Assembly (NCBI GenBank): GCA_016936175.1
Contig: JAFGPN010000015.1
Location: forward strand, 16,636 to 80,635
Length of the DNA stretch: 64,000 bases
Source: Patescibacteria group bacterium
GTDB lineage: Bacteria > Patescibacteriota > Kazan-3B-28 > UBA10110
Reading direction: 5' to 3'
The number at the start of each line of letters is the position of its first letter. The stretch's first letter is position 1. A program made the position numbers and the translations under genes. Below the pieces are notes generated by a model that was given only the letters and a program-made list of their open reading frames with translations, ran no database searches and was not told the DNA's origin. Positions 1 through 64,000 of this stretch are shown here, piece by piece.

Positions 1-2
1 TG

Positions 3-908
3 TTCCAGCGTGTCCACATTGTCCGCGAGGTCTTGACTCGTGTCAGCATTCCGACTTTGGGAGAGTTCCAGGAGTTCATGGACACCAAGGTTCTTCTCTG
101 GCTACCCAAGCCGTCACGCTCGCCTAAACTGCCCAAGGGCAACTGGCAAGCAGAACGGCTGAAGATTCAACAGAAAGCCTGGGTCAAGGTCGGAATTGAT
201 TTGCCACAGGCTCTGTGCGACAAGTTCGTCGACATTCTGAACCAGTGTGGCGCAGAGTTGGTGGCTCAACTTGAGGCCTACGGCTTCATGTTTGTCATCA
301 CAGCGGATGTCACCTGGACTGCCAGCACTTGGCCAACAGGATGGGTTAAGCCCAACGACTGGTACTGGCAAGTGTTGAATGGCGGCAGGGTCATCGGCAG
401 TGATGATAAGCCCATTGAGGCCTGTCGGCTTCTGGGCCATATCCTGCTGATCGACACCCGACAGAAGCCCCGGTACGCCGGTGGCCATCAGCGTTGGAAG
501 GACGATGTGTTCATGGAGGCGCTCATCGGCTACTTGCAGGATCGCAAGCTCCTGCTAGTGAACGATAATGCTGGCCGTGGCAGTCGGTTCTACCTGAGCC
601 GTAACGATTATACCAACGTCGTAGCCCCGGCCTTTGTGGAAGCTCTCCAACAGCTCGGCGTTCCGGTTCAAACGGCTCGCCTCGAATACTGCCCGGAGCA
701 TTCTGCTCTCTGCCAGCTGTTCAACTCGCCCCGAAAGGATAATGGCAAGACGAACACTTGGCTGTGGTTCCAGGAGTACCTGGACTCGTCCGAGGGCTCG
801 CTGGGTGGCGGGGACTCCGACGACGGTGGTCTTGCGGACGTCGGCTACGACGACTCCGGCGGTCGCTGGGACTACGCATCTGGTTCGCTCGTGGCAGTTC
901 TGGCCTAG
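3..908 (+). CDS. DGR target protein, 5'-partial; C-terminal variable region likely in a C-type-lectin-like fold
   Basis: Frame 0 is open from the window edge to TAG at 906-908, so the in-window TTG at 33 is probably not the true start. The last ~40 codons are the VR copy of the TR/VR pair. The C-terminus is Gly/Asp/Ser-rich with an xRWxY motif. Confidence 0.7.
   Translation, partial: FQRVHIVREVLTRVSIPTLGEFQEFMDTKVLLWLPKPSRSPKLPKGNWQAERLKIQQKAWVKVGIDLPQALCDKFVDILNQCGAELVAQLEAYGFMFVITADVTWTASTWPTGWVKPNDWYWQVLNGGRVIGSDDKPIEACRLLGHILLIDTRQKPRYAGGHQRWKDDVFMEALIGYLQDRKLLLVNDNAGRGSRFYLSRNDYTNVVAPAFVEALQQLGVPVQTARLEYCPEHSALCQLFNSPRKDNGKTNTWLWFQEYLDSSEGSLGGGDSDDGGLADVGYDDSGGRWDYASGSLVAVLA
780..899 (+). 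repeat. DGR variable repeat (VR) at the 3' end of the target gene
   Basis: 120 bp matching 1200-1319 except at 15 positions. Every mismatch has A in the 1200-1319 copy and G (13 times), T or C (once each) here. Confidence 0.85.
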
Positions 909-943
909 GTATTGATCATTTGGTTTTCTCGGACTTTGGTCCC

Positions 944-975
944 GGCGGGGTTGCTTGCAACCCCGCCATTTTTGT
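944..975 (+). terminator. GC-rich hairpin plus T-run just downstream of VR and the target stop (terminator, possibly a DGR homing-associated hairpin)
   Basis: ggcggggttgc / gcaaccccgcc perfect inverted repeat followed by atttttg. Confidence 0.55.
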
Positions 976-1199
976 ATAGTTATTTTGATGCGATAGAGCA
1001 TAGATTACTACGGTAACTATCGTCGCTCTCCCTTTTGGGACAGCCAGAGTTTATAGCCTAGGTTGGTTATAGAGAGCGCTAAACCTAAACGGGAAACTGC
1101 GTGTCGACTACTAAGCTTCAATGGGTGAAGCAGATAAAATACAGGCAATCTATACGAGTTTGTTTGCCAGTGACTTTGGGTGGTAGGCGACATTAACGA

Positions 1200-1319
1200 C
1201 TGGACTCGTCCGAGAACTCGCTGAATGGCGGGAACTCCGACAACGGTGGTCTTACGAACGTCGGCTACAACAACTCCGGCAATCGCTGGAACAACGAATC
1301 TGGTTCGCTCGTGGCAGTT
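1200..1319 (+). repeat. DGR template repeat (TR)
   Basis: Non-coding copy of VR. It carries adenines at all 15 VR-variable positions. In the target frame it encodes 10 AAC/AAT (Asn) codons in 40 codons, the classic DGR TR signature. Confidence 0.85.
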
Positions 1320-1362
1320 TCTCGCGTTGGTTAATTAGGGGCGGGGGATCTACTCCCGCCCT

Positions 1363-1741
1363 TTAATTGTATTTCTTGATCCAACCACCAAGCATTTTGC
1401 CGATTTCCTGTAACTTACTCTGCAAAACTAAATAGGATTTTTCGTTCAAAGCCTGAACGTCATATCCCAACCGGATTTGCAACTTCACTAAGTCTAGTAG
1501 TCCACTGGCTCTAATCAGAACTTCCATTCTGCCTCGTTCGGGCGTAATAGGCGCTTGAAGAACACACTCAATTAACTCTAATAGCTTCATCTGGGTCATT
1601 TGACCCAAAGTATACTTCTCAACTTTAGGATATTTCAGAAGATGCCCATGAAACTGTTTGTAAAACTCGTACAGTCTCAGAATAATAGGGATTTCTCCAA
1701 AACCATGAGGGGGGGGGCTTAATAGGAAAGTTATTTTTCAT
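1363..1741 (-). CDS. avd: DGR accessory variability determinant (Avd), four-helix-bundle / 23S rRNA intervening-sequence protein family
   Basis: Translation contains YPKVEKYTLGQ and a C-terminal QEIGKMLGGWIK, both hallmarks of the Avd / four-helix-bundle family. The track ORF (TTG at 1608) is open upstream to 1737. The ATG at 1741-1739 is in frame only if the 9-G tract at 1709-1717 is 8 G, giving 125 aa, Avd-sized. Confidence 0.75.
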
Positions 1742-2794
1742 AATGGTGTTTTTGCGGAGATTATTTCGTTAGAGAACCTATTCTTAGCCTGGACAGAGTT
1801 TCGGAAAGGAAAGCGGAACAAGTCTGATGTCCAAGCATTCGAACTCCATCTCGAAGATAACATATTTGCTCTGCACGAGGAGCTGGCGGATGGCACCTAC
1901 CGCCATGGCGGGTACCAACAGTTTCGTATCTCCGACCCGAAGCCTCGCCTGATCAGCAAGGCATCCGTCCGTGACCGGCTACTCCATCACGCCGTCTACC
2001 GGATTTTATACCCGGCGTTTGATAAAACCTTCATCTTCGATAGCTACTCCTGTCGGAAGAGTAAGGGGACGCATCGGGGCTTCTTTAGGTTAGCAGAGAT
2101 GGCTCGGCAGGTTAGCAGAAACTACACTAGTCCCTGTTGGGCGTTGAAGTTAGATATTCGCAAGTTCTTCGATAGCGTGGATCATGGGGTGTTGATTGGA
2201 CTATTGCGAGAAAAGATGGCAGATACACAGTTGCTAGGATTGTTGGAGAATATTATTGGCAGTTTCCATACTTGTCATGCTGAATTTAGTTCAGCATCTA
2301 AGGTCCTGAAACAAGTTCAGGATGACAGAGTGAGTGGCAAAGGGATGCCACTTGGGAATTTGACTTCTCAATTGTTTGCTAATATCTATCTCGACCCCTT
2401 GGATAAGTTCGCGAAACATTACCTAAAGGCTATGTATTATTTGCGCTATGCCGACGATTTTATCTTTTTGTCGGATAACCTAGACGAACTGATGGGCTAC
2501 CTGGTGGAAGTTGCCCGATTCTTGAAGTCGAAGTTAAAGCTTCAGCTTCATCCCAATAAGCTTATCCTGAGAAAGTTAAAGTGGGGGATAGACTATGTTG
2601 GGTACGTCGCCCTGCCGCATTACAATCTGCCGAGGAGAAAAACTGTCAAACTGATTCTGCGGCAGATTGCCAGACGGAAAGATGCTGGCAATGAAGATGC
2701 ATTAGCCAAAGCCTTGTCCTCGTATCTGGGGTACTTACGGCATGTGGAGGCCCATAAGCTGACAAAACGCATAACTGATACCATAAAGGTATGA
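1709..2794 (+). CDS. DGR reverse transcriptase
   Basis: Open frame from 1709. The N-terminus ENLFLAWTEFRKGKRNK matches RT motif 0. GMPLGNLTSQLFANIYL is the DGR-specific motif 4 ending in SQ, and YLRYADDFIF is the YADD catalytic box. The track's first ATG at 2099 is internal. The ATG at 1705 comes into frame if the G-tract is 8 G. The stop overlaps the uvrC start (ATGA at 2791-2794). Confidence 0.85.
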   Translation, partial: GGGLNRKVIFHNGVFAEIISLENLFLAWTEFRKGKRNKSDVQAFELHLEDNIFALHEELADGTYRHGGYQQFRISDPKPRLISKASVRDRLLHHAVYRILYPAFDKTFIFDSYSCRKSKGTHRGFFRLAEMARQVSRNYTSPCWALKLDIRKFFDSVDHGVLIGLLREKMADTQLLGLLENIIGSFHTCHAEFSSASKVLKQVQDDRVSGKGMPLGNLTSQLFANIYLDPLDKFAKHYLKAMYYLRYADDFIFLSDNLDELMGYLVEVARFLKSKLKLQLHPNKLILRKLKWGIDYVGYVALPHYNLPRRKTVKLILRQIARRKDAGNEDALAKALSSYLGYLRHVEAHKLTKRITDTIKV

Positions 2795-4833
2795 GTAGAG
2801 CGTTTAAGCCAAATTTGCAGAAGATACCGGGAAGCCCCGGAGTGTATTTAATGTATGGAGGGAGATTGCCACGCTCCGCTCGCAATGACGATTCATTTGT
2901 TTCTGGGTCCCCGGGTCACGCCCGAGGACAAGAGGAAAAAGTAATTTATGTGGGAAAAGCACTCAATTTGCGCAAAAGGGTGTCTTCGTACTGGAAACAA
3001 CCGACTAAGCAGAGCACCAAGACGCAAGCGCTGATAAAGCAAGTAACAAGATTAGATTTCATCGCTACTGACACCGAAGCCGAGGCGCTGATATTGGAAA
3101 ACGAGTTAATTAAAAAATACCAGCCGCAATATAATGTGCTATTGCGGGATGACAAATCATTCCAATATATTCGGATTGGGTTAGATCAAAAATTTCCTGA
3201 GATAGCCTCTGTTCGTCGGGTAAACCCAGCGGATATTAAAAGTCGAGACCCTAATCGGCCAAGATACTTTGGCCCTTATACCGCCGGGGGAACAGTAAAA
3301 AATACTCTCAAGCTGTTAAATAGCATATTTCCGCTTTGCGGGAAGGCGCGAGAGTTGAATCAGCATTACGATTCTGGACATCCGCCCGGACAAAAGTCCC
3401 TTCGGACGGGAGCCAGAATGACGGGAGGGGGATTAAAGGCGCCGTGCCTTAACTATCACCTGGGGCGATGTTTGGGGGTGTGTGTCGGCAAGGCCACTGC
3501 ATCCGATTATCGCCATGCTATTAATGAGATAGTAAAGTTTTTGAATGGCGATACCAAAGATGTAATTAAATATCTGCAAATTCGGATGTCGAAGTTATCA
3601 AGCGAGAGGAGATTTGAAGAAGCGGCGCGGTTGAGGGACAGGATAAATTCGTTAGAGCAATTATTTGAACAACAAAAAGTATCTCGGCCAAAAGACCTGG
3701 AACAGGATTTCTTGGGCTGGTTGGTCGAAGGCGAAAAGATGATAGTCTCTCGCGCGCAGGTGCGCGGCGGAAGGCTATTGGGCCAGCAGATATTTGTGTT
3801 GCGCGCACCGTTAAATAATGTGGAGGCTAATCTAATGTCGCAGGCGATTATAACCATTTACGATAAGGTATTCGAAGATCTGCCACGAGAAATTATTGTG
3901 CCGGTGTTGCCAGAAGATGCTGGTGCGATTGAAAAGTGGCTGAGTGATAGGCGAGCCAACCCCACCCAACCTCCCCTTGGGAAGGGGAGGAGTGAAATTA
4001 ATCCCCTCCTTTCCAAGGAGGGGGAGGGGGTGGTTGGGAGGAGAGGAGGGGTTCGTATTTTAGTGCCACAAAAGGGACCTAATCAAAAATTATTATCATT
4101 AGCCCAGCGCAATGCCGCTCAACATTCCGGCTCTTTATTAGATGTCGATGAGCGTTTAGGTGTAAAAAAAGCAATAGTAGACCTAAAAAATCTGTTGAAA
4201 CTAAAAAAATTGGAGCGGCTGGAAGCCTACGATATCTCGCATCTGGGTGGCACCCACACCGTCGGCTCGATGGTGGTGTTTAAAGATGGTAAGCCAGACA
4301 AGAATGGTTATCGGAGATTTAGAATCAAAACTGTGCCCGGGATTGATGATTATGCGGCGTTAGGTGAAGTGATAACGAGAAGGTTGAGCCCTAAGCGCAG
4401 AGCAGATAAAAGATTCGCAGCCGGTTTGCCGGATGCGATATTAATTGATGGCGGCAAAGGTCAACTTAGTTCGGTGTTAAAACACGTTTCGGTGGATGAC
4501 AAAAAGAAGATTCGGTTTTTTAGTTTAGCCAAACGAGAAGAAGAGGTGTTTTTGCCAAACAGATCGGGAGCAGCAGTCCTGTCCAAAAGTTCGGTGGCGT
4601 TGCAGATGTTGCAAAGACTGCGAGACGAGGCGCATCGATTTGCTATTGGTTATCAAACTTCGCTCAAAACCAAACAGTTGGTAGGGGATACAGAAAAGAT
4701 GGTTGGTATCGGAGCCACCACCCGTAAGAAATTGGTGAAACAATTTGGCAGTCTTGCCACTGCCCGATGCGCCAGTGATAGCGAGCTTGCTCAAGTTTTG
4801 AGTCCCAAACAAATCCAATCTTTCCGATCATAA
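2791..4833 (+). CDS. uvrC: excinuclease ABC subunit C (UvrC), with three in-frame repeat-derived insertions
   Basis: GIY-YIG N-terminus (PGVYLMYGG...KVIYVGKALNLRKRVSSY), an LRDDKS motif and the UvrC C-terminal domains. It is 680 aa against about 610 typical. Confidence 0.9.
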   Translation: MSRAFKPNLQKIPGSPGVYLMYGGRLPRSARNDDSFVSGSPGHARGQEEKVIYVGKALNLRKRVSSYWKQPTKQSTKTQALIKQVTRLDFIATDTEAEALILENELIKKYQPQYNVLLRDDKSFQYIRIGLDQKFPEIASVRRVNPADIKSRDPNRPRYFGPYTAGGTVKNTLKLLNSIFPLCGKARELNQHYDSGHPPGQKSLRTGARMTGGGLKAPCLNYHLGRCLGVCVGKATASDYRHAINEIVKFLNGDTKDVIKYLQIRMSKLSSERRFEEAARLRDRINSLEQLFEQQKVSRPKDLEQDFLGWLVEGEKMIVSRAQVRGGRLLGQQIFVLRAPLNNVEANLMSQAIITIYDKVFEDLPREIIVPVLPEDAGAIEKWLSDRRANPTQPPLGKGRSEINPLLSKEGEGVVGRRGGVRILVPQKGPNQKLLSLAQRNAAQHSGSLLDVDERLGVKKAIVDLKNLLKLKKLERLEAYDISHLGGTHTVGSMVVFKDGKPDKNGYRRFRIKTVPGIDDYAALGEVITRRLSPKRRADKRFAAGLPDAILIDGGKGQLSSVLKHVSVDDKKKIRFFSLAKREEEVFLPNRSGAAVLSKSSVALQMLQRLRDEAHRFAIGYQTSLKTKQLVGDTEKMVGIGATTRKKLVKQFGSLATARCASDSELAQVLSPKQIQSFRS

Positions 4834-4837
4834 CCCT

Positions 4838-5045
4838 TGTCCCCGGGCGTGACCCGGGGACCCAGAAATAAACAAAAAGCCCTTTGTCATCCTGAACTTG
4901 CCTGCCCGTTTCGTAGCCTCGGGCGAAGGCAGGAATCCATTTTTCTGTCATCCTGAGCGGAGCGTTAGCATAGTCGAAGGATATAGTTCTGCTGTACGGT
5001 AGAACACTATCGCTAGATTCTTCACTACGTTCAGAATGACAAGAC
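4838..5045. repeat. cluster of four short hairpin repeats (GTCCCCGGG..CCCGGGGAC type and GTCATCCTGA..CAGGATGAC type)
   Basis: Inverted-repeat hairpins whose motifs recur elsewhere in the window at 2866-2937, 13449-13482, 15341-15394, 27421-27509 and 57546-57633. Confidence 0.7.
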
Positions 5046-5075
5046 GTGGTGTATGAAGAGGGGTATAATAACTAT

Positions 5076-5363
5076 ATGAAGGTAGACAAAAGTAAACTAA
5101 AGGTGACGGGGATGTTAGCGGCGGTAATCGCCGTAGTGGGTATTACCGTGGTTATCGCCAATAGTTCGGTGGTGGATCTGACCAGAGGAGTTAGCGCCGA
5201 CCTGGGGGATCTGGCTACCGGTAGCGTTACGGTAATGTCGACGGAAGACTACGACCTGGTTTTAGATAAATTAACCGAATATTTTGATATAGCTACTGAC
5301 CAGACCCTACAAGACAACCTTGTAGCTGAAGTTGTCAATATCTTACAGGACGTCCAAAAGTAA
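5076..5363 (+). CDS. small membrane protein (one TM helix)
   Basis: ORF with a hydrophobic helix MLAAVIAVVGITVVIA. ATG at 5076 is preceded by a purine-rich stretch. Confidence 0.4.
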   Translation: MKVDKSKLKVTGMLAAVIAVVGITVVIANSSVVDLTRGVSADLGDLATGSVTVMSTEDYDLVLDKLTEYFDIATDQTLQDNLVAEVVNILQDVQK

Positions 5364-5493
5364 GGTTTTTATTGGGGATAAATGGGTGGCATATCGGCTC
5401 TGGTAGCCGCTTTTTAATAGTGCCAGCTGTCTAAAAAATCATTGACATTGTAAGTCAAGTATGGTATAATAGAAACAAATCAGTTTTGAAGCT

Positions 5494-6657
5494 ATGAGTA
5501 GTGCAAATTACAACGATTCAGGAGATAGTAAAAACCCCGCCGAAGACTCGGTGCTTGATCGCGTGCTATCAGAAAGTCAGTCGCAAGAGCTGGTGCAGGC
5601 GCGTCCATCTAAGGTGGTGACGGCGGCGGTTAACAAGCTACGGGATAGAGAACGCAATGTGTTAATTGCGCGCTACGGCATTAACCCCAGCCATACTGAT
5701 AAAGAGACATTGGAGAGCATCGGTAAAAAGCTATCCGTTACTCGTGAGCGGGTACGACAGATCGAGAATGCGGCCATAAAAAAAATTACCAAAAAATTTG
5801 CGACTACGCTTAAGCCGTTATGGAAGATAGTAGATGTTTATCTAACTTTGCACGGCAACATAGCGGACGTGGACTTTTTGATTGGTCATTTTAAGTTAAA
5901 TCAATCGGACAATTTAGAATTAGAAAAAAATGCTCTCAGATTGGCCCTGGCCGCCTACACCTCTGTTAAACCGATTAAAAAGCACCCAGAGCTTAAGGAT
6001 GGTTGGTTGGGCGATAACGTTAAACAGGAGGATATCTTGGCGGTGCAGAAGATAGCTATCGATGCTTTGACCAAAGCTGGTCAGCCAATGGCAGAGACAG
6101 CGTTGATAGAGCAGATCACCAATCAATCTAAAGGTAGTAGCCCGGCGTTGATCAAAGGTAGCCTTCGGGTAGGCGCTAAATTGGGAACAGATAACAAAGG
6201 CCAATGGGGGTTAGTTACTTGGCCATTAGTGGTTCCTCGCCGGATTCGTGACAAGGTATTTATTATTTTAGAAGAAGCTGACAAGCCGTTGCATTTTGAA
6301 GAAATTACTAAACTAATCGGCCGAAAATTTGTTAACGATAGGCCAGTATTAAGCCGAACAGTGCACAACGAGCTGATTAGCGACGACAGGTTTGTGTTAG
6401 TGGGTCGTGGCATCTATGCTCTTAAGAACTGGGGCTATGCGCCAGGCGTGGTATCGGACGTGGTAAAAGAGGTATTACAGCAAGCTGGTCAACCGATGAA
6501 GATAGGTGATATCGTTGATGAGGTGATGAAACGTCGGCAAGTTAAGCGAAACACCATCGTTGCTAATCTACAAAATAGGTCCTTATTTATTAAGGTGGCC
6601 AAAGCTACCTACGATTTGGCAAAACGAGCCAATGGTGGCGAAGCGGCCACAAACTAA
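5494..6657 (+). CDS. DNA-binding protein: sigma-70 region-4-like HTH followed by three HARE-HTH-like winged-helix repeats
   Basis: NVLIARYGI..ETLESIGKKLSVTRERVRQIENAAIKKI fits the sigma-70 region 4 pattern. Three repeats follow ending in RFVLVGRGIYALKNWGY, QWGLVTW and similar (HARE-HTH pattern rFvrvgrGvYgLxxW). Confidence 0.6.
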   Translation: MSSANYNDSGDSKNPAEDSVLDRVLSESQSQELVQARPSKVVTAAVNKLRDRERNVLIARYGINPSHTDKETLESIGKKLSVTRERVRQIENAAIKKITKKFATTLKPLWKIVDVYLTLHGNIADVDFLIGHFKLNQSDNLELEKNALRLALAAYTSVKPIKKHPELKDGWLGDNVKQEDILAVQKIAIDALTKAGQPMAETALIEQITNQSKGSSPALIKGSLRVGAKLGTDNKGQWGLVTWPLVVPRRIRDKVFIILEEADKPLHFEEITKLIGRKFVNDRPVLSRTVHNELISDDRFVLVGRGIYALKNWGYAPGVVSDVVKEVLQQAGQPMKIGDIVDEVMKRRQVKRNTIVANLQNRSLFIKVAKATYDLAKRANGGEAATN

Positions 6658-6668
6658 CCTAAAGTGTA

Positions 6669-9557
6669 ATGGAAGGCTTGGGCTCGCTCATCTTAATGGC
6701 GTTACTGGTGGTGGGGTGGCTGGCAGTAGCCGCTTTTTTGACGTGGTGGGTAATTAAAAAATTTGCCCAAAAAAAGGGTGAGGTTTCTACAACGCCAATC
6801 TTGACTACTTCGGAAGATGCGGTGTTGATAGCAATCGAAGTGCCAAAAGAAAACGAAAAGACTCCCTTAGCGGCCGAGACGATGTTTTCTAGTCTTCATG
6901 GCATTGGTAATCATCGGTTGAGTTTTGAAATTGAGGCTAAAGAGAAATCGGTTAGATTTTATGCTTGGGTCCCCACCAGCTTAAGAAACTATGTCGAGGG
7001 TCAGTTATACGCCCAATACCCAGACATGAACGTATTAGAAACAAAAGATTATTCGGATCCGACCCAGTTACCAGAGAACAGCGTGGGGGCTTCAACCGAG
7101 CTACTGTTTACGAAAAAGAATTTTTTCCCGATAAAAACGTTTATCAACTTTACCGTTGATCCACTGGCCGCTATTACCGGTATGTTGGGTAAATTGGGAG
7201 AGGATGAACATATCTGGATTCAATTAGTGATTAGTCCGGAGAGCAATCGGTGGCGAGACAGAGCGATGGCGTTTATCTCGGCGGTAAAATCTGGTCGTTC
7301 ACCCGAGATTGGCGCGGCCATTACCAAGAGTATATTTTCTCTAGCCGGGGATGTGGTTGGTTCTTTATCGCGTGGCGGTGGTTACGAGGCGAAAAAAGAA
7401 AACACTAAAGTAGAGCTATCTCCCGGCACCGACCTAATGCTAAAGGCTATTGAGGAAAAGAGCTCAAAGCTGGGCTTTAAAACCAAGATTCGATTGGTAG
7501 TGTGGGACAAGGATGAGGCGTCGGCTAAGGCCAAGCTTCAGTTAGCTTTAGGCACCTTTAAGCAGTTTGACACTACTAATTTAAACTCGTTTAAGGCTGG
7601 TAAATATGTTAATAATCGGGCAAATATTCTAACCACCTATAACCGACGGGAGTTGGGCAAGGACCCAACAATTCTTAATGTAACCGAGCTAGCCTCGATC
7701 TACCACTTACCCAATGTAAGCGTGGCGACTCCGAATATCGTTTGGGCTGGTTCGCGTAAGGGGGAACCGCCCGCCAACTTACCTTTGGTCGGTGAGGTAC
7801 CAGCGGAGGAGCTAACTACATTAGCCACCACTAACTTTCGGGGCACTCAAGAGAAGTTTGGAATTAAATTAAAAGATCGTCATCGCCATATCTACATCAT
7901 CGGTAAGAGCGGCACCGGTAAGTCAACTCTGCTTAATAATATGGCAGTTGATGATATTCGGGAACGGCGTGGGGTGGGGATTATCGACCCACATGGCGAC
8001 TATGTCGATACCGTTTTAAAGTACGTGCCAAACTATCGGGTAAACGATGTAATTTTATTTGATCCCGGCGATCGCGATTTTCCGATTGCGGTAAATATGT
8101 TAGAACTGCGTGACCCTAAGTATAAGGTAGTGGTGGCCTCCGGGGTGGTAGGTATCTTTAAAAAGATCTTTGGCTTTTCTTGGGGTCCCAGGCTTGAGTA
8201 CTGGCTGAGTTCGGCGGTAATGGCGTTGTTAGACTACCCCGATTCAACCTTAATGATGATTCCTGGATTATTTACCGACGCCGATTTTCGGGACAAGGTT
8301 ATCGCCAAGATATCTGACCCTCTAATTAAAAGACGGTGGATCTCCGAATATAACCAGCTCGATCAGAAACAACGTAACGAAACTATTTCGCCCATTTTAA
8401 ACAAGGTAGGCCAGTTCTTATCTTCGCCAGTGATTCGTAATATTGTTGGCCAGCCTCATTCCAGTATTGATTTTCGTAAGGTAATGGATGAGGGCAAGAT
8501 TCTGTTAGTAAAATTAGCCAAGGGTATTATCGGCGAGGATAACGCCGCCTTGATGGGCGCCATGATTATCACTCAGTTGCAGTTAGCCGCAATGTCTCGG
8601 GCCGATGTGGTCGAAGCAGGGCGCAAAGATTTTTATCTGTATGTGGACGAGTTTCAGAACTTTGCCACCGAATCGTTTCAGGCAATTCTATCTGAGGCTC
8701 GTAAGTATCACTTATCTCTCACTCTGGCTAACCAGTATATGGATCAGTTAATCCCCGAAGTAAGCGACGCCATCTTTGGTAACGTTAATACCATCATTGC
8801 CTTCCGGGTTGGCGGGGATGACGCTAAACAGTTGGAGAAAGAATTTGCCCCAATATTCGAAGCTAATGATTTGGTCAATTTAAATATGTTTAACATCTAC
8901 ATCAAGCTGTCAATCGATAATATTACCACTAACGCCTTCTCAGCCCAGACTCTGCCGTATCCGGATGATTTTAACCATAACGAAGAAAAGATTATCAAAG
9001 CTTCTCGTGAGCGCTATTCTCGTCCAGCCAGTTTTGTAGAAGAGAGGATAGATAAGGCCCTGGCTATTCCGGAGCCACCGCCTCGACCCGCTCCCCTGGC
9101 CGCGTCCCGCGACCGCGGGCAGGCTCGGACGGGTCAACCGAGATGGGAGAGGCCAACCGGACGGAGCCAAGCGCAGATGGGTCAGTCGCGGCGACCACAG
9201 GGCGATCAGGATTTTCAAAGGCCTCAACCACCAAAAAGGAGTCTGCCTGATCGACCAGTGCCGTTTCGGCCGGCGATGAAGGTGGAACCTCCCAAGCAGG
9301 TTTCCCCTGCGCCACAACCTAAACGTAAACCGGACGATTCTTTGCTAAAAAAGGTGATATCGGCGATGGAGAAGCAGAGGCCGTGGGTGCCTGGTCAGAA
9401 GCCAGCTAAACCCAATCCGGTTGCCGATCTCAATTCAGATAAAAAATCGATTGAGGATATTAGAAGGCAGAAATCGGATGAAGCGCAAAACAAGCCTAAC
9501 GAATCAATCCTGCTTGATGAAGACAGGGGTGAGATCAATCTATCAAATGACAAGTAG
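6669..9557 (+). CDS. membrane-anchored DUF87 / TraD-VirD4-like (type IV coupling protein-like) P-loop ATPase with a disordered Pro/Arg/Gln-rich C-terminal tail
   Basis: N-terminal TM helix, Walker A IIGKSGTGKST, Walker B YLYVDEFQNF, and a conserved GDY/HxxxD region. It has a paralog at 17243-19681. Confidence 0.7.
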   Translation: MEGLGSLILMALLVVGWLAVAAFLTWWVIKKFAQKKGEVSTTPILTTSEDAVLIAIEVPKENEKTPLAAETMFSSLHGIGNHRLSFEIEAKEKSVRFYAWVPTSLRNYVEGQLYAQYPDMNVLETKDYSDPTQLPENSVGASTELLFTKKNFFPIKTFINFTVDPLAAITGMLGKLGEDEHIWIQLVISPESNRWRDRAMAFISAVKSGRSPEIGAAITKSIFSLAGDVVGSLSRGGGYEAKKENTKVELSPGTDLMLKAIEEKSSKLGFKTKIRLVVWDKDEASAKAKLQLALGTFKQFDTTNLNSFKAGKYVNNRANILTTYNRRELGKDPTILNVTELASIYHLPNVSVATPNIVWAGSRKGEPPANLPLVGEVPAEELTTLATTNFRGTQEKFGIKLKDRHRHIYIIGKSGTGKSTLLNNMAVDDIRERRGVGIIDPHGDYVDTVLKYVPNYRVNDVILFDPGDRDFPIAVNMLELRDPKYKVVVASGVVGIFKKIFGFSWGPRLEYWLSSAVMALLDYPDSTLMMIPGLFTDADFRDKVIAKISDPLIKRRWISEYNQLDQKQRNETISPILNKVGQFLSSPVIRNIVGQPHSSIDFRKVMDEGKILLVKLAKGIIGEDNAALMGAMIITQLQLAAMSRADVVEAGRKDFYLYVDEFQNFATESFQAILSEARKYHLSLTLANQYMDQLIPEVSDAIFGNVNTIIAFRVGGDDAKQLEKEFAPIFEANDLVNLNMFNIYIKLSIDNITTNAFSAQTLPYPDDFNHNEEKIIKASRERYSRPASFVEERIDKALAIPEPPPRPAPLAASRDRGQARTGQPRWERPTGRSQAQMGQSRRPQGDQDFQRPQPPKRSLPDRPVPFRPAMKVEPPKQVSPAPQPKRKPDDSLLKKVISAMEKQRPWVPGQKPAKPNPVADLNSDKKSIEDIRRQKSDEAQNKPNESILLDEDRGEINLSNDK
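9086..9118. repeat. 33-nt GC-rich hairpin element, inverted copy of 11588-11620, embedded in-frame in the ATPase C-terminal tail
   Basis: cccctggccgcgtcccgcgaccgcgggcaggct is the exact reverse complement of 11588-11620. Confidence 0.8.
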
Positions 9558-9574
9558 TAGGCCTGTATAATTAA

Positions 9575-11584
<2,010 letters not shown>

Positions 11585-11587
11585 CCT

Positions 11588-11636
11588 GCCCGCGGTCGCG
11601 GGACGCGGCCAGGGGGGCTGGATCAGGTTTTTTTAT
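11588..11636 (+). terminator. rho-independent terminator of ligA (GC hairpin plus T7 run)
   Basis: cccgcggtcgcggg palindrome within a 33-nt element, followed by tttttttatgg. Confidence 0.6.
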
Positions 11637-11717
11637 GGTAGACTGAGGTGTTGTCCAAGCTTGGATAACTTATTCTTGTTTTCATTTTTTATTTTTGAGC
11701 ACAGGAGGTTCATTAAC

Positions 11718-13049
11718 ATGTCGGCAAGCAAGGAGTCCTGCGTTACCGCTGTGGTGGGTGCTCAGTGGGGTGACGAGGGCAAGGGGAAGCTGGTGCATCT
11801 GCTTTCTCGGAATTTTGACTTGGTCGTTCGTTATCAGGGGGGCGAGAACGCTGGTCATACGGTAGAAACGGATGGCCAAACCTATCGTTTTCGCCTCTTG
11901 CCAAGCGGCATTCTTTATTCTCACGTAACGGCCGTACTCGGCCGTGGGATGGTGGTTAATCCCATTAGCCTGGCGGCCGAGATTGATGAGCTCAGCACAC
12001 AAGGCGCTTTCCGCGGAAAACTAATCGTAGACCGCGGCATCCAGCTGGTGTTGCGGGCTCATCAACTACAGGATCAGTACAGCGAAGAAGCCAAGGATAT
12101 TGGTGGGCTGGCGGTAGGAACGACGCGACGTGGTATCGGACCGGCCTATGCGGACAAGCACTTTCGTGTAGGCATAAAGGCGGGAGATCTGCTGCGTCCT
12201 CGCGCAGAACTTCGTCAAATGTTTTGCTCTGATATCACCCGCAAGAACGCGCTGTTTGCGGGTTACTACGGACAGCCCCAGGGGGATGCTGGTGAGCTGT
12301 GGGCGGAATTTGAGCCGGCAATCGAAAAGATTGCGCCGTATATCGCAGATGCGGTCTCGTTGGTGATGGTGGCGAAGGAGAAGTGCAGGCCCATCCTCTG
12401 TGAGGGAGCCCAGGGCGTGTTGCTTGATCTCGATTACGGAACATATCCGTATGTAACCAGTAGCCATCCGGGCATAGCTGGCGCACTTTCCGGAACCGGC
12501 ATAAACTGGACCGATATCGGCGAAGTGATTGGGGTGACCAAGGCCTATACCACTCGGGTTGGCAACGGACCATTCCCGACCGAGGAGTTAGGCCCTTTGG
12601 GTGAACTGATGCGTGAGCGAGGCGCTGAATACGGTACGGTAACTAAGCGTCCCCGCCGGTGTGGTTGGCTGGATTTAGTGCTACTGAAGTACGCCCGTGA
12701 AGTTGTTGGCATTACCAAATGGGCGGTGACTAAAGTGGATGTGCTGGACGAACTATCAGAGATTCTCTCCTGCAACTTCTACGTCCAATCCGACCATATG
12801 GCAGGTCCAACCCTTAACCCGGAGATGGATCGACTTGGAGACTACTTGCCCCGCTATAGCCGTTTGAGTGGCTGGAACTGCGATACGACGCAGTGCCGTC
12901 GATATGCCGATTTGCCATCGGCGTTGATAAACTACCTCAAGCACATCGAGGTGGCGACTAAAACCCCGGTTGCCTTTGTATCGGTGGGCCCAGCCACCGA
13001 TGCTGTCGTCTGGATAGGAGCCGAACAGGTTGCCATGGCCGAGGCCTAA
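11718..13049 (+). CDS. purA: adenylosuccinate synthetase
   Basis: GAQWGDEGKGK P-loop. The aggagg ribosome-binding site lies 9 nt upstream of ATG 11718; the track start at 11661 is likely too early. Confidence 0.9.
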   Translation: MSASKESCVTAVVGAQWGDEGKGKLVHLLSRNFDLVVRYQGGENAGHTVETDGQTYRFRLLPSGILYSHVTAVLGRGMVVNPISLAAEIDELSTQGAFRGKLIVDRGIQLVLRAHQLQDQYSEEAKDIGGLAVGTTRRGIGPAYADKHFRVGIKAGDLLRPRAELRQMFCSDITRKNALFAGYYGQPQGDAGELWAEFEPAIEKIAPYIADAVSLVMVAKEKCRPILCEGAQGVLLDLDYGTYPYVTSSHPGIAGALSGTGINWTDIGEVIGVTKAYTTRVGNGPFPTEELGPLGELMRERGAEYGTVTKRPRRCGWLDLVLLKYAREVVGITKWAVTKVDVLDELSEILSCNFYVQSDHMAGPTLNPEMDRLGDYLPRYSRLSGWNCDTTQCRRYADLPSALINYLKHIEVATKTPVAFVSVGPATDAVVWIGAEQVAMAEA

Positions 13050-13072
13050 CAGTTCTTTCGGTTGCTTATCAT

Positions 13073-13112
13073 GCCGAGCCCTTTCCCACCGGGGCTCGGC
13101 GCTTTTTTATGC
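13073..13112 (+). terminator. terminator after purA
   Basis: gccgagccc...ggggctcggc hairpin followed by gcttttttat. Confidence 0.55.
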
Positions 13113-13144
13113 TCGTCTGATGGTTCAGGTATAATCTATATATA

Positions 13145-13444
13145 ATGAAACTTCCAAAGGCAGAGGTAGAACATATTGCGATGTTGGCCCGAATTGGGCT
13201 GACAGAAGCAGAAAAACAGCACTACTCGGACCAGCTTTCCGCGATTTTAGAATATGTGGATGAGTTAAAAAAGGTGGATATTAAAGATGTACCGGATGTG
13301 GGGCAGATCACTGGTCTGGAGAATCAATCGGCCAAGGATACTGTAAAAGGCTGTGAATTATCTCGGGAAGAACTATTTAAGAACGCGCCGATGACTGAAA
13401 GGGGGTACATCAAAGTAAAAAGCGTATTAGGCCGTGAAACTTAA
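13145..13444 (+). CDS. gatC: Asp-tRNA(Asn)/Glu-tRNA(Gln) amidotransferase subunit C
   Basis: About 99 aa. The GatC-like N-terminus (VEHIAMLARIGLTEAEK) sits immediately upstream of gatA. Confidence 0.85.
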   Translation: MKLPKAEVEHIAMLARIGLTEAEKQHYSDQLSAILEYVDELKKVDIKDVPDVGQITGLENQSAKDTVKGCELSREELFKNAPMTERGYIKVKSVLGRET

Positions 13445-13573
13445 TTTTGTCCTCGCGAAGGCGGGGACCCAGAAAGAAAAAGAAATATTTTTGTTATGGT
13501 CTGGATTCCCGCCTTCCTCTCGGCCATGAGCTCGAGGTCGAATGGCGCGGGAATGACAAGAAGAGAGTTATAT

Positions 13574-14941
13574 ATGAATATCACAGAGGCAAAAAAAGTT
13601 GACCTCAAGAAATTTCTCGACGAGGCTAAAGCCGCTGACGAGAAGTTTAATATTTTATTGTCCGTTGCTGACAAACCGGGCAAGTTGGGCAAAGGCGATT
13701 TAGCGGTGCCGTGTTTGATCAAAGACAATATTGTAACGACTGATTACCCAACAACTTGCGCTTCGAAAATATTAGAAGGCTTCCGCTCGCCGTATGAGGC
13801 GACAGTAGTAACTAAATTAAAACAAGCTGGGGCGTGGGTGGCTGGCAAGCTTAATTTAGACGAGTTTGCCATGGGCTCCTCCACCGAGAACTCCGCTTTT
13901 GGAGCTACTAAAAACCCGATTGACTCCACTCGAGTGCCGGGCGGAAGTAGTGGCGGCTCTGCCGCCGCGGTTGCGGCTGGTGTGACGCCGTTTAGTTTGG
14001 GTAGCGATACAGGGGGGAGCATAAGACAGCCTGCTGCTTTCTGCGGCGTGGTGGGGATGAAGCCAACCTATGGCCGGGTCAGCCGTTACGGACTCGTCGC
14101 GATGGCGAGTTCTTTAGATCAAATCGGTCCACTTACTACCACAGTGGAAGACTGCGCTCTCGTATTAAAAATAATTTCTGGAAAAGATCCGTTAGATGCC
14201 ACCTCGTTAGATGCGCCGGTGCCCGATTATGTGTCGGAGATGAAAAAAGATATTAAAGGGCTGAATATCGGTGTGCCGAAAGAATTCTTTGGTGAAGGTG
14301 TGGATAGGGCGATTGAAGAAAAAGTGCAAGTGGCTATTAAGGAATTAGAAAAGCTCGGGGCCAAAATAAAAGAAGTTAGTTTGCCCAATTCTCGCTACGC
14401 CTTGGCCACTTATTATATTATTCAGCCAGCCGAGGTTTCGGCTAATCTGGCACGCTACGACGGGGTAAAATACGGCGTTTCTGAGGGTAAAAATGAGCAG
14501 ATTGAAACCATCGAAGAGATGTACCGCCAAACTCGCGCTAAATATTTGGGTGATGAGGTAAAGCGCCGAATTATGCTGGGAACCTATGCCACCTCTGCTG
14601 GATTTAGGGATGCATACTACGACAGGGCCCGAAAGGTGGCGACTCTAATTAAGCAAGATTTTGATAAGGTTTTTAAAGAAGTAGACGTGCTGATAACTCC
14701 AACTACTCCCACAGTAGCGTTTAAGCTGGGGGAGAATACGACTGACCCGCTGAAGATGTATATGTCCGACCTGCTAACGGTTCCTGCCAATATTGCTGGA
14801 ATCCCGGCTATCTCTATTCCTTGTGACAAAATTGATGGCCTCCCGGTGGGATTGCAGATAATGGGGCCGCAACTGGGTGAAAGTAAGGTATTGCAAGTAG
14901 CCTATGCCTACGAGCAATCCACGGACTGGAGGCAACAATGA
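13574..14941 (+). CDS. gatA: Asp-tRNA(Asn)/Glu-tRNA(Gln) amidotransferase subunit A (amidase)
   Basis: Amidase signature [17 protein letters not shown] 13574 gives a typical length. The track start at 13496 runs through an upstream repeat. Confidence 0.9.
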
Positions 14942-15339
14942 TAGCGACTTGGTGGTTGCTTCCGATCTTGTTGATGGCCTGGCTACTGCTGTGGTGGATT
15001 ACTCGTACCAAAGGATTATCCGACAAAGACCGGTCGATAATTCTGCGCAAATGGAAAGAGGTGGAGGCGTTGATGGAAGAAAAAAGATATCGTGACGCAG
15101 TGTTAGAGGCCGACAAAACTTTGGATTTTGCGATGCGGAGGATGCATATTGTCGGAGAAACATTTGCTAAGCGGTTTAAAAAAGCTGAAGCATCAATCGG
15201 GAGATCCGAGGATGTGTGGGTGGCGCACAAGATGCGTAACCAATTAGTTCATGATATCGATTTTGAGATTACTAATAACAAGGCGGTTAACGCTACCAAC
15301 GCCTTTCATCGGGCGCTAAAAAAATTAAACGCACTATAG
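14938..15339 (+). CDS. small membrane protein inserted between gatA and gatB
   Basis: Start overlaps the gatA stop (ATGA). N-terminal TM segment [17 protein letters not shown]. Confidence 0.45.
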
Positions 15340-15340
15340 C

Positions 15341-15394
15341 GTCATCCTGAATTCATTTCAGGATCTAGATTCTGAAACAAGTTCAGAATGACAG
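15341..15394. repeat. two-hairpin dispersed repeat (GTCATCCTGAA..TTCAGGATC + TCTGAAACAAGTTCAGAATGAC)
   Basis: Related copies at 2277-2327 (inside the RT gene), 57783-57834, 27421-27509 and 36389-36473. Confidence 0.7.
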
Positions 15395-15405
15395 TAAGTA
15401 ATATT

Positions 15406-16776
15406 ATGAAAGAATACGTTCCCACAATTGGATTAGAGATTCATGTGCAGTTAAAGACGGCTAGCAAGATGTTCTGTCGTTGCGATAACAACGCGGAAGG
15501 TAAAGAACCCAATACGGTCGTCTGTCCTTTGTGCATGGGCTTTCCTGGGGTATTGCCGGTGGTTAATGCTACTGCCATCGAGTATGGGGTAAAAACCGCG
15601 CTGGCACTGGGTTGTAAGATAAATAAATTTCAGCGATTCGATCGCAAAAACTATTTTTACCCGGATCTACCTAAGGCTTATCAAATCTCCCAATTTTTCT
15701 TTCCCGTGGGCGAACACGGAGAGATAACCATTGATTATTTGGGGTCAGACAGAAAGACCAGAAAAGAATTTAAGGTTGGCATAAACCGAGTTCATTTAGA
15801 AGAGGATGCGGGTAAATTAATTCACACCAAAGATGCTACGCTGGTTGATTTCAACCGATGTGGCACACCGTTGATGGAGATAGTCACCGAACCAGATATC
15901 ACCTCACCGGAAGAGGCTAAGGCCTTTATGCAAGAACTTCAGCGAATCGTACGTTCATTGGGGGTGTCGTTTGCCGATATGGAAAAGGGCCATTTACGAG
16001 TAGATGCCAATGTTTCGGTTAGACCCAAGGGTCAGAAAAAGCTGGGGGTTAAGATCGAGGTCAAAAATATGAACTCGTTTAAATTTATGGAGCAGGCACT
16101 AAAGCACGAGATCGAGCGCCAGATATCTGCCTTAGAAGCGGGAGAAAAGTTGCAACAAGAAACCCGGGGCTGGGATGCAAAAACCGGCACCACAATATTG
16201 CAACGGGTCAAAGAGGGTTCGATTGACTATCGCTATTTCCCCGAGCCAGATCTGCCCCCCATTGTTTTGGACGATAAACAAATCAATGATTGGTCAAAAG
16301 AGGTAACGGCCGAATTGCCTTCCGCATTGCGCGCTAAAGCGGAAAAAACAGGTTTATCGTATGAAAAGATCTGTGAGCTACAAGATAAAAACGCATTAAT
16401 CAACTTATTGGTGATATTAGATAAAAATAAGAAACTTGATCCAACAGTAATAGCCAATTATCCAGGTGCATCATCAGAATTTTATAAATGGATAGTCGAA
16501 GAGAAACCATCCAATAGTGTAATACGTCAGGTGTTTGATTCGATTAGCTCCGGCAAAAAATTTAAAGATGCAGTCGATGTCGTTAAAATAGTGGACCATA
16601 GTGATTTGATGGTGATGGTAAAGCGAGTACTTGATGCCAATCCCGATGTGGTTAAAAGATATAAGGCGGGAGAGACCAAACTAATTGGATTTTTGACCGG
16701 TCAGATAATGAAGCAAGCGGGTGGGGGAGCGGACCCCATCTCTGTTACAGACCTGTTAAATAAACTATTGACATAA
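15406..16776 (+). CDS. gatB: Asp-tRNA(Asn)/Glu-tRNA(Gln) amidotransferase subunit B
   Basis: PTIGLEIHVQL N-terminus and a CRCD zinc motif. ATG 15406 follows a repeat element; the track start 15388 lies inside that repeat. Confidence 0.9.
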   Translation: MKEYVPTIGLEIHVQLKTASKMFCRCDNNAEGKEPNTVVCPLCMGFPGVLPVVNATAIEYGVKTALALGCKINKFQRFDRKNYFYPDLPKAYQISQFFFPVGEHGEITIDYLGSDRKTRKEFKVGINRVHLEEDAGKLIHTKDATLVDFNRCGTPLMEIVTEPDITSPEEAKAFMQELQRIVRSLGVSFADMEKGHLRVDANVSVRPKGQKKLGVKIEVKNMNSFKFMEQALKHEIERQISALEAGEKLQQETRGWDAKTGTTILQRVKEGSIDYRYFPEPDLPPIVLDDKQINDWSKEVTAELPSALRAKAEKTGLSYEKICELQDKNALINLLVILDKNKKLDPTVIANYPGASSEFYKWIVEEKPSNSVIRQVFDSISSGKKFKDAVDVVKIVDHSDLMVMVKRVLDANPDVVKRYKAGETKLIGFLTGQIMKQAGGGADPISVTDLLNKLLT

Positions 16777-16870
16777 TAATCCGCTTGTGGTATAATAAAA
16801 AGAAGTCTGCAGGTTTGACTTAGGAGGGTCAGCGGAGTAAGATTATGGGTTAGTAAAGGAAATATCCTTT

Positions 16871-17206
16871 ATGGGAAAGAATAATCCGGAATTAGTGCCA
16901 AATAGTGGCGAGGGAGCGTCGGAAATTGCTCCGAGCGCCGCTGTTGAGGGTGTACAAAATACCGAAATCGCTTCAGAGCCAACCTCATTAGAGACCACAG
17001 TTCCGTTTGTGCCGGATTTAGAGGTGACGGCTGATGCAGTCGACTTGACGACGGTAACCCCGCCGCATGTTAATCAGAATCGAATCAATCCCATAGATGG
17101 TACCGGGGCGCTAAAAAGCAGGTTTGAGCAAGGCGCAACCACAGCATCTAATGTAGCTCATAATGTCGTGGTAGAATTTACTAGGTTGAGAGAAGATCAA
17201 AAATAA
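16871..17206 (+). CDS. acidic, low-complexity hypothetical protein upstream of the second DUF87 ATPase
   Basis: ORF only. Ala/Thr/Glu-rich with no recognisable motif. Confidence 0.35.
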   Translation: MGKNNPELVPNSGEGASEIAPSAAVEGVQNTEIASEPTSLETTVPFVPDLEVTADAVDLTTVTPPHVNQNRINPIDGTGALKSRFEQGATTASNVAHNVVVEFTRLREDQK

Positions 17207-17242
17207 AATAAACTAACGTTCGAGCCTTCAAATTAAAATAAA

Positions 17243-19681
17243 ATGCTTATTTGGGTGGCAATTAGCTTAGTGCTGGTAGGACTCGCTATCGTCGGGTATG
17301 TTTTTTATACTGTATCAGTTCAGAAACGTAACAATGCTAAGCAAGCAGGTAGTGCAGTGGGACGGCGATTGTTTTTGGTTACCTTGCCCAAAGAGGTAAA
17401 GGAAGACGACAAAAACAAAGAGATTAGGGATTTAATTGCTCCGGCGGAGATTCTGCTTCGTAACCTACATTCGATTCAGGATAGTTTTAAAGGTGAGCAC
17501 ATCACATTAGAAATCATAGCCAAGGGTGGCCTGATTGGTTTCTATATTAGTGTGCCAAACAAACTCAGCACCTTATTGGAAAAGCAGATTACTGCTCAAT
17601 ATCCCGAAGCGGTAATCGAAGAGGTAGAAGACCCGAACATCTTCCCCGAACAGGGCCAGGTGGCTGCGGCTCAGCTTAAGCTAAAAAAGGAATCGGCTTA
17701 TCCGATTATGACCTATAAGTTATTCGAGAACGAAGCGCTCAACGCGCTAACCAATGCCTTAAGTAAACTAAATGAGGATAGCGAGGGAGCAGCGATTCAG
17801 GTCTCGATCCGACCAATATCCGATAAATGGCAGAAAAAGGGGAGAGCTATCGCCAACGCTATGCAACAAGGTAAATCCAGCAAAACCATCGCCGGCGGGG
17901 TAATGGAAGGCCTGCAAGGATTAATGATGCCCGGTAGTGGCAAGAAAGAAGATGCTCCCAAAGAAGAGAAAAAGCTAACCCCCACTCAAGAGAAGGTGGT
18001 AGAAGCGATTGGGGAGAAATCGTCTAAATCTGGATTTGAGGTATCTGTTCGAGTGATAGCCGCTTCGCCGACCAGGGAAGAGGCCCAAATAAATTTAAAC
18101 AATATTCTAAGCAGTTTTCACCAGTATAGTAGCTCTGCCAACAATCGGTTTACTTTGGACAAGGTGCCTGAGCATAAAGTTATCTCTCAGTTCATTTTTA
18201 GAATGTTTAATTTAGGCAAACCATATATTTTAAACACCGAAGAGATCGCTACCATCTGGCATCTACCCAATGCTCATTTGGATACTCCGAACATTCGTTG
18301 GTTAAAAGCTAAACGATTATCCCCACCAGACAGTTTGCCCAAAGAGGGGATAGTGTTAGGTAAAAACACTTATCGGGGGGTAGAAAATTTCATCCGCGTT
18401 AAAGAAGATGACCGGCGTCGGCATCTTTACTGCATCGGTAAAACCGGCACCGGTAAAACTACCTGGATGCAGAACTTAGCCCTGCAGGATATTCTGGACG
18501 GCAAGGGTGTTTGCGTAATTGATCCTCACGGAGATATGATCGATTGGCTGTTAGCACGAATTCCCAAAGAACGGGTTGATGATATTATTCATTTCTATCC
18601 GCCGGATCTCGAGCGGCCGATGGGTTTAAACATGTTAGAAGGGGGGAGTGCCGCCCATAAGGACATAATGGTGGCCGAGATGATCTCCATCTTCTATAAA
18701 TTATTTGATCCAACTGGCACTAGTCAGATGATTGGTCCGATGTTTGAACACTATATGCGTAATGCCATGTTGGCGTTATTGGCAGATGATGAAACCGGGG
18801 CTACTCTAATTGAGATTCCACGGATGTTCACGGATAAGGAATTTCGGGAGTACAAGCTCTCCAAAGTAACCGATCCGGCGGTGCGCCAGTTCTGGGTGCA
18901 GGAGTACCCTCAGTCTCAGCGCGGTCAGCAATCTGCCGACATGTTGAGTTACGTTATTAGTAAGATCGGCCGATTCCTGAGTAACGAGATGATGCGAAAC
19001 ATCGTGGGACAGGCTCGCTCTGCTTTTGATATCCGTAGGGTGATGGACGAGAGCAAGATTTTATTGGTTAATTTAGCCAAGGGTTTAACGGGGGATATCA
19101 ACAGTAATCTACTCGGATTTATTTTAGTATCGAAAATTCAGATGGCGGCTTTAGGTCGCGCCGATGTGCCCGAGAGTGAACGGAAAGATTTTTACTTATA
19201 TATCGATGAGTTCCAGAATGTTACTACCGATTCGATTGCCACAATCTTATCCGAAGCGCGCAAGTATCACTTAAACTTGGTGGTAGCGCATCAGTTTGTG
19301 GCCCAGCTCGAAGAAAAAATTCGTGACGCGGTGTTGGGCAATGTTGGCACGATGATTAGTTTTAGGATTGGCGCGCCCGATACCGAAGTCATTGGCAAGG
19401 AATTTGCGCCGGAAGTAAGCGAAAATGACTTAGTTAATATCGAGAATCGCAACGCCTACATCAAACTAATGGTAGATGGGGCGGCTACTAAGCCATTTAA
19501 CCTAACCGCTCTGCCGCCGATGGGTACGGCCAACCTCAAGGTAATGGATGCCTTAAAGAAGCTCTCGCGGCTTAAATTTGGCCGAGATAGACGAATTGTA
19601 GATATGGAGATTAGAGAAAGGGGTAGATTTATCACCGAATCTCAAAATAATCCGCCGTCAGAGCCGAAAAATCCGTTTTAA
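17243..19681 (+). CDS. membrane-anchored DUF87 / TraD-VirD4-like P-loop ATPase (paralog of 6669-9557)
   Basis: N-terminal TM helix, Walker A CIGKTGTGKTT, Walker B YLYIDEFQNV. Co-linear similarity to the first copy throughout. Confidence 0.7.
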   Translation: MLIWVAISLVLVGLAIVGYVFYTVSVQKRNNAKQAGSAVGRRLFLVTLPKEVKEDDKNKEIRDLIAPAEILLRNLHSIQDSFKGEHITLEIIAKGGLIGFYISVPNKLSTLLEKQITAQYPEAVIEEVEDPNIFPEQGQVAAAQLKLKKESAYPIMTYKLFENEALNALTNALSKLNEDSEGAAIQVSIRPISDKWQKKGRAIANAMQQGKSSKTIAGGVMEGLQGLMMPGSGKKEDAPKEEKKLTPTQEKVVEAIGEKSSKSGFEVSVRVIAASPTREEAQINLNNILSSFHQYSSSANNRFTLDKVPEHKVISQFIFRMFNLGKPYILNTEEIATIWHLPNAHLDTPNIRWLKAKRLSPPDSLPKEGIVLGKNTYRGVENFIRVKEDDRRRHLYCIGKTGTGKTTWMQNLALQDILDGKGVCVIDPHGDMIDWLLARIPKERVDDIIHFYPPDLERPMGLNMLEGGSAAHKDIMVAEMISIFYKLFDPTGTSQMIGPMFEHYMRNAMLALLADDETGATLIEIPRMFTDKEFREYKLSKVTDPAVRQFWVQEYPQSQRGQQSADMLSYVISKIGRFLSNEMMRNIVGQARSAFDIRRVMDESKILLVNLAKGLTGDINSNLLGFILVSKIQMAALGRADVPESERKDFYLYIDEFQNVTTDSIATILSEARKYHLNLVVAHQFVAQLEEKIRDAVLGNVGTMISFRIGAPDTEVIGKEFAPEVSENDLVNIENRNAYIKLMVDGAATKPFNLTALPPMGTANLKVMDALKKLSRLKFGRDRRIVDMEIRERGRFITESQNNPPSEPKNPF

Positions 19682-19938
19682 CAGCTTAGCCGACTGCCTG
19701 TAAAATGGGCAGACGGGGGAGAGATAACTTGATTTTTTCCACCTAGTGTAGATATAATTCTTTAGTCTAGAACAATAAACCCCGTTAGAGATTCGGAGAA
19801 GCCATGGAAAATATTCAAAACAAAATTTTGCCGCGAATCGTTTCACTTTCGTTAACTCTCATTAGCAGATCTCATCAGCGATCTCTAATGGGGTAAAATT
19901 AACCAGCAATATAAATATAAACCTAAACTAGAAAGAAA

Positions 19939-20463
19939 ATGACGAAGAACAAACAACTCGAGCAACTCCGCGCTTTTGTAGAAAACGCCTCTGCTAACCT
20001 GGCATCGGCTAAACAGCTGTTGGCTGGGCTTTTAGGTACCTCGGTAAACAGCCTGGATTACCAGGGTAAAGCAACCGGTATGGCTAGTGATGGTAAGGTG
20101 GTCGAAGGGGTGTTTGACGGGCAGTATATGGTGGATACGGACGGTAAGAAATATCCGGTACCGGCCAACTATGCTAGTAAGTCTAAATTAGTAGCGGGCG
20201 ATGTGTTGAAGCTAACTATTATGGAAGACGGCTCGTTTATCTATAAGCAGATCGGGCCGATTGCTCGCAAGAAGGTTATTGGTACATTAGTGCAAGAAGG
20301 TGATGATTATAAAGTAGTGGCAGGCGGCAAGTCGTACAGAGTGTTGTTAGCCTCCGTGACTTACTTTAAAGTATCGGTCGGTGACGAACTGACCATTTTG
20401 ATCCCAGAATCCGAAGACAGCGAATGGGCGGCAATTGAAAGCGCGGTAATTCAGCCCAAGTAA
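19939..20463 (+). CDS. hypothetical protein
   Basis: 174 aa ORF. A bidirectional terminator hairpin lies at 20474-20500. Confidence 0.45.
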   Translation: MTKNKQLEQLRAFVENASANLASAKQLLAGLLGTSVNSLDYQGKATGMASDGKVVEGVFDGQYMVDTDGKKYPVPANYASKSKLVAGDVLKLTIMEDGSFIYKQIGPIARKKVIGTLVQEGDDYKVVAGGKSYRVLLASVTYFKVSVGDELTILIPESEDSEWAAIESAVIQPK

Positions 20464-20609
20464 TACATAAATGAATAAACCGGTCGTCTAAAGGCCGGTT
20501 TATCTATAGTAAGGATAGCCTGGGGGTAATGTCGCACAAGATACATTGTGCGACGCTCTGTATTCAAACTCCCCCGATAAGCTGACGGGGCATTTTAAAA
20601 TAATTCTAA

Positions 20610-21056
20610 TTAGTTAGTTTTAATCTTTTGAGTAAAACTATCCGGGTATTTAACTTGCAATAGTTCAGCCGCTTCAGTTGGTTCGCACCAATGGTACTGG
20701 CTGTGTTCCCTACTCAAAGTGATGGGGGCCTTTTCGTCCATTACGGCACAACGGTAAATGAACAAAATCAATCCGACACCAATCTTATCGCCTGGATGTT
20801 GTGGAATACGGATGTTCGATAAGATACTGTCAAAATAGTCGTAACTCTTTAATCGTAGACCAGTTTCTTCTGTTACCTCTTTGGCTAATGTTTGTTCTAT
20901 GTTCTCCCCTTGTTTAACTCGCCCACCGGGGATATCCCAATAGGCGCGGTTCTCATCGATTAGTTCCTGTTTGTTGACTTGCAGTAATAAAATCTGCCCG
21001 GCCTGGTTGGTGATTAGGGCCTTAATACCCAAATTGTAGGTGTCTTCGTTGGCCAT
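20610..21056 (-). CDS. NUDIX hydrolase
   Basis: Nudix box GGRVKQGENIEQTLAKEVTEETGL. The ggggagag ribosome-binding site sits before the ATG. Confidence 0.75.
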   Translation of the reverse strand: MANEDTYNLGIKALITNQAGQILLLQVNKQELIDENRAYWDIPGGRVKQGENIEQTLAKEVTEETGLRLKSYDYFDSILSNIRIPQHPGDKIGVGLILFIYRCAVMDEKAPITLSREHSQYHWCEPTEAAELLQVKYPDSFTQKIKTN

Positions 21057-21206
21057 CTCTCCCCTATTGTATCATCCACAGATCTACTGGGGTGTTTTTT
21101 ATCTCTGAGACGCTACTTTTATAAAAAACAGGCCCAGATTTGTGCAACTTATTAGTTACACAATTCCAGGCCTAAGTCTTCCTATATTAGAGCCGTAGTC
21201 CCCATC

Positions 21207-21698
21207 TTAGCCGATTGGCGGGTTGAGTTCATCTGACACCACGCCGAATTGAATCGGGTCACGGGGGGCGTCGGTGCCGCTTGTCACCTGGGGGGTGACA
21301 ACGGTGGGGTCGACAAACGGGACAGCGGCCACTGCCGCTGTCATCGCATCTGGATCGGCGGGGTCGGTGGGGTCACCCTCTCTCTCTGTCTTCTCCCGCT
21401 GATACAATCGCTGAAGGGCATCCGGGCGGACGTCCACCTCGAGTAGCGAGGTGCCCACAATCACCTCATCGCCGATTTTTACCAACACAGCGGTAACGAC
21501 ACCGTCAGCGTCGGCATTCAGGCAGGTCTTGTCGATCATCATCAGGTGGTCGCCTGAACGTATCGAGTGGCCAGGTAAGACGAAAACCTGGCCGACAACG
21601 CCCCTGATTGACGAAGTCATTGCTACCAACAGTGGTATAGACCTACAAAACACGTCTTCCTCCTTTTTGGGGACTTCGCCTTGTCTTAGGTCGGACAT
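21207..21698 (-). CDS. hypothetical protein with a biotinyl/lipoyl-like hybrid-barrel domain
   Basis: GDHLMMIDKT...VVTAVLVKIGDEVIVGTSLLEVD resembles a biotin/lipoyl attachment fold. The region is GC-rich. Confidence 0.35.
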   Translation of the reverse strand: MSDLRQGEVPKKEEDVFCRSIPLLVAMTSSIRGVVGQVFVLPGHSIRSGDHLMMIDKTCLNADADGVVTAVLVKIGDEVIVGTSLLEVDVRPDALQRLYQREKTEREGDPTDPADPDAMTAAVAAVPFVDPTVVTPQVTSGTDAPRDPIQFGVVSDELNPPIG

Positions 21699-21778
21699 AG
21701 GTGTATTCCCATTTGTTCTTAAGTGTGGATACTACTTGGGGAACTGTACCCTCCCCATGGGTAAATTCAGATATATCC

Positions 21779-22129
21779 TCATTGGTGGCGGATAAAGAAA
21801 TGGCCGAGGTATTGACCAGGCCAGAGGTTATCGTCGGGTGGATGGTAGGAAAGGACGCGGCATGACAGGGGCTTGTCATACGGTGGTGGCAGGCCCTGGA
21901 CTTCTGCAAGTATTAGCGTCAGGTCCCAGCTGGCCATACTTTCCACAACACTGTGAACCCGGGCGGTTAATTTGATTAGCTCGTCATTCTCGCCGATGCT
22001 TCGAAGGGGTTCCTCTACCGACAGGAGTTTGCCGATGGTCAGTTCGATCGTATCTCCCCTAGTCACCGAGGCTAAGATCTCGTCCTCAGTCGGACCTTTA
22101 GTTATTACACTGTGAACGCAGTCGTTCAT
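21779..22129 (-). CDS. hypothetical protein
   Basis: ORF in the GC-rich islet. An aggggaggcagag ribosome-binding site precedes the ATG. Confidence 0.35.
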   Translation of the reverse strand: MNDCVHSVITKGPTEDEILASVTRGDTIELTIGKLLSVEEPLRSIGENDELIKLTARVHSVVESMASWDLTLILAEVQGLPPPYDKPLSCRVLSYHPPDDNLWPGQYLGHFFIRHQ

Positions 22130-22499
22130 CTCTGCCTCCCCTTTGTATCAAGGGCACGCTAATCGCTGAACCAGGCTTAGCACCTTGGTCGCTGACAACA
22201 CTTTTGGTTGATCTCAATGTCAAAAAGCTTGCCTGTATCAGGTATCGTGGATATCCCATTTTGTCACTATCCCCGACATCTGTCAATATGGATTTATGGC
22301 TCTCAGAGAGAATATTTATAAAAAAATAGGGCCAGAAGATTGTTTGGGATGAAAGCGTGTTTGCGCCTTTGACAATCTTCCGACCCACCACACCAATGGG
22401 TGGTTTGTGCCTCCGCCTTTGCACACAAGCCTCCGTCGGGGTATTACCTGTGTCTGTAGCCGCCTACTGTTCTACCGGTCGGGTGATTGGATGTCTACG

Positions 22500-22865
22500 T
22501 TATACCCCATCATTGGATGAGTGGCATCTGCCGGTTGGAAAGCCGGCCGATTGAATCTGACGGGCTGGGGGTGGTGCGTCTGGGTCTGCGATCACGATTT
22601 TACTTAGGAAACTTCCGGCAGTACCGGGAAAGCTTTCTATTGGCATCCTGACCGTGCCCAAACAAGAGGGCCCTCCATTGTAAACGGAGAACGAAATCTC
22701 TCCCCTCGTCACCTGGGTGGTCACGGAGAGGTGGGCCGGGGTTCCCTTTGACCCCTCGAGTTGAAACCTCTTGGTCCTACGGTAATCATCTGGCTTTCTG
22801 CGCCGGATGGTGCTCGTTGCCGCCGACAAAATGTCGGTGACATCGGTTTCGGTTAGACTCAACAT
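22500..22865 (-). CDS. hypothetical protein
   Basis: ORF only, in the GC-rich islet. Confidence 0.3.
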   Translation of the reverse strand: MLSLTETDVTDILSAATSTIRRRKPDDYRRTKRFQLEGSKGTPAHLSVTTQVTRGEISFSVYNGGPSCLGTVRMPIESFPGTAGSFLSKIVIADPDAPPPARQIQSAGFPTGRCHSSNDGV

Positions 22866-23002
22866 GAGGCAGTTCCTCCACTAGATTGAGTTGGTGTAGA
22901 TTAAAAAAGCGGCGAAATCAAGTAACAGGCAGGTAGCTTTAGACAGGCTCCCCGTGCCTGATTAGACTAAGCAATTCTCCCCTTTCTGTCAACCCGGGAG
23001 CT

Positions 23003-23791
23003 TCACCAATTGAAGTTGGGCTGAAGGGCGGGGTGGGACAGGCCGGAGTAGAAGGAGTTGGACGGAGCGTTTGGGATAACTGCGTTACTCCAATCGGTGT
23101 TGATTAGCGGCACCGGGTTAAGGGCGACCCTGGTTTTGCCGTCGACGTAGTCCACTTGAAAATGCAGGTGTGGGTTAGCAGTGCCAGTATTCCCCAAATG
23201 GCCGATTAAATCCCCTGCCTTAATTTGTTGGCCGACCCTTACTGAGACATCTTGCAAATGACCGTAAGTAATTTGATAATTGCCGGTTTTAACAATTACT
23301 GTATTACCAATCCTTTCACCAGCAAATGAAACTACTCCATCGCTGGCGGAGGTTACTTCGATTCCATCACGCCCTGCAAAATCTATGCCATTGTGTCTAT
23401 TCTGCCACTGTGGGTATTTAATATTGTAATCTTCTTTGATAGCGCTAAGTGAGCCAAACCAACCATAAATAAACCAAGTATCAGTCGAATCGCTGGAAAC
23501 GAATTGACCATCTTCTATCACAAAATATTTCTCGCCTTGATTAGTATTCCACCAAATCCCCGATTTGCTTTCATCCCCGCTTCTCCACCTCGACCCCACA
23601 TTAAACGGCAGCCTTAGTTCTAATTCGTTAACAATATTCACAGTAGCTACTGTGAATACGGTCGTATCTTGGACGGTTAAATCAGGTTGGGCCACTGCTG
23701 CTACATGGCCATCGGTGGAGGGGGCGCGCAAAGAGCTCGGCAACAAGACAACGCCGAGGACCATCAAACTAACTAATAGCCACTTTTTCAT
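23003..23791 (-). CDS. secreted M23 family metallopeptidase (LytM/lysostaphin-like)
   Basis: Signal peptide MKKWLLVSLMVLGVVLL. HxxxD-type motif within GIDFAG and an HLH motif (ANPHLHFQV). Confidence 0.8.
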   Translation of the reverse strand: MKKWLLVSLMVLGVVLLPSSLRAPSTDGHVAAVAQPDLTVQDTTVFTVATVNIVNELELRLPFNVGSRWRSGDESKSGIWWNTNQGEKYFVIEDGQFVSSDSTDTWFIYGWFGSLSAIKEDYNIKYPQWQNRHNGIDFAGRDGIEVTSASDGVVSFAGERIGNTVIVKTGNYQITYGHLQDVSVRVGQQIKAGDLIGHLGNTGTANPHLHFQVDYVDGKTRVALNPVPLINTDWSNAVIPNAPSNSFYSGLSHPALQPNFNW

Positions 23792-23877
23792 AACGCCCTA
23801 CCCTACCCGATTTGTGTGTCCCAGTCAAGAAAAAACTGCAGAGCTCCGAGATGGGGTCGGAACCCTGCAGTTGTTGG

Positions 23878-24363
23878 TTAGAAGCTTACCGTGTACTGAA
23901 CGCGCAACTCGTCGCCCGGACCGCCACCGCCAAGGCCGAAGGCCCCGAGTATGCTCAACGTGCCGCTCTTGCCCATGGGGATGTTGAACAGTGGCCCGGC
24001 TTGCCAGGTGGCGAGTTTACCAAAAGCACTGCTCTCGATGATGACGGCCTGTACCTGTGTCTGACCAAGCTGGCCGGCGTCAATTGCCAGTTCGTTGTAT
24101 AAACTGGCACGGTTGTCCTCTGGCAACTTGAGACTACTGAAGAGTGACCAGCCTCTCCCTAACGTTAGCGCTTGGAGCTTGAATGCGTTCCATTCACTGT
24201 GGTTGAAGATGGCGAGTACTCGCGGTTGCACTTTGGTGTTGCCGGTTAAGGTGCGAGTGCGGCCACGGATGCCGAAGTCGAACATATCGCCGCTTAAGTT
24301 GTAGTCAAACTGAGCGGCAGTGCCGTTGTCCATCGGCCGCCATAGCCGCATGTACTCCACCAA
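23878..24363 (-). CDS. hypothetical protein (C-terminus ends ..RVQYTVSF)
   Basis: ORF in GC-rich DNA. It overlaps a neighbouring ORF, so it may be spurious. Confidence 0.25.
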   Translation of the reverse strand: MVEYMRLWRPMDNGTAAQFDYNLSGDMFDFGIRGRTRTLTGNTKVQPRVLAIFNHSEWNAFKLQALTLGRGWSLFSSLKLPEDNRASLYNELAIDAGQLGQTQVQAVIIESSAFGKLATWQAGPLFNIPMGKSGTLSILGAFGLGGGGPGDELRVQYTVSF

Positions 24364-25024
24364 ATAGATTGGTTAATGTACCGGCGATGGTGGCAATGAT
24401 TGCCGCCCGGAATCCAAACGAAAGCCGCAAGGCATCGCAGAGTCCGATCTCACCGCTGGCCGCAGTAGTGCAATCCCCATAGATACCGCGCTCCTCGTAG
24501 GCTTCGAGGAGCAGAAGGTTGGCGAATGGGGCTACCAAGTAGGCAACGATCATTGAACCGTACTCGCGCTCGGCTACGCGCTTCCAATCGTAGCCGAAGT
24601 GTCTCAGTTTCATCATCAGTATCAGGGCGCCGGCCAGACCTGCTAGTGTTAGCAGTAATAGCCATCGGAGAGTGCAGGCTGTGTAGTAAGGTGCCAAGAT
24701 CGCGGCAGACTCTCCCACACCGATGCCGTATTCCTGAGCTAGTCGCTCCTTTTCTTGCCGGGGTTCTTCCATTAGTTCCCGATTAGCCCAGACCACTTTC
24801 AGCATTTCTGCCTCAGAGCGGGTGCCATCCAATCCAGCAGCCAACCGAAGTTGGTTGAACATGTCGCTACCAAGGATGTTGCTGGGCCACATTGGATCTT
24901 TGGATAACATCCGGTCTAGCTGGGTCTGGTAGCTCGCCATCGCTTCTAACCGCTGTTTGCAGTCGGTGATGGTGGGCAATTTAGCGACAGCCTGATCGGT
25001 CAGTTCTCGAGCGCTTTCGAACAT
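24305..25024 (-). CDS. hypothetical membrane protein
   Basis: Several hydrophobic helices (LLLLTLAGLAGALILMM, AAIIATIAGTL). Confidence 0.4.
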   Translation of the reverse strand: MFESARELTDQAVAKLPTITDCKQRLEAMASYQTQLDRMLSKDPMWPSNILGSDMFNQLRLAAGLDGTRSEAEMLKVVWANRELMEEPRQEKERLAQEYGIGVGESAAILAPYYTACTLRWLLLLTLAGLAGALILMMKLRHFGYDWKRVAEREYGSMIVAYLVAPFANLLLLEAYEERGIYGDCTTAASGEIGLCDALRLSFGFRAAIIATIAGTLTNLFGGVHAAMAADGQRHCRSV

Positions 25025-25387
25025 GGCCTGAACGGCAGCGACTCCCTCAGGCGTCCTGACGTCGTATTGATACGCTTCCCGTTTGGTCTTTGCCTCCAGG
25101 TACTCGCTTGAGTGCTGAAGTTCAGGCTTGGGGATTTGGATTCACAAGCAGATAAATATCAAAACTGGGAAGAGGAGTTGTAATCCTCTCCACCAGTATT
25201 TTTCTAACATGTCAAATGTCCTCCATGTCTGAGATTATGCGGCGTTGGGTCCCATCTCCCACCGCGACCCTCAAATATGCCACATTTTTAGCTCTCAGTC
25301 AAGCTAATTTTAGTATAAAAAGACCCCGCAAAGAGGTAGCAAATAGATTTACCTGATTGCGGGGGGTCTGTTTTGGGGCAGTCGAAG

Positions 25388-26209
25388 TTAGCACCATCTC
25401 CCTTGGAGAATGGCTTCGGGGTCGAGGCCAAGCCGTTGGGCGAGCCCCACGTAGCCTGTCATTACATCGCCGGTATCGAATCGGAACAGGTCCTTATCTA
25501 ACTTCTCGCCGGTCTGGGCGTCGACCAGTCGACAGGTATCGCCAGTAATCTCGTCGGCCACGGCGATATCACCGTAACGTAGGCGACCGAATTCGAGCTT
25601 AAAATCGAGTAGCTTAATGCCATGACCAAGGTAGATGCGGCGAAGGCCGTCGTTGACCTCTTCCGTCAAGTTGAGGATGGTGTGCATCTCGTCCGACGTC
25701 AGTAGCCCCATAATTTCCACCGGGATGGCGAGATGGCTGAAGAAGGGGTCGTGTAGGGCATCATTTTTGAGCCCGACTTCAATCAGTGGTCGTGGGATTG
25801 GAGTGCCCGGTTCGATGCCAAAGCGTTTACACAGACTGCCGTGCGCTTCGTTCCGCACGATTATTTCCAGCGAGATGATGTCAACCCTGTGCATTAGTTG
25901 GTGGGTTGGGCTGACCTGCGCGATGAAGGCGATTGGAGCAGTCGCTTCGTAGTCGGCGTTCAGCTCCTGCCACAGCCGGGAACTGATGGCACAGTTGAGA
26001 CGACCCTTCCCTGCCCTCTCATCACGTTTCACTGCATCGAAAGCCGTGAGGGAGTCCTTGAACTCCATCAGCACATATGCGCCCTGGGAATTGTTGGGAC
26101 ACTTGCGCACGCGCTTGGCCTTGCCCTCGTAGATCAGGGGAGCGCGGGAAAGCACCTCCTCCCCCATCTCCTGCAACGCATTGGCCAGTACTTCGATTTT
26201 CGGATCCAT
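25388..26209 (-). CDS. purC: phosphoribosylaminoimidazole-succinocarboxamide synthase (SAICAR synthetase)
   Basis: LIYEGKAKRV motif. The ggagg ribosome-binding site is 6 nt before ATG 26209 (the internal Met of the track ORF). Confidence 0.85.
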   Translation of the reverse strand: MDPKIEVLANALQEMGEEVLSRAPLIYEGKAKRVRKCPNNSQGAYVLMEFKDSLTAFDAVKRDERAGKGRLNCAISSRLWQELNADYEATAPIAFIAQVSPTHQLMHRVDIISLEIIVRNEAHGSLCKRFGIEPGTPIPRPLIEVGLKNDALHDPFFSHLAIPVEIMGLLTSDEMHTILNLTEEVNDGLRRIYLGHGIKLLDFKLEFGRLRYGDIAVADEITGDTCRLVDAQTGEKLDKDLFRFDTGDVMTGYVGLAQRLGLDPEAILQGRWC

Positions 26210-26287
26210 GTATTCCTCCAATAGTATGAAATGTCGAAGTCCATCGCCTAAAGCGACTTTTAATCCTAACAGACCCACTAATTTCCC

Positions 26288-26983
26288 TCAAGTGATGATA
26301 TCTCTGGCATTAACGGTAATGTATTGGCCGGGAGCGAGGTCGCGAAGGCGGAGTTTGCCGATGCGAATCCGTTTAAGCTCTTGAATTTGGAGATGTAGCA
26401 TCTCCGCTATTCGCCTGATCTGGCGCTTTCTCCCCTCTTTGAGGGTGAGCGAAACGACGTATCGATTACCAGTCAACTTTTCGATAATTTTCACTTTGAT
26501 TGGTTGGGTAAGTGAACCATCTAATTTAACCGGCCTCGCGAACTGTTCGATTTTTTTCTCATCACCTTTTAAAATAACCTCATACTCTTTTTCGTGTTCG
26601 TAGCGCGGATGAGTTAACTTATTAGCTAATTCGCCGTTATTGGTAACTAATATTAGTCCGCAGCTATCTTTGTCTAATCGGCCAACCGGATAGACGCGGA
26701 TATCTTTGGGGAAAAAATCCGCAATCGTTTTCTCGGCGTGCTTGTCGCTCAAGGTCGAGGTTACCCCAACCGGTTTATTAAAAGCATAGATAACTTCGCT
26801 TTCTGGTTTTACAATCTTCCCGCGGAATTTAATAATATCCATTTCTGAATCGATGGTGATGCCTAGTTCGTGTACCACCTTTCCATTAATAGACACCAAA
26901 CCCGCCGCAATTAACTCATCAGCTTTTCGGCGGCTGGCTATCCCGGCGGATGCTAAAAATTTATTTAGTCTTTCTTTGGCCAC
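26288..26983 (-). CDS. rRNA pseudouridine synthase, RsuA/RluB family (S4 domain plus catalytic domain)
   Basis: S4 N-terminus ERLNKFLASAGIASRRKADELI and a catalytic VGRLDKDSCGLILVTN motif. Confidence 0.8.
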   Translation of the reverse strand: MAKERLNKFLASAGIASRRKADELIAAGLVSINGKVVHELGITIDSEMDIIKFRGKIVKPESEVIYAFNKPVGVTSTLSDKHAEKTIADFFPKDIRVYPVGRLDKDSCGLILVTNNGELANKLTHPRYEHEKEYEVILKGDEKKIEQFARPVKLDGSLTQPIKVKIIEKLTGNRYVVSLTLKEGRKRQIRRIAEMLHLQIQELKRIRIGKLRLRDLAPGQYITVNARDIIT

Positions 26984-27386
26984 GGTAATGTAAGAAGAGG
27001 GCGATTAGAAAAGCGACAAGATAGATACAGGCGCCGTAAAAACATGGCGTCAAGAAAGGATTGGTGATATCTGCCGGGCAAGCGCTAACGCACTGTTCCC
27101 CCCGGAATAATTTGTAAGCAATATAACCCCAGTTGCCCAAAGCAAATAAGGTACCAGCGCCTAACAACCAAGTAATAAATCTCTGCCACAGCCGGTCAAT
27201 CTTATCCGGTGTAAACAGGATGTATAGAGCCGACAGGGCGGCGACGGTTAATCCTACAGCACCGTAAAAGCACATCACTTTAAGCGGATTAAGTCCGCGA
27301 GCAATATCATCCGATACTACATTCCAGGCAAACATTACGCCGCCTAATAACACTAACAGCTGTAAATATTGAACAGGGCGCATCAT
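26961..27386 (-). CDS. small integral membrane protein
   Basis: Four predicted TM helices. Confidence 0.45.
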   Translation of the reverse strand: MMRPVQYLQLLVLLGGVMFAWNVVSDDIARGLNPLKVMCFYGAVGLTVAALSALYILFTPDKIDRLWQRFITWLLGAGTLFALGNWGYIAYKLFRGEQCVSACPADITNPFLTPCFYGACIYLVAFLIALFLHYRGQRKTK

Positions 27387-27535
27387 AGAATTACAAATTA
27401 AAAATTATAAAGGTTGATGTGTCATTCTGAGCAAAGCGTCCTTGGGGCCTGGATCCTGAATAAGTTATTTATAGTAGGCCTACGGCAGTAAAGTGTTTTC
27501 AGGATGACAAGGGGTGCGGGGATGACGCGGGAGCG

Positions 27536-30500
27536 TCACTTTAATAAATTAATAACTTTTTTAAGTCCATCGACCCAGTTAGCCCCCAGGCCTGCCAGCG
27601 GCAATTTAACCAAGTTATCCGATACCTTGGCGCCGATATTCTCCAATGCGCCGATTACATTCTTATCCTTCAACACATTGGTTAGCATAATGTTGCATAG
27701 ATATTCTACCGGCTTATTGCTGGGCGCGATATTGCGAGCAATAATCGAATTGATTTTTTGGGTATCGAGGGCCAGCAATTTTAATTTGAGTAGATCAAAC
27801 AGATTCTGAACCTCTTTGGGTAGTTCTCCAAACTTTTCTTGCATCTCAGCTAAGGCTTCTTTCATCTCTTTTTCATCCTCGACCAAAGCTAACTGCTGGT
27901 AAGTTTTAATGCGTTGGGCTTCGTTATCGATATAACTGGTTGGCAGGTAGGCAGAAATGGGCAGGTCGACGGTAATAGTATCCACTTGTGGTCGATAGCC
28001 GGTTTTTAATTCTTCGATCGCACGATTTAACAGTTTGGTGTACATAGTTAATCCAACGGCGCTGATGTGGCCGTGCTGTCTTTTGGATAACACACCCCCA
28101 GCCCCTCGAATTTGTAGGTCCCGCAAAGCTATTTGATATCCGCTTCCCAGTTCGGTGTGACCGGCGATGGTTTTAAGCCGCTCCAAAGCCTTACCGGATA
28201 GTTTGCCAGCGCTGTAATAAAAGTAAGCATAAGCCTGAATCTTACCGCGACCGATTCGACCTCTTAATTGATGTAGCTGACTTAGCCCAAAGTTACCGGC
28301 GTTATCTACAATAAGGGTGTTAACGTTGGGGTTATCTAAGCCATTTTCGATAATAGTGCTAGCGACCAAACAATCGTATTTGCCCTGACGAAAATCTTCC
28401 ATGATCTTGGCCAATAACCGTTCTGGCATCTGACCGTGAGCGTAAACAAATCGCACCTCTGGCAGGACTTCTTTTAGTTTGTTGGTGATGCTGGCAATGG
28501 TAGCGACTCGGTTGTGGACAAAGTAAACCTGACCACCACGGCGAATTTCGTTTAGGATAGCCTCTTTTACCGCATCCATATCAAATGGGGCGACAGTGGT
28601 TTGAATTGGCAAGCGGTTGATCGGCGGCGTTTCGATAGTGCTGATATCGCGGATACCAGATAACGCCAGGTTGAGTGTTCGTGGAATAGGCGTAGCCGTA
28701 AGGCTTAATACATCAACTTCGGAGCGCATCATCTTTAATTTTTCTTTATGTCTTACTCCAAAGCGTTGTTCCTCGTCGATAATAATCAGGCCTAAATTGG
28801 CAAATTTGATATCTGGTGAAAGTAAACGATGCGTGCCAACCACAATATCAACCTCGCGGGTTTTGAGCCCGGTGACGATTCTCTTCTGTTCCTTGGTGGA
28901 GCGGAAACGGCTTAAGGCCGCTACCTGGGTACCGAAGGGGCTTAATCTCTCGGTAAAAGTTTTAAGATGTTGTTCAACCAAGATAGTGGTGGGAGCCAGC
29001 ACGGCCACTTGATAACCAGCGGTGACGGCCTTAAAGGCGGCTCGGACTGCTACTTCGGTTTTGCCAAAGCCCACGTCGGCAACTAATAATCGATCCATTG
29101 GTTTGGACCCTTCCATGTCGCCTAAAATATCTTGAATTACCTGTTCTTGGTCTGGGGTCTCCTCAAAAGCAAACGAATCGGCCAAGGCCTTCTCCCAAAA
29201 TTCACCGCCCTCAAAGGCGATGCCTTGATGAAGAGCTCGTTTAGCATAAAGATCCAGCAACTCTTTAGCAAACTCCTGAGATTCTTTTTTAATTCGACTG
29301 ACCAATCGCTTCCAGCCTTGAGAGCTTAGCTTAGACAGGACCGGTTTTTCGCCCGCCACCGAAACATACTTACTAATCTTGTCGATCTGATCAACTGGCA
29401 CGTAGATTTTGTCTGCTCCGGCGTATTGAATGGTTAAATACTCTCTGCTAATATCGTTAACCGTCATGGTGCCAATCTCTACCAGTTTGCCGATGCCGTG
29501 ATCGGCATGGACAACGTAATCTCCTTTTTCGATTCCGGCGAGGAATGCGAGTTGTCGGCGGCGTGGAGTTTTTTTGGAATGTCCGGTTTTTTCGGTAATG
29601 GGCGCAAATATCTCGGTATCGGTAAGCAGGATAATTTTTAGCGCCGCGCTCATGAACCCTTCTGGGACACGGCCTTCGATTAAGGCTAATTTATCGGTGG
29701 GCGTATCCCCCATCGAGATTTTGTGGTCCAGCAGTACGGGTAATAGTTGTTTGCCTTTTTCGGTGGCCAGGATTATCTGATAGTTTTTGGTATCGTATTT
29801 TTTTATCTCGTTAGCCATTCGGTTAAGATCATTGGCAAACAGGGGGGCTGAGGCTAAGTCAAATCGAATTAGGTCACGCTCGGTTGGCGGGATAGATACA
29901 AAATGCCAGGCCGGTAAGATATCTAATTGTTTGCTGACCGTGGTTAAAATAGTGTTGTCGCGATTATTATTACTGCCCTGATACAGCTCGTATAACATCT
30001 GAAACAGCTCGTCTGCTTGATGAAAGATGAGGAGGTATGGTTTAGGGTCTGGTTCGATTAATTCCAACAAGTACTGATTGATCTTGGCGCTTTTAATGGC
30101 CGGGATTTTGATCTGCTCTAGCTGTTTACGAGTAACTGCACTAACTGGATCAAATTCTGATATTTTTTCTAAGCGGTTGCCGTTAAATTCTAAGCGATAC
30201 GGATAGCCATTGCCGAGGGCAAAGATGTCGAGGTTGCCTCCTCGCATGGCTATCTCGCCGCTTTGAAAAACTTTGGTCTGCCGCTCGTAGCCGTTAGTGA
30301 TCGAGTTAGTCAGTAGCTCTTCCGGGTTATATTCGCAACCAATTTTTAGAGAGTTGGCAGAAGCAGGGCTGGTTAGTGGCTCAATTAGAGATTTGACGGG
30401 AAAGATAAAAATTCCGGGTTGTTTTTGAGTAAGCGCGGCGGTGGCGTTTGCTCGCTCCAAAAAATCGGAGATATATTCTTTACGATTGATTCGCTCGGAT

Positions 30501-30763
30501 TTTAGATTGGGATAGGTGTAGACAGGAGTATCGGTTAGTTGCTCTAAATCTTGTTTGATTGCCGCTTGCTCGCTCTCATTTTTGACAACATAGATAATTT
30601 TTTTATCAGTGTCTTGCCGAATCTGCGAGAGTACCAGCAGTTTCCCGGTTTGGTTAAGGCCGGTGATGTAAACCTTGCCATTATTAACCTTCTGCTTTAG
30701 AGATTTATAAGCAGTAAGATCGCTAAATTTAGCAGACAGGTGGTGCAGGATCGAGGTGACCAA
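27536..30763 (-). CDS. mfd: transcription-repair coupling factor
   Basis: 1075 aa with DEAD/H helicase motifs (ADVGFGKTEVA, DEEQRFG) and a UvrB-homology N-terminus. Confidence 0.9.
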   Translation of the reverse strand: MVTSILHHLSAKFSDLTAYKSLKQKVNNGKVYITGLNQTGKLLVLSQIRQDTDKKIIYVVKNESEQAAIKQDLEQLTDTPVYTYPNLKSERINRKEYISDFLERANATAALTQKQPGIFIFPVKSLIEPLTSPASANSLKIGCEYNPEELLTNSITNGYERQTKVFQSGEIAMRGGNLDIFALGNGYPYRLEFNGNRLEKISEFDPVSAVTRKQLEQIKIPAIKSAKINQYLLELIEPDPKPYLLIFHQADELFQMLYELYQGSNNNRDNTILTTVSKQLDILPAWHFVSIPPTERDLIRFDLASAPLFANDLNRMANEIKKYDTKNYQIILATEKGKQLLPVLLDHKISMGDTPTDKLALIEGRVPEGFMSAALKIILLTDTEIFAPITEKTGHSKKTPRRRQLAFLAGIEKGDYVVHADHGIGKLVEIGTMTVNDISREYLTIQYAGADKIYVPVDQIDKISKYVSVAGEKPVLSKLSSQGWKRLVSRIKKESQEFAKELLDLYAKRALHQGIAFEGGEFWEKALADSFAFEETPDQEQVIQDILGDMEGSKPMDRLLVADVGFGKTEVAVRAAFKAVTAGYQVAVLAPTTILVEQHLKTFTERLSPFGTQVAALSRFRSTKEQKRIVTGLKTREVDIVVGTHRLLSPDIKFANLGLIIIDEEQRFGVRHKEKLKMMRSEVDVLSLTATPIPRTLNLALSGIRDISTIETPPINRLPIQTTVAPFDMDAVKEAILNEIRRGGQVYFVHNRVATIASITNKLKEVLPEVRFVYAHGQMPERLLAKIMEDFRQGKYDCLVASTIIENGLDNPNVNTLIVDNAGNFGLSQLHQLRGRIGRGKIQAYAYFYYSAGKLSGKALERLKTIAGHTELGSGYQIALRDLQIRGAGGVLSKRQHGHISAVGLTMYTKLLNRAIEELKTGYRPQVDTITVDLPISAYLPTSYIDNEAQRIKTYQQLALVEDEKEMKEALAEMQEKFGELPKEVQNLFDLLKLKLLALDTQKINSIIARNIAPSNKPVEYLCNIMLTNVLKDKNVIGALENIGAKVSDNLVKLPLAGLGANWVDGLKKVINLLK

Positions 30764-31064
30764 CTCTTGACTGTTTAATAATTATGTGTTATAATGAGAA
30801 GAAATCTTAACCGTTTTGACAACCTGTGATACACTTTCTTATTCAGACTATTTCTTGAAAGTGGGGAGAATCTTGCTTGCAAGCCATTGTCCTACCCTCC
30901 TTGGGCAGAGCTTGCAGGCAGGATTCTCCCTGCTTATTCCGTTGGCGTCCCGACCCACACATTTACGTTGGGGTCCGGCACAAAAACTCTCTTAAAGAGT
31001 TTGACGCCTCCTAGGGGGCTGGGGGAAAAAGTTAAAAGGGGCCTAACCGCCCCTTTTAACATAC

Positions 31065-31583
31065 TTAGATTTTGAGGAACTTTTCTTTGATTGTTCTTAC
31101 CGCCATCGGCAGAACCTTTTTAACTTGGGATAACTGGGTATTAGTGAAATTTGAGGTGACGTACTCGTCTGGTTCTACTTTTTCCGAGCGGCCAATCCCA
31201 ATTTTTAATCGCGGGAAGATATTGGTTTTAAGTTGACCAATTACCGATTGGAGGCCTTTGTGTCCCCCGCTACTGCCAATTTCGCGATAACGCAATTTGC
31301 CTAACTCCATATCTAAATCGTCGGCAATGATTAAAATATCTTCTGGCTTGATACGATGTTTTTTGGCGGCGGCCCGCACCGCTATACCGGAATTATTCAT
31401 AAAGGTTCGTGGTTTTAGTAGTTCGACCTCGTCAGTTCTGGCGTAATCGGTATCCACCGTATGGCTTTTTTGGAATTTTAGGTTTAACTCTTTAGCCAGA
31501 GCATCGACTACCATAAAGCCCACGTTGTGGCGTGTGCGTTCGTACTTTTTACCAGGATTTCCCAATCCAACAACCAGTTTCAT
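31065..31583 (-). CDS. pth: peptidyl-tRNA hydrolase
   Basis: MKLVVGLGNPGKKYERTRHNVGF signature. Confidence 0.9.
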   Translation of the reverse strand: MKLVVGLGNPGKKYERTRHNVGFMVVDALAKELNLKFQKSHTVDTDYARTDEVELLKPRTFMNNSGIAVRAAAKKHRIKPEDILIIADDLDMELGKLRYREIGSSGGHKGLQSVIGQLKTNIFPRLKIGIGRSEKVEPDEYVTSNFTNTQLSQVKKVLPMAVRTIKEKFLKI

Positions 31584-31585
31584 AG

Positions 31586-31807
31586 CTATTCTTCCGTTTG
31601 GTTTTCTGTTTCAAAAAAATCTACTGCTTCTTGGCTAATGTCCAATTGATCTCCCGATAGCTCGGTTTTGTGGATGCCGTCTTTAGGTTTATGCAAAATA
31701 TCCTCGTCGGGACGAGCGGGGTTAACTTTATTAACTTTTTTTACCTTCCGATCGGGAACATCAGGAAAGTGGAAGGGGCCTTGCCCTTCAATTCTTATTT
31801 CACCCAT
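31586..31807 (-). CDS. hypothetical small protein
   Basis: ORF lying tightly between pth and the next gene. Confidence 0.35.
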   Translation of the reverse strand: MGEIRIEGQGPFHFPDVPDRKVKKVNKVNPARPDEDILHKPKDGIHKTELSGDQLDISQEAVDFFETENQTEE

Positions 31808-31850
31808 ATAGCTAATTGTTCGCGAAACTAAAGCCTCGCGTCGTAGTTGT

Positions 31851-32111
31851 TTAAGCTACGTAGACCATTGTACCTTCTTTAACCGGCTCGTCAACCTTGA
31901 TGCCGATTACGGCACCTTTTTTGGCTGATTCAACTGCCGCCCGTTCGATCTGCATCGAATCGATGGTCTGCTCGGTTTCGGCATCACCTTTAACGAATTT
32001 GACCTTATCGCCCACCTTGAGGGGTCCGGCCAATTCGATAATCGCTACTCCGATCTTGTCGTAGTAGTGGCTTACCTTACCGATGGTCTTGTTGGCTACT
32101 TTACCTGCCAT
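31851..32111 (-). CDS. small EF-Tu domain-2-like beta-barrel protein
   Basis: KVSHYYDKIGVAIIEL..LKVGDKV..QTIDSMQIERAAVESAKKGAVIGIKV resembles the translation-factor beta-barrel domain family. Confidence 0.5.
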   Translation of the reverse strand: MAGKVANKTIGKVSHYYDKIGVAIIELAGPLKVGDKVKFVKGDAETEQTIDSMQIERAAVESAKKGAVIGIKVDEPVKEGTMVYVA

Positions 32112-32210
32112 CTTATCCTCCCTTGGGTTAGGATATGACGATTTGATTATACCACATCTCCTGTTATGATGGGTCGTTGGGGGATAGCAAATCGACCGCT
32201 AACCCCTGGT

Positions 32211-32245
32211 GCCGATTAGGAGTGCGATCGCATTTCTAATCGGCA
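32211..32245. repeat. inverted-repeat element TGCCGATTAG-N-GCGATCGC-N-CTAATCGGCA (copy 1 of 3)
   Basis: Other copies at 37367-37402 and 43256-43292. All are intergenic and just upstream of gene starts. Confidence 0.7.
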
Positions 32246-32307
32246 AGTGGTTTGACAATCAGTAATGTATTCTCGAGAATCTACCCTACGGGGAAGGAGG
32301 AAATGCA

Positions 32308-33060
32308 GTGGCACACAAGTTGGCCGATGAAGCCAAAAAAAACTTTCTTGCTCTGGGGGCAAATCCATACCCAGGCAGAGGAATCGTGGTTGGCATCGAT
32401 GGGGCCGGATACTATCTCGTGCTGATATACTGGCTCATGGGACGTAGCGATAACAGCCGAAACCGTGCTCTGGCCAAAGGAAAGGAGTGGGGCAGTTTGT
32501 ATACTGTCCCGGCTAATCCGGACAGGATGATTACGGATCCCAGCCTGACTATTTATCAGGCGATGGGCGAACGGGCCGACGGCGTCTATGTTGTAAGCAA
32601 CGGAGTGCAAACTGAGACCGTTCTGTGTGAGTATCGTGAGTCCTTCGATCTGGGGGATATCTTGCGCAGGAAGTATCAGTATGAACCGGATGCGCCAAAC
32701 TTCACTCCCCGGATTACCGCGGTTTGCGCGCTGGGGTGCGACGATCTCAAGGTAAGCATGTCGATTCTGCGTCGCTCTCTTTTCACCGATGCGTGTGACC
32801 AAGAAATCTATTGCTACGAAGGGTTTGGTGCTTTCGGTGCCGGTTATGGCCGTTGCATCACCACCTACAATGGAGATGGAAATCCGTTGCCAGCTTTCGA
32901 TAGCAAGCCCCTGCTGGTTCCGATCGGCCTCGTGTCAATTGAGGAGATCGGCCGTGGGTACTGGGATAATCTGAACACGGAAAACCGTATTGCTCTGGCG
33001 GTCAAGAAGGTCGACCTCAAGAGTGGCGTATCCGAGACCCACATCATCAACCGCTACTAA
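32308..33060 (+). CDS. purO: IMP cyclohydrolase, archaeal PurO type
   Basis: GRGIVVGIDGAG..RSDNSRNR, YVVSNGVQTETV and FTPRITAV align with PurO-family motifs (VVSNGSHTDTI in the archaeal enzyme). Confidence 0.6.
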   Translation: MAHKLADEAKKNFLALGANPYPGRGIVVGIDGAGYYLVLIYWLMGRSDNSRNRALAKGKEWGSLYTVPANPDRMITDPSLTIYQAMGERADGVYVVSNGVQTETVLCEYRESFDLGDILRRKYQYEPDAPNFTPRITAVCALGCDDLKVSMSILRRSLFTDACDQEIYCYEGFGAFGAGYGRCITTYNGDGNPLPAFDSKPLLVPIGLVSIEEIGRGYWDNLNTENRIALAVKKVDLKSGVSETHIINRY

Positions 33061-33074
33061 AAGGAGGAAACGCT

Positions 33075-33365
33075 TTGAGTGATGACAAGCTGACAATAGT
33101 TGGCATTAAGGATGATGCTGTGCAGTTAGCCTATGGCGAGAACAAATGGCAGAGCGACCCGCTGCCGGCTTACTACCAGTGAGCGGGATTGCCGGATGAC
33201 CCGCTGGCGTTGCACAACTTCGAGCTGTTGGCGGCGGCCGGAATCGAGTACATCCTGGCCTCCAGCGGCTCGGTGGGCGACAAGAAAGTCATCTCGCGAG
33301 CCGGGGAGTTAGGAGTAACTCTGTATCTGATGCCCGATGAGATCGGGCGTGGATTCTTTGGCCAC
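33075..33365 (+). pseudogene. small ORF interrupted by an in-frame TGA at 33180-33182 (pseudogene, recoding or sequencing error)
   Basis: aaggagga ribosome-binding site followed by TTG. The same frame continues after TGA for 60 more codons. TGA is a true stop elsewhere in the window (RT and gatA ends). Confidence 0.35.
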
Positions 33366-33379
33366 TAAGGAGGTGCCCA

Positions 33380-33619
33380 GTGGTTGGTACAGGTATCGGT
33401 TCGTTTTCAGACTCGGGAAGGTTTGAAGTAAGAGTAGTGCCTGGTACAGAAGACGTGCGAGCTGGGAAAAAATGCCCACATTGTGGCGCTTGGATGACGG
33501 TAGCGCAGGTGTACTACTGCAATGTCAAAACAGGCGACCGGGTCTCCGAATCCTTTCTTGGCTATCTTTGTCCGCATCACGGTGCAGTCAACGAGGCCGG
33601 AGAGTCGCTGCTTCGGTAG
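33380..33619 (+). CDS. small zinc-ribbon protein
   Basis: aggagg ribosome-binding site. Two Cys/His pairs: CPHCG...CPHHG. Confidence 0.45.
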   Translation: MVGTGIGSFSDSGRFEVRVVPGTEDVRAGKKCPHCGAWMTVAQVYYCNVKTGDRVSESFLGYLCPHHGAVNEAGESLLR

Positions 33620-33674
33620 CGACCATATCTACAATGCCCTGCTTGGATGAGCACTTATCCTCGCAGGGCGTTTT

Positions 33675-35120
33675 TTATTTTTGGATCAGGTCGACTAACA
33701 GGCTAACTCCGAAACCAGTAGCATAAGTGGGAGGATTCCAGGCCTCGGTCTCTTTTGATTGAAAAGCTGGTCCAGCGATATCCAAATGAGCCCACGGTGT
33801 TTCGCCAACAAAGTGGGCCAAGAAAGCTGCGGCGGTAGAGGCTCCGCCGAATCTACCGGCACTACTTAGATTAGCTAAATCGGCTATCGGGCTCTTCATT
33901 TGGTCTTTAAATGAATCATCCAATGGGAGTGCCCAAATTTTTTCGCCAGAATTAACGCTTGCCGATTTTATATTTTTTTGTAGTTCTAAGTCGTTGCCAA
34001 GCAATCCGGCATAACGGAAACCCAGCGCGATAATGCAAGCTCCGGTCAAAGTAGCTAGATCTACCACGTAGCTGGGCTCAAAGTTTTTAATGGCGTAGCT
34101 TAAAGCATCGGCCAGGATTAAACGACCTTCGGCGTCGGTGTTTTTTATCTCCACTGTTTTTCCAGAATAGGAGCGAATAATATCGGCTGGCTTATAGGCA
34201 TCCCCAGAGATTAAATTCTCGGTGGCCGGGATAACGGCGATTACTTTTTTCTTACTACCCAACTCTGCCAGAGCTTTGATGGTGGCCAATACGGTGGCGG
34301 CTCCAGCCATGTCGGTGTGCATCACTTCCAAAAAACTATCCGATGGCTTGATATTATAACCACCGGAATCGAAGGTAATCCCCTTTCCAATTAGAACAAT
34401 GGGTTTTTCTTTCTTCTCGCGATTTATCTGCAAGATAATTAGCCGAGGTTCGTAAGCGCTCCCGCGATTGACTGCCAGTAATAAATTAAGGCCCTGTTCT
34501 TGCAGTTCTTTTTTGGTAAGTGCCTCAAAAGTTATGTTGTTGTATGTATGAGAAAGTTTGGCTGCTTCGTTTGCCAAATCTTCTGGTCTAAGATCGGCTG
34601 ATGGGGCAGACACAAGATTACGCGCATAGTGGACAGCATCCACGATTTTGATTATCTCTTGTAGCCGTTTTTTAAAGGTGGCATCTACTCCGCCAATAAT
34701 ATTGAGCGAAGTTAACAGTTTTCGTTGGCTTTTTTCGGCTTCTTCACCGGTCTTGTAGTGCAGGTTGACGTAGTTGCGCAGTAGTAAACCTTCGATTAGA
34801 AACAGCGCCAGATTTGGCCTTAGGTTTTTGTCCAACACCAAACCTACCGATTTATCGCCGATAACTCCTAACCCTGACCAAGTTTTGCCGCCAGCGGTTT
34901 TAGCCAGCTCGGGGTTAAGTTTCCCTTTCTCTCCCAGCCCGACGAACACCGATTTTTGTCCGGCGGATACATCGGTGCAGATTTCACCCAGATTGGCCTC
35001 GAACTCGCCGTTGTCGACCAGCTCGGCTAACCGCCCAGTTAGTTTATCAGTTTTGGCAAAAACTGGCACAATCAAGATATTTTGCTCTTCTGCCCCCTGT
35101 TTGCTGAATTTAATCTCCAT
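33675..35120 (-). CDS. pepA: leucyl aminopeptidase (M17)
   Basis: NTDAEGRLILADAL motif. The ggagg ribosome-binding site is 8 nt before ATG 35120. Confidence 0.85.
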   Translation of the reverse strand: MEIKFSKQGAEEQNILIVPVFAKTDKLTGRLAELVDNGEFEANLGEICTDVSAGQKSVFVGLGEKGKLNPELAKTAGGKTWSGLGVIGDKSVGLVLDKNLRPNLALFLIEGLLLRNYVNLHYKTGEEAEKSQRKLLTSLNIIGGVDATFKKRLQEIIKIVDAVHYARNLVSAPSADLRPEDLANEAAKLSHTYNNITFEALTKKELQEQGLNLLLAVNRGSAYEPRLIILQINREKKEKPIVLIGKGITFDSGGYNIKPSDSFLEVMHTDMAGAATVLATIKALAELGSKKKVIAVIPATENLISGDAYKPADIIRSYSGKTVEIKNTDAEGRLILADALSYAIKNFEPSYVVDLATLTGACIIALGFRYAGLLGNDLELQKNIKSASVNSGEKIWALPLDDSFKDQMKSPIADLANLSSAGRFGGASTAAAFLAHFVGETPWAHLDIAGPAFQSKETEAWNPPTYATGFGVSLLVDLIQK

Positions 35121-35206
35121 CTGGTTACCTCCTAAAGTTACCATACATCATACCATCGACTCGTAGGTGGTTGACAAATCGAAGGCTAATTGCGGTAGAA
35201 TGAAGC

Positions 35207-36388
35207 ATGGCAAAAGAAGTTGTGTTGCAACCTTTAGCGTACTCACTGAGTGAGTTTACGCTCGATACCGCCTATACCTCTCGAGAGCTCTCCAAATCGA
35301 GCGCTGACTTAAGCGTGGAGATTGCCCGAGGATTTAGGATTAATATCCCCTTTCTAAGCGCGGCGATGCAGGCAGTTACTGGACCAGAACTGGCCACCGA
35401 ATTAGCTCGATGTGGTGGTTTGGGGGTAATCTATTGCTCCCAACCCCTCTCTGGTGAGGCGGAGATGGTTCGACAGGTTAAAGCGATGCCACCTAACGCC
35501 GCAGAGTATACTTATCCGTTTAAAACCCTGGTGGATAAACAGGGTCGCTTAGTGGTCGGCGCAGCGATAAATACTAAAGATTACGCCGAGCGAGTGCCGG
35601 CGCTAGTTAACGCTGGAGCGGACATTCTGTTTATTGATTCGTCGCACGGAAATACCGATTATCAAAAAGAGACGCTCGAGTTCGTAAAACAGCACTATCC
35701 TCACATTCCGATAGTGGGTGGAAATATTATTAATGCAGATGGAGTTAACAACTTGGTTAACTGGGGTGCCACCGGAGTAAAGGTGGGTATGGGTATTGGC
35801 AGTATCTGTATTACTACCGATGTCAAAGCTACCGGTAAAGGCCAGGCATCGGCAGTGATGGAGTGCGTGGCCACTCGAGACAAGTTGTCTGACTATATTC
35901 CGGTAATAGCTGACGGTGGGATTGGCACTGCTCGTGAGATGTGCATTGCATTAGCGCTAGGCGCTGACGCAGTGATGTTAGGTAAGTACTTTGCCCGGTT
36001 TGAAGAAGCACCAGGCAACAAGATCTCTCGTAGTGATTTTTTACAGATGTTTCCTGGGGTCGATCGGAGATTGGACCCTAGTATTGAATATTTAAAAGAG
36101 TATTGGGGCGAAGGAAGCTTGCGAGCTCGAATTCATCAGGAAGCACAGTATCGCTATGGCCAAAACGAATTTGCCGAAGGGGTTGATAGCTACATCGAAT
36201 ACGCCGGTGGTTTAAAAGAAAACCTAGGTCGGACATTAGCCAAGATAATTAAATCGATGCACGATGCCGGAGCCAATAGTGTCAAAGAATTGCGCGAGAA
36301 AGCGGTGGTGCGGCTGGCCTCTGCCAAATCGATGAGTGAGGCGGGAGCACACGATTTAATTTCTTATCACAAGGTCGCTTTGTCGTAA
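35207..36388 (+). CDS. IMP dehydrogenase / GMP reductase family TIM-barrel protein without a CBS pair
   Basis: GMGIGSICITTDV catalytic-Cys loop and GGIGTA motif. A TTGACA..TAGAAT promoter-like pair lies 7 nt before the ATG, so the transcript may be leaderless. Confidence 0.75.
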   Translation: MAKEVVLQPLAYSLSEFTLDTAYTSRELSKSSADLSVEIARGFRINIPFLSAAMQAVTGPELATELARCGGLGVIYCSQPLSGEAEMVRQVKAMPPNAAEYTYPFKTLVDKQGRLVVGAAINTKDYAERVPALVNAGADILFIDSSHGNTDYQKETLEFVKQHYPHIPIVGGNIINADGVNNLVNWGATGVKVGMGIGSICITTDVKATGKGQASAVMECVATRDKLSDYIPVIADGGIGTAREMCIALALGADAVMLGKYFARFEEAPGNKISRSDFLQMFPGVDRRLDPSIEYLKEYWGEGSLRARIHQEAQYRYGQNEFAEGVDSYIEYAGGLKENLGRTLAKIIKSMHDAGANSVKELREKAVVRLASAKSMSEAGAHDLISYHKVALS

Positions 36389-36533
36389 CGTCATCCTGGC
36401 TTGTCCAGGATCGTATAAATCTATCTTACGATTCTGGAGTCTTCTGCTATTGCAGCAGAATCCCCAGAATGACGAGAAAGTAATAATTTAAATAAAAAAT
36501 CGAGGCCCGTAATTGGGCCTCGGTCGTTTGATG

Positions 36534-37244
36534 TCAAGCAATTGGAGAGAGCTTTGCCCAATCCTCGCGAGGGTCCACAGCCGGTGAGCCGGCTCGACAG
36601 AGGGGGCATTGGTCCGCCGGCCAATCGGAGAATCGCCTGTTTAGGTATGCCACCAGCTTAAACGTTCGTTCGCCGATTTGGATAGACTGGCGGCTGGTTC
36701 GGTTTAGGATGCAGCCGATTACCGGCAGGATCTCTATCGGTGTGCCAATCTGGTCTGCGTGTCGCTGAATGGCTTCCACGGTGTGGATAGCGGTGCTACC
36801 AGTGGCGACGGCGTTCTCTACTACCAGTATCTGCCCGCTATTCGGTAGCGAAGTGGAGCACTGTTCTGTCATCCGCTGATGCTCGTTGTTGGTCCCTTCT
36901 TCTCGCTTCTGAGTTAAACACATCTTAACCTGACGTTGCGCGCGACCATGTTCCTGGATGCAGAGCGTTAGCAAGGTTACCAACGGAGCCGTTTCCCGCT
37001 CTGGTCCGACGATGATGCTAAGCTTGTCGTACAGTACGCCTTTACTTACTAGCATGTCGTAAAGTTCGTAAGCGATGGTTCGCATCAAACTCGGATTATC
37101 CACCGGACTCCAGAAGTATCCGGTTGAGTGTAGCTTAGATACAGGTAGAATAACATGCGGTACGGTGGAAACAGCATCCTTGGGTCGTTCCCATAGATAA
37201 CCGCCCTCGCGCAACAGATTTTCGTAACCAGGGTGCGTGTGCAT
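36534..37244 (-). CDS. type I phosphoribosyltransferase domain protein
   Basis: PRPP-binding motif ILVVENAVATGSTA. C-terminal CPLC. Confidence 0.55.
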   Translation of the reverse strand: MHTHPGYENLLREGGYLWERPKDAVSTVPHVILPVSKLHSTGYFWSPVDNPSLMRTIAYELYDMLVSKGVLYDKLSIIVGPERETAPLVTLLTLCIQEHGRAQRQVKMCLTQKREEGTNNEHQRMTEQCSTSLPNSGQILVVENAVATGSTAIHTVEAIQRHADQIGTPIEILPVIGCILNRTSRQSIQIGERTFKLVAYLNRRFSDWPADQCPLCRAGSPAVDPREDWAKLSPIA

Positions 37245-37366
37245 TGGCGTTCACCTCCCTTTTGCTCTGGTTGAGCGAGTGAATTGCGCCGCGCTTACTC
37301 TATGTCAAAGTTGCCTAACATCAAACAACCCATCATAGCACAATCAAACTGACCCCCTCCTCCTCG

Positions 37367-37402
37367 TGCCGATTAGAAATGCGATCGCACTTTAAATCGG
37401 CA
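37367..37402. repeat. inverted-repeat element with a GCGATCGC core (copy 2)
   Basis: tgccgattagaaatgcgatcgcactttaaatcggca. Confidence 0.7.
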
Positions 37403-37478
37403 GACTAACAAATAACGGGATGCGCCCTAAAGGTTCGTCAAACAGGTATTCGATGATTGTTGATTATCCGCGAGGCGC

Positions 37479-37973
37479 TCAGGCGTTATCAGCTAACAAC
37501 TTTTCGTAGCCTGCTTTTAACAGACGGGTATCAGTTAAAGCATTATGCTGATCGATAATCGGTTGATGGATGTATCCGCGCGGGTCAACTCCGCTGAAAA
37601 ATAGCAAGGTAGCCATGTCGAGGGGGAACCAATAATCATAAGTCGGCCGATCTTTGGGCATACCAAATGTTTTCCAGAAGAACACCACATCAAAGTGGTT
37701 GATATACGACACAACGTAGGGATGATTTGGCCCGATAAATTCATTTAGTTTCTCCCAGGCTGCTGCCCGGCTTACCAGTGGCCCAGTAAATTTGGGAATC
37801 ACGTTTTCTTTTACCCAATCATCCAGGGTGTTCGGATCGTGTTCGATTTCCAAGTACAACTCCTCACCGGTTGGTTTGATCAAGGCGATCGAAATAATCT
37901 CGCCCACCGCTGGATTAATGGTGGAGAACTCCGCGTCCATAAAGAGCAAATTAGAGCTAAACGGTTTTATCAT
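37479..37973 (-). CDS. DEDDh-family 3'-5' exonuclease
   Basis: FMDAEFS (Exo I), a YxxxD motif and H-x4-D (HNALTD). Confidence 0.6.
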   Translation of the reverse strand: MIKPFSSNLLFMDAEFSTINPAVGEIISIALIKPTGEELYLEIEHDPNTLDDWVKENVIPKFTGPLVSRAAAWEKLNEFIGPNHPYVVSYINHFDVVFFWKTFGMPKDRPTYDYWFPLDMATLLFFSGVDPRGYIHQPIIDQHNALTDTRLLKAGYEKLLADNA

Positions 37974-39367
37974 TCGGTTTTGTTAGAGCTTTTAACAATC
38001 TCCCAGCGGATGGGAGCGCCAATTAGCGGATAATGTTCACGAACCTTTTTTTCTAAATATCGCAGATAAGAAAAGTGGATTTCCTCTGGATAGTTGACCT
38101 TGAGCGTGATGGTGGGTGGGCTAACTCGCTTAACGCTAGAGAAATAAATTTTGGGTATTTTGCGAGGACCTTTTGGCAGTTTAGCCGCAATAGCACTGCT
38201 AATAATTTGATTAAGCTGTTTGGTGGGGATTTTTTGATTCATTGAATGCCAAACAGTTTTGATGGTGGTAATAATTTTATCGGCGCGTTGGCCAGTTAGG
38301 GCCGAAACGTACACCCTGGGGGCCCATGGCACAAAAGGAAACTTCTGGGCTAAATATCTTTCGTACTCGGCCATCAGCTTGTCATCTTTTTCAACCGCGT
38401 CCCATTTGTTGATTACCAAGATTAACCCTTTGTCTGCCGCCAATATCATTTGGGTTACCTTCATGTCTTGAGCAATCACGCCCTCATCCGCTTCCATTAA
38501 CAGCAGGGCTATGTCAACATCCTGGAGTGATCTTAAAGCGCGCAGAGAGCTAAAATATTCTATTCCCTTTCCAATCTTGCCCGGCCGTCGTAACCCAGCC
38601 GTGTCGGTAATTTCGATATCAGCATCCTCCCCTGTAATCCGTCCCGTTAGAACATCTCGAGTGGTACCGGGTTGATTACTAACGAGCGCCCGCTTGCTTC
38701 CGATCAATTGATTAAACAGAGTCGATTTACCAACATTAGGTCGGCCTAATATCGATACTCTGATAATCGGCTTAGCATCTTTGGCCAGTTTTGTTACCTT
38801 GCCAACCTTACGAACTTTCTTTAGCTTCTTGATTAACTCGTCCAATATGTCACCGATGCCTCGACCTTGAATGGCTGATATTAATTGCGGTTCACCTAAT
38901 CCAAGTTGATGAAATTCATAGACCAATTGATCATATTTAGTTCCCTCGGCTTTATTGATAACCAGGATTACTGGCTTGCTTAGTTTCCGAATCAGTTCGG
39001 CGGCTGCTTTGTCGTCTGGTTGAAGTCCGGTCTTAGCATCAGCCAAAAATAGAATTAGATCGGCCGAGTCAATTGCCAACTGGGTTTGAGCAAGGATATC
39101 TTTTTCTAGATCGGTCTGAACTTCCGTTTCGATGCCGGCAGTATCGGCGATGGTAAAGGATGTTTTATCCCACACGACATTGCCGAACAGAACATCCCGG
39201 GTAGTGCCCGGAATCTCCGAAAGGATGGCTTGTCTTGAGCCCACTAGGCGATTGAACAGGGTAGACTTACCAACATTGGGGCGCCCGACGATGGCGACCA
39301 GGTATTTGCCAGTTTTATTCATCCCGTTAAAAATCTGCTTAGCGTCTATACCCAACCTTAGATTCAC
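37970..39367 (-). CDS. der: ribosome-associated GTPase Der/EngA (tandem GTPase domains plus KH)
   Basis: Two G1 motifs, GRPNVGKSTLFN twice. The start is uncertain (Met at 39367 or 39322). Confidence 0.9.
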   Translation of the reverse strand: MNLRLGIDAKQIFNGMNKTGKYLVAIVGRPNVGKSTLFNRLVGSRQAILSEIPGTTRDVLFGNVVWDKTSFTIADTAGIETEVQTDLEKDILAQTQLAIDSADLILFLADAKTGLQPDDKAAAELIRKLSKPVILVINKAEGTKYDQLVYEFHQLGLGEPQLISAIQGRGIGDILDELIKKLKKVRKVGKVTKLAKDAKPIIRVSILGRPNVGKSTLFNQLIGSKRALVSNQPGTTRDVLTGRITGEDADIEITDTAGLRRPGKIGKGIEYFSSLRALRSLQDVDIALLLMEADEGVIAQDMKVTQMILAADKGLILVINKWDAVEKDDKLMAEYERYLAQKFPFVPWAPRVYVSALTGQRADKIITTIKTVWHSMNQKIPTKQLNQIISSAIAAKLPKGPRKIPKIYFSSVKRVSPPTITLKVNYPEEIHFSYLRYLEKKVREHYPLIGAPIRWEIVKSSNKTE

Positions 39368-39412
39368 CTTGGTTGTCCCGATAAGTGATTTCTAACGGGA
39401 CAGGCATTTCTA

Positions 39413-40330
39413 TTATAGGGGCTCTATCCAAGTGTAGGCCTTTAGCGCCCAATCTAATAAAGTTTGTCCCTCCTCGAATCGCGCCGGACTATTTAGGAGC
39501 ACTGCGATTACAGTTTGATTAGAGTTGCCCTTAGCGGCGACTACTAATGAAGCCCCGGCCTCTTCGGTGGTGCCGGTTTTTACACCAATTACATTAAGGT
39601 ATTTGCCGATTAATTTATTGGTGTTTTCTAAGTTGTGTTTAATCTTTCCGGTTATATCGGTGACGGTGGTTTTTTGGATACTTACAATCGAACGAAATAT
39701 CTCATTTTTCATGGCGTAGGCGGTTAGTGTAGCCAACTCGCGAGCGGTAGAAAAATGAGCCACATCATCGGCACCGTAGCTATTAGTAAAATGAGTATTA
39801 GTTAGGCCCAATTCGTTTGCATACCTATCCATCGCATCAACAAACCGATCTACATTGCCAAAGGTACCCTCTGCCAAAGCGTAGGCGGCGTCGTTGGCAG
39901 AATCGATTAACATCCCCTTCATTAGATTTTTAATCGTCATGGTTTCGTTCTCCAGCAAATACATCTGGGAACCGCCAACTTTGGCGGCGGCGCCTGATAC
40001 TGTTAGGGTGTTCTCGAGGTTGGTTTTATAGCGCAATACAACCATAGCGGTCATGATTTTTGTAATACTGGCGATGGCTAGCCTCTCATCCGGGTTCTTA
40101 GATAAAAGTACTTTGCCGGTATCAGCATCAACTACGATGGCCGAAGTAGCCCTGACAGTGGGATCTTTATATAGCGGATTTCTTACCGGTTCGGGTTTGA
40201 GAGCGGTGGCCAATGTTCGAAGTGGGTTTTGGGCTGGATCTGTAACCGAGCTAATCAAACTATCCTTAATGCTATTTAAGGATCCGGTAAAGAAATTAAT
40301 TACAATCAAAAATATCGCTACGGTCTTCAT
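39413..40330 (-). CDS. D-alanyl-D-alanine carboxypeptidase (serine type, PBP5-like)
   Basis: Signal peptide. SxxK motif within ASITKIMT, plus SGN and KTG motifs. Confidence 0.8.
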   Translation of the reverse strand: MKTVAIFLIVINFFTGSLNSIKDSLISSVTDPAQNPLRTLATALKPEPVRNPLYKDPTVRATSAIVVDADTGKVLLSKNPDERLAIASITKIMTAMVVLRYKTNLENTLTVSGAAAKVGGSQMYLLENETMTIKNLMKGMLIDSANDAAYALAEGTFGNVDRFVDAMDRYANELGLTNTHFTNSYGADDVAHFSTARELATLTAYAMKNEIFRSIVSIQKTTVTDITGKIKHNLENTNKLIGKYLNVIGVKTGTTEEAGASLVVAAKGNSNQTVIAVLLNSPARFEEGQTLLDWALKAYTWIEPL

Positions 40331-40424
40331 AAATCAATTGTTGTCATTGCGAGCGTAGCGAAGCAATCTCTGAGATTGCCGCGTCGTCCCGACTTTAGTC
40401 GGGACTCCTCGCCATAACCGGTTG

Positions 40425-41810
40425 TTATTTGGATTTTTTAAATGAGATGCCCAATTCTTTTAGTTGTTCTGGGTTGGCTTCTCTGGGGGTGCCCATCATC
40501 GGATCGCGGGCTTTATCGGTTTTCGGAAAGGCGATTACCTCTCGGATATTGGGTTCGTTCTGCAAAACCATTACTAAACGATCTAATCCCCAGGCGATGC
40601 CACCGTGGGGAGGGGCGCCGTATGAAAACGCCTCCAACATATGGCCGAAATCTGTTTTGATCTGATCATCAGAATATCCCATAATCCCCAGTGCCGCTTG
40701 CAGAGCTTTAGGCTCATGGTTTCTAATACTGCCGCCACCGATCTCGAAACCATTTAAAACCACGTCGTACTGGGCGGCCACGATCTCACCGACATTTTTC
40801 TTAGCCAATAATTTGGGCATGCTCTCGGGCATTGGAGCGGAGAATGGGTTGTGAGTAAAGGTCCAACCACCTGATTTATCTTTTTCGAAGAAAGGAAAAT
40901 CAACTATCCAGCAAAATGCTAACAGGTCGGGGTCTTGTTTATCCTCGCGGAGGTCTGGCCGATCAGTTTTAAATTTTTTCTGTGCTTCGGCATAAGTAAA
41001 TCGGGGGAAGGGTATCGTCTGAATCCGTTTTTTGGGATATAAGGTTTTTACCAATTCGATTAGCAGTTTTTCGTTGAGCGCCATTACATCTTCGCGTTCA
41101 ACAAACGACATTTCGAGATCGAGTTGGGTAAATTCGGGTTGGCGATCCCCTCTCGAGTCTTCGTCACGCATACATTTAGCTATCTGGTAGTAGCGCTCTA
41201 TGCCGGCGGTCATCAATAGTTGTTTGTATTGCTGAGGGGCTTGAGGCAGAGCGTAGAAACTGCCAAGATATTTGCGGCTGGGAACTAAGAAGTCTCTGGC
41301 CCCCTCAGGGGTCGGTGCCGATAGGATAGGTGTCTCTACGTCGATAAACCCCTCTTGGTTCAAGAAGGTTCGAATATGGTTGATTAATTTGTGGCGCGCA
41401 ATTAGATTATTTTTAATTCGCTCATGGCGGATATCCAAGTAACGGTATTTTAGCCGCAACTCTTCGTCGGTAGCCTTTTCCTTATCAATTTCGAAAGGTG
41501 GTGTCTGGGCTGAGTTAATAATAATTAGCTCGGTAGCGGCGACCTCCACTTTGCCGGTGGCGATCTTAGGGTTGCAATACTTCTCGCCTCTCTCCACCAC
41601 CTTTCCGTTTACTTCGACTACATATTCGGCCCCCAATTCTTTAGTGAGATGAGATTTAGTATCGTCGAATACTACCTGGATGATGCCAGAAACATCACGC
41701 AAATCCACAAATACGATGCCACCCATGTTACGGATACTATGTACCCATCCCTTTAGTGTGACTTTTTTCCCAATCTGTTTTATCGCTTCCAGCGCTAAAC
41801 TTCGTTTCAT
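40425..41810 (-). CDS. aspS: aspartyl-tRNA synthetase, short archaeal/eukaryal-type (likely non-discriminating)
   Basis: Class II motifs including GAPPHGGIAWGLDRLVM. At 461 aa it is the short type, and GatCAB is present. Confidence 0.85.
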   Translation of the reverse strand: MKRSLALEAIKQIGKKVTLKGWVHSIRNMGGIVFVDLRDVSGIIQVVFDDTKSHLTKELGAEYVVEVNGKVVERGEKYCNPKIATGKVEVAATELIIINSAQTPPFEIDKEKATDEELRLKYRYLDIRHERIKNNLIARHKLINHIRTFLNQEGFIDVETPILSAPTPEGARDFLVPSRKYLGSFYALPQAPQQYKQLLMTAGIERYYQIAKCMRDEDSRGDRQPEFTQLDLEMSFVEREDVMALNEKLLIELVKTLYPKKRIQTIPFPRFTYAEAQKKFKTDRPDLREDKQDPDLLAFCWIVDFPFFEKDKSGGWTFTHNPFSAPMPESMPKLLAKKNVGEIVAAQYDVVLNGFEIGGGSIRNHEPKALQAALGIMGYSDDQIKTDFGHMLEAFSYGAPPHGGIAWGLDRLVMVLQNEPNIREVIAFPKTDKARDPMMGTPREANPEQLKELGISFKKSK

Positions 41811-41928
41811 TTGGTAGTTTTACCCTAACATCATAACATTGCCAGATTTCAGATGCCAGATTTCCGATCTCGGACACGAAAAAACGCTCTCCGATCTCTG
41901 ATATCCGACGTCTGATATCCGGACTCTG

Positions 41929-42216
41929 TTATTTGCCAATCATTAGCTTGGCCAGGGAATTAAAAACATTCTGCAAGACCGGAACGATACCTGGGAAGAG
42001 CACTACAATTAGCACCAACCACATCCAGTTCTTTTTGATCAGATTCCACAAGAAGGCGGCCAGCGCCAAGATGATAATAATTGATACTACCCACTGATAC
42101 TTTTCTGGAAAGATGCCAATAAACTGGTTGTAGATGTTAAAGATTCGCTCGAAGAAGCCGGTGGTGGCCTCTTCGGTAACTTTGTCGACGATGGCATTAG
42201 TGATGGTGTTGTTCAT
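41929..42216 (-). CDS. small membrane protein
   Basis: Two TM helices. Confidence 0.4.
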   Translation of the reverse strand: MNNTITNAIVDKVTEEATTGFFERIFNIYNQFIGIFPEKYQWVVSIIIILALAAFLWNLIKKNWMWLVLIVVLFPGIVPVLQNVFNSLAKLMIGK

Positions 42217-42237
42217 TCCACCAATATTTTATCATCT

Positions 42238-43242
42238 CTATTTTACCATAGCGGCCTTAAATTCTTCTACCATATCAACCGGGGTGGGATCAATGCCTAA
42301 GGAGAGGGCCAAGAAATAAGATACCCAATCCATTAGCATTAGTGTGCTTAGGGCTTTTTCTGGATAGGTTTTTCCCACCATATCGACGATCTTACTGGCC
42401 ACCCCTCGCCCCTTCAATACTTGCGCCAAGATCTCTATCCGTTGGTTAATCTTTGGATGATCGTTCTTATCTCTTAGCATCAATGCAAAGTAGGCGCCCT
42501 GCTGCAGATTAGTAAAGCCGACCATCTCATTATGGTTCATCTCTGGTAAAACATTCCAAAAGCAGGGTACCTTACTGTTCTCATTAATCTTGATTTTAGC
42601 GATACGCGCTACTGGCCAGTAGTTATCCGAAGCATAGATTAGGGGTGTGCGACCGATTAGTTCGTGGGCAATTCTGCTACCCATCTCTTCGAGTGGTTGT
42701 CCCTTTAAAAATTCGGCGGTCGAAAGTAAAGCATCCTTAGCGGATTCCGGTAGTATCCGAGCGTTTATTAGTAGTTGAGTTAAGACAGCTATAACATATC
42801 CAGATGACATTCTTGGCTGAAAATTCTGGGACTCCTTGATTAATAGCGCCAACGGCCAGGAGTTTACCCGAGCTAACTCGGCTAATTTACCGCCAGAAGC
42901 TATCGTGATGATCCGTGCCCCTTGTTGGTGCGCGGTTTCTATTGCCGAGAGGGTCTCCTCGGTGTTACCCGAAAAGGATATGCCGATGACCAGGGTCTTG
43001 GACGATACGAATTTTGGCAGGTCGTAGCTCCGGTGCACCGAAAAAGGCACTTGGATGCTTGGCTTGAAGAAAGCATAAACTAGATCGGGCGCCAGAGCGC
43101 TACCGCCAATTCCAACGATTATTACCTCGTTAATATCTGTGGGAATCTGAATATCTTTTGCCAAAGCAAGCCCCTTGGCAAATTGCTCTGGGTAGCCCTT
43201 AATCATCGAATACATGTCGGACGGATCTTTTGGATTCATCAT
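42238..43242 (-). CDS. bifunctional phosphoglucose/phosphomannose isomerase (SIS domain, archaeal type)
   Basis: VIIVGIGGSALAPDL and GISFSGNTEET SIS motifs. Confidence 0.7.
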   Translation of the reverse strand: MMNPKDPSDMYSMIKGYPEQFAKGLALAKDIQIPTDINEVIIVGIGGSALAPDLVYAFFKPSIQVPFSVHRSYDLPKFVSSKTLVIGISFSGNTEETLSAIETAHQQGARIITIASGGKLAELARVNSWPLALLIKESQNFQPRMSSGYVIAVLTQLLINARILPESAKDALLSTAEFLKGQPLEEMGSRIAHELIGRTPLIYASDNYWPVARIAKIKINENSKVPCFWNVLPEMNHNEMVGFTNLQQGAYFALMLRDKNDHPKINQRIEILAQVLKGRGVASKIVDMVGKTYPEKALSTLMLMDWVSYFLALSLGIDPTPVDMVEEFKAAMVK

Positions 43243-43255
43243 ATTCCTCTTATTT

Positions 43256-43292
43256 TGCCGACCTGGAGTGCGATCGCACTCCTAATCGGCAA
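43256..43292. repeat. inverted-repeat element with a GCGATCGC core (copy 3)
   Basis: ttgccgacctggagtgcgatcgcactcctaatcggcaa. Confidence 0.65.
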
Positions 43293-43303
43293 GGGTAAAT
43301 AAG

Positions 43304-44161
43304 TTATCTAGCGAGTTTTTTAACAAATTTCAGCTCTTTGATTCGGCTGGAAATAGCTCCCTTCGAATCGCCACCATACGGAGTTTCCATAATAAATGGG
43401 AGAGTGCGGAGCTTGGGGTGATGTAAGAGCGCTTTAAAACCAACGGTTCCAACATACCCTTGCCCGATCAGGGCATGGCGATCTTTTTTGGAACCAAGTT
43501 CGAATAGAGCATCATTAACGTGAATAAATTTTAGGTGTTGGATGCCGATTAGTTTATCGAATTTTTTTACCAACGCATCAATATCTTTTTTGGTGCGTAG
43601 GTCTATACCAGAAACAAATAAATGGCAAGTATCTAAGCAGAATCCAAATCTTTTTTTGTTCTTTATCCCCCGCCAGATCTGGGCTAACTCCTCGATAGTA
43701 TCGCCGATGCGATTTCCCGCTCCGGCATCGTTTTCGATAATTAAGGGGATGGGATATTTCTCGTCGCTTAATTCGGCCAATCGATTTAAAGTTTCTGTGG
43801 CCAATTTTAGACCTTCTTCGTTGCTGTTCTGGTTACTGCCGCAGTGGAAGTTGTAGCCATCGGCTCCAATCGCATAGGCGACTCTAATCTCTTCCTTCAT
43901 CTTTTTTAGGCTCATTCGCCGTAAGGTATTTTTATGGCTGGCTGGATTAGGTAGATAAGCGGAGTGAACTAAAACTTTTTTAACCTTTGATTTAGATAGG
44001 GCGCCTTTAAATTTTTTTACGACTGCTAAATCCACCTCCGGTGTCTGCCACACCTGAGGGCTGCCCACAAAAATTTGGATGGCAGTACAGCCGATGATTT
44101 CGGCTTCGGCAATAGCTTTATGTAACCCCCCGGCGGCGGAAACGTGATAGCCAATTAGCAT
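43304..44161 (-). CDS. nfo: endonuclease IV (AP endonuclease family 2)
   Basis: MLIGYHVSAAGG N-terminus, with conserved His/Asp/Glu metal ligands spaced as in Nfo. Confidence 0.85.
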   Translation of the reverse strand: MLIGYHVSAAGGLHKAIAEAEIIGCTAIQIFVGSPQVWQTPEVDLAVVKKFKGALSKSKVKKVLVHSAYLPNPASHKNTLRRMSLKKMKEEIRVAYAIGADGYNFHCGSNQNSNEEGLKLATETLNRLAELSDEKYPIPLIIENDAGAGNRIGDTIEELAQIWRGIKNKKRFGFCLDTCHLFVSGIDLRTKKDIDALVKKFDKLIGIQHLKFIHVNDALFELGSKKDRHALIGQGYVGTVGFKALLHHPKLRTLPFIMETPYGGDSKGAISSRIKELKFVKKLAR

Positions 44162-44163
44162 AG

Positions 44164-44607
44164 CTACATTCTACCAGTTGTTGTGGAAACTATCTCTACC
44201 TGATCAGCTGGCTTAGCGGCGGCAATGGCTTCGGCTCTAAAATTTATCCAGGCAGGGGTGGCCCAATCGTCCACATCAGCCACTAGTGGGTGTCCCCCTA
44301 AAGCACCGTGTAGTTTAGCATCGCTGTCTATAAAATGAATTGGGTGATCTCGTTGGGTGATGTCAGGGGGATCGACAACCATACCGGTTTTACGATCCAT
44401 GCCGCAAAGCCAGTGATATGGTTGAGTGGTTGGTTGGTTACCATTATTGCCGGATATCTCTCTTGATTCAATTACTATCCCTCCAAGCTCAGAAAAATGT
44501 TTTGCTCGCTCGAACGGCTCGAGATTTTCCTCGACCATCTGGCGGAGACAGACTATCTCGGCTGTGTGCTTTGGGTCGGACCAATATTCAGGCGCCTCTC
44601 TGCCCAT
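44164..44607 (-). CDS. hypothetical protein
   Basis: ORF abutting nfo. Confidence 0.35.
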   Translation of the reverse strand: MGREAPEYWSDPKHTAEIVCLRQMVEENLEPFERAKHFSELGGIVIESREISGNNGNQPTTQPYHWLCGMDRKTGMVVDPPDITQRDHPIHFIDSDAKLHGALGGHPLVADVDDWATPAWINFRAEAIAAAKPADQVEIVSTTTGRM

Positions 44608-44751
44608 GAAGTTAGCTTTAACTTATTACCCTTCAGTCTATCAGAAAAGCGTTTGGTTATTAAAAAAGCGAGGGGCGGATCGTTGGTCAACCCGCCAATC
44701 CTCGCTTAATGCTCCAGGGCGAATTATGCGGCTCGGCTGGGATCGGTGCTG

Positions 44752-46068
44752 CTAAGTCACCGATTGATCAGCGGGCATCGCAGCGTACAGCTCAATCATG
44801 GTACGCAGAATTTGCGGGATTGCCTCCAGCTCTTCTATTACCACAAATTCCTGTGGTCCGTGAAGATTGCGGGTGCCCGTTCCGATGTTCGGTGACGGCA
44901 GATTGGGATAGTGCATGTTCACCATCGCTCCGTCCGTGCCACCGCGCACTGACTTATAGTAGGGCTTAAACCCACAGATTTCATGTGCGCGGAAGCCGAC
45001 CGATACCAGCTCGCGGTGTGCTTCCGTTGCATCCTGGATGTTGATGGACATCACTCGATCCGACACTTTGAATGTCGCCCGGTAAAGAGCTGCGGCTTCT
45101 TCTGCGATCTCACGAATGTTCTCTAACATCCAGTCGGACTCCTCGCGGCGGAACGACCTGGGGATGCAGGTGACCCTGGCTCCGCTAGCCTTGCCGCTGT
45201 ACTCCGTCACGTAATAGAAAGGCTGCTGGCCGCGGCTACGCATTGGCGTACGATGACGCAACAAAGCGGCCATTAGTTCCATGGCGGCGTATTGAGCCGG
45301 GTGCAACTTGTGAGGGCTGACTCCAGGATGCGCGTCAACTCCCGCAAAATCGATTACGACCTCACGGGTAATGAAACAGGCATTCTCCACTGGCCCGACT
45401 TCCTCGCCATCCACCGTCCATAAGACGTTCCACGACCGTACCAGCTCTTCCGGCAAGGTACTGATGTCTAGCGCACCAATCTCCTCGTCCACGCAGAACC
45501 AGAAGGTTAGTGGACCGTGAGGTTCAGGCTCTTGTACCAACTGGTACATGGTTTCAATCAGCGCAACCACCCCTGCCTTGTCATCGCCCCCGAGTAGCGT
45601 AGTGCCGTCGGATGTAATGATGGTCTTGCCCACTAGACCACCCAAATCACTCTCCGGAATGACCTGGCCACTGTCGGCCAGGGTTAAGTCGCCGCCCTCG
45701 TAAATGCGGATATGCGGATTGCATACCTGGCCTGGGAAGCCATAGTAGGTGTCCAGGTGGGCGGCAAAGCAAACATGCGGTGTCGTTTCGTAGCCTGGGG
45801 TAGCCGGAATAATCAGTGCAAACGAGCCGTCCTGAAATGACTGAATGCGCCAGTTGTTCGGCAAGCCGAAGTCAGCTAGATCCCGCCTGATCATATCGGC
45901 TAAAGTTTCCTGGCCAGGAGTGCTTGGATGGTGGATTTCCGCGCCATCCTCAAATTTACACGAGCGAGTGTCTACGGCAATGTATCGTAGAAACCGCTCG
46001 ATAATGGTACTCCGTTTCACGGGGCAGTCCTCCTTCTGGATGTCAAACAATGTATGCTTCACAAACAA
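44752..46068 (-). CDS. pepT: peptidase T-like M20 tripeptide aminopeptidase
   Basis: HLDT, GGDDKAG and DEEIG motifs. A GTG at 46020 with a ggagg ribosome-binding site is a likelier start than the track ATG. Confidence 0.75.
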   Translation of the reverse strand: MFVKHTLFDIQKEDCPVKRSTIIERFLRYIAVDTRSCKFEDGAEIHHPSTPGQETLADMIRRDLADFGLPNNWRIQSFQDGSFALIIPATPGYETTPHVCFAAHLDTYYGFPGQVCNPHIRIYEGGDLTLADSGQVIPESDLGGLVGKTIITSDGTTLLGGDDKAGVVALIETMYQLVQEPEPHGPLTFWFCVDEEIGALDISTLPEELVRSWNVLWTVDGEEVGPVENACFITREVVIDFAGVDAHPGVSPHKLHPAQYAAMELMAALLRHRTPMRSRGQQPFYYVTEYSGKASGARVTCIPRSFRREESDWMLENIREIAEEAAALYRATFKVSDRVMSINIQDATEAHRELVSVGFRAHEICGFKPYYKSVRGGTDGAMVNMHYPNLPSPNIGTGTRNLHGPQEFVVIEELEAIPQILRTMIELYAAMPADQSVT

Positions 46069-46254
46069 GCTAGACCAACTAGCTCACTTGGCTACTTAGT
46101 CTATCAAACAGGTAGTTTCTGGCAAGTCATAGTTAATGACAAAGGCATAAAGCTTTGTTATATATAGATGAGACAAGCCGTTATCATTCCGTCTACGCCG
46201 AGGCTACGCCGGACTACACTAGTGGTTAGGACGTCTCAAGCTGACAATTATCAA

Positions 46255-46329
46255 GCCGCCATCGTCTAGTGGTTAGGACGCAAGATTCTCATTCTTGTAA
46301 CCGGGGTTCGACTCCCCGTGGCGGTACCA
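46255..46329 (+). tRNA. tRNA-Glu (anticodon CTC), CCA encoded
   Basis: Manual cloverleaf: acceptor GCCGCCA/TGGCGGT, D-loop AGTGGTTAG, anticodon stem CAAGA/TCTTG with loop TTCTCAT, T-arm CGGGGTTCGACTCCCCG. Confidence 0.85.
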
Positions 46330-46431
46330 CTTCAGAGCTCTTGCCAAGAAGCCCCAGAGGTGATATTTTTGCCTGGTACAGCCTGGGCTGGGATGCCCAA
46401 GCACGAATAGCCAGACGATAAGCCAGAAGAT

Positions 46432-46992
46432 ATGGTTGGACAGCTCCGGAAGATACAAATAGGGGTAATGGGGTCGGCTGCGGATTTGGAGTACTCCAAG
46501 GAATTAGAGCAGTTGGCTTTTGAGATCGGTAGTCGCATTGCCGAAAGCGGCAATATCACCGTGTACGGAGCAGAAAAAGATTACGACTCACTCTCAACTG
46601 CTGCCTCACGTGGCGCCAAGAGTGCTGGCGGTATTACAGTTGGTATAACCTACGGGAAGGGTAAAGATATTTGGGATAAAGATGGCAACACGGATGTCAT
46701 CATAGCTACTGGTATCGAAAGAGGCGGAGGCCGCGAATTTGTGCTAGTTAATTCTTGTGATGCTATTATCATCGTATCTGGAGGATCCGGGACGCTAACC
46801 GAATCAGCCATCGCGTATCAACTGAATATCCCCATCGTGGCGCTAGTCGGTACTGGCGGTTGGGCCGATAAATTAGCGGATACCTATATTGACGGGCGTA
46901 ACCGAATCAAGGTTGGTGCGGCAACAACACCCAAAGAAGCGGTGGAACTGGCATTAGATTCAGCGCGCGGTAAGATGGCAAACAATGGTTGA
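46432..46992 (+). CDS. LOG-family / TIGR00725 Rossmann nucleotide-binding protein
   Basis: IGVMGSA N-terminus and a VSGGSGTLTE motif. Confidence 0.6.
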   Translation: MVGQLRKIQIGVMGSAADLEYSKELEQLAFEIGSRIAESGNITVYGAEKDYDSLSTAASRGAKSAGGITVGITYGKGKDIWDKDGNTDVIIATGIERGGGREFVLVNSCDAIIIVSGGSGTLTESAIAYQLNIPIVALVGTGGWADKLADTYIDGRNRIKVGAATTPKEAVELALDSARGKMANNG

Positions 46993-47689
46993 CGCTTCTA
47001 GGCAAAAGCAGCGTCATCCTATAATTTTTGATTTAGACGGCACACTCTATGAATTACGTGGCGGTTCTTATAAACGCTCTCTTCTGCGGAAGCGAGTGGT
47101 TGATAATGCCAGAAAGTATGTGGCCGCCAAACTCAAGTGTGGCGAGTCGAAAGCCCGTAAGGTCCTGGCTAACATTCAGAAATTATATGGTGAAAATGTG
47201 AGCATTGGGCTAGAAAAGGAATTTAAAATCAATCGTTATGATTATTTTGACACCGTTTGGAATATACCGGCCAAAGGTATCGTTAAGAAAGAGGGGGGGC
47301 TTGGCAAAACTCTATCGTCGCTAAAGACGAGATACGATTTAGTGCTGCTTTCCGATGCCCCGAGAGTGTGGATCGACAGCGTATTAGCGGAGCTGAGAAT
47401 AAAAGATATTTTTTGCGATAATGTTTTTTCTGGAGAAGGCAATAATCGCAAGGGATTAGGCACTGCTTTCCGGAATGTCACCAAGGCTTTGGATATTGAG
47501 CCCAGCAGCTGCATAGTAGTTGGCGACCAAGAAGATACTGACATTATCCCCGCGGTTAAGCTGGGCATGCGGGCTATTTTTGTACATCGCACTAGGCGTT
47601 CGAAGGTGGCGGATATTACGATTAAATCAATTATGCAGTTGCCGGCAGCTATTCGTGAGCTACCGGATCGTCGGGTGATCCGTAATTAG
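46985..47689 (+). CDS. HAD-superfamily hydrolase
   Basis: IIFDLDGTLY motif I and a GD..D motif IV. The start overlaps the previous stop. Confidence 0.7.
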   Translation: MVDASRQKQRHPIIFDLDGTLYELRGGSYKRSLLRKRVVDNARKYVAAKLKCGESKARKVLANIQKLYGENVSIGLEKEFKINRYDYFDTVWNIPAKGIVKKEGGLGKTLSSLKTRYDLVLLSDAPRVWIDSVLAELRIKDIFCDNVFSGEGNNRKGLGTAFRNVTKALDIEPSSCIVVGDQEDTDIIPAVKLGMRAIFVHRTRRSKVADITIKSIMQLPAAIRELPDRRVIRN

Positions 47690-47776
47690 TCTCTCCAGGA
47701 TTGATTTTTATCCGGGACTGGGGTAGCATTGTGAGTTAGACTGTTGTTTAAAAATTCAAACGGAGGTCGCTGTGCT

Positions 47777-48643
47777 ATGGACATTCAAGATGTTGAGAAA
47801 CTGATCGGCGCGCGTTACTCAGATTCCTACGCTTCAGGGCACATGGGATCTCAGATTTGGCGTTTCCAACGCCAGAACGACCATAAGCCGCTGGTTGTTA
47901 AATTTGCCGCGGCAGAAGATGCCGATGCAATGACCGATATCGCAGCTAATGTCCTCGGGTATGAAAAGATTCGGTCGATCGGAGGATCCAGCTTGATCCC
48001 TTCTGGGCTTAAGGAGATTCCGGCAACGGATGGACGAGCTCTCGTCATGGAGGATTTGGGGCAGTCCATGAGGGTGGCTGATCGTGGATTGAGCATGTTC
48101 GTTATGTTCTGGATCCACTTTCGACAAGTTGTGCTGCAAACCGTGTCACCAACTCAGCCGAAGTCGTCTGGCTTGCCTAGCTTCGTGGCGGAAGTCGTGC
48201 ACCACATGGAGCGGTTTTCGCACGGAGACGTTCCCCGAATTATCGAGACGATCGGGGAGCGTGATTGGGGCATTAACTGGGGACGACCGGCCCTTATGTT
48301 GCTTGATTTCACCCCAGACAATCTGTTTGTTCGCGAGGACAACCTGGCGTTTATCGATCCTTGGCCTCAAAACACCTATCTGGGACATCCGGCCGTCAGC
48401 ATCGGGCAGTTCATCGCGTTAACACGCATCTATCAAATGCGGGACGCTGGTCAGGCCACCTGCATGCTAGAGGGGCGTTGTCGCGAAGAACTTCCCGCAA
48501 TACTTGGTTGCGATGTTTCATCGATCGAACAAGCGCTACGTATCGGGATGACGCTGCAGTATGTGTTGTCTTCATACGTCAGGCAGACATCTGCCCCATC
48601 CCGAGCTAATGAGATCCTGGCAGAGGCGTTCAAGCTATGGTGA
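47777..48643 (+). CDS. phosphotransferase with a protein-kinase-like (APH/choline-kinase) fold
   Basis: LLDFTPDNLFV..FIDPW resembles the APH Brenner motif. A ggagg ribosome-binding site precedes ATG 47777. Confidence 0.45.
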   Translation: MDIQDVEKLIGARYSDSYASGHMGSQIWRFQRQNDHKPLVVKFAAAEDADAMTDIAANVLGYEKIRSIGGSSLIPSGLKEIPATDGRALVMEDLGQSMRVADRGLSMFVMFWIHFRQVVLQTVSPTQPKSSGLPSFVAEVVHHMERFSHGDVPRIIETIGERDWGINWGRPALMLLDFTPDNLFVREDNLAFIDPWPQNTYLGHPAVSIGQFIALTRIYQMRDAGQATCMLEGRCREELPAILGCDVSSIEQALRIGMTLQYVLSSYVRQTSAPSRANEILAEAFKLW

Positions 48644-48762
48644 CCGCAGGGGTTAGACCCCAACAGGCCGATTGGCTCCCACACTGAGCCGGTCGGTTTT
48701 TTATAAAAAAGAGGGCGCCGGATGGCGCCCTTTATCGTACTTGTCTGGCAACGTGGCGGCTG

Positions 48763-49767
48763 CTACGCCAAGCTGGCTATTTCCGTCAGCGAGTACTGCC
48801 ACTGGCGGATGAGATTAATGAACCGATCGTTCGGCTGAGCCGAGAACCCGAGCGGGATTCGCTCCATCATCTTCACCGTTACCGGATGCCCGAGGGTGTC
48901 TTCCACCAGTTCAAACAACTGGATGGAAACATCGAGCAGGCCCAGGCGAAGCCGCTGGAACTTTTCGGGGTCTAACTCGTCGAGTGAGCCACGATTGCGG
49001 CCCTTGTCTTCGAGGTAGCTGAGCCCGCGCCAGATCCCGTCGATCGGTTCGATCACCGTGCGGCCAGAGAGTGGCCAGCCGGGGACGAGATCGCGCATGC
49101 AGACCCAGTCTTGGTTCTCCGACTTGGGGATGACGTTGTCCGGGTGGACGATCAGCGGCACGGCCGTTGGTTTGCCATCATTGAAGTGGAAGACCACGAT
49201 GGCGGATTCCACGCTGACGCCGGAGTCGGCAAAGAAATTGCCGATCTTGCGAACCGTGGAACCCTCCCAGTAGCCGTCATCGACTAGCACGATCCGGCGT
49301 CCGTTGGCTTGCTCGGCCAGCTGCTTGACCTGCTTCTCGATGGGCGGAAATTTGGGACGAGGGCCGTGTTCGTGATCGATGTCGTCGCCGTGGATGTCGC
49401 AGATGCGAGTGATGCTGATTTGAGGCAGCTCGTCTTGGCAGCATATGGTCGGATCGAGCGACACGAAAAACACTTCGCTGTGCTGACGCGCGTGGTGAAA
49501 GAACGCAGCAACTTCCTCGCTGGGGAAGCTGTGGTCCATTACCATACGCTCGGCCAACGAGTGGCCGACGTGGCACCGCAGCTCGGACTGGGTCTTCATC
49601 GTCAATTCCCAGGTTTTCGGTAGATGGTCAGACATCAGTTTCTTGATGCCCGCCTCCAACTTACTAACCCGGGATGCCGGAAGATTCCAGCCCGCACAAG
49701 CGGCGGATTCTACCAGGTCGGCCGTTAGGATGTAAGAAAGCCGGTTAGGCTCACCCTTGGCAGACAT
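48763..49767 (-). CDS. hypothetical protein with a PRTase-like segment
   Basis: RRIVLVDDGYWEGSTV resembles a PRPP-binding loop. GC-rich. Confidence 0.4.
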   Translation of the reverse strand: MSAKGEPNRLSYILTADLVESAACAGWNLPASRVSKLEAGIKKLMSDHLPKTWELTMKTQSELRCHVGHSLAERMVMDHSFPSEEVAAFFHHARQHSEVFFVSLDPTICCQDELPQISITRICDIHGDDIDHEHGPRPKFPPIEKQVKQLAEQANGRRIVLVDDGYWEGSTVRKIGNFFADSGVSVESAIVVFHFNDGKPTAVPLIVHPDNVIPKSENQDWVCMRDLVPGWPLSGRTVIEPIDGIWRGLSYLEDKGRNRGSLDELDPEKFQRLRLGLLDVSIQLFELVEDTLGHPVTVKMMERIPLGFSAQPNDRFINLIRQWQYSLTEIASLA

Positions 49768-49973
49768 CAGGATTCCGAGTCTCCTTTATGGAAATGTACC
49801 CTGGCCGATGTTTTGTCCCAACATAGGGCATCACCAGAGCCGTATTAAACGTATACCCTAAACCAATAAAGTCAATGTCACCACTGATTTCGTGCCATAA
49901 ATTTGTAATAAAAAAGCCGCCACCCACGGGGATGTGGGGGCGGCGTAGTTATCTTGAGGGTCGGTAGCTGGAG

Positions 49974-51347
49974 CTACTGGTTAAGCAGCAAATCGTGCAG
50001 GTGAGCGACCAGCATGGTGTCGGTAACTGGCGCTTGCTCGCGCGTTCGGAGGTCCTTGACCTGCCAGATGCCTTTTTCGAGCTCTTCTGGCCCACCGATT
50101 ACCAGGAGAGGAATCCCCTGTTTAACGGCATAAGCCAGCTGAGCCTTAAAGGCGGTGTCATCTCCGCAATGGAGTTCGGTGGCTAGACCGTTCTCTCTTA
50201 GCCGGTTGGCTACCTGGAGATACTTGGGCAGTGATGACTGGTCAAAGACTAGGATAAAGACCTGGGTGGCGGTGGTGGCAAGCTGTTGAAGGGCGTTGAG
50301 CTCCTCGAGAGCTGCGAACAACCGATCTACACCGATGGAGGCGCCGGTGGCAGGAACGCTGTCATTGGCGAACCTGCCGACGAGTCCGTCGTAGCGACCA
50401 CCCGAGAAGACACTGCCGATTGATGGCAGATCATCGAGAGAGGTCTCGAACACGGGGCCGGTATAGTAGCCGAGTCCCCGGGCGACGGACAGGTCAACCA
50501 CAACGCGATCATCGGGTACGCCCATGTTTTGAACGTATCCTCGGACCTGTTGTAGTTCCTGAATGCCGGCGTGCCCGATTTGCGTGGAATTGCCGAAGAA
50601 CTCGGCTGCCTCTTCTAGGGGCAGGGTGGAGTCTGCAGCAATCCGCAAGAACTCCTGCACGGTCTCAACGGCTCTGTCCGAAAGGTTGAGAGCCGTTTCG
50701 TCCAGCCTGTTGTCCGGTGGTCGTTGCAGGATCTTGGTGACCTCTTCCATACCGAGCTTGTCCATCCGATCCAAGATCTGGAACAGGATGTTGGCCTTGC
50801 TCCCAACGCCAATCATTTCTGCTAATCCATTGAGGATTTTGCGGTCGTTAATCTTAATCGTGACCCGGGGGATCTTGAGCGCCTGGAAGGTGCTCCAAAT
50901 AACCGCGATTACCTCGGCATCAGTCAGCATCGAACCGCTAAAGACGGTGTCAATGTCGAACTGATAAAAGCCGTTGTATCGGCCTTTCTGGCTGGTCTCG
51001 CCCCGGAACACTCGCCCAAGCTGGTAGCGCTTGAATGGTCGCGGCAGAGTGTTGCCGTAAGCCGCCACAACTCTCGCCAAGGGCACCGTCAGATCAAACC
51101 TGAGAGCTAGGGGCTCGTCGGTTTTATCTCCGAGAGAGACCTTGTAGATCTTCATGGCAGTGACCTCGTTTCCGGTCAGAACGCTCCAGCGCTCTACTTC
51201 CGGGGTATCGAGGGGCAAGAAGCCGAAGGATTGATAGACCTTCTCGATGGTGCGCAGGATTTGCGTCCTGCGAGTTTGTTCAACCGGTAGATAGTCCCTG
51301 AATCCCCCAGGGACCTCCGGCGCAATCAAGAGCGTCATGCTGGTCAC
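49974..51347 (-). CDS. hisS: histidyl-tRNA synthetase
   Basis: Class IIa motifs (GFRDYLP, FRGE) and a C-terminal anticodon-binding domain. It lies directly downstream of tRNA-His. Confidence 0.8.
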   Translation of the reverse strand: MTSMTLLIAPEVPGGFRDYLPVEQTRRTQILRTIEKVYQSFGFLPLDTPEVERWSVLTGNEVTAMKIYKVSLGDKTDEPLALRFDLTVPLARVVAAYGNTLPRPFKRYQLGRVFRGETSQKGRYNGFYQFDIDTVFSGSMLTDAEVIAVIWSTFQALKIPRVTIKINDRKILNGLAEMIGVGSKANILFQILDRMDKLGMEEVTKILQRPPDNRLDETALNLSDRAVETVQEFLRIAADSTLPLEEAAEFFGNSTQIGHAGIQELQQVRGYVQNMGVPDDRVVVDLSVARGLGYYTGPVFETSLDDLPSIGSVFSGGRYDGLVGRFANDSVPATGASIGVDRLFAALEELNALQQLATTATQVFILVFDQSSLPKYLQVANRLRENGLATELHCGDDTAFKAQLAYAVKQGIPLLVIGGPEELEKGIWQVKDLRTREQAPVTDTMLVAHLHDLLLNQ

Positions 51348-51385
51348 CTCCTTGGAGACCCCCTAGAGACTTTGAGGATAAAAAA

Positions 51386-51458
51386 TGGGCAGGACGGGAC
51401 TCGAACCCGCGACACCCTGATCCACAGTCAGGCGCTCTAGCCGCTGAGCTACCTGCCC
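51386..51458 (-). tRNA. tRNA-His (anticodon GTG)
   Basis: Reverse complement folds: acceptor GGGCAGG/CCTGCCC, anticodon stem CCTGA/TCAGG with loop CTGTGGA, T-arm GCGGGTTCGAGTCCCGT. A73, no encoded CCA. Confidence 0.8.
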
Positions 51459-51552
51459 ACTACTGAGATCAACACGGCAGTTGCTGGTCGAAAACCTCTC
51501 GAGATTTCTCTCGAGGTAATTCGAACTAGTTATCAAGCTGCGCGTTACAGCC

Positions 51553-51580
51553 CATTATAATCACACCCCTGTTTTTGTCA
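51553..51580 (-). promoter_or_regulatory. near-consensus sigma-70-type promoter (TTGACA-N16-TATAAT) driving tRNA-His and hisS
   Basis: On the minus strand the sequence reads ttgacaaaaacaggggtgtgattataat. Confidence 0.45.
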
Positions 51581-51631
51581 ATCAGGGAAAAGGTTTATCT
51601 AAAAATTACCGAGGCTAACAAGACTAGCCGG

Positions 51632-53170
51632 TTAAGCCAGCTTGCCAGAAACAGCCTCCACCGACCTTCGAAGGTCTGCAGACATTAATAACCCATCTAT
51701 GGCGTGGATGTCTCTGTAAAGCTCACGATCTTGGGTGATAGCTGGTGAAACTGATCTGATTGCCCGATAGACCGCCTGGCTAGCCGGACTAAGTTTAGAG
51801 ATGTCACGGAACTCCAGCCCCTGAGCGGCCGACAAAAGTTCGATAGCCAACACTCGGCGGGTATTCTCGATAATGCGGGCGGCGTGTCGTGAGCCGATTG
51901 AGGCCATGCTGACATGATCTTCTTGATTGGCCGAGGTGGGTATGGAATCAACTGATGAGGGATGAGCTAGAACCTTGTTTTCGGAGACCAGCGCGGCAGC
52001 TGTATATTGCGGTATCATCAACCCGCTATTCAATCCACCTAACTGTGGGTCAATCAGGAAGGCAGGCAAACCATGGTTGTTGCTTTTGTCTACTAATTTA
52101 GCAGTGCGTCGTTCGGAGATGCTGGCGATCTCGGCAATGCCAATTGCCAATGTGTTCATAGCTATACCGACTGGTTCGCCATGGAAGTTACCGCCCGAAA
52201 GCGAGAACCCGTCTTCGACAAATATGATCGGGTTATCGGTAGCCGAATTAATCTCGATTTCAACTACACGCTTGGCGTAAGCAAAGGCATCACGTGCAGC
52301 GCCGTGTACTTGTGGCACACATCTAAGCGCGTAGCTATCTTGGACTAAGCGATAGTATGGCTCGCGATCGACCAAACCGCTTCCCTCGCATAGTTTGCGA
52401 ACATTCTGAGCAGTGGCGATCTGGCCTGGGTGAGGCCGAATGGCTTGGATCTTTTCGAAGAACGGATTGATCGTGGCAGTAAATGCCTCTAGCGATAAGG
52501 CTGTAGCGATGTCCGCATATTTGAGTATCTCTTCGGCTCGAACGATATTAAGCACCGCCTGTCCGGTTAGCACTGAGGTGCCATTACTAAGTGCCAAACC
52601 CTCTTTGGCTTCTAACACCAGAGGTGTAAAACCATAGTGAGCCAAACCGTCAACACCATGTACCCGCTTGCCGTCAATGATCATCTCACCGGCTCCGATC
52701 ATGGCTGAGACAATGTGGCACAATGGAGAGAGATCACCACTAGCGCCAACCGACCCTTGCTGTGGAACATAGGGATAGACCTGCTTGTTTAAGAAATTAA
52801 CAAACGTCTGAGCGGTATCCAAAGTGATACCAGAATAGCCTTTGATTACCGAATTCAGCCTAACTAACATCGTAGCGCGCACCACATCTTCCTTAAATGC
52901 CTCTCCAACACTTACCGAGTGGCTTAAAATAATATTGCGGGAGAGTTCTGCTGTTTTGTCTTTTGCAATGTGAGTGTCTTTAAAGGCGCCGAAGCCGGTG
53001 GTTAAACCGTAAATTACTTTACCTTCGTCTGCGGCTCGAATAACAAAGTCACGCGCTTTTTTAATTTTTTCGATAGCAACATCCGAGAGGCTAACCGTAG
53101 CTTGTTTATGGGCGATTTTCCATACCTGTTCGATTGTCAGGCTTTCCCCATCTATCACGATGTTTTCCAT
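51632..53170 (-). CDS. hutH: histidine ammonia-lyase
   Basis: Ala-Ser-Gly triad that forms the MIO cofactor, within GSVGASGDLSPL. 512 aa. Confidence 0.85.
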   Translation of the reverse strand: MENIVIDGESLTIEQVWKIAHKQATVSLSDVAIEKIKKARDFVIRAADEGKVIYGLTTGFGAFKDTHIAKDKTAELSRNIILSHSVSVGEAFKEDVVRATMLVRLNSVIKGYSGITLDTAQTFVNFLNKQVYPYVPQQGSVGASGDLSPLCHIVSAMIGAGEMIIDGKRVHGVDGLAHYGFTPLVLEAKEGLALSNGTSVLTGQAVLNIVRAEEILKYADIATALSLEAFTATINPFFEKIQAIRPHPGQIATAQNVRKLCEGSGLVDREPYYRLVQDSYALRCVPQVHGAARDAFAYAKRVVEIEINSATDNPIIFVEDGFSLSGGNFHGEPVGIAMNTLAIGIAEIASISERRTAKLVDKSNNHGLPAFLIDPQLGGLNSGLMIPQYTAAALVSENKVLAHPSSVDSIPTSANQEDHVSMASIGSRHAARIIENTRRVLAIELLSAAQGLEFRDISKLSPASQAVYRAIRSVSPAITQDRELYRDIHAIDGLLMSADLRRSVEAVSGKLA

Positions 53171-53202
53171 GGCGATAAATTAACGAATATAGTTAGAATT
53201 AA

Positions 53203-53224
53203 AAAACACCTGTTAACACAGGTG
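53203..53224. promoter_or_regulatory. perfect 9-4-9 palindrome (aacacctgt taac acaggtgtt) about 35 nt upstream of the hutH start; candidate operator
   Basis: Read directly from the sequence, in the divergent hutH / pyrE-like intergenic region. Confidence 0.4.
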
Positions 53225-53529
53225 TTGCGCAGGCAACAAGTGACAATGATGGCCAAAATGATGATGAGTCTGATTCATTTGGGCGTTAACTCTTCCAGCC
53301 AAAGCCTAATGCTAAGTTTTAAAATAGTCAAGATAGCAGCTAATTTTTGACTGCCACGATGTATCTGTTAGGATGAAGGGTCGAAAGGTGGCTAATGGGG
53401 GTTGGTCGCCCCGAACGCCCCTTGATTTTAATGTGAGCTCACAGTTATGAATTCCTTTAGGAGGAAATGCCATGGCAGAAGAAAGCGGCCAGTCATCTAA
53501 GGCCGCGGAACGAGAAGGGGGTATGAGCG

Positions 53530-54228
53530 ATGGAAGCTAATCAGGGACACCGGGAGTGGATTGATCGGGAGACCAACGACGGGGCGATGAAGTGGTTCGA
53601 GGAGATCGGTGTAATCAGGCACGGCCACTTCGTTCTCACCTCGGGCAAGCATAGCGATCTTTATGTCAATAAGGATGGCGCTTATCCTTATGTCGTGCAG
53701 ATCTCTATGATGTGTAAGATTATCGCCGAGCACTTTCCAAACTGGTCCATCGAGGTGGTGGCAGCGCCGGCGCTGGGCGGTATCGCTCTTGGTCAGTGGG
53801 TGGCTTATCACCTGGCTGAGAGATCGATTGTGGCTATTCGGGCGCCGTTCTCCGTTTACGCGGAGAAGTCCAACGACGGCCAAACGTTCGAGTTCCGCCG
53901 AGGCTACAACACATTGATCTCTGGCAAGAGAGTGCTGGTGGTTGAGGACATCTTGACTACCGGCGGTTCGGTTGCCAAGGTAATCGCCGCAGTCCATAAA
54001 CTTGGCGGCGTTGTTGTTGGCGTCGGTGCGCTCTGCAACCGCGGAGGGGTAACAGCAGAAGCTCTGGGTGTACCTAAGCTCTACTCTGTTACCAGCCTGA
54101 GCGCCGATGCCTGGGAGGAGGCTGACTGCCCGCTCTGTTCCGGAGATGTTCCAATCGACACGGATGTCGGCAAAGGCCGTGAGTACCTCGCCCACAAAAT
54201 GGCGGAAGGCGAGTGGAGGCCGGGTTAA
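53530..54228 (+). CDS. pyrE: orotate phosphoribosyltransferase-like PRTase
   Basis: HGHFVLTSGKHSDLYVN N-terminus and PRPP loop VLVVEDILTTGGS. Confidence 0.55.
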   Translation: MEANQGHREWIDRETNDGAMKWFEEIGVIRHGHFVLTSGKHSDLYVNKDGAYPYVVQISMMCKIIAEHFPNWSIEVVAAPALGGIALGQWVAYHLAERSIVAIRAPFSVYAEKSNDGQTFEFRRGYNTLISGKRVLVVEDILTTGGSVAKVIAAVHKLGGVVVGVGALCNRGGVTAEALGVPKLYSVTSLSADAWEEADCPLCSGDVPIDTDVGKGREYLAHKMAEGEWRPG

Positions 54229-54338
54229 GCACCAATGCCGCGATAAGTTAAACCTGACAACCACGGCATCGTACCGGAAGCGCAGTACTGACCAGTGCGC
54301 TTCCGGTTTTTTATTACTTAAATTGTTTATACAAATTT

Positions 54339-54524
54339 GTCATTCCGGGCTTGACCCGGAATCCATCCTACGCTCTATGAGCTACGGAGGACTGGCGTAA
54401 GTTATTTATTATAGGCCTACGGCAGTAAAGTGTTTTCCCTGGCCGCGACCGGCTACGGGCAGGCAGGATGACATGAGAGGAGATTGCTTCGTCGCTTCGC
54501 TCCTCGCAATGACGAGTTAGGGGG
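54339..54524. repeat. composite of GTCAT-type hairpin repeats (includes a 40-nt segment shared with 27463-27500)
   Basis: gtcattccgggcttgacccggaatcc, then aagttatttattataggcctacggcagtaaagtgtttt, then gcaggatgacat, then gcttcgtcgcttcgctcctcgcaatgac. Confidence 0.65.
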
Positions 54525-54595
54525 GGGACCATCAATAACATGAATGTACTCAAAATCCCGGCAAGCCGGGACGTTGAGTTTGAGTGTAAAATTAA

Positions 54596-54793
54596 TTACT
54601 TCTTCTTCAGGATGGGCAAACCGGTGCGGGCGCTCTCGATGACTTTGTAGCCCTCGGGAACCGCGTCGCAGGCGCCGACGCTGGCAACCTTGGCGAAGTA
54701 ATAAATCATCTGCTTGCGTCCCCCCTTGAGGCTTACATTCTTGCTGTGCAAGTAGTAAGTATTCCCCCGACTGTTCTTGTGACTGAAGGCCAT
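54596..54793 (-). CDS. small hypothetical protein
   Basis: 65 aa ORF with a downstream hairpin plus T-run at 54556-54580. Confidence 0.35.
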   Translation of the reverse strand: MAFSHKNSRGNTYYLHSKNVSLKGGRKQMIYYFAKVASVGACDAVPEGYKVIESARTGLPILKKK

Positions 54794-55136
54794 ACGTCTC
54801 CTCCTGAAGTTATTAACTATATACCAACACCTTAAAGTCTATCAGAGGTGGACTCCTATGACAAGCCGGTCTACACCTATGACCCAAATGATGCAAAAAT
54901 TAACTGATTAGATAATCAATTTTGCGCTTCTAGACAATAAAAAAACGGGAGCTTGATTGCCTAAGCAACCAGGAGCTCCCGATGATCGGTTCAGCCGATC
55001 AGGCTCTGGTAGCGCTGGAGCTTGCCAGCAGAACAGCGCCACCTACTATGACCGATTGTGCGGAGTAGCCTGAGCCGTGGAAGAAGTCCATATTCGACCA
55101 CAGCATTACTGCGCACAAAAGGTTGATAGCCGAAAG

Positions 55137-56570
55137 TTAAACTTCTGCTCGGCCCTTGGGTACCGGTAACGGATAGTCACCAGTGAAGCAACCGGTGCAG
55201 AACTTATCGCCTAGCACGTGGAAGGTGCTATCGAGACCGAGGTAGTGGAGATGGTCGGCGTGGATCAGTCGTTTAACTTGTTTCTCGGTTCTGCCGTGAG
55301 CGATCAGCAACTTGGGGTTGGGAGTGTTGATCCCAAAGAAGCACGGAAAACGATGTGGCGGAGCGGTGGAAGCATAGATGATGGTTCCGGCGCCAGCTGC
55401 CCTAAGTTCGGGAACTAACGCGCGAGCCTAATCGCCTCTGACGATGGAATCGTCCACTATCACCACTACTTTGCCAATGCCAGTCTTTTTGTGCACCAAG
55501 GGGCCGGGGTTAACCGAGAAGCGTCTTTTGACCAGCTGCGATCGAGCCATCTCGTCCTGTTGGAAGACCCGCTCGGAAAACCTGTCCTTGAGGATGGCCG
55601 TACGGAACAACTTGCGGAGTTCCGCCGCGCAACCCTCGGCCGCCGAATTGCCAGAGTACGGTACTGGTATAACTACTTCGGGGGTGGGATATCCTGCCCG
55701 AGCGATCTCTCGCGCGAGCTCTACCCCAAGCTGAAACCGGATCCCGTCGATCAACTCGTTGGAGTTGTTGTCGAAGAGAGAATCCGGTCTGGCGAAGTAG
55801 TAGTACTCCATCAGACACCGCCGAATGAGCTCTTCCGCAAACCGATGAACTTCGATCTTGCCGCTAGGCTCGACTGTCATCAGGGTGCCTGGCTCTACTT
55901 CGTACGGCTTGCCGAAACCGGCGATCACCGCCGATTCTGAGCAGACATGAAAACCATCCTTGTTCTCGGTCCACCAGTATGGACGAAATCCGTGTGGGTC
56001 TCGCATCACGAACAGCCGCTTGCTCGGCGTGATGGCCGACAAAGAGTAGGCCGCCTGCAATGTCTGGCCCATGTGGATAAAGGCGGATTCTTCGCTACCA
56101 TCGTAGACCCACAGGTAATCGCCAAGTAGTTTAGCGATCACCTCTGCATCACAGCGGGAAGCGAAGGGGTAGCCCTTACCTTTGAGCCGTCTGCGTTCGC
56201 GCTCGCAGAAAGGAATGTCACCGTTGGAGACAAGAATGATCTTCTTCCCTCCAAAATCGAAATAGTGCGGTTGAGCATTCTTGCCATCCCGCAATGAAGC
56301 GGTGGCGTAACGCACATGCCCTATTCCGATATTGCCGCGCAATTCCCGCAACAGCTTCTGAACCAGTGGTCCACCGGTCTCCCGGTTGAACCACTTGTGA
56401 GCCGAACCCGGCTCCTTCCAATGGCGAGTGGGGACTCCCGGATACCGGCTGTCAGTAGTTGCCAGCCCAACAGAATCCTGTCCCCGATTTTGAATTAGAC
56501 CGAGGGTCTCCAGGATCTCTGGAGTCACGGTCTTACACTTGTAGCTACAACCAGCACAAGTTCCGCACAT
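55137..56570 (-). pseudogene. purF: amidophosphoribosyltransferase (PurF) interrupted by an in-frame TAG at 55426-55428; the conserved C-terminus continues in the same frame
   Basis: N-terminal nucleophile MCG, LIQNRGQDSVGLA, PRTase loop VVVIVDDSIVRGD, then TAG. The same frame continues PHRFPCFFGINTP...FCTGCFTGDYP (the PurF Fe-S C-terminus) to TAA at about 55137. Confidence 0.65.
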
Positions 56571-56707
56571 CCTGGATGACCTCCGTCAAATTGGTTTGAG
56601 AATAAGTACTAATTATCAAAGAGCCAGCGAACACCTGTCGGGCTGTACGGCCTGACATTTGATTCTAAACCTTTTTACTAAAATCTCAATCCCGGCAGGG
56701 ATCGGAG

Positions 56708-57517
56708 TCAAGCCGCTTTAAGCCAGGCTTGTAAGGCCGGAATCTCCTTAGCCAGCTTAGCTTTTTCAATCCGTTTTATCAGACTGCGGTACTCCACCAA
56801 ATTAAAGTGACGATTTGAGGCTTCGACCAAATCGATGGCTTGGTCAAACTGGTTGTGCGTAAAGTACTGCTCGACCAGAGCCAGGCAGTCTGTTTTAGGG
56901 TCTTTGGGCGCGACCAACGGCTCAATGGCCTCTGCCTTAATAATTGGTTGATCGGCTGTTACTGATTTTTTTGGCATTGCTTCTGCCGGTTCTTCTGCAA
57001 TGCGGATATTTTCTGCGGTGCTAATCACCTCACTTTTACTATCGGCGCTCGCAGAATAAAATTTATTAATTAATGAACTCTTGTCCGAAGCACTGATATT
57101 CTTTTGGTTTAGTGTACTGAGCAGGCTACTTTTTAAGCTTTCTAACCGTTTAATCAAACCCGTAATTTCACTAATGAGTTGGCCCTTGCCCTGATAACTA
57201 GCACTATGTCCATCATTCAAGTAGCTAACCTGTTCCCCAGAAGTTAAAAGATCATTATCGACGGTTTTTTCTAATTTAGATAAGCGAGCGAGGCCCGAAG
57301 CAACAAATCGATCTATATGGCTCAAAAGCCCTTCCAGGTGAAAGATCTTAGTGCAAGCATCGGCACCTGCATACCATTCGGCCGCTTCACTCGGTGTAAA
57401 TACTCCTAACGATTCACCGTAAGATATCTCGCTATTTAGTTGCGATAAAAGCGCACTAGCCTCGTGCGACATCATCTCATCTTCTTGCTCGACTATCTCT
57501 ATCTCTTCTTTTTCCAT
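56708..57517 (-). CDS. hypothetical coiled-coil protein
   Basis: ORF only. The likely start is MEKEEIE; the track extension upstream runs into a repeat element. Confidence 0.4.
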   Translation of the reverse strand: MEKEEIEIVEQEDEMMSHEASALLSQLNSEISYGESLGVFTPSEAAEWYAGADACTKIFHLEGLLSHIDRFVASGLARLSKLEKTVDNDLLTSGEQVSYLNDGHSASYQGKGQLISEITGLIKRLESLKSSLLSTLNQKNISASDKSSLINKFYSASADSKSEVISTAENIRIAEEPAEAMPKKSVTADQPIIKAEAIEPLVAPKDPKTDCLALVEQYFTHNQFDQAIDLVEASNRHFNLVEYRSLIKRIEKAKLAKEIPALQAWLKAA

Positions 57518-58039
57518 AACTCTACACTCCTTTTTGTCATTCCTGCGTAGGCAGGAATCCATTTTATTGCTTCTGCCTGGATCCCCGATGTCGACGCGCT
57601 AACGCCGTCGGCTCTGGGATGACATTTTAATTTATTAATAAAAATACCTCTCACGAAAAGAGGTTTAGTAAAAACACAAAGTTTCCCCTAACTCTTCACT
57701 CGGAGTTGGTTCACCCCGTTAGAAATAATAATTTCTAATCGGGGTTGCTACGAATAACGTTGGCGACCTGGCTTACTATCTTGTCATGCTGAACTAGTTT
57801 CAGCATCTAGATCCTGAAATAAATTCAGGATGACGATAGTTTACAGTTGCGGGACAGCGCCGGACTCCCCGCCCATTTCATGATTCGGGCAGGCCACCGG
57901 ACTTCGCAGTCGTTACTCGGGTTAGTATTCAAGGTAGGCTCATTATACACCTCTAACCAAACAGGCAAATAAAAAAGCGGCAACCCTGCTCTGTCTAGCA
58001 GAGATCGCCGCTCATTTCCATTCTGGTTAACCAAAATGA

Positions 58040-58747
58040 TTAGGAGGTCTTCTCATCCTTGTGGTTGTCCTGGAAACCCTTGGTTGAGCCAAGACCGCCG
58101 GTCCCGCGAGTTGTCTGCCTCAGGTCGGTGTAATCGGCAACCGAGATAAACCGAGGTAATACCGCCCATTGAAAGAGAACCTGGGCAATCCTCATATCAC
58201 GGTAGATGGTCACCCAATCGTTGCCGTTGTTAACGATAACGACACAGGCCTCGCCCCTGTAGTCGCTATCGACTGTACCCGGTGCGTTCTGCAGGGTTAT
58301 CCCAAGTCTGGATGCCAGTCCGCTTCTGGGGGACACCCAGTACATTAGCTGGATTATCATGGCCGTAACGAAGCCGATTCCGCCAGTGATACGCCCTCCC
58401 GGCTTGAGCATAAACACCCATTCTTTGTGGCCCCTATCTTCAACCTCAATAAACTTAAACTTGCCCTGCTGTTCCAACTCTGTTCGGACATCAGCAGATA
58501 GCTGGCTGGGATCGGTCAAAAAATCGAACATGGTGAGGCGCAGCATCTGGCGAGGTTCCGACTCCATCTTTCTTGGGGATACCAGGGCTCGGAGCGATAC
58601 GTCGTATCCGATTGCGCCCTTGGTTTTGCGCTCTGGCATTTTGCCGCCCGGTAAGACATGAATCCAGACCGGAGGATGGAAGTAGATGACGATACCTGCC
58701 ACCACAAGCAGATTCATCAACAACAAGATTAGATCAAACCAACTCAT
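58040..58747 (-). CDS. dut: dUTPase with an N-terminal transmembrane anchor
   Basis: dUTPase motifs (GYDVSLRA, RSGLASRLGI, VDSDYRGE, RIAQV, GGLGSTKG) after a TM helix. The aggaga ribosome-binding site precedes ATG 58747. Confidence 0.7.
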   Translation of the reverse strand: MSWFDLILLLMNLLVVAGIVIYFHPPVWIHVLPGGKMPERKTKGAIGYDVSLRALVSPRKMESEPRQMLRLTMFDFLTDPSQLSADVRTELEQQGKFKFIEVEDRGHKEWVFMLKPGGRITGGIGFVTAMIIQLMYWVSPRSGLASRLGITLQNAPGTVDSDYRGEACVVIVNNGNDWVTIYRDMRIAQVLFQWAVLPRFISVADYTDLRQTTRGTGGLGSTKGFQDNHKDEKTS

Positions 58748-58885
58748 GGCGCTGGTCTCCTTTCTATACAGTTTCCTAGTTATCAACCCCCACAAGCAAG
58801 GCTGACTTTGTATATTACCACATACCAAAAACCCGAGCCTTGGGGGGCTCGGGTTTCTTGTTAATTGAACTTAGTCAACTAAGAA

Positions 58886-59197
58886 TTATCGGCGATCGTA
58901 TCCACCACGTCCACCACCGCCACCACCAAAGGAGGGGCGATCGACTTTAGGACGAGCAACGTTCACCGAGATAGTACGACCGTCGAGCTCTTTGCCATTG
59001 AGTTCATCAATCGCCTTCTGAGCCTCTTCTTCGGTAGCCATCTCGACGAAACCAAAGCCCTTGGAACGACCGGACATGCGATCGATGATCACAGTCGCGG
59101 ATTCCACGGTACCAGCGCCAGCAAAAAGCTCGCGGAGGTTATCGTCCGTAGTAGCATAGTTCAATCCACCGACAAACAATTTCTTGTTGTTATCCAT
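58886..59197 (-). CDS. RRM-type RNA-binding protein with a Gly-rich tail
   Basis: RNP-2 KLFVGGL and RNP-1 KGFGFVEM. Confidence 0.8.
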   Translation of the reverse strand: MDNNKKLFVGGLNYATTDDNLRELFAGAGTVESATVIIDRMSGRSKGFGFVEMATEEEAQKAIDELNGKELDGRTISVNVARPKVDRPSFGGGGGGRGGYDRR

Positions 59198-59331
59198 GTG
59201 AGATCTAAACCTTACTTACTTAATATACGTAGGGCGGTCCGCATCTCACACGGCCGAACGTTATACACTTTCTAACCTGTTGAGATTACCTACTCCAGAG
59301 ACATTATACAGGCAACCCCTAAAAAGTCAAG

Positions 59332-59793
59332 CTAGGCCCGATTTTGCTTCAGATATTCCAGGACTTTGGCTAACACATGCCTGGCCGCCGGAAAAGTGAT
59401 GAGTTTACGAGCCTGCTGGGCTGTTACCCACCGATAATCCTTTAGCTCTGATTTTAATATTTGGACTGACGGCTCCCCTACCCAGCCTAGAAAATATTTA
59501 ACAGTTTTATTAATAATCTCTCCCTCCAGACCAGAGGCCTCTCCGGGCCGGTGGCCCCGGTCGCGACCCTTAAATTGATAGCTTTCACTTGCTTGCCAAT
59601 CTGGCACTAGCTCAACGGCCGTGATGCCAGTTTCTTCGCGCAGTTCTCTTAAGGCCGATTCAACCTCTGTCTCACCAGCTTCTGGGTGGCCTTTTGGAAA
59701 AGACCAGTGCCCCACATTGTGACGTACTAGTAAAAACTTTATTTCTTTACCATCCCGATAAATAGGTACTACCCCAAACGAGCGCTGTTCCAT
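59332..59793 (-). CDS. NUDIX hydrolase
   Basis: Nudix box GHPEAGETEVESALRELREETGI. Confidence 0.75.
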   Translation of the reverse strand: MEQRSFGVVPIYRDGKEIKFLLVRHNVGHWSFPKGHPEAGETEVESALRELREETGITAVELVPDWQASESYQFKGRDRGHRPGEASGLEGEIINKTVKYFLGWVGEPSVQILKSELKDYRWVTAQQARKLITFPAARHVLAKVLEYLKQNRA

Positions 59794-59819
59794 AAACCCA
59801 TTTTCTCACAACAATGGGA

Positions 59820-60704
59820 TTACTTGCGGTATTGGACCAATCTTTCGCGAAGTATCAGGATAAACCGTTCGTCCATAATGTAGCCCATCGCGGCCAGAAT
59901 CAGGATGGCCCAGAGCGGCCAAACTACGCTGGTAGCAGTACCACCGGTTGATGGCGGGATAAGAATTTGAGCGGTTTCGATGGCCGGTGGTTCCGGTAGC
60001 CCTAAGTCCGCCCCGGTCGATAAATCGTTAATTACAGAGATAAGCGGCTTGGATTGAGCCGGGGTATCTACCGACGTGGATTCAAATGCACCGGCCACCT
60101 TTTCAACCACCGACGTAGCCACCGAAGTTATCTGACTAATTTCTTTTACTGTTTGGGTGGCCTCGACACCAAAATGTTGAACAATAAACAAAGTCTCTCG
60201 ATTTTCGTACCAACCCAGAGCCATACCAACACCGATATCGGTAAACTTAATCTCGGTTAAATTCTTGTAGTGAGTGGGGCTAGCAATCCAAGCGTTCATT
60301 AATCGATTGATATCGTTGTATCCTTTGGCGATATTTTCGCCGGCCAGTGAATAAACATAGCTTTGGGGACTAATCCAATAGCCCATCCGATTACCGTTGG
60401 CATCGGCGTGCGCAAAGTATCCCTTGGTAGCCATGTCGGCAGCTTTGGCGGCGGCTGAGCGCATCAAGCGACCGTCTGTGTTAAGAGCTGGCAAGCCAAT
60501 TTCGGCTCGCACCTGGTTAGTCCGACCAATAATGGTGGCTTCTTGTCCAATCAGATCGTTAGCAAACGCCGGCGCAGCTCCGCCGATTAAGGCAATCGAG
60601 AAAAAGTACGCCAAAACAACGACCTTGACCGTTGTCCGCGCTATTCCCCACCCGTCATTCCCGCGCAGGCGGGAATCTATTTTTACTTTGTTTTTGTTTT
60701 TCAC
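59820..60704 (-). CDS. CAP/SCP/PR-1-like domain secreted protein
   Basis: GYFAHAD and GENIAKGY motifs. The N-terminal extension of the track ORF reads through a repeat element, so the true start is probably near the hydrophobic segment around 60610. Confidence 0.5.
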   Translation of the reverse strand: MKNKNKVKIDSRLRGNDGWGIARTTVKVVVLAYFFSIALIGGAAPAFANDLIGQEATIIGRTNQVRAEIGLPALNTDGRLMRSAAAKAADMATKGYFAHADANGNRMGYWISPQSYVYSLAGENIAKGYNDINRLMNAWIASPTHYKNLTEIKFTDIGVGMALGWYENRETLFIVQHFGVEATQTVKEISQITSVATSVVEKVAGAFESTSVDTPAQSKPLISVINDLSTGADLGLPEPPAIETAQILIPPSTGGTATSVVWPLWAILILAAMGYIMDERFILILRERLVQYRK

Positions 60705-60832
60705 TTTTTACCGCTTGCAGGTTAGTTTTTACCTGTTTTTTTATTATAACATACTTATATCTTTTTGTCAATAATAACCAAGACCCCCGATTGCTCGGGG
60801 GCCTTAGATATTTTAGTTTGTGTTAAACGATT

Positions 60833-63800
60833 TTATTCTTCGAACTCACTTTGCTTGCGACGGTAAGTGAATGAGGTGGCCAGTAAACTAACTAAGGCCG
60901 CCAAGCTCATCACGATAAAGGTCGGGGTACCAGCGGCTGGTAGTTGTTCTCCACCGACCGCTTCGTTAACCGGCTCATTGAGCGCTAATGCCGGATTAGT
61001 CTGTTGTTCACCACCAACCTCTTCGTTACTGCCAGTAGGAGGAGTGTAGTATCCCCCACCGCCACCTCCGCCGCCGCCAGTGGGGCCGCCGGGTTCACCC
61101 TGAGTTTCTGGCCCACCGGGTTGCCAGTTACCAAAGTCGATATCCACCCAATCCCATTCACCTTCGCCGTCACCGACGGGTAGGCTGTAAGCCACAGGCG
61201 CGCCGGTTATATCGTGCGGGAAGGTTTGACTCCAGGTGCTTTGTGGTACTTCGCGGACAACATAGGTATCGGCGGGCAGTCCAGCGAAATTATAGGAACC
61301 GTCTCCTTCTGTTTCGTAGAATGGCTCTTGAACATCTAAGTCGCCGTCGTTATTCAAGTCCAGGTAAATCGTCCAGCCGGATAGGCCTCCGTCTTCGCTA
61401 TCTTTTTCGCCATTGCCGTTGTGATCGTGGAATTTGATACCGGCGATAGAACCGGTTGGTTCGGGCTCATCTTCCTCTTCGATTGAGCGGTTACCAAAGT
61501 CTAACCCATCGGTCAAACCGTCGGCCGAAGCTTCGTGATAACCTTCGGGCATCGGGTAGGTTTGCACCCAACCATCTTGGGTTTCTTCTGCCACCACTAC
61601 GTCACCGGTAATTTCGGCAGGAATCTCTAACTCGTAGTTGCCATCGGAGTCGGTAATGGCAGTATCTATTACATTGTAGATCTTAACGTTTAACGAGCCA
61701 GAGTTGTTGTAGGCATAGATGTCGTGAATGTGGAATTCGTAGGTCATTCCATCGCCCACCAATGTGTGCCAATAGACGTGGCTCGGGTTGTAAGAACCCC
61801 AAAGACTAAAGTTGTTGCGAATCCAGAGATCGAGCAACTTAACGCCATATCCGCCGTAACCGTGTACATCGTCAGTCCAGGCATCTGGGTCCGGGGCAAA
61901 CGACCGCTTAGAATATTGAGCATCAGCGGTAATGCCGTCACCTGCTTCGAATGTGCCTTCTGCGCGAATAATATACTTTTGTCCGCTCTCTAAAACCTTA
62001 TTAGTAAAGAACGAAGCGCCGTCTTCGGCATCGTTTTGAGCCTCTACATCCAACTCGTCATACAGTTGCCCGGCGTAGATGGTCCAGCCTGCGAGGCCTT
62101 CATCACCTTCGTCTTTGTCGCCCATACCGTCGTGGTCGTTAAACTTCATGCCAGTAATTGTGCCCGGAATGTCTTCGCCGTGGTTACCAAAATCTAGACC
62201 GGTCAATTCGCTTTGACCAATAACAACATCGTAGTAGACGGTTTGCGGGAAGGTTTGTGTCCAAGTGCGCTGGGGAATCTCAAACACTAATACGTGCCCA
62301 ACATCTATAGGGATAGTAAGCTCGTAGTCACCATTAACATCGGTGGTACCCACGTCTACCACGCGGTAGATCGTTACAGTTAGCTCACCGTTGTTATCGC
62401 CATACCAGCCAGGGTTTTTGATTGGAGGATTACCATCAAAGACAGAGAAATTAATGGGACCATCCTCGGCTAACTCGTAGTTGAGATAGTAGATATGTTC
62501 TCCGCTATATGGGCCCCAATCGACAAACGCATCATCAACCATTAGATCAGCTTGATCTGCGCCTAAATCATTTCCGTCCGTGTGAGTATTCCATCCATCA
62601 CTGGTGAAGTACTCGGCATCGCGAAGATTACCATCCCCGGGCTTATTAATGTTGTTATCCCACTGTCCCTCAACAATTAGCAAGTAATCGTCATCCGGTA
62701 ACACATCGGAATCAGCACCAGTCATCTCGTCTGAAGGCACGATAACAACATCCACTGGTTCGGGATCAACCGCTTTAATAACCCAACCTTCGAGTCCTTC
62801 GTCACCTTCGTCTTTATCGCCCATACCATCGTGGTCGTTAAATTTCATGCCGGTGATAGTAGTTTCAGAGGAAACGTTAAATGCGACTGCGTAGTAAGTT
62901 TGGCCCACTTCAATTCCTTCGATCCGATCGTAGTTATCGTAGTTAAGTACATCGGTAGTGGCATAAACCTCAGCCGAGAACTCGTCATCTGCGGTCGGGA
63001 CATTTGAGCCGTTAGAGAGCCAACCACTAAACGGGATATATCCTTCTTGCGGTATCTCACGGAACCAAAGATAGTTGCTGTTACCGATATCTCCAGCTGT
63101 GAGGGTAATAGTTGTTTCCCCGTTTGCATCGGTGGCTGGAAGGGTGTGCCAACTACCAGCTTCGCCAGTATTGTCGCCGGGGTTTGAGGTGCCTTCTGGC
63201 GCCCACTGGAACTGCCAATCCGGGACTAACCTACAACCCTGATGGCTATCAACAAAATCTTGGGCAGTATTTCCATCGATGCCGCCCGCCGGATAACCTT
63301 CTCCATCACCATCGCCCCAGTTGGGGAGAAGATCTTCGGAATCACAGACGATCTTACTGGCAATAATGGTTACCTTTGGCTCTTCTGGCACCGGACAGGC
63401 GGCGTTGTACGGCAGAACTTGTAATCCTTGGTCTTCGAAGGCAAAACTCATCCACGACTGGACGGTGTGCCGTTCGGCAAAGAAGACATCGACGATGTGA
63501 GTGCCGACGGTCAGATGCATAGAGCCATCATTCTCAGTTGGCTGATGAATGCCCGAATTATCTTTTACTAATCCGCCGTTGAGATAAACCCAAGCATCGT
63601 CATCTGATTTCAGAGTAAAGTCGTAATCCCCTTCTGTGCTAATGGTGACTTTGCCGCTCCAGTGAATACCGAAGTGGTAATTGTGACCCGATCCCACAGG
63701 ATCCGTGCCCAACCCGTCTAACGGGAAGAAGTTATCTCCAAAATTAAGATCGGGGTCAACTTGGGATTGGACAAGATATTGGGAATCGTACCAATCGGTA

Positions 63801-64000
63801 TCCCAAGTGCCACTCAATGGATCACCATGGCTGTCGTCCGGCCATTCATTCTGAGGCAGATTCATATCCAGATGAGTAGCGTCGTAGTTGTAGTACTGAC
63901 CAAACCAGCCAGTTTGGTCACCGAAGTCACACTCATCTTCTTCCTCTTCTAAAACATTAAATCCAACGGCGTAGTAGGTATGGCCCGGTTGGATTCCATC
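60833..64000 (-). CDS. very large cell-surface protein (N-terminus beyond the window): PA14-like domain, repeated SdrD-B-like domains, C-terminal LPAAG sortase-type sorting signal
   Basis: The frame stays open to the window edge. GDYDFTLKSDDDAWVYLNGGLV is PA14-like. FNDHDGMGDKDEGDEGL.GW and FHDHNGNGEKDSEDGGLSGWTIYL are SdrD-B-like. The C-terminus is LPAAGTP + TFIVMSLAALVSLLATSF + YRRKQ. Confidence 0.75.
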   Translation of the reverse strand, partial: DGIQPGHTYYAVGFNVLEEEEDECDFGDQTGWFGQYYNYDATHLDMNLPQNEWPDDSHGDPLSGTWDTDWYDSQYLVQSQVDPDLNFGDNFFPLDGLGTDPVGSGHNYHFGIHWSGKVTISTEGDYDFTLKSDDDAWVYLNGGLVKDNSGIHQPTENDGSMHLTVGTHIVDVFFAERHTVQSWMSFAFEDQGLQVLPYNAACPVPEEPKVTIIASKIVCDSEDLLPNWGDGDGEGYPAGGIDGNTAQDFVDSHQGCRLVPDWQFQWAPEGTSNPGDNTGEAGSWHTLPATDANGETTITLTAGDIGNSNYLWFREIPQEGYIPFSGWLSNGSNVPTADDEFSAEVYATTDVLNYDNYDRIEGIEVGQTYYAVAFNVSSETTITGMKFNDHDGMGDKDEGDEGLEGWVIKAVDPEPVDVVIVPSDEMTGADSDVLPDDDYLLIVEGQWDNNINKPGDGNLRDAEYFTSDGWNTHTDGNDLGADQADLMVDDAFVDWGPYSGEHIYYLNYELAEDGPINFSVFDGNPPIKNPGWYGDNNGELTVTIYRVVDVGTTDVNGDYELTIPIDVGHVLVFEIPQRTWTQTFPQTVYYDVVIGQSELTGLDFGNHGEDIPGTITGMKFNDHDGMGDKDEGDEGLAGWTIYAGQLYDELDVEAQNDAEDGASFFTNKVLESGQKYIIRAEGTFEAGDGITADAQYSKRSFAPDPDAWTDDVHGYGGYGVKLLDLWIRNNFSLWGSYNPSHVYWHTLVGDGMTYEFHIHDIYAYNNSGSLNVKIYNVIDTAITDSDGNYELEIPAEITGDVVVAEETQDGWVQTYPMPEGYHEASADGLTDGLDFGNRSIEEEDEPEPTGSIAGIKFHDHNGNGEKDSEDGGLSGWTIYLDLNNDGDLDVQEPFYETEGDGSYNFAGLPADTYVVREVPQSTWSQTFPHDITGAPVAYSLPVGDGEGEWDWVDIDFGNWQPGGPETQGEPGGPTGGGGGGGGGYYTPPTGSNEEVGGEQQTNPALALNEPVNEAVGGEQLPAAGTPTFIVMSLAALVSLLATSFTYRRKQSEFEE

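What the first reader, a model, noticed from the sequence alone, without database searches (positions are those of the whole stretch)
2866..4060. uvrC carries three in-frame insertions built from the genome's palindromic repeat families
Relative to canonical UvrC there are three extra segments. (1) 2866-2937 sits inside the GIY-YIG hairpin (GG[RLPRSARNDDSFVSGSPGHARGQEE]KVIYVGKA). Its DNA is the reverse complement of a GTCATTGCGAGCG-type repeat plus a GTCCCCGGGTCACGCCCGAGGAC copy of the 4842 palindrome. (2) About 3376-3435 contains cgattctgg...ccagaatgacg, the same hairpin as 36426-36473. (3) About 3950-4060 is a CCTCCCCTTGGGAAGGGGAGG-type palindrome encoding PTQPPLGKGRSEINPLLSKEGEGVVGRRGG. All three keep the reading frame, analogous to Rickettsia palindromic elements colonising ORFs.
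Basis: partly seen in the sequence, partly recalled or inferred. Interest (0 to 1): 0.55.

Follow-up and report, generated by a model that had tools for sequence, protein, structure and literature searches.

The report
Palindromic repeats inserted in-frame in uvrC
The DNA-repair gene uvrC of an uncultured Patescibacteria (CPR) bacterium carries three short in-frame insertions of selfish hairpin repeats that are translated as floppy surface loops; this is already known from Rickettsia and other bacteria, and is seen here in a new lineage and at the same protein loops in relatives.

Summary
uvrC (2791-4833, 680 aa) has three extra in-frame, stop-free segments: about 2862-2933, 3361-3432 and 3955-4050. 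They are absent from a 610-aa relative (L006). AlphaFold2 predicts all three as low-confidence loops.

Insert 1 is one composite unit. It joins a GTCCCCGGG hairpin, a spacer and a CGTC-tagged REP, in reverse orientation. One half is 95% identical to the intergenic copy at 4836-4872; the other is 89% identical to 40343-40370.

Insert 2 is a CGTC-tagged REP. It shares only its tag, outer stem and tail with 36431-36473.

Insert 3 has no other copy in the window. It is two nested triplex-motif (PIT/BoxC-like) units. The same family sits at other uvrC sites in a relative and in at least 120 stretches of genomes from many phyla.

The core gene is under strong purifying selection (dN/dS about 0.05). 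The Rickettsia analogy is supported. CGTC REPs include RPE-4 and RPE-6, and REPs inside UvrABCD genes were described in 2013. This is a new member of a known kind.

Two extras are modestly interesting. The same two UvrC loops hold different elements across CPR lineages. The insert DNA is also more conserved than the synonymous sites around it.

The parts
2791..4833 (+). uvrC coding sequence (680 aa) that hosts the three inserts
   Evidence: ORF list. Pfam GIY-YIG, UVR, UvrC_RNaseH and UvrC_RNaseH_dom. 100% match to an NCBI Patescibacteria UvrC. Core dN/dS about 0.05.
2862..2933 (-). Insert 1, about 24 codons in the loop of the GIY-YIG beta-hairpin. It is one composite repeat in reverse orientation: module A (GTCCCCGGG-type hairpin, 2900-2929), a 10-nt A/T-rich spacer (2890-2899), and module B (CGTC-tagged REP, 2862-2889).
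   Evidence: Inverted repeats I4 and I11. BLAST E 1.6e-11 and 1e-3. The A-spacer-B layout is shared with 4836-4945 and L005 818-895. pLDDT is below 50 at residues 26-47, between strands 17-23 and 50-57.
3361..3432 (-). Insert 2, about 21 extra codons between the first and second cysteines of the Cys-rich (FeS) motif. It is a CGTC-tagged REP at 3371-3422. Read on the minus strand it is CGTC-ATTCTGG, a 35-nt loop, then CCAGAAT-CGT.
   Evidence: The Cys spacing is C183-X35-C219, against X14 in L006 and a published consensus of CX6-14C (PMC10085695). pLDDT is below 50 at 195-234.
3955..4050 (+). Insert 3, about 29 extra codons between the RNase H1-like and RNase H2 domains. It is two nested triplex-motif (PIT/BoxC-like) units. 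The outer unit is AACCCCACC-CAA-CCTCCCCTT-GGG-AAGGGGAGG, closed further on by GGAGGGGTT. The inner unit at 4003-4035 is CCCCTCCTT-TCC-AAGGAGGGG-GAG-GGGGTGGTT.
   Evidence: Sequence. Y-shaped fold, z = -2.5. Relatives L008, L002 and L005 carry homologous versions of different complexity. Family hits appear in other genes and phyla. pLDDT is below 50 at 396-418.
4836..5041 (+). Intergenic cluster of the same repeat modules directly after the uvrC stop codon. It holds the closest copy (4836-4872) of insert 1's module A, followed by several CGTC/TGTC-tagged modules.
40343..40370 (+). Intergenic copy of the GTCATTGCGAGCG-type REP, the counterpart of insert 1's module B.
   Evidence: I11.
36431..36473 (-). 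Intergenic CGTC-tagged REP with the same tag, stem (ATTCTGG) and tail (CGT) as insert 2 but a different 26-nt interior.
2271..2328 (+). The same phenomenon in the neighbouring gene: a head-to-head dimer of TGTC-tagged REPs lies in frame in the reverse-transcriptase ORF 2099-2794 and encodes the peptide TCHAEFSSASKVLKQVQDDR.
   Evidence: Families D6 and D8. Self-BLAST against 15341-15394 and 57780-57834. Only 1 of the 6 frames is open, and it is the one used.
9087..9125 (+). The same phenomenon: a GC-rich palindrome lies in frame in ORF 6669-9557 (DUF8128/TraG-like ATPase) and encodes [13 protein letters not shown]. Its intergenic twin is at 11583-11621.
   Evidence: I2. The ortholog in L006 carries the same family (LAASRDSGQA) at a different position.

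Best explanation
These are copies of small, non-autonomous palindromic repeat elements that landed inside uvrC and survived. Two are REPs of the CGTC-tagged superfamily and one is a PIT/BoxC-like triplex-motif element.

They survived because they are a multiple of three bases long, are stop-free in the frame used, and sit in structurally permissive loops. Those loops are the tip of the GIY-YIG beta-hairpin, the variable spacer between Cys1 and Cys2 of the FeS motif (which protrudes from the enzyme), and the linker after the RNase H1-like domain.

The inserts are transcribed and translated as disordered loops rich in Pro, Gly, Arg and Ser, and UvrC stays functional.

The same loops hold different elements in different relatives. 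The likely reasons are that these are the few permissive positions, and that an existing repeat attracts further insertions, nesting or replacement.

Shown here: the inserts, their repeat ancestry, the empty site, frame conservation, predicted loop location and purifying selection on the host gene. Inferred: translation, neutrality, and the mechanism of mobility, which is unknown (no dedicated transposase is known for CGTC REPs).
For: - **Lineage-specific inserts.** An empty-site ortholog exists.
- **Similarity to intergenic copies.** The DNA matches are far beyond chance.
- **Family enriched and mostly intergenic.** There are 15 GTCAT-type hits against 1.8 expected, and 13 perfect-stem modules against 1.3 in shuffles. 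Most lie in the 15% of the window that is non-coding.
- **Fit to the published REP definition.** All 13 modules have a CGTC or TGTC tag, a 7-8 bp stem starting with AT, and a CCA, CTA or CGT tail. Nine of 13 have 4-5 nt loops (against PMC3733652).
- **Frame conservation.** About 11 inserts at three sites in five relatives are all in frame and stop-free. The repeats themselves are not intrinsically open in six frames, so this points to a selective filter.
- **Loop location.** The three AlphaFold2 segments with pLDDT below 50 coincide with the inserts, flanked by confident core elements. PDB GIY-YIG matches resume immediately after insert 1.
- **Host gene under selection.** Core dN/dS is about 0.05 with saturated synonymous sites. 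All domains are 76-93% identical in protein, and the invariant C-terminal nuclease columns are kept.
- **Reproducible across assemblies.** The insert-bearing P0002 is encoded identically in three independent assemblies.
- **Precedent.** Intragenic REPs in UvrABCD, RecBCD and PolA genes, and RPE-4/RPE-6 as CGTC REPs, are published (PMC3733652). RPE in-frame insertion is reviewed in PMC10969869.
- **Triplex-type element in real genes elsewhere.** It lies inside HrpA, RecG, UvrB, a histidine kinase, a portal protein and others in other phyla.
Against: - No expression or proteomic data exist, so translation and activity of the insert-bearing UvrC are inferred.
- No target-site duplication or transposase was identified, so 'insertion by transposition' is not demonstrated.
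- Insert 3 has no second copy in the window.
- The insert DNA is more conserved than neighbouring synonymous sites. Between the window and L008, insert 3 is 91% identical against 76% overall and 49% at third positions in the core, and all 9 differences fall in loops or the spacer. A purely neutral, passively decaying passenger would not show this. Some DNA-level force is also acting: gene conversion from other copies, recent re-insertion, or selection on structure.
Confidence: 0.8

Rival explanations
1. The elements are kept inside uvrC because they work at the DNA or RNA level. Hairpin or triplex structures in the coding sequence would modulate transcription, mRNA stability or translation of uvrC. 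Alternatively they would make the locus recombination-prone or mutable, tuning nucleotide excision repair (the mutator idea of Di Nocera et al.).
For: Stems and flanks of insert 3 are 100% identical between the window and L008, while third codon positions of the surrounding gene are only 49% identical. The REP ends of the site-1 insert shared by L001 and L002 also look conserved by eye, with differences concentrated in the interior (not quantified). The same two loops of UvrC are hit repeatedly in distant CPR lineages. The triplex-type copies sampled in other phyla include UvrB, RecG and HrpA. The literature notes an excess of REPs in repair genes and genomic instability around triplex motifs.
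Against: Different relatives carry unrelated elements, or none, at the same sites (L006 has none), so no particular structure is required. Coding copies fold less well than intergenic ones (insert 1 z = -0.5 against about -4). Sequence conservation can equally come from gene conversion or recent acquisition. The sample of ten genes is not a statistical test of enrichment.
Confidence: 0.12
2. The encoded peptides are adaptive additions to UvrC, for example new interaction or regulatory loops, rather than tolerated passengers.
For: The inserts persist in a gene under strong purifying selection. Insert 3 is shared, in modified form, by four relatives.
Against: Peptide sequences at one site are unrelated between close relatives. 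Within insert 3, dN/dS is about 1.4 (window vs L008) and 0.4 (vs L002), against about 0.05 in the core. The segments are predicted to be disordered. The same DNA elements encode different peptides in different frames and genes.
Confidence: 0.04
3. The inserts are not part of the protein. They would be removed from the mRNA or skipped by the ribosome, as with the hairpin 'byp' bypass elements of yeast mitochondria or T4 gene 60. Alternatively, the gene is a decaying pseudogene or an assembly artefact.
For: The inserts are hairpin-forming. The automatic JGI gene call in L001 started after insert 1.
Against: If the segments were removed or bypassed, nothing would keep them in frame and stop-free, yet all of about 11 inserts at three sites in five relatives are. 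Core dN/dS of about 0.05 and conserved catalytic motifs argue against a pseudogene. Independent assemblies give the same sequences, and L008 from another sample carries the same insert 3 with 9 substitutions.
Confidence: 0.03

Closest known systems
CGTC-tagged REPs (Di Nocera, De Gregorio & Rocco 2013, PMC3733652), a superfamily that includes Rickettsia RPE-4/RPE-6 and Neisseria dRS3
   Same: The elements have an unpaired 5' CGTC or TGTC tag, a stem that begins with AT, short loops and a 3-nt tail. Head-to-head dimers occur. Most copies lie just downstream of ORFs. Some copies sit in frame inside genes, notably nucleotide-excision and recombination repair genes.
   Different: The host is a Patescibacteria (CPR) bacterium, a group not among the phyla surveyed in 2013. 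Stems are 7-8 bp rather than 8-9 bp. Four of 13 copies, including insert 2, have loops expanded to 26-37 nt. Insert 1's module B has only a 5-bp stem, and module A pairs the GTC itself. The main text of the paper speaks of UvrABCD and excinuclease ABC proteins but names only uvrA and uvrB individually.
Rickettsia palindromic elements (RPE; Ogata et al. 2000, 2002, as reviewed in PMC10969869)
   Same: These are palindromic selfish DNA inserted in frame in unrelated housekeeping genes. They are translated as extra peptide segments at positions compatible with the fold.
   Different: RPE-1 is about 100-150 bp and specific to Rickettsia. The units here are about 25-100 bp and modular. Their families are shared across phyla, and different families alternate at the same host-protein loop.
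Potential intrastrand triplex (PIT) / BoxC / TMECO motifs (Hoyne et al. 2000; Holder et al. 2015, PMC4666352)
   Same: The architecture has three blocks of 9-3-9-3-9: a C-rich stem, a loop, a complementary G-rich stem, a 3-nt loop and a mirror-repeat G-rich block. Units pair in inverted configuration. Stems are extremely conserved while loops vary. No link to a transposase is known.
   Different: The sequence differs: CCTCCCCTT/AAGGGGAGG/GGTGGGGTT rather than CCCTCNCCC/GGGNGAGGG. In E. coli MG1655 TMECO is always intergenic. Here the copies in the window and its relatives are all inside genes, and 41 of 131 copies in other phyla lie inside long open frames.
[quoted passage not shown]
   Same: They are small, non-autonomous and repeated, and can create in-frame fusions.
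   Different: No terminal inverted repeats distinct from the hairpin itself, no target-site duplication and no cognate IS were identified here.

Membership tests
CGTC-tagged REP superfamily | Unpaired 5' tetranucleotide tag CGTC (often TGTC or CCTC) | tested here: met
   All 13 perfect-stem modules in the window carry CGTC (6) or TGTC (7), including insert 2 (CGTC). Insert 1's module B reads ATCGTCATTGCG on the minus strand.
CGTC-tagged REP superfamily | Stem of 8-9 bp whose first two pairs are A-T | tested here: met
   All 13 stems begin with AT. Ten are 8 bp and three are 7 bp. Insert 2 has ATTCTGG (7 bp). Insert 1's module B has only ATTGC (5 bp), like its intergenic twin at 40343.
CGTC-tagged REP superfamily | Loop of 4-5 nt | tested here: inconclusive
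   Nine of 13 modules have loops of 4-5 nt. Four, including insert 2 (35 nt), have loops of 26-37 nt that form their own hairpins. Module B of insert 1 has a 12-nt loop.
CGTC-tagged REP superfamily | Short 3' tail, consensus CCA | tested here: inconclusive
   The tails are CCA (4), CTA (6) and CGT (3). They are similar to the published consensus but not identical.
CGTC-tagged REP superfamily | Head-to-head dimers predominate; location mostly intergenic and downstream of ORFs | tested here: met
   Dimers occur at 15341/15369, 57783/57811, 36390/36431 and 2274/2301. Most copies lie in the 15% non-coding fraction.
CGTC-tagged REP superfamily | No dedicated transposase (RAYT) associated | not tested
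   The window's ORFs were not all annotated, and the rest of the genome is not available.
Rickettsia palindromic elements (RPE) | In-frame insertion into unrelated protein-coding genes at positions compatible with the fold | tested here: met
   Inserts occur in uvrC (three sites), the reverse-transcriptase ORF and the TraG-like ORF. The AlphaFold2 low-confidence loops coincide with the uvrC inserts.
Rickettsia palindromic elements (RPE) | Sequence homology to the named RPE-1 to RPE-10 families of Rickettsia | not tested
   No Rickettsia sequence was compared. The link rests on the published assignment of RPE-4 and RPE-6 to the CGTC families.
PIT / BoxC / TM intrastrand-triplex motif | Three consecutive blocks: C-rich stem (about 9 nt), loop of 3-6 nt, complementary G-rich stem, loop of about 3 nt, and a second G-rich block that mirrors the first | tested here: met
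   4003-4035 reads CCCCTCCTT-TCC-AAGGAGGGG-GAG-GGGGTGGTT. L005 site 3 reads CCTCCCCTT-GGT-AAGGGGAGG-AGA-GGAGGGGTT. Read on the opposite strand, the pattern used has this same architecture. In addition, 23 of 131 copies carry the mirror block on the 3' side, against a control rate of 0.4%.
PIT / BoxC / TM intrastrand-triplex motif | TMECO consensus CCCTCNCCC-N3-6-GGGNGAGGG-N3-GGGNGAGGG | tested here: not met
   The block sequences differ (CCTCCCCTT / AAGGGGAGG). The architecture is the same but this is a different sequence family.
PIT / BoxC / TM intrastrand-triplex motif | Formation of an intramolecular triplex by the single strand (CD or NMR) | not testable with these tools
   Only Watson-Crick folding could be computed.
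MITE | Terminal inverted repeats plus target-site duplication | tested here: inconclusive
   Filled sites were compared with the empty site in L006. No consistent duplication could be defined because the flanks are G-rich and diverged.
Translational-bypass or excised coding-gap elements (T4 gene 60, mitochondrial byps) | The insert need not preserve the frame and usually carries stops, because it is not translated | tested here: not met
   All inserts at three sites in five relatives are multiples of three bases and stop-free in the host frame. The reverse-transcriptase insert uses the only open frame of six.

The most novel reading that the evidence does not exclude
The repeats may be more than tolerated passengers and may be actively maintained at the DNA level inside repair genes. 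Two observations point that way. REP and triplex-type elements repeatedly occupy the same two or three loops of UvrC across distant CPR lineages, and the triplex-type element also sits in UvrB, RecG and HrpA in other phyla. Their stems also stay identical while the surrounding synonymous sites are saturated.

This would mean either site-directed insertion with concerted evolution of intragenic copies, or a structure-dependent function. Candidate functions are tuning of nucleotide excision repair, whose machinery processes hairpin and triplex DNA, or an internal Shine-Dalgarno-plus-GTG start in insert 3 that yields a separate C-terminal nuclease.
Probability: 0.12. Interest if true: 0.6.

Novelty: new member of a known kind. 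Interest (0 to 1): 0.35.

Why it matters
It extends the RPE/REP-in-genes phenomenon to the Candidate Phyla Radiation. Those genomes are small and streamlined, so selfish DNA inside essential genes is less expected there.

It has a practical effect on annotation. One automatic gene call for a relative's uvrC was truncated at such an insert. Length variation among CPR orthologs (601-780 aa) also comes largely from these elements.

It maps three permissive loops of UvrC, including the Cys1-Cys2 spacer of the FeS motif.

The comparison across relatives is a small natural experiment. Different repeat families alternate at the same protein loops, and the repeat DNA evolves more slowly than the host gene's silent sites. 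That bears on the open question of how REP and triplex-type repeats spread and stay homogeneous without a known transposase.

Tried and rejected
- **Peptide search, no result.** phmmer of the 32-aa insert-3 peptide against 1.84 billion representative proteins gave 0 hits at E <= 0.001. The query is too short and low in complexity.
- The search for homologous proteins rejected the 25-aa insert-1 peptide because the minimum is 40 aa.
- **Rfam.** Nothing but two tRNAs reached the gathering threshold in the window. At the E-value threshold, only sub-threshold chance matches to miRNA and DUF1874 hairpins fell on insert 3.
- **The window's own contig.** It could not be retrieved for a wider census because P0001 is not on record.
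- **Literature search with raw sequence strings.** It returned only eukaryotic noise.
- **Are the repeats intrinsically ORF-friendly?** I tested whether they are open in all six frames. They are not different from shuffles, and several intergenic copies have no open frame at all. The idea is rejected; a selection filter explains the frame conservation.
- **Target-site duplications.** I compared filled sites with the empty site and found no consistent duplication.
- **Does the adjacent reverse transcriptase mobilise the repeats?** Rejected. It belongs to a diversity-generating retroelement with its own TR/VR pair, and it is itself a host of a repeat.
- **Assembly artefact or pseudogene.** Rejected.
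Full report
**What is there**

The window comes from a Patescibacteria (CPR) bacterium. The ORF 2791-4833 (+) translates to a 680-aa protein identical to an NCBI 'Patescibacteria group bacterium' UvrC. It carries the GIY-YIG, UVR, RNase H-like and UvrC RNase H endonuclease domains.

I aligned it with 17 homologues and at codon level with five close relatives fetched as DNA: L001, L002, L005, L006 and L008.

| Insert | Residues | Nucleotides |
|---|---|---|
| 1 | 25-49 | 2863-2937 |
| 2 | 191-214 | 3361-3432 |
| 3 | 389-420 | 3955-4050 |

The relative L006 (P0005, 610 aa, 79% identical over aligned residues) has none of the three and serves as the empty-site reference.

**Repeat ancestry**

*Insert 1.* Positions 2896-2932 are the reverse complement of the intergenic 4836-4872, which lies directly after the uvrC stop codon (37 nt, 95%, BLAST E 1.6e-11). 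Positions 2862-2889 are the reverse complement of 40343-40370 (28 nt, 89%, E 1e-3). The two halves are not independent. The same order recurs intergenically at 4836-4945 and in relative L005 at 818-895: a GTCCCCGGG hairpin, an A/T-rich spacer, then a GTCAT-type hairpin. Insert 1 is therefore one composite unit in reverse orientation.

*Insert 2.* Read on the minus strand it is CGTC-ATTCTGG, a 35-nt interior, then CCAGAAT-CGT. It shares its tag, stem and tail with the intergenic element at 36431-36473, but the interiors are unrelated.

*Insert 3.* It has no second copy in the 64-kb window. Its family appears at site 1 and site 2 of uvrC in L005, at site 3 in L008, L002 and L005, and in the DNA ligase gene of L006. 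The hosts include Deltaproteobacteria, Nitrospirota, Cyanobacteria, Planctomycetota, Gammaproteobacteria, Bacteroidota and several CPR groups. Chance expectation for that pattern in 596 Gb is far below one (my estimate).

**Which known families these are**

The GTCAT-type modules are enriched in the window: 15 motif hits against 1.8 expected, and 13 perfect-stem modules against 1.3 in shuffles. All 13 have:

- a CGTC or TGTC tag;
- a 7-8 bp stem beginning with AT;
- a tail of CCA, CTA or CGT.

Nine of the 13 have 4-5 nt loops, and several form head-to-head dimers. This is the published definition of CGTC-tagged REPs (PMC3733652). That superfamily includes Rickettsia RPE-4 and RPE-6.

[quoted passage not shown] Insert 3 has the three-block 9-3-9-3-9 architecture of potential intrastrand-triplex motifs (PIT/BoxC/TMECO; PMC4666352). 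The inner unit at 4003-4035 reads CCCCTCCTT-TCC-AAGGAGGGG-GAG-GGGGTGGTT. It is nested inside an outer unit whose simple form is seen in L005: CCTCCCCTT-GGT-AAGGGGAGG-AGA-GGAGGGGTT. The block sequence differs from the E. coli TMECO consensus, so this is the same architecture in a different sequence family.

Rfam has no family for either element.

**Where the inserts fall in the protein, and whether the gene is alive**

An AlphaFold2 model built on the alignment (mean pLDDT 73) has pLDDT below 50 at residues 26-47, 195-234 and 396-418. Those segments coincide with the inserts.

- Insert 1 lies between strands 17-23 (GVYLM) and 50-57 (VIYVGKA), at the tip of the GIY-YIG hairpin. PDB GIY-YIG domains align only from residue 47-51 onward.
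- Insert 2 lies between the first two cysteines of the Cys-rich FeS motif. The spacing is C183-X35-C219-X3-H-X3-C-X3-C, against X14 in L006 and a published consensus of CX6-14C. The motif is described as protruding from the enzyme (PMC10085695).
- Insert 3 follows the RNase H1-like domain.

The core of the gene is under strong purifying selection. dN is 0.08-0.15, synonymous sites are saturated, and dN/dS is about 0.05 where it can be computed. Every domain is 76-93% identical in protein, and the invariant C-terminal nuclease columns are retained. P0002, a relative with larger inserts, is encoded identically in three independent assemblies. This excludes an assembly artefact or a pseudogene.

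**Frame conservation reflects a filter, not a design**

At the three sites in five relatives, roughly eleven inserts are all multiples of three bases and stop-free. The elements themselves are no more open in six frames than shuffled versions, and several intergenic copies have no open frame at all. The REP dimer inside the neighbouring reverse-transcriptase ORF uses the only open frame of six.

Most copies lie in the 15% of the window that is non-coding. The simplest reading is selfish repeats plus purifying selection. It also argues against removal at the RNA level or ribosomal bypass, neither of which would impose a frame.

**Hot spots**

Site 1 holds unrelated elements in different close relatives:

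| Sequence | Element at site 1 |
|---|---|
| Window | Reverse-oriented composite REP |
| L001 and L002 | Forward head-to-head REP dimer with nested material |
| L005 | Triplex-type unit |
| L006 | Nothing |

The JGI gene call for L001 missed the first 57 codons because of its insert.

More distant CPR UvrCs (36-38% identical) also have site-1 inserts. P0033 (candidate division Kazan) begins RLPRSAR, like the window. P0026 encodes HAEFISASKILKRVQDD, nearly the same peptide as the REP dimer in this window's reverse-transcriptase ORF. Site 2 carries inserts in 13 of 117 UvrC homologues examined, several of them recognisably REP- or triplex-derived. Site 3 is confined to the window's clade.

I interpret these as the few permissive loops. 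Existing repeats probably also act as landing pads, given the nested and composite structures at the sites. That last point is inference.

**An unexplained extra**

The insert DNA is more conserved than the gene around it. The table compares the window with L008.

| Region | Nucleotide identity |
|---|---|
| Core, all positions | 76% |
| Core, third codon positions | 49% |
| Insert 3 | 91% |

All nine differences in insert 3 fall in the two loops and the spacer; stems and flanks are identical. The window-versus-L002 comparison of insert 3 shows the same pattern. The REP ends of the site-1 insert shared by L001 and L002 also look conserved by eye (not quantified).

Gene conversion from other copies, recent re-insertion or selection on structure could each explain this. 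I could not discriminate between them.

**Breadth**

In a crude test, 41 of 131 triplex-type copies in other phyla lie well inside long open frames. Ten of the longest were checked and are real genes, including HrpA, RecG and UvrB helicases, a nitrogenase-like oxidoreductase, a histidine kinase and a phage portal protein.

The canonical CGTC REP GTCATTCCCGCGNAGGCGGGAATC occurs in at least 120 IMG/VR viral or proviral contigs. The triplex-type pattern occurs in three.

**Verdict**

This is a CPR example of in-frame REP/RPE-type insertions into a repair gene, which is a known kind of event. Insert 3 belongs to a second known class, the triplex motifs, previously described as intergenic. Interest is moderate to low, and it rests on the recurrent use of the same loops and the DNA-level conservation of the inserts.

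Noticed in passing
window 33-2794 (VR 780-899, TR 1200-1319, RT ORF 2099-2794): A diversity-generating retroelement lies directly upstream of uvrC. Two 120-nt repeats are 88% identical, and all 15 mismatches are A in the 1200-1319 copy against G, T or C in the 780-899 copy, which forms the 3' end of ORF 33-908. A reverse-transcriptase ORF (RVT_1, YADD motif) follows, and its stop overlaps the uvrC start (ATGA). Relatives have uvrA upstream of uvrC instead.
   Followed up: partly
window 2271-2328; P0026 (distant CPR UvrC): The reverse-transcriptase ORF carries an in-frame head-to-head REP dimer encoding HAEFSSASKVLKQVQDD. Nearly the same peptide (HAEFISASKILKRVQDD) sits in the GIY-YIG hairpin loop of a UvrC only 38% identical to this one.
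   Followed up: partly
window 9087-9125 and 11583-11621; L006 ortholog of ORF 6669-9557: A third palindrome family (CTGGCCGCGTCCCGCGACCGCGGGCAGG, peptide LAASRD-GQA) lies in frame in the TraG-like ATPase. Its twin lies just after the DNA ligase gene. The L006 ortholog has the same family at a different position in the protein.
   Followed up: partly
window 32210-32247, 37367-37404, 43256-43293: A separate intergenic palindromic family, TGCCGATTAG-N-GCGATCGC-N-CTAATCGGCA, is centred on GCGATCGC, the HIP1 octamer known from cyanobacteria. All three copies lie between genes on the minus strand.
   Followed up: no
L001 9830-10000: The public (JGI) gene call for this relative's uvrC starts at an internal Met after its site-1 insert. 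It omits the first 57 codons, which carry the GIY strand and the insert itself. The full ORF is intact and in frame. Repeat inserts can therefore mislead automatic start-site calls.
   Followed up: yes
window 4015-4032: The inner unit of insert 3 contains a perfect Shine-Dalgarno-like AAGGAGG 8 nt upstream of an in-frame GTG (4030). That position is just before the RNase H2 and HhH half of UvrC. An internal start is conceivable but untested, and the SD-like sequence would be paired in the hairpin.
   Followed up: no
window 3955-4053 versus L008 297-395 and L002: The insert DNA is 91-92% identical between relatives whose core uvrC is 76-78% identical, with third codon positions about 50% identical. 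All differences lie in loops or the spacer.
   Followed up: partly
window 27461-27500 and 54398-54437: A 40-nt sequence (TAAGTTATTTAT-N-TAGGCCTACGGCAGTAAAGTGTTTTC, 95% identical between the copies) occurs twice. At 27461 it lies inside the expanded loop of a CGTC-type REP. This suggests that loops are themselves insertion targets.
   Followed up: no
The triplex-type pattern is present in three. I did not check whether these lie in phage DNA proper or in host flanks.
   Followed up: no
window 61373-62860 (ORF 60833-63865, minus strand): Three 78-nt segments spaced about 700 nt apart (65-87% identical) lie inside a 1010-aa ORF. This is probably a repeated protein domain and is unrelated to the palindromic families.
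   Followed up: no
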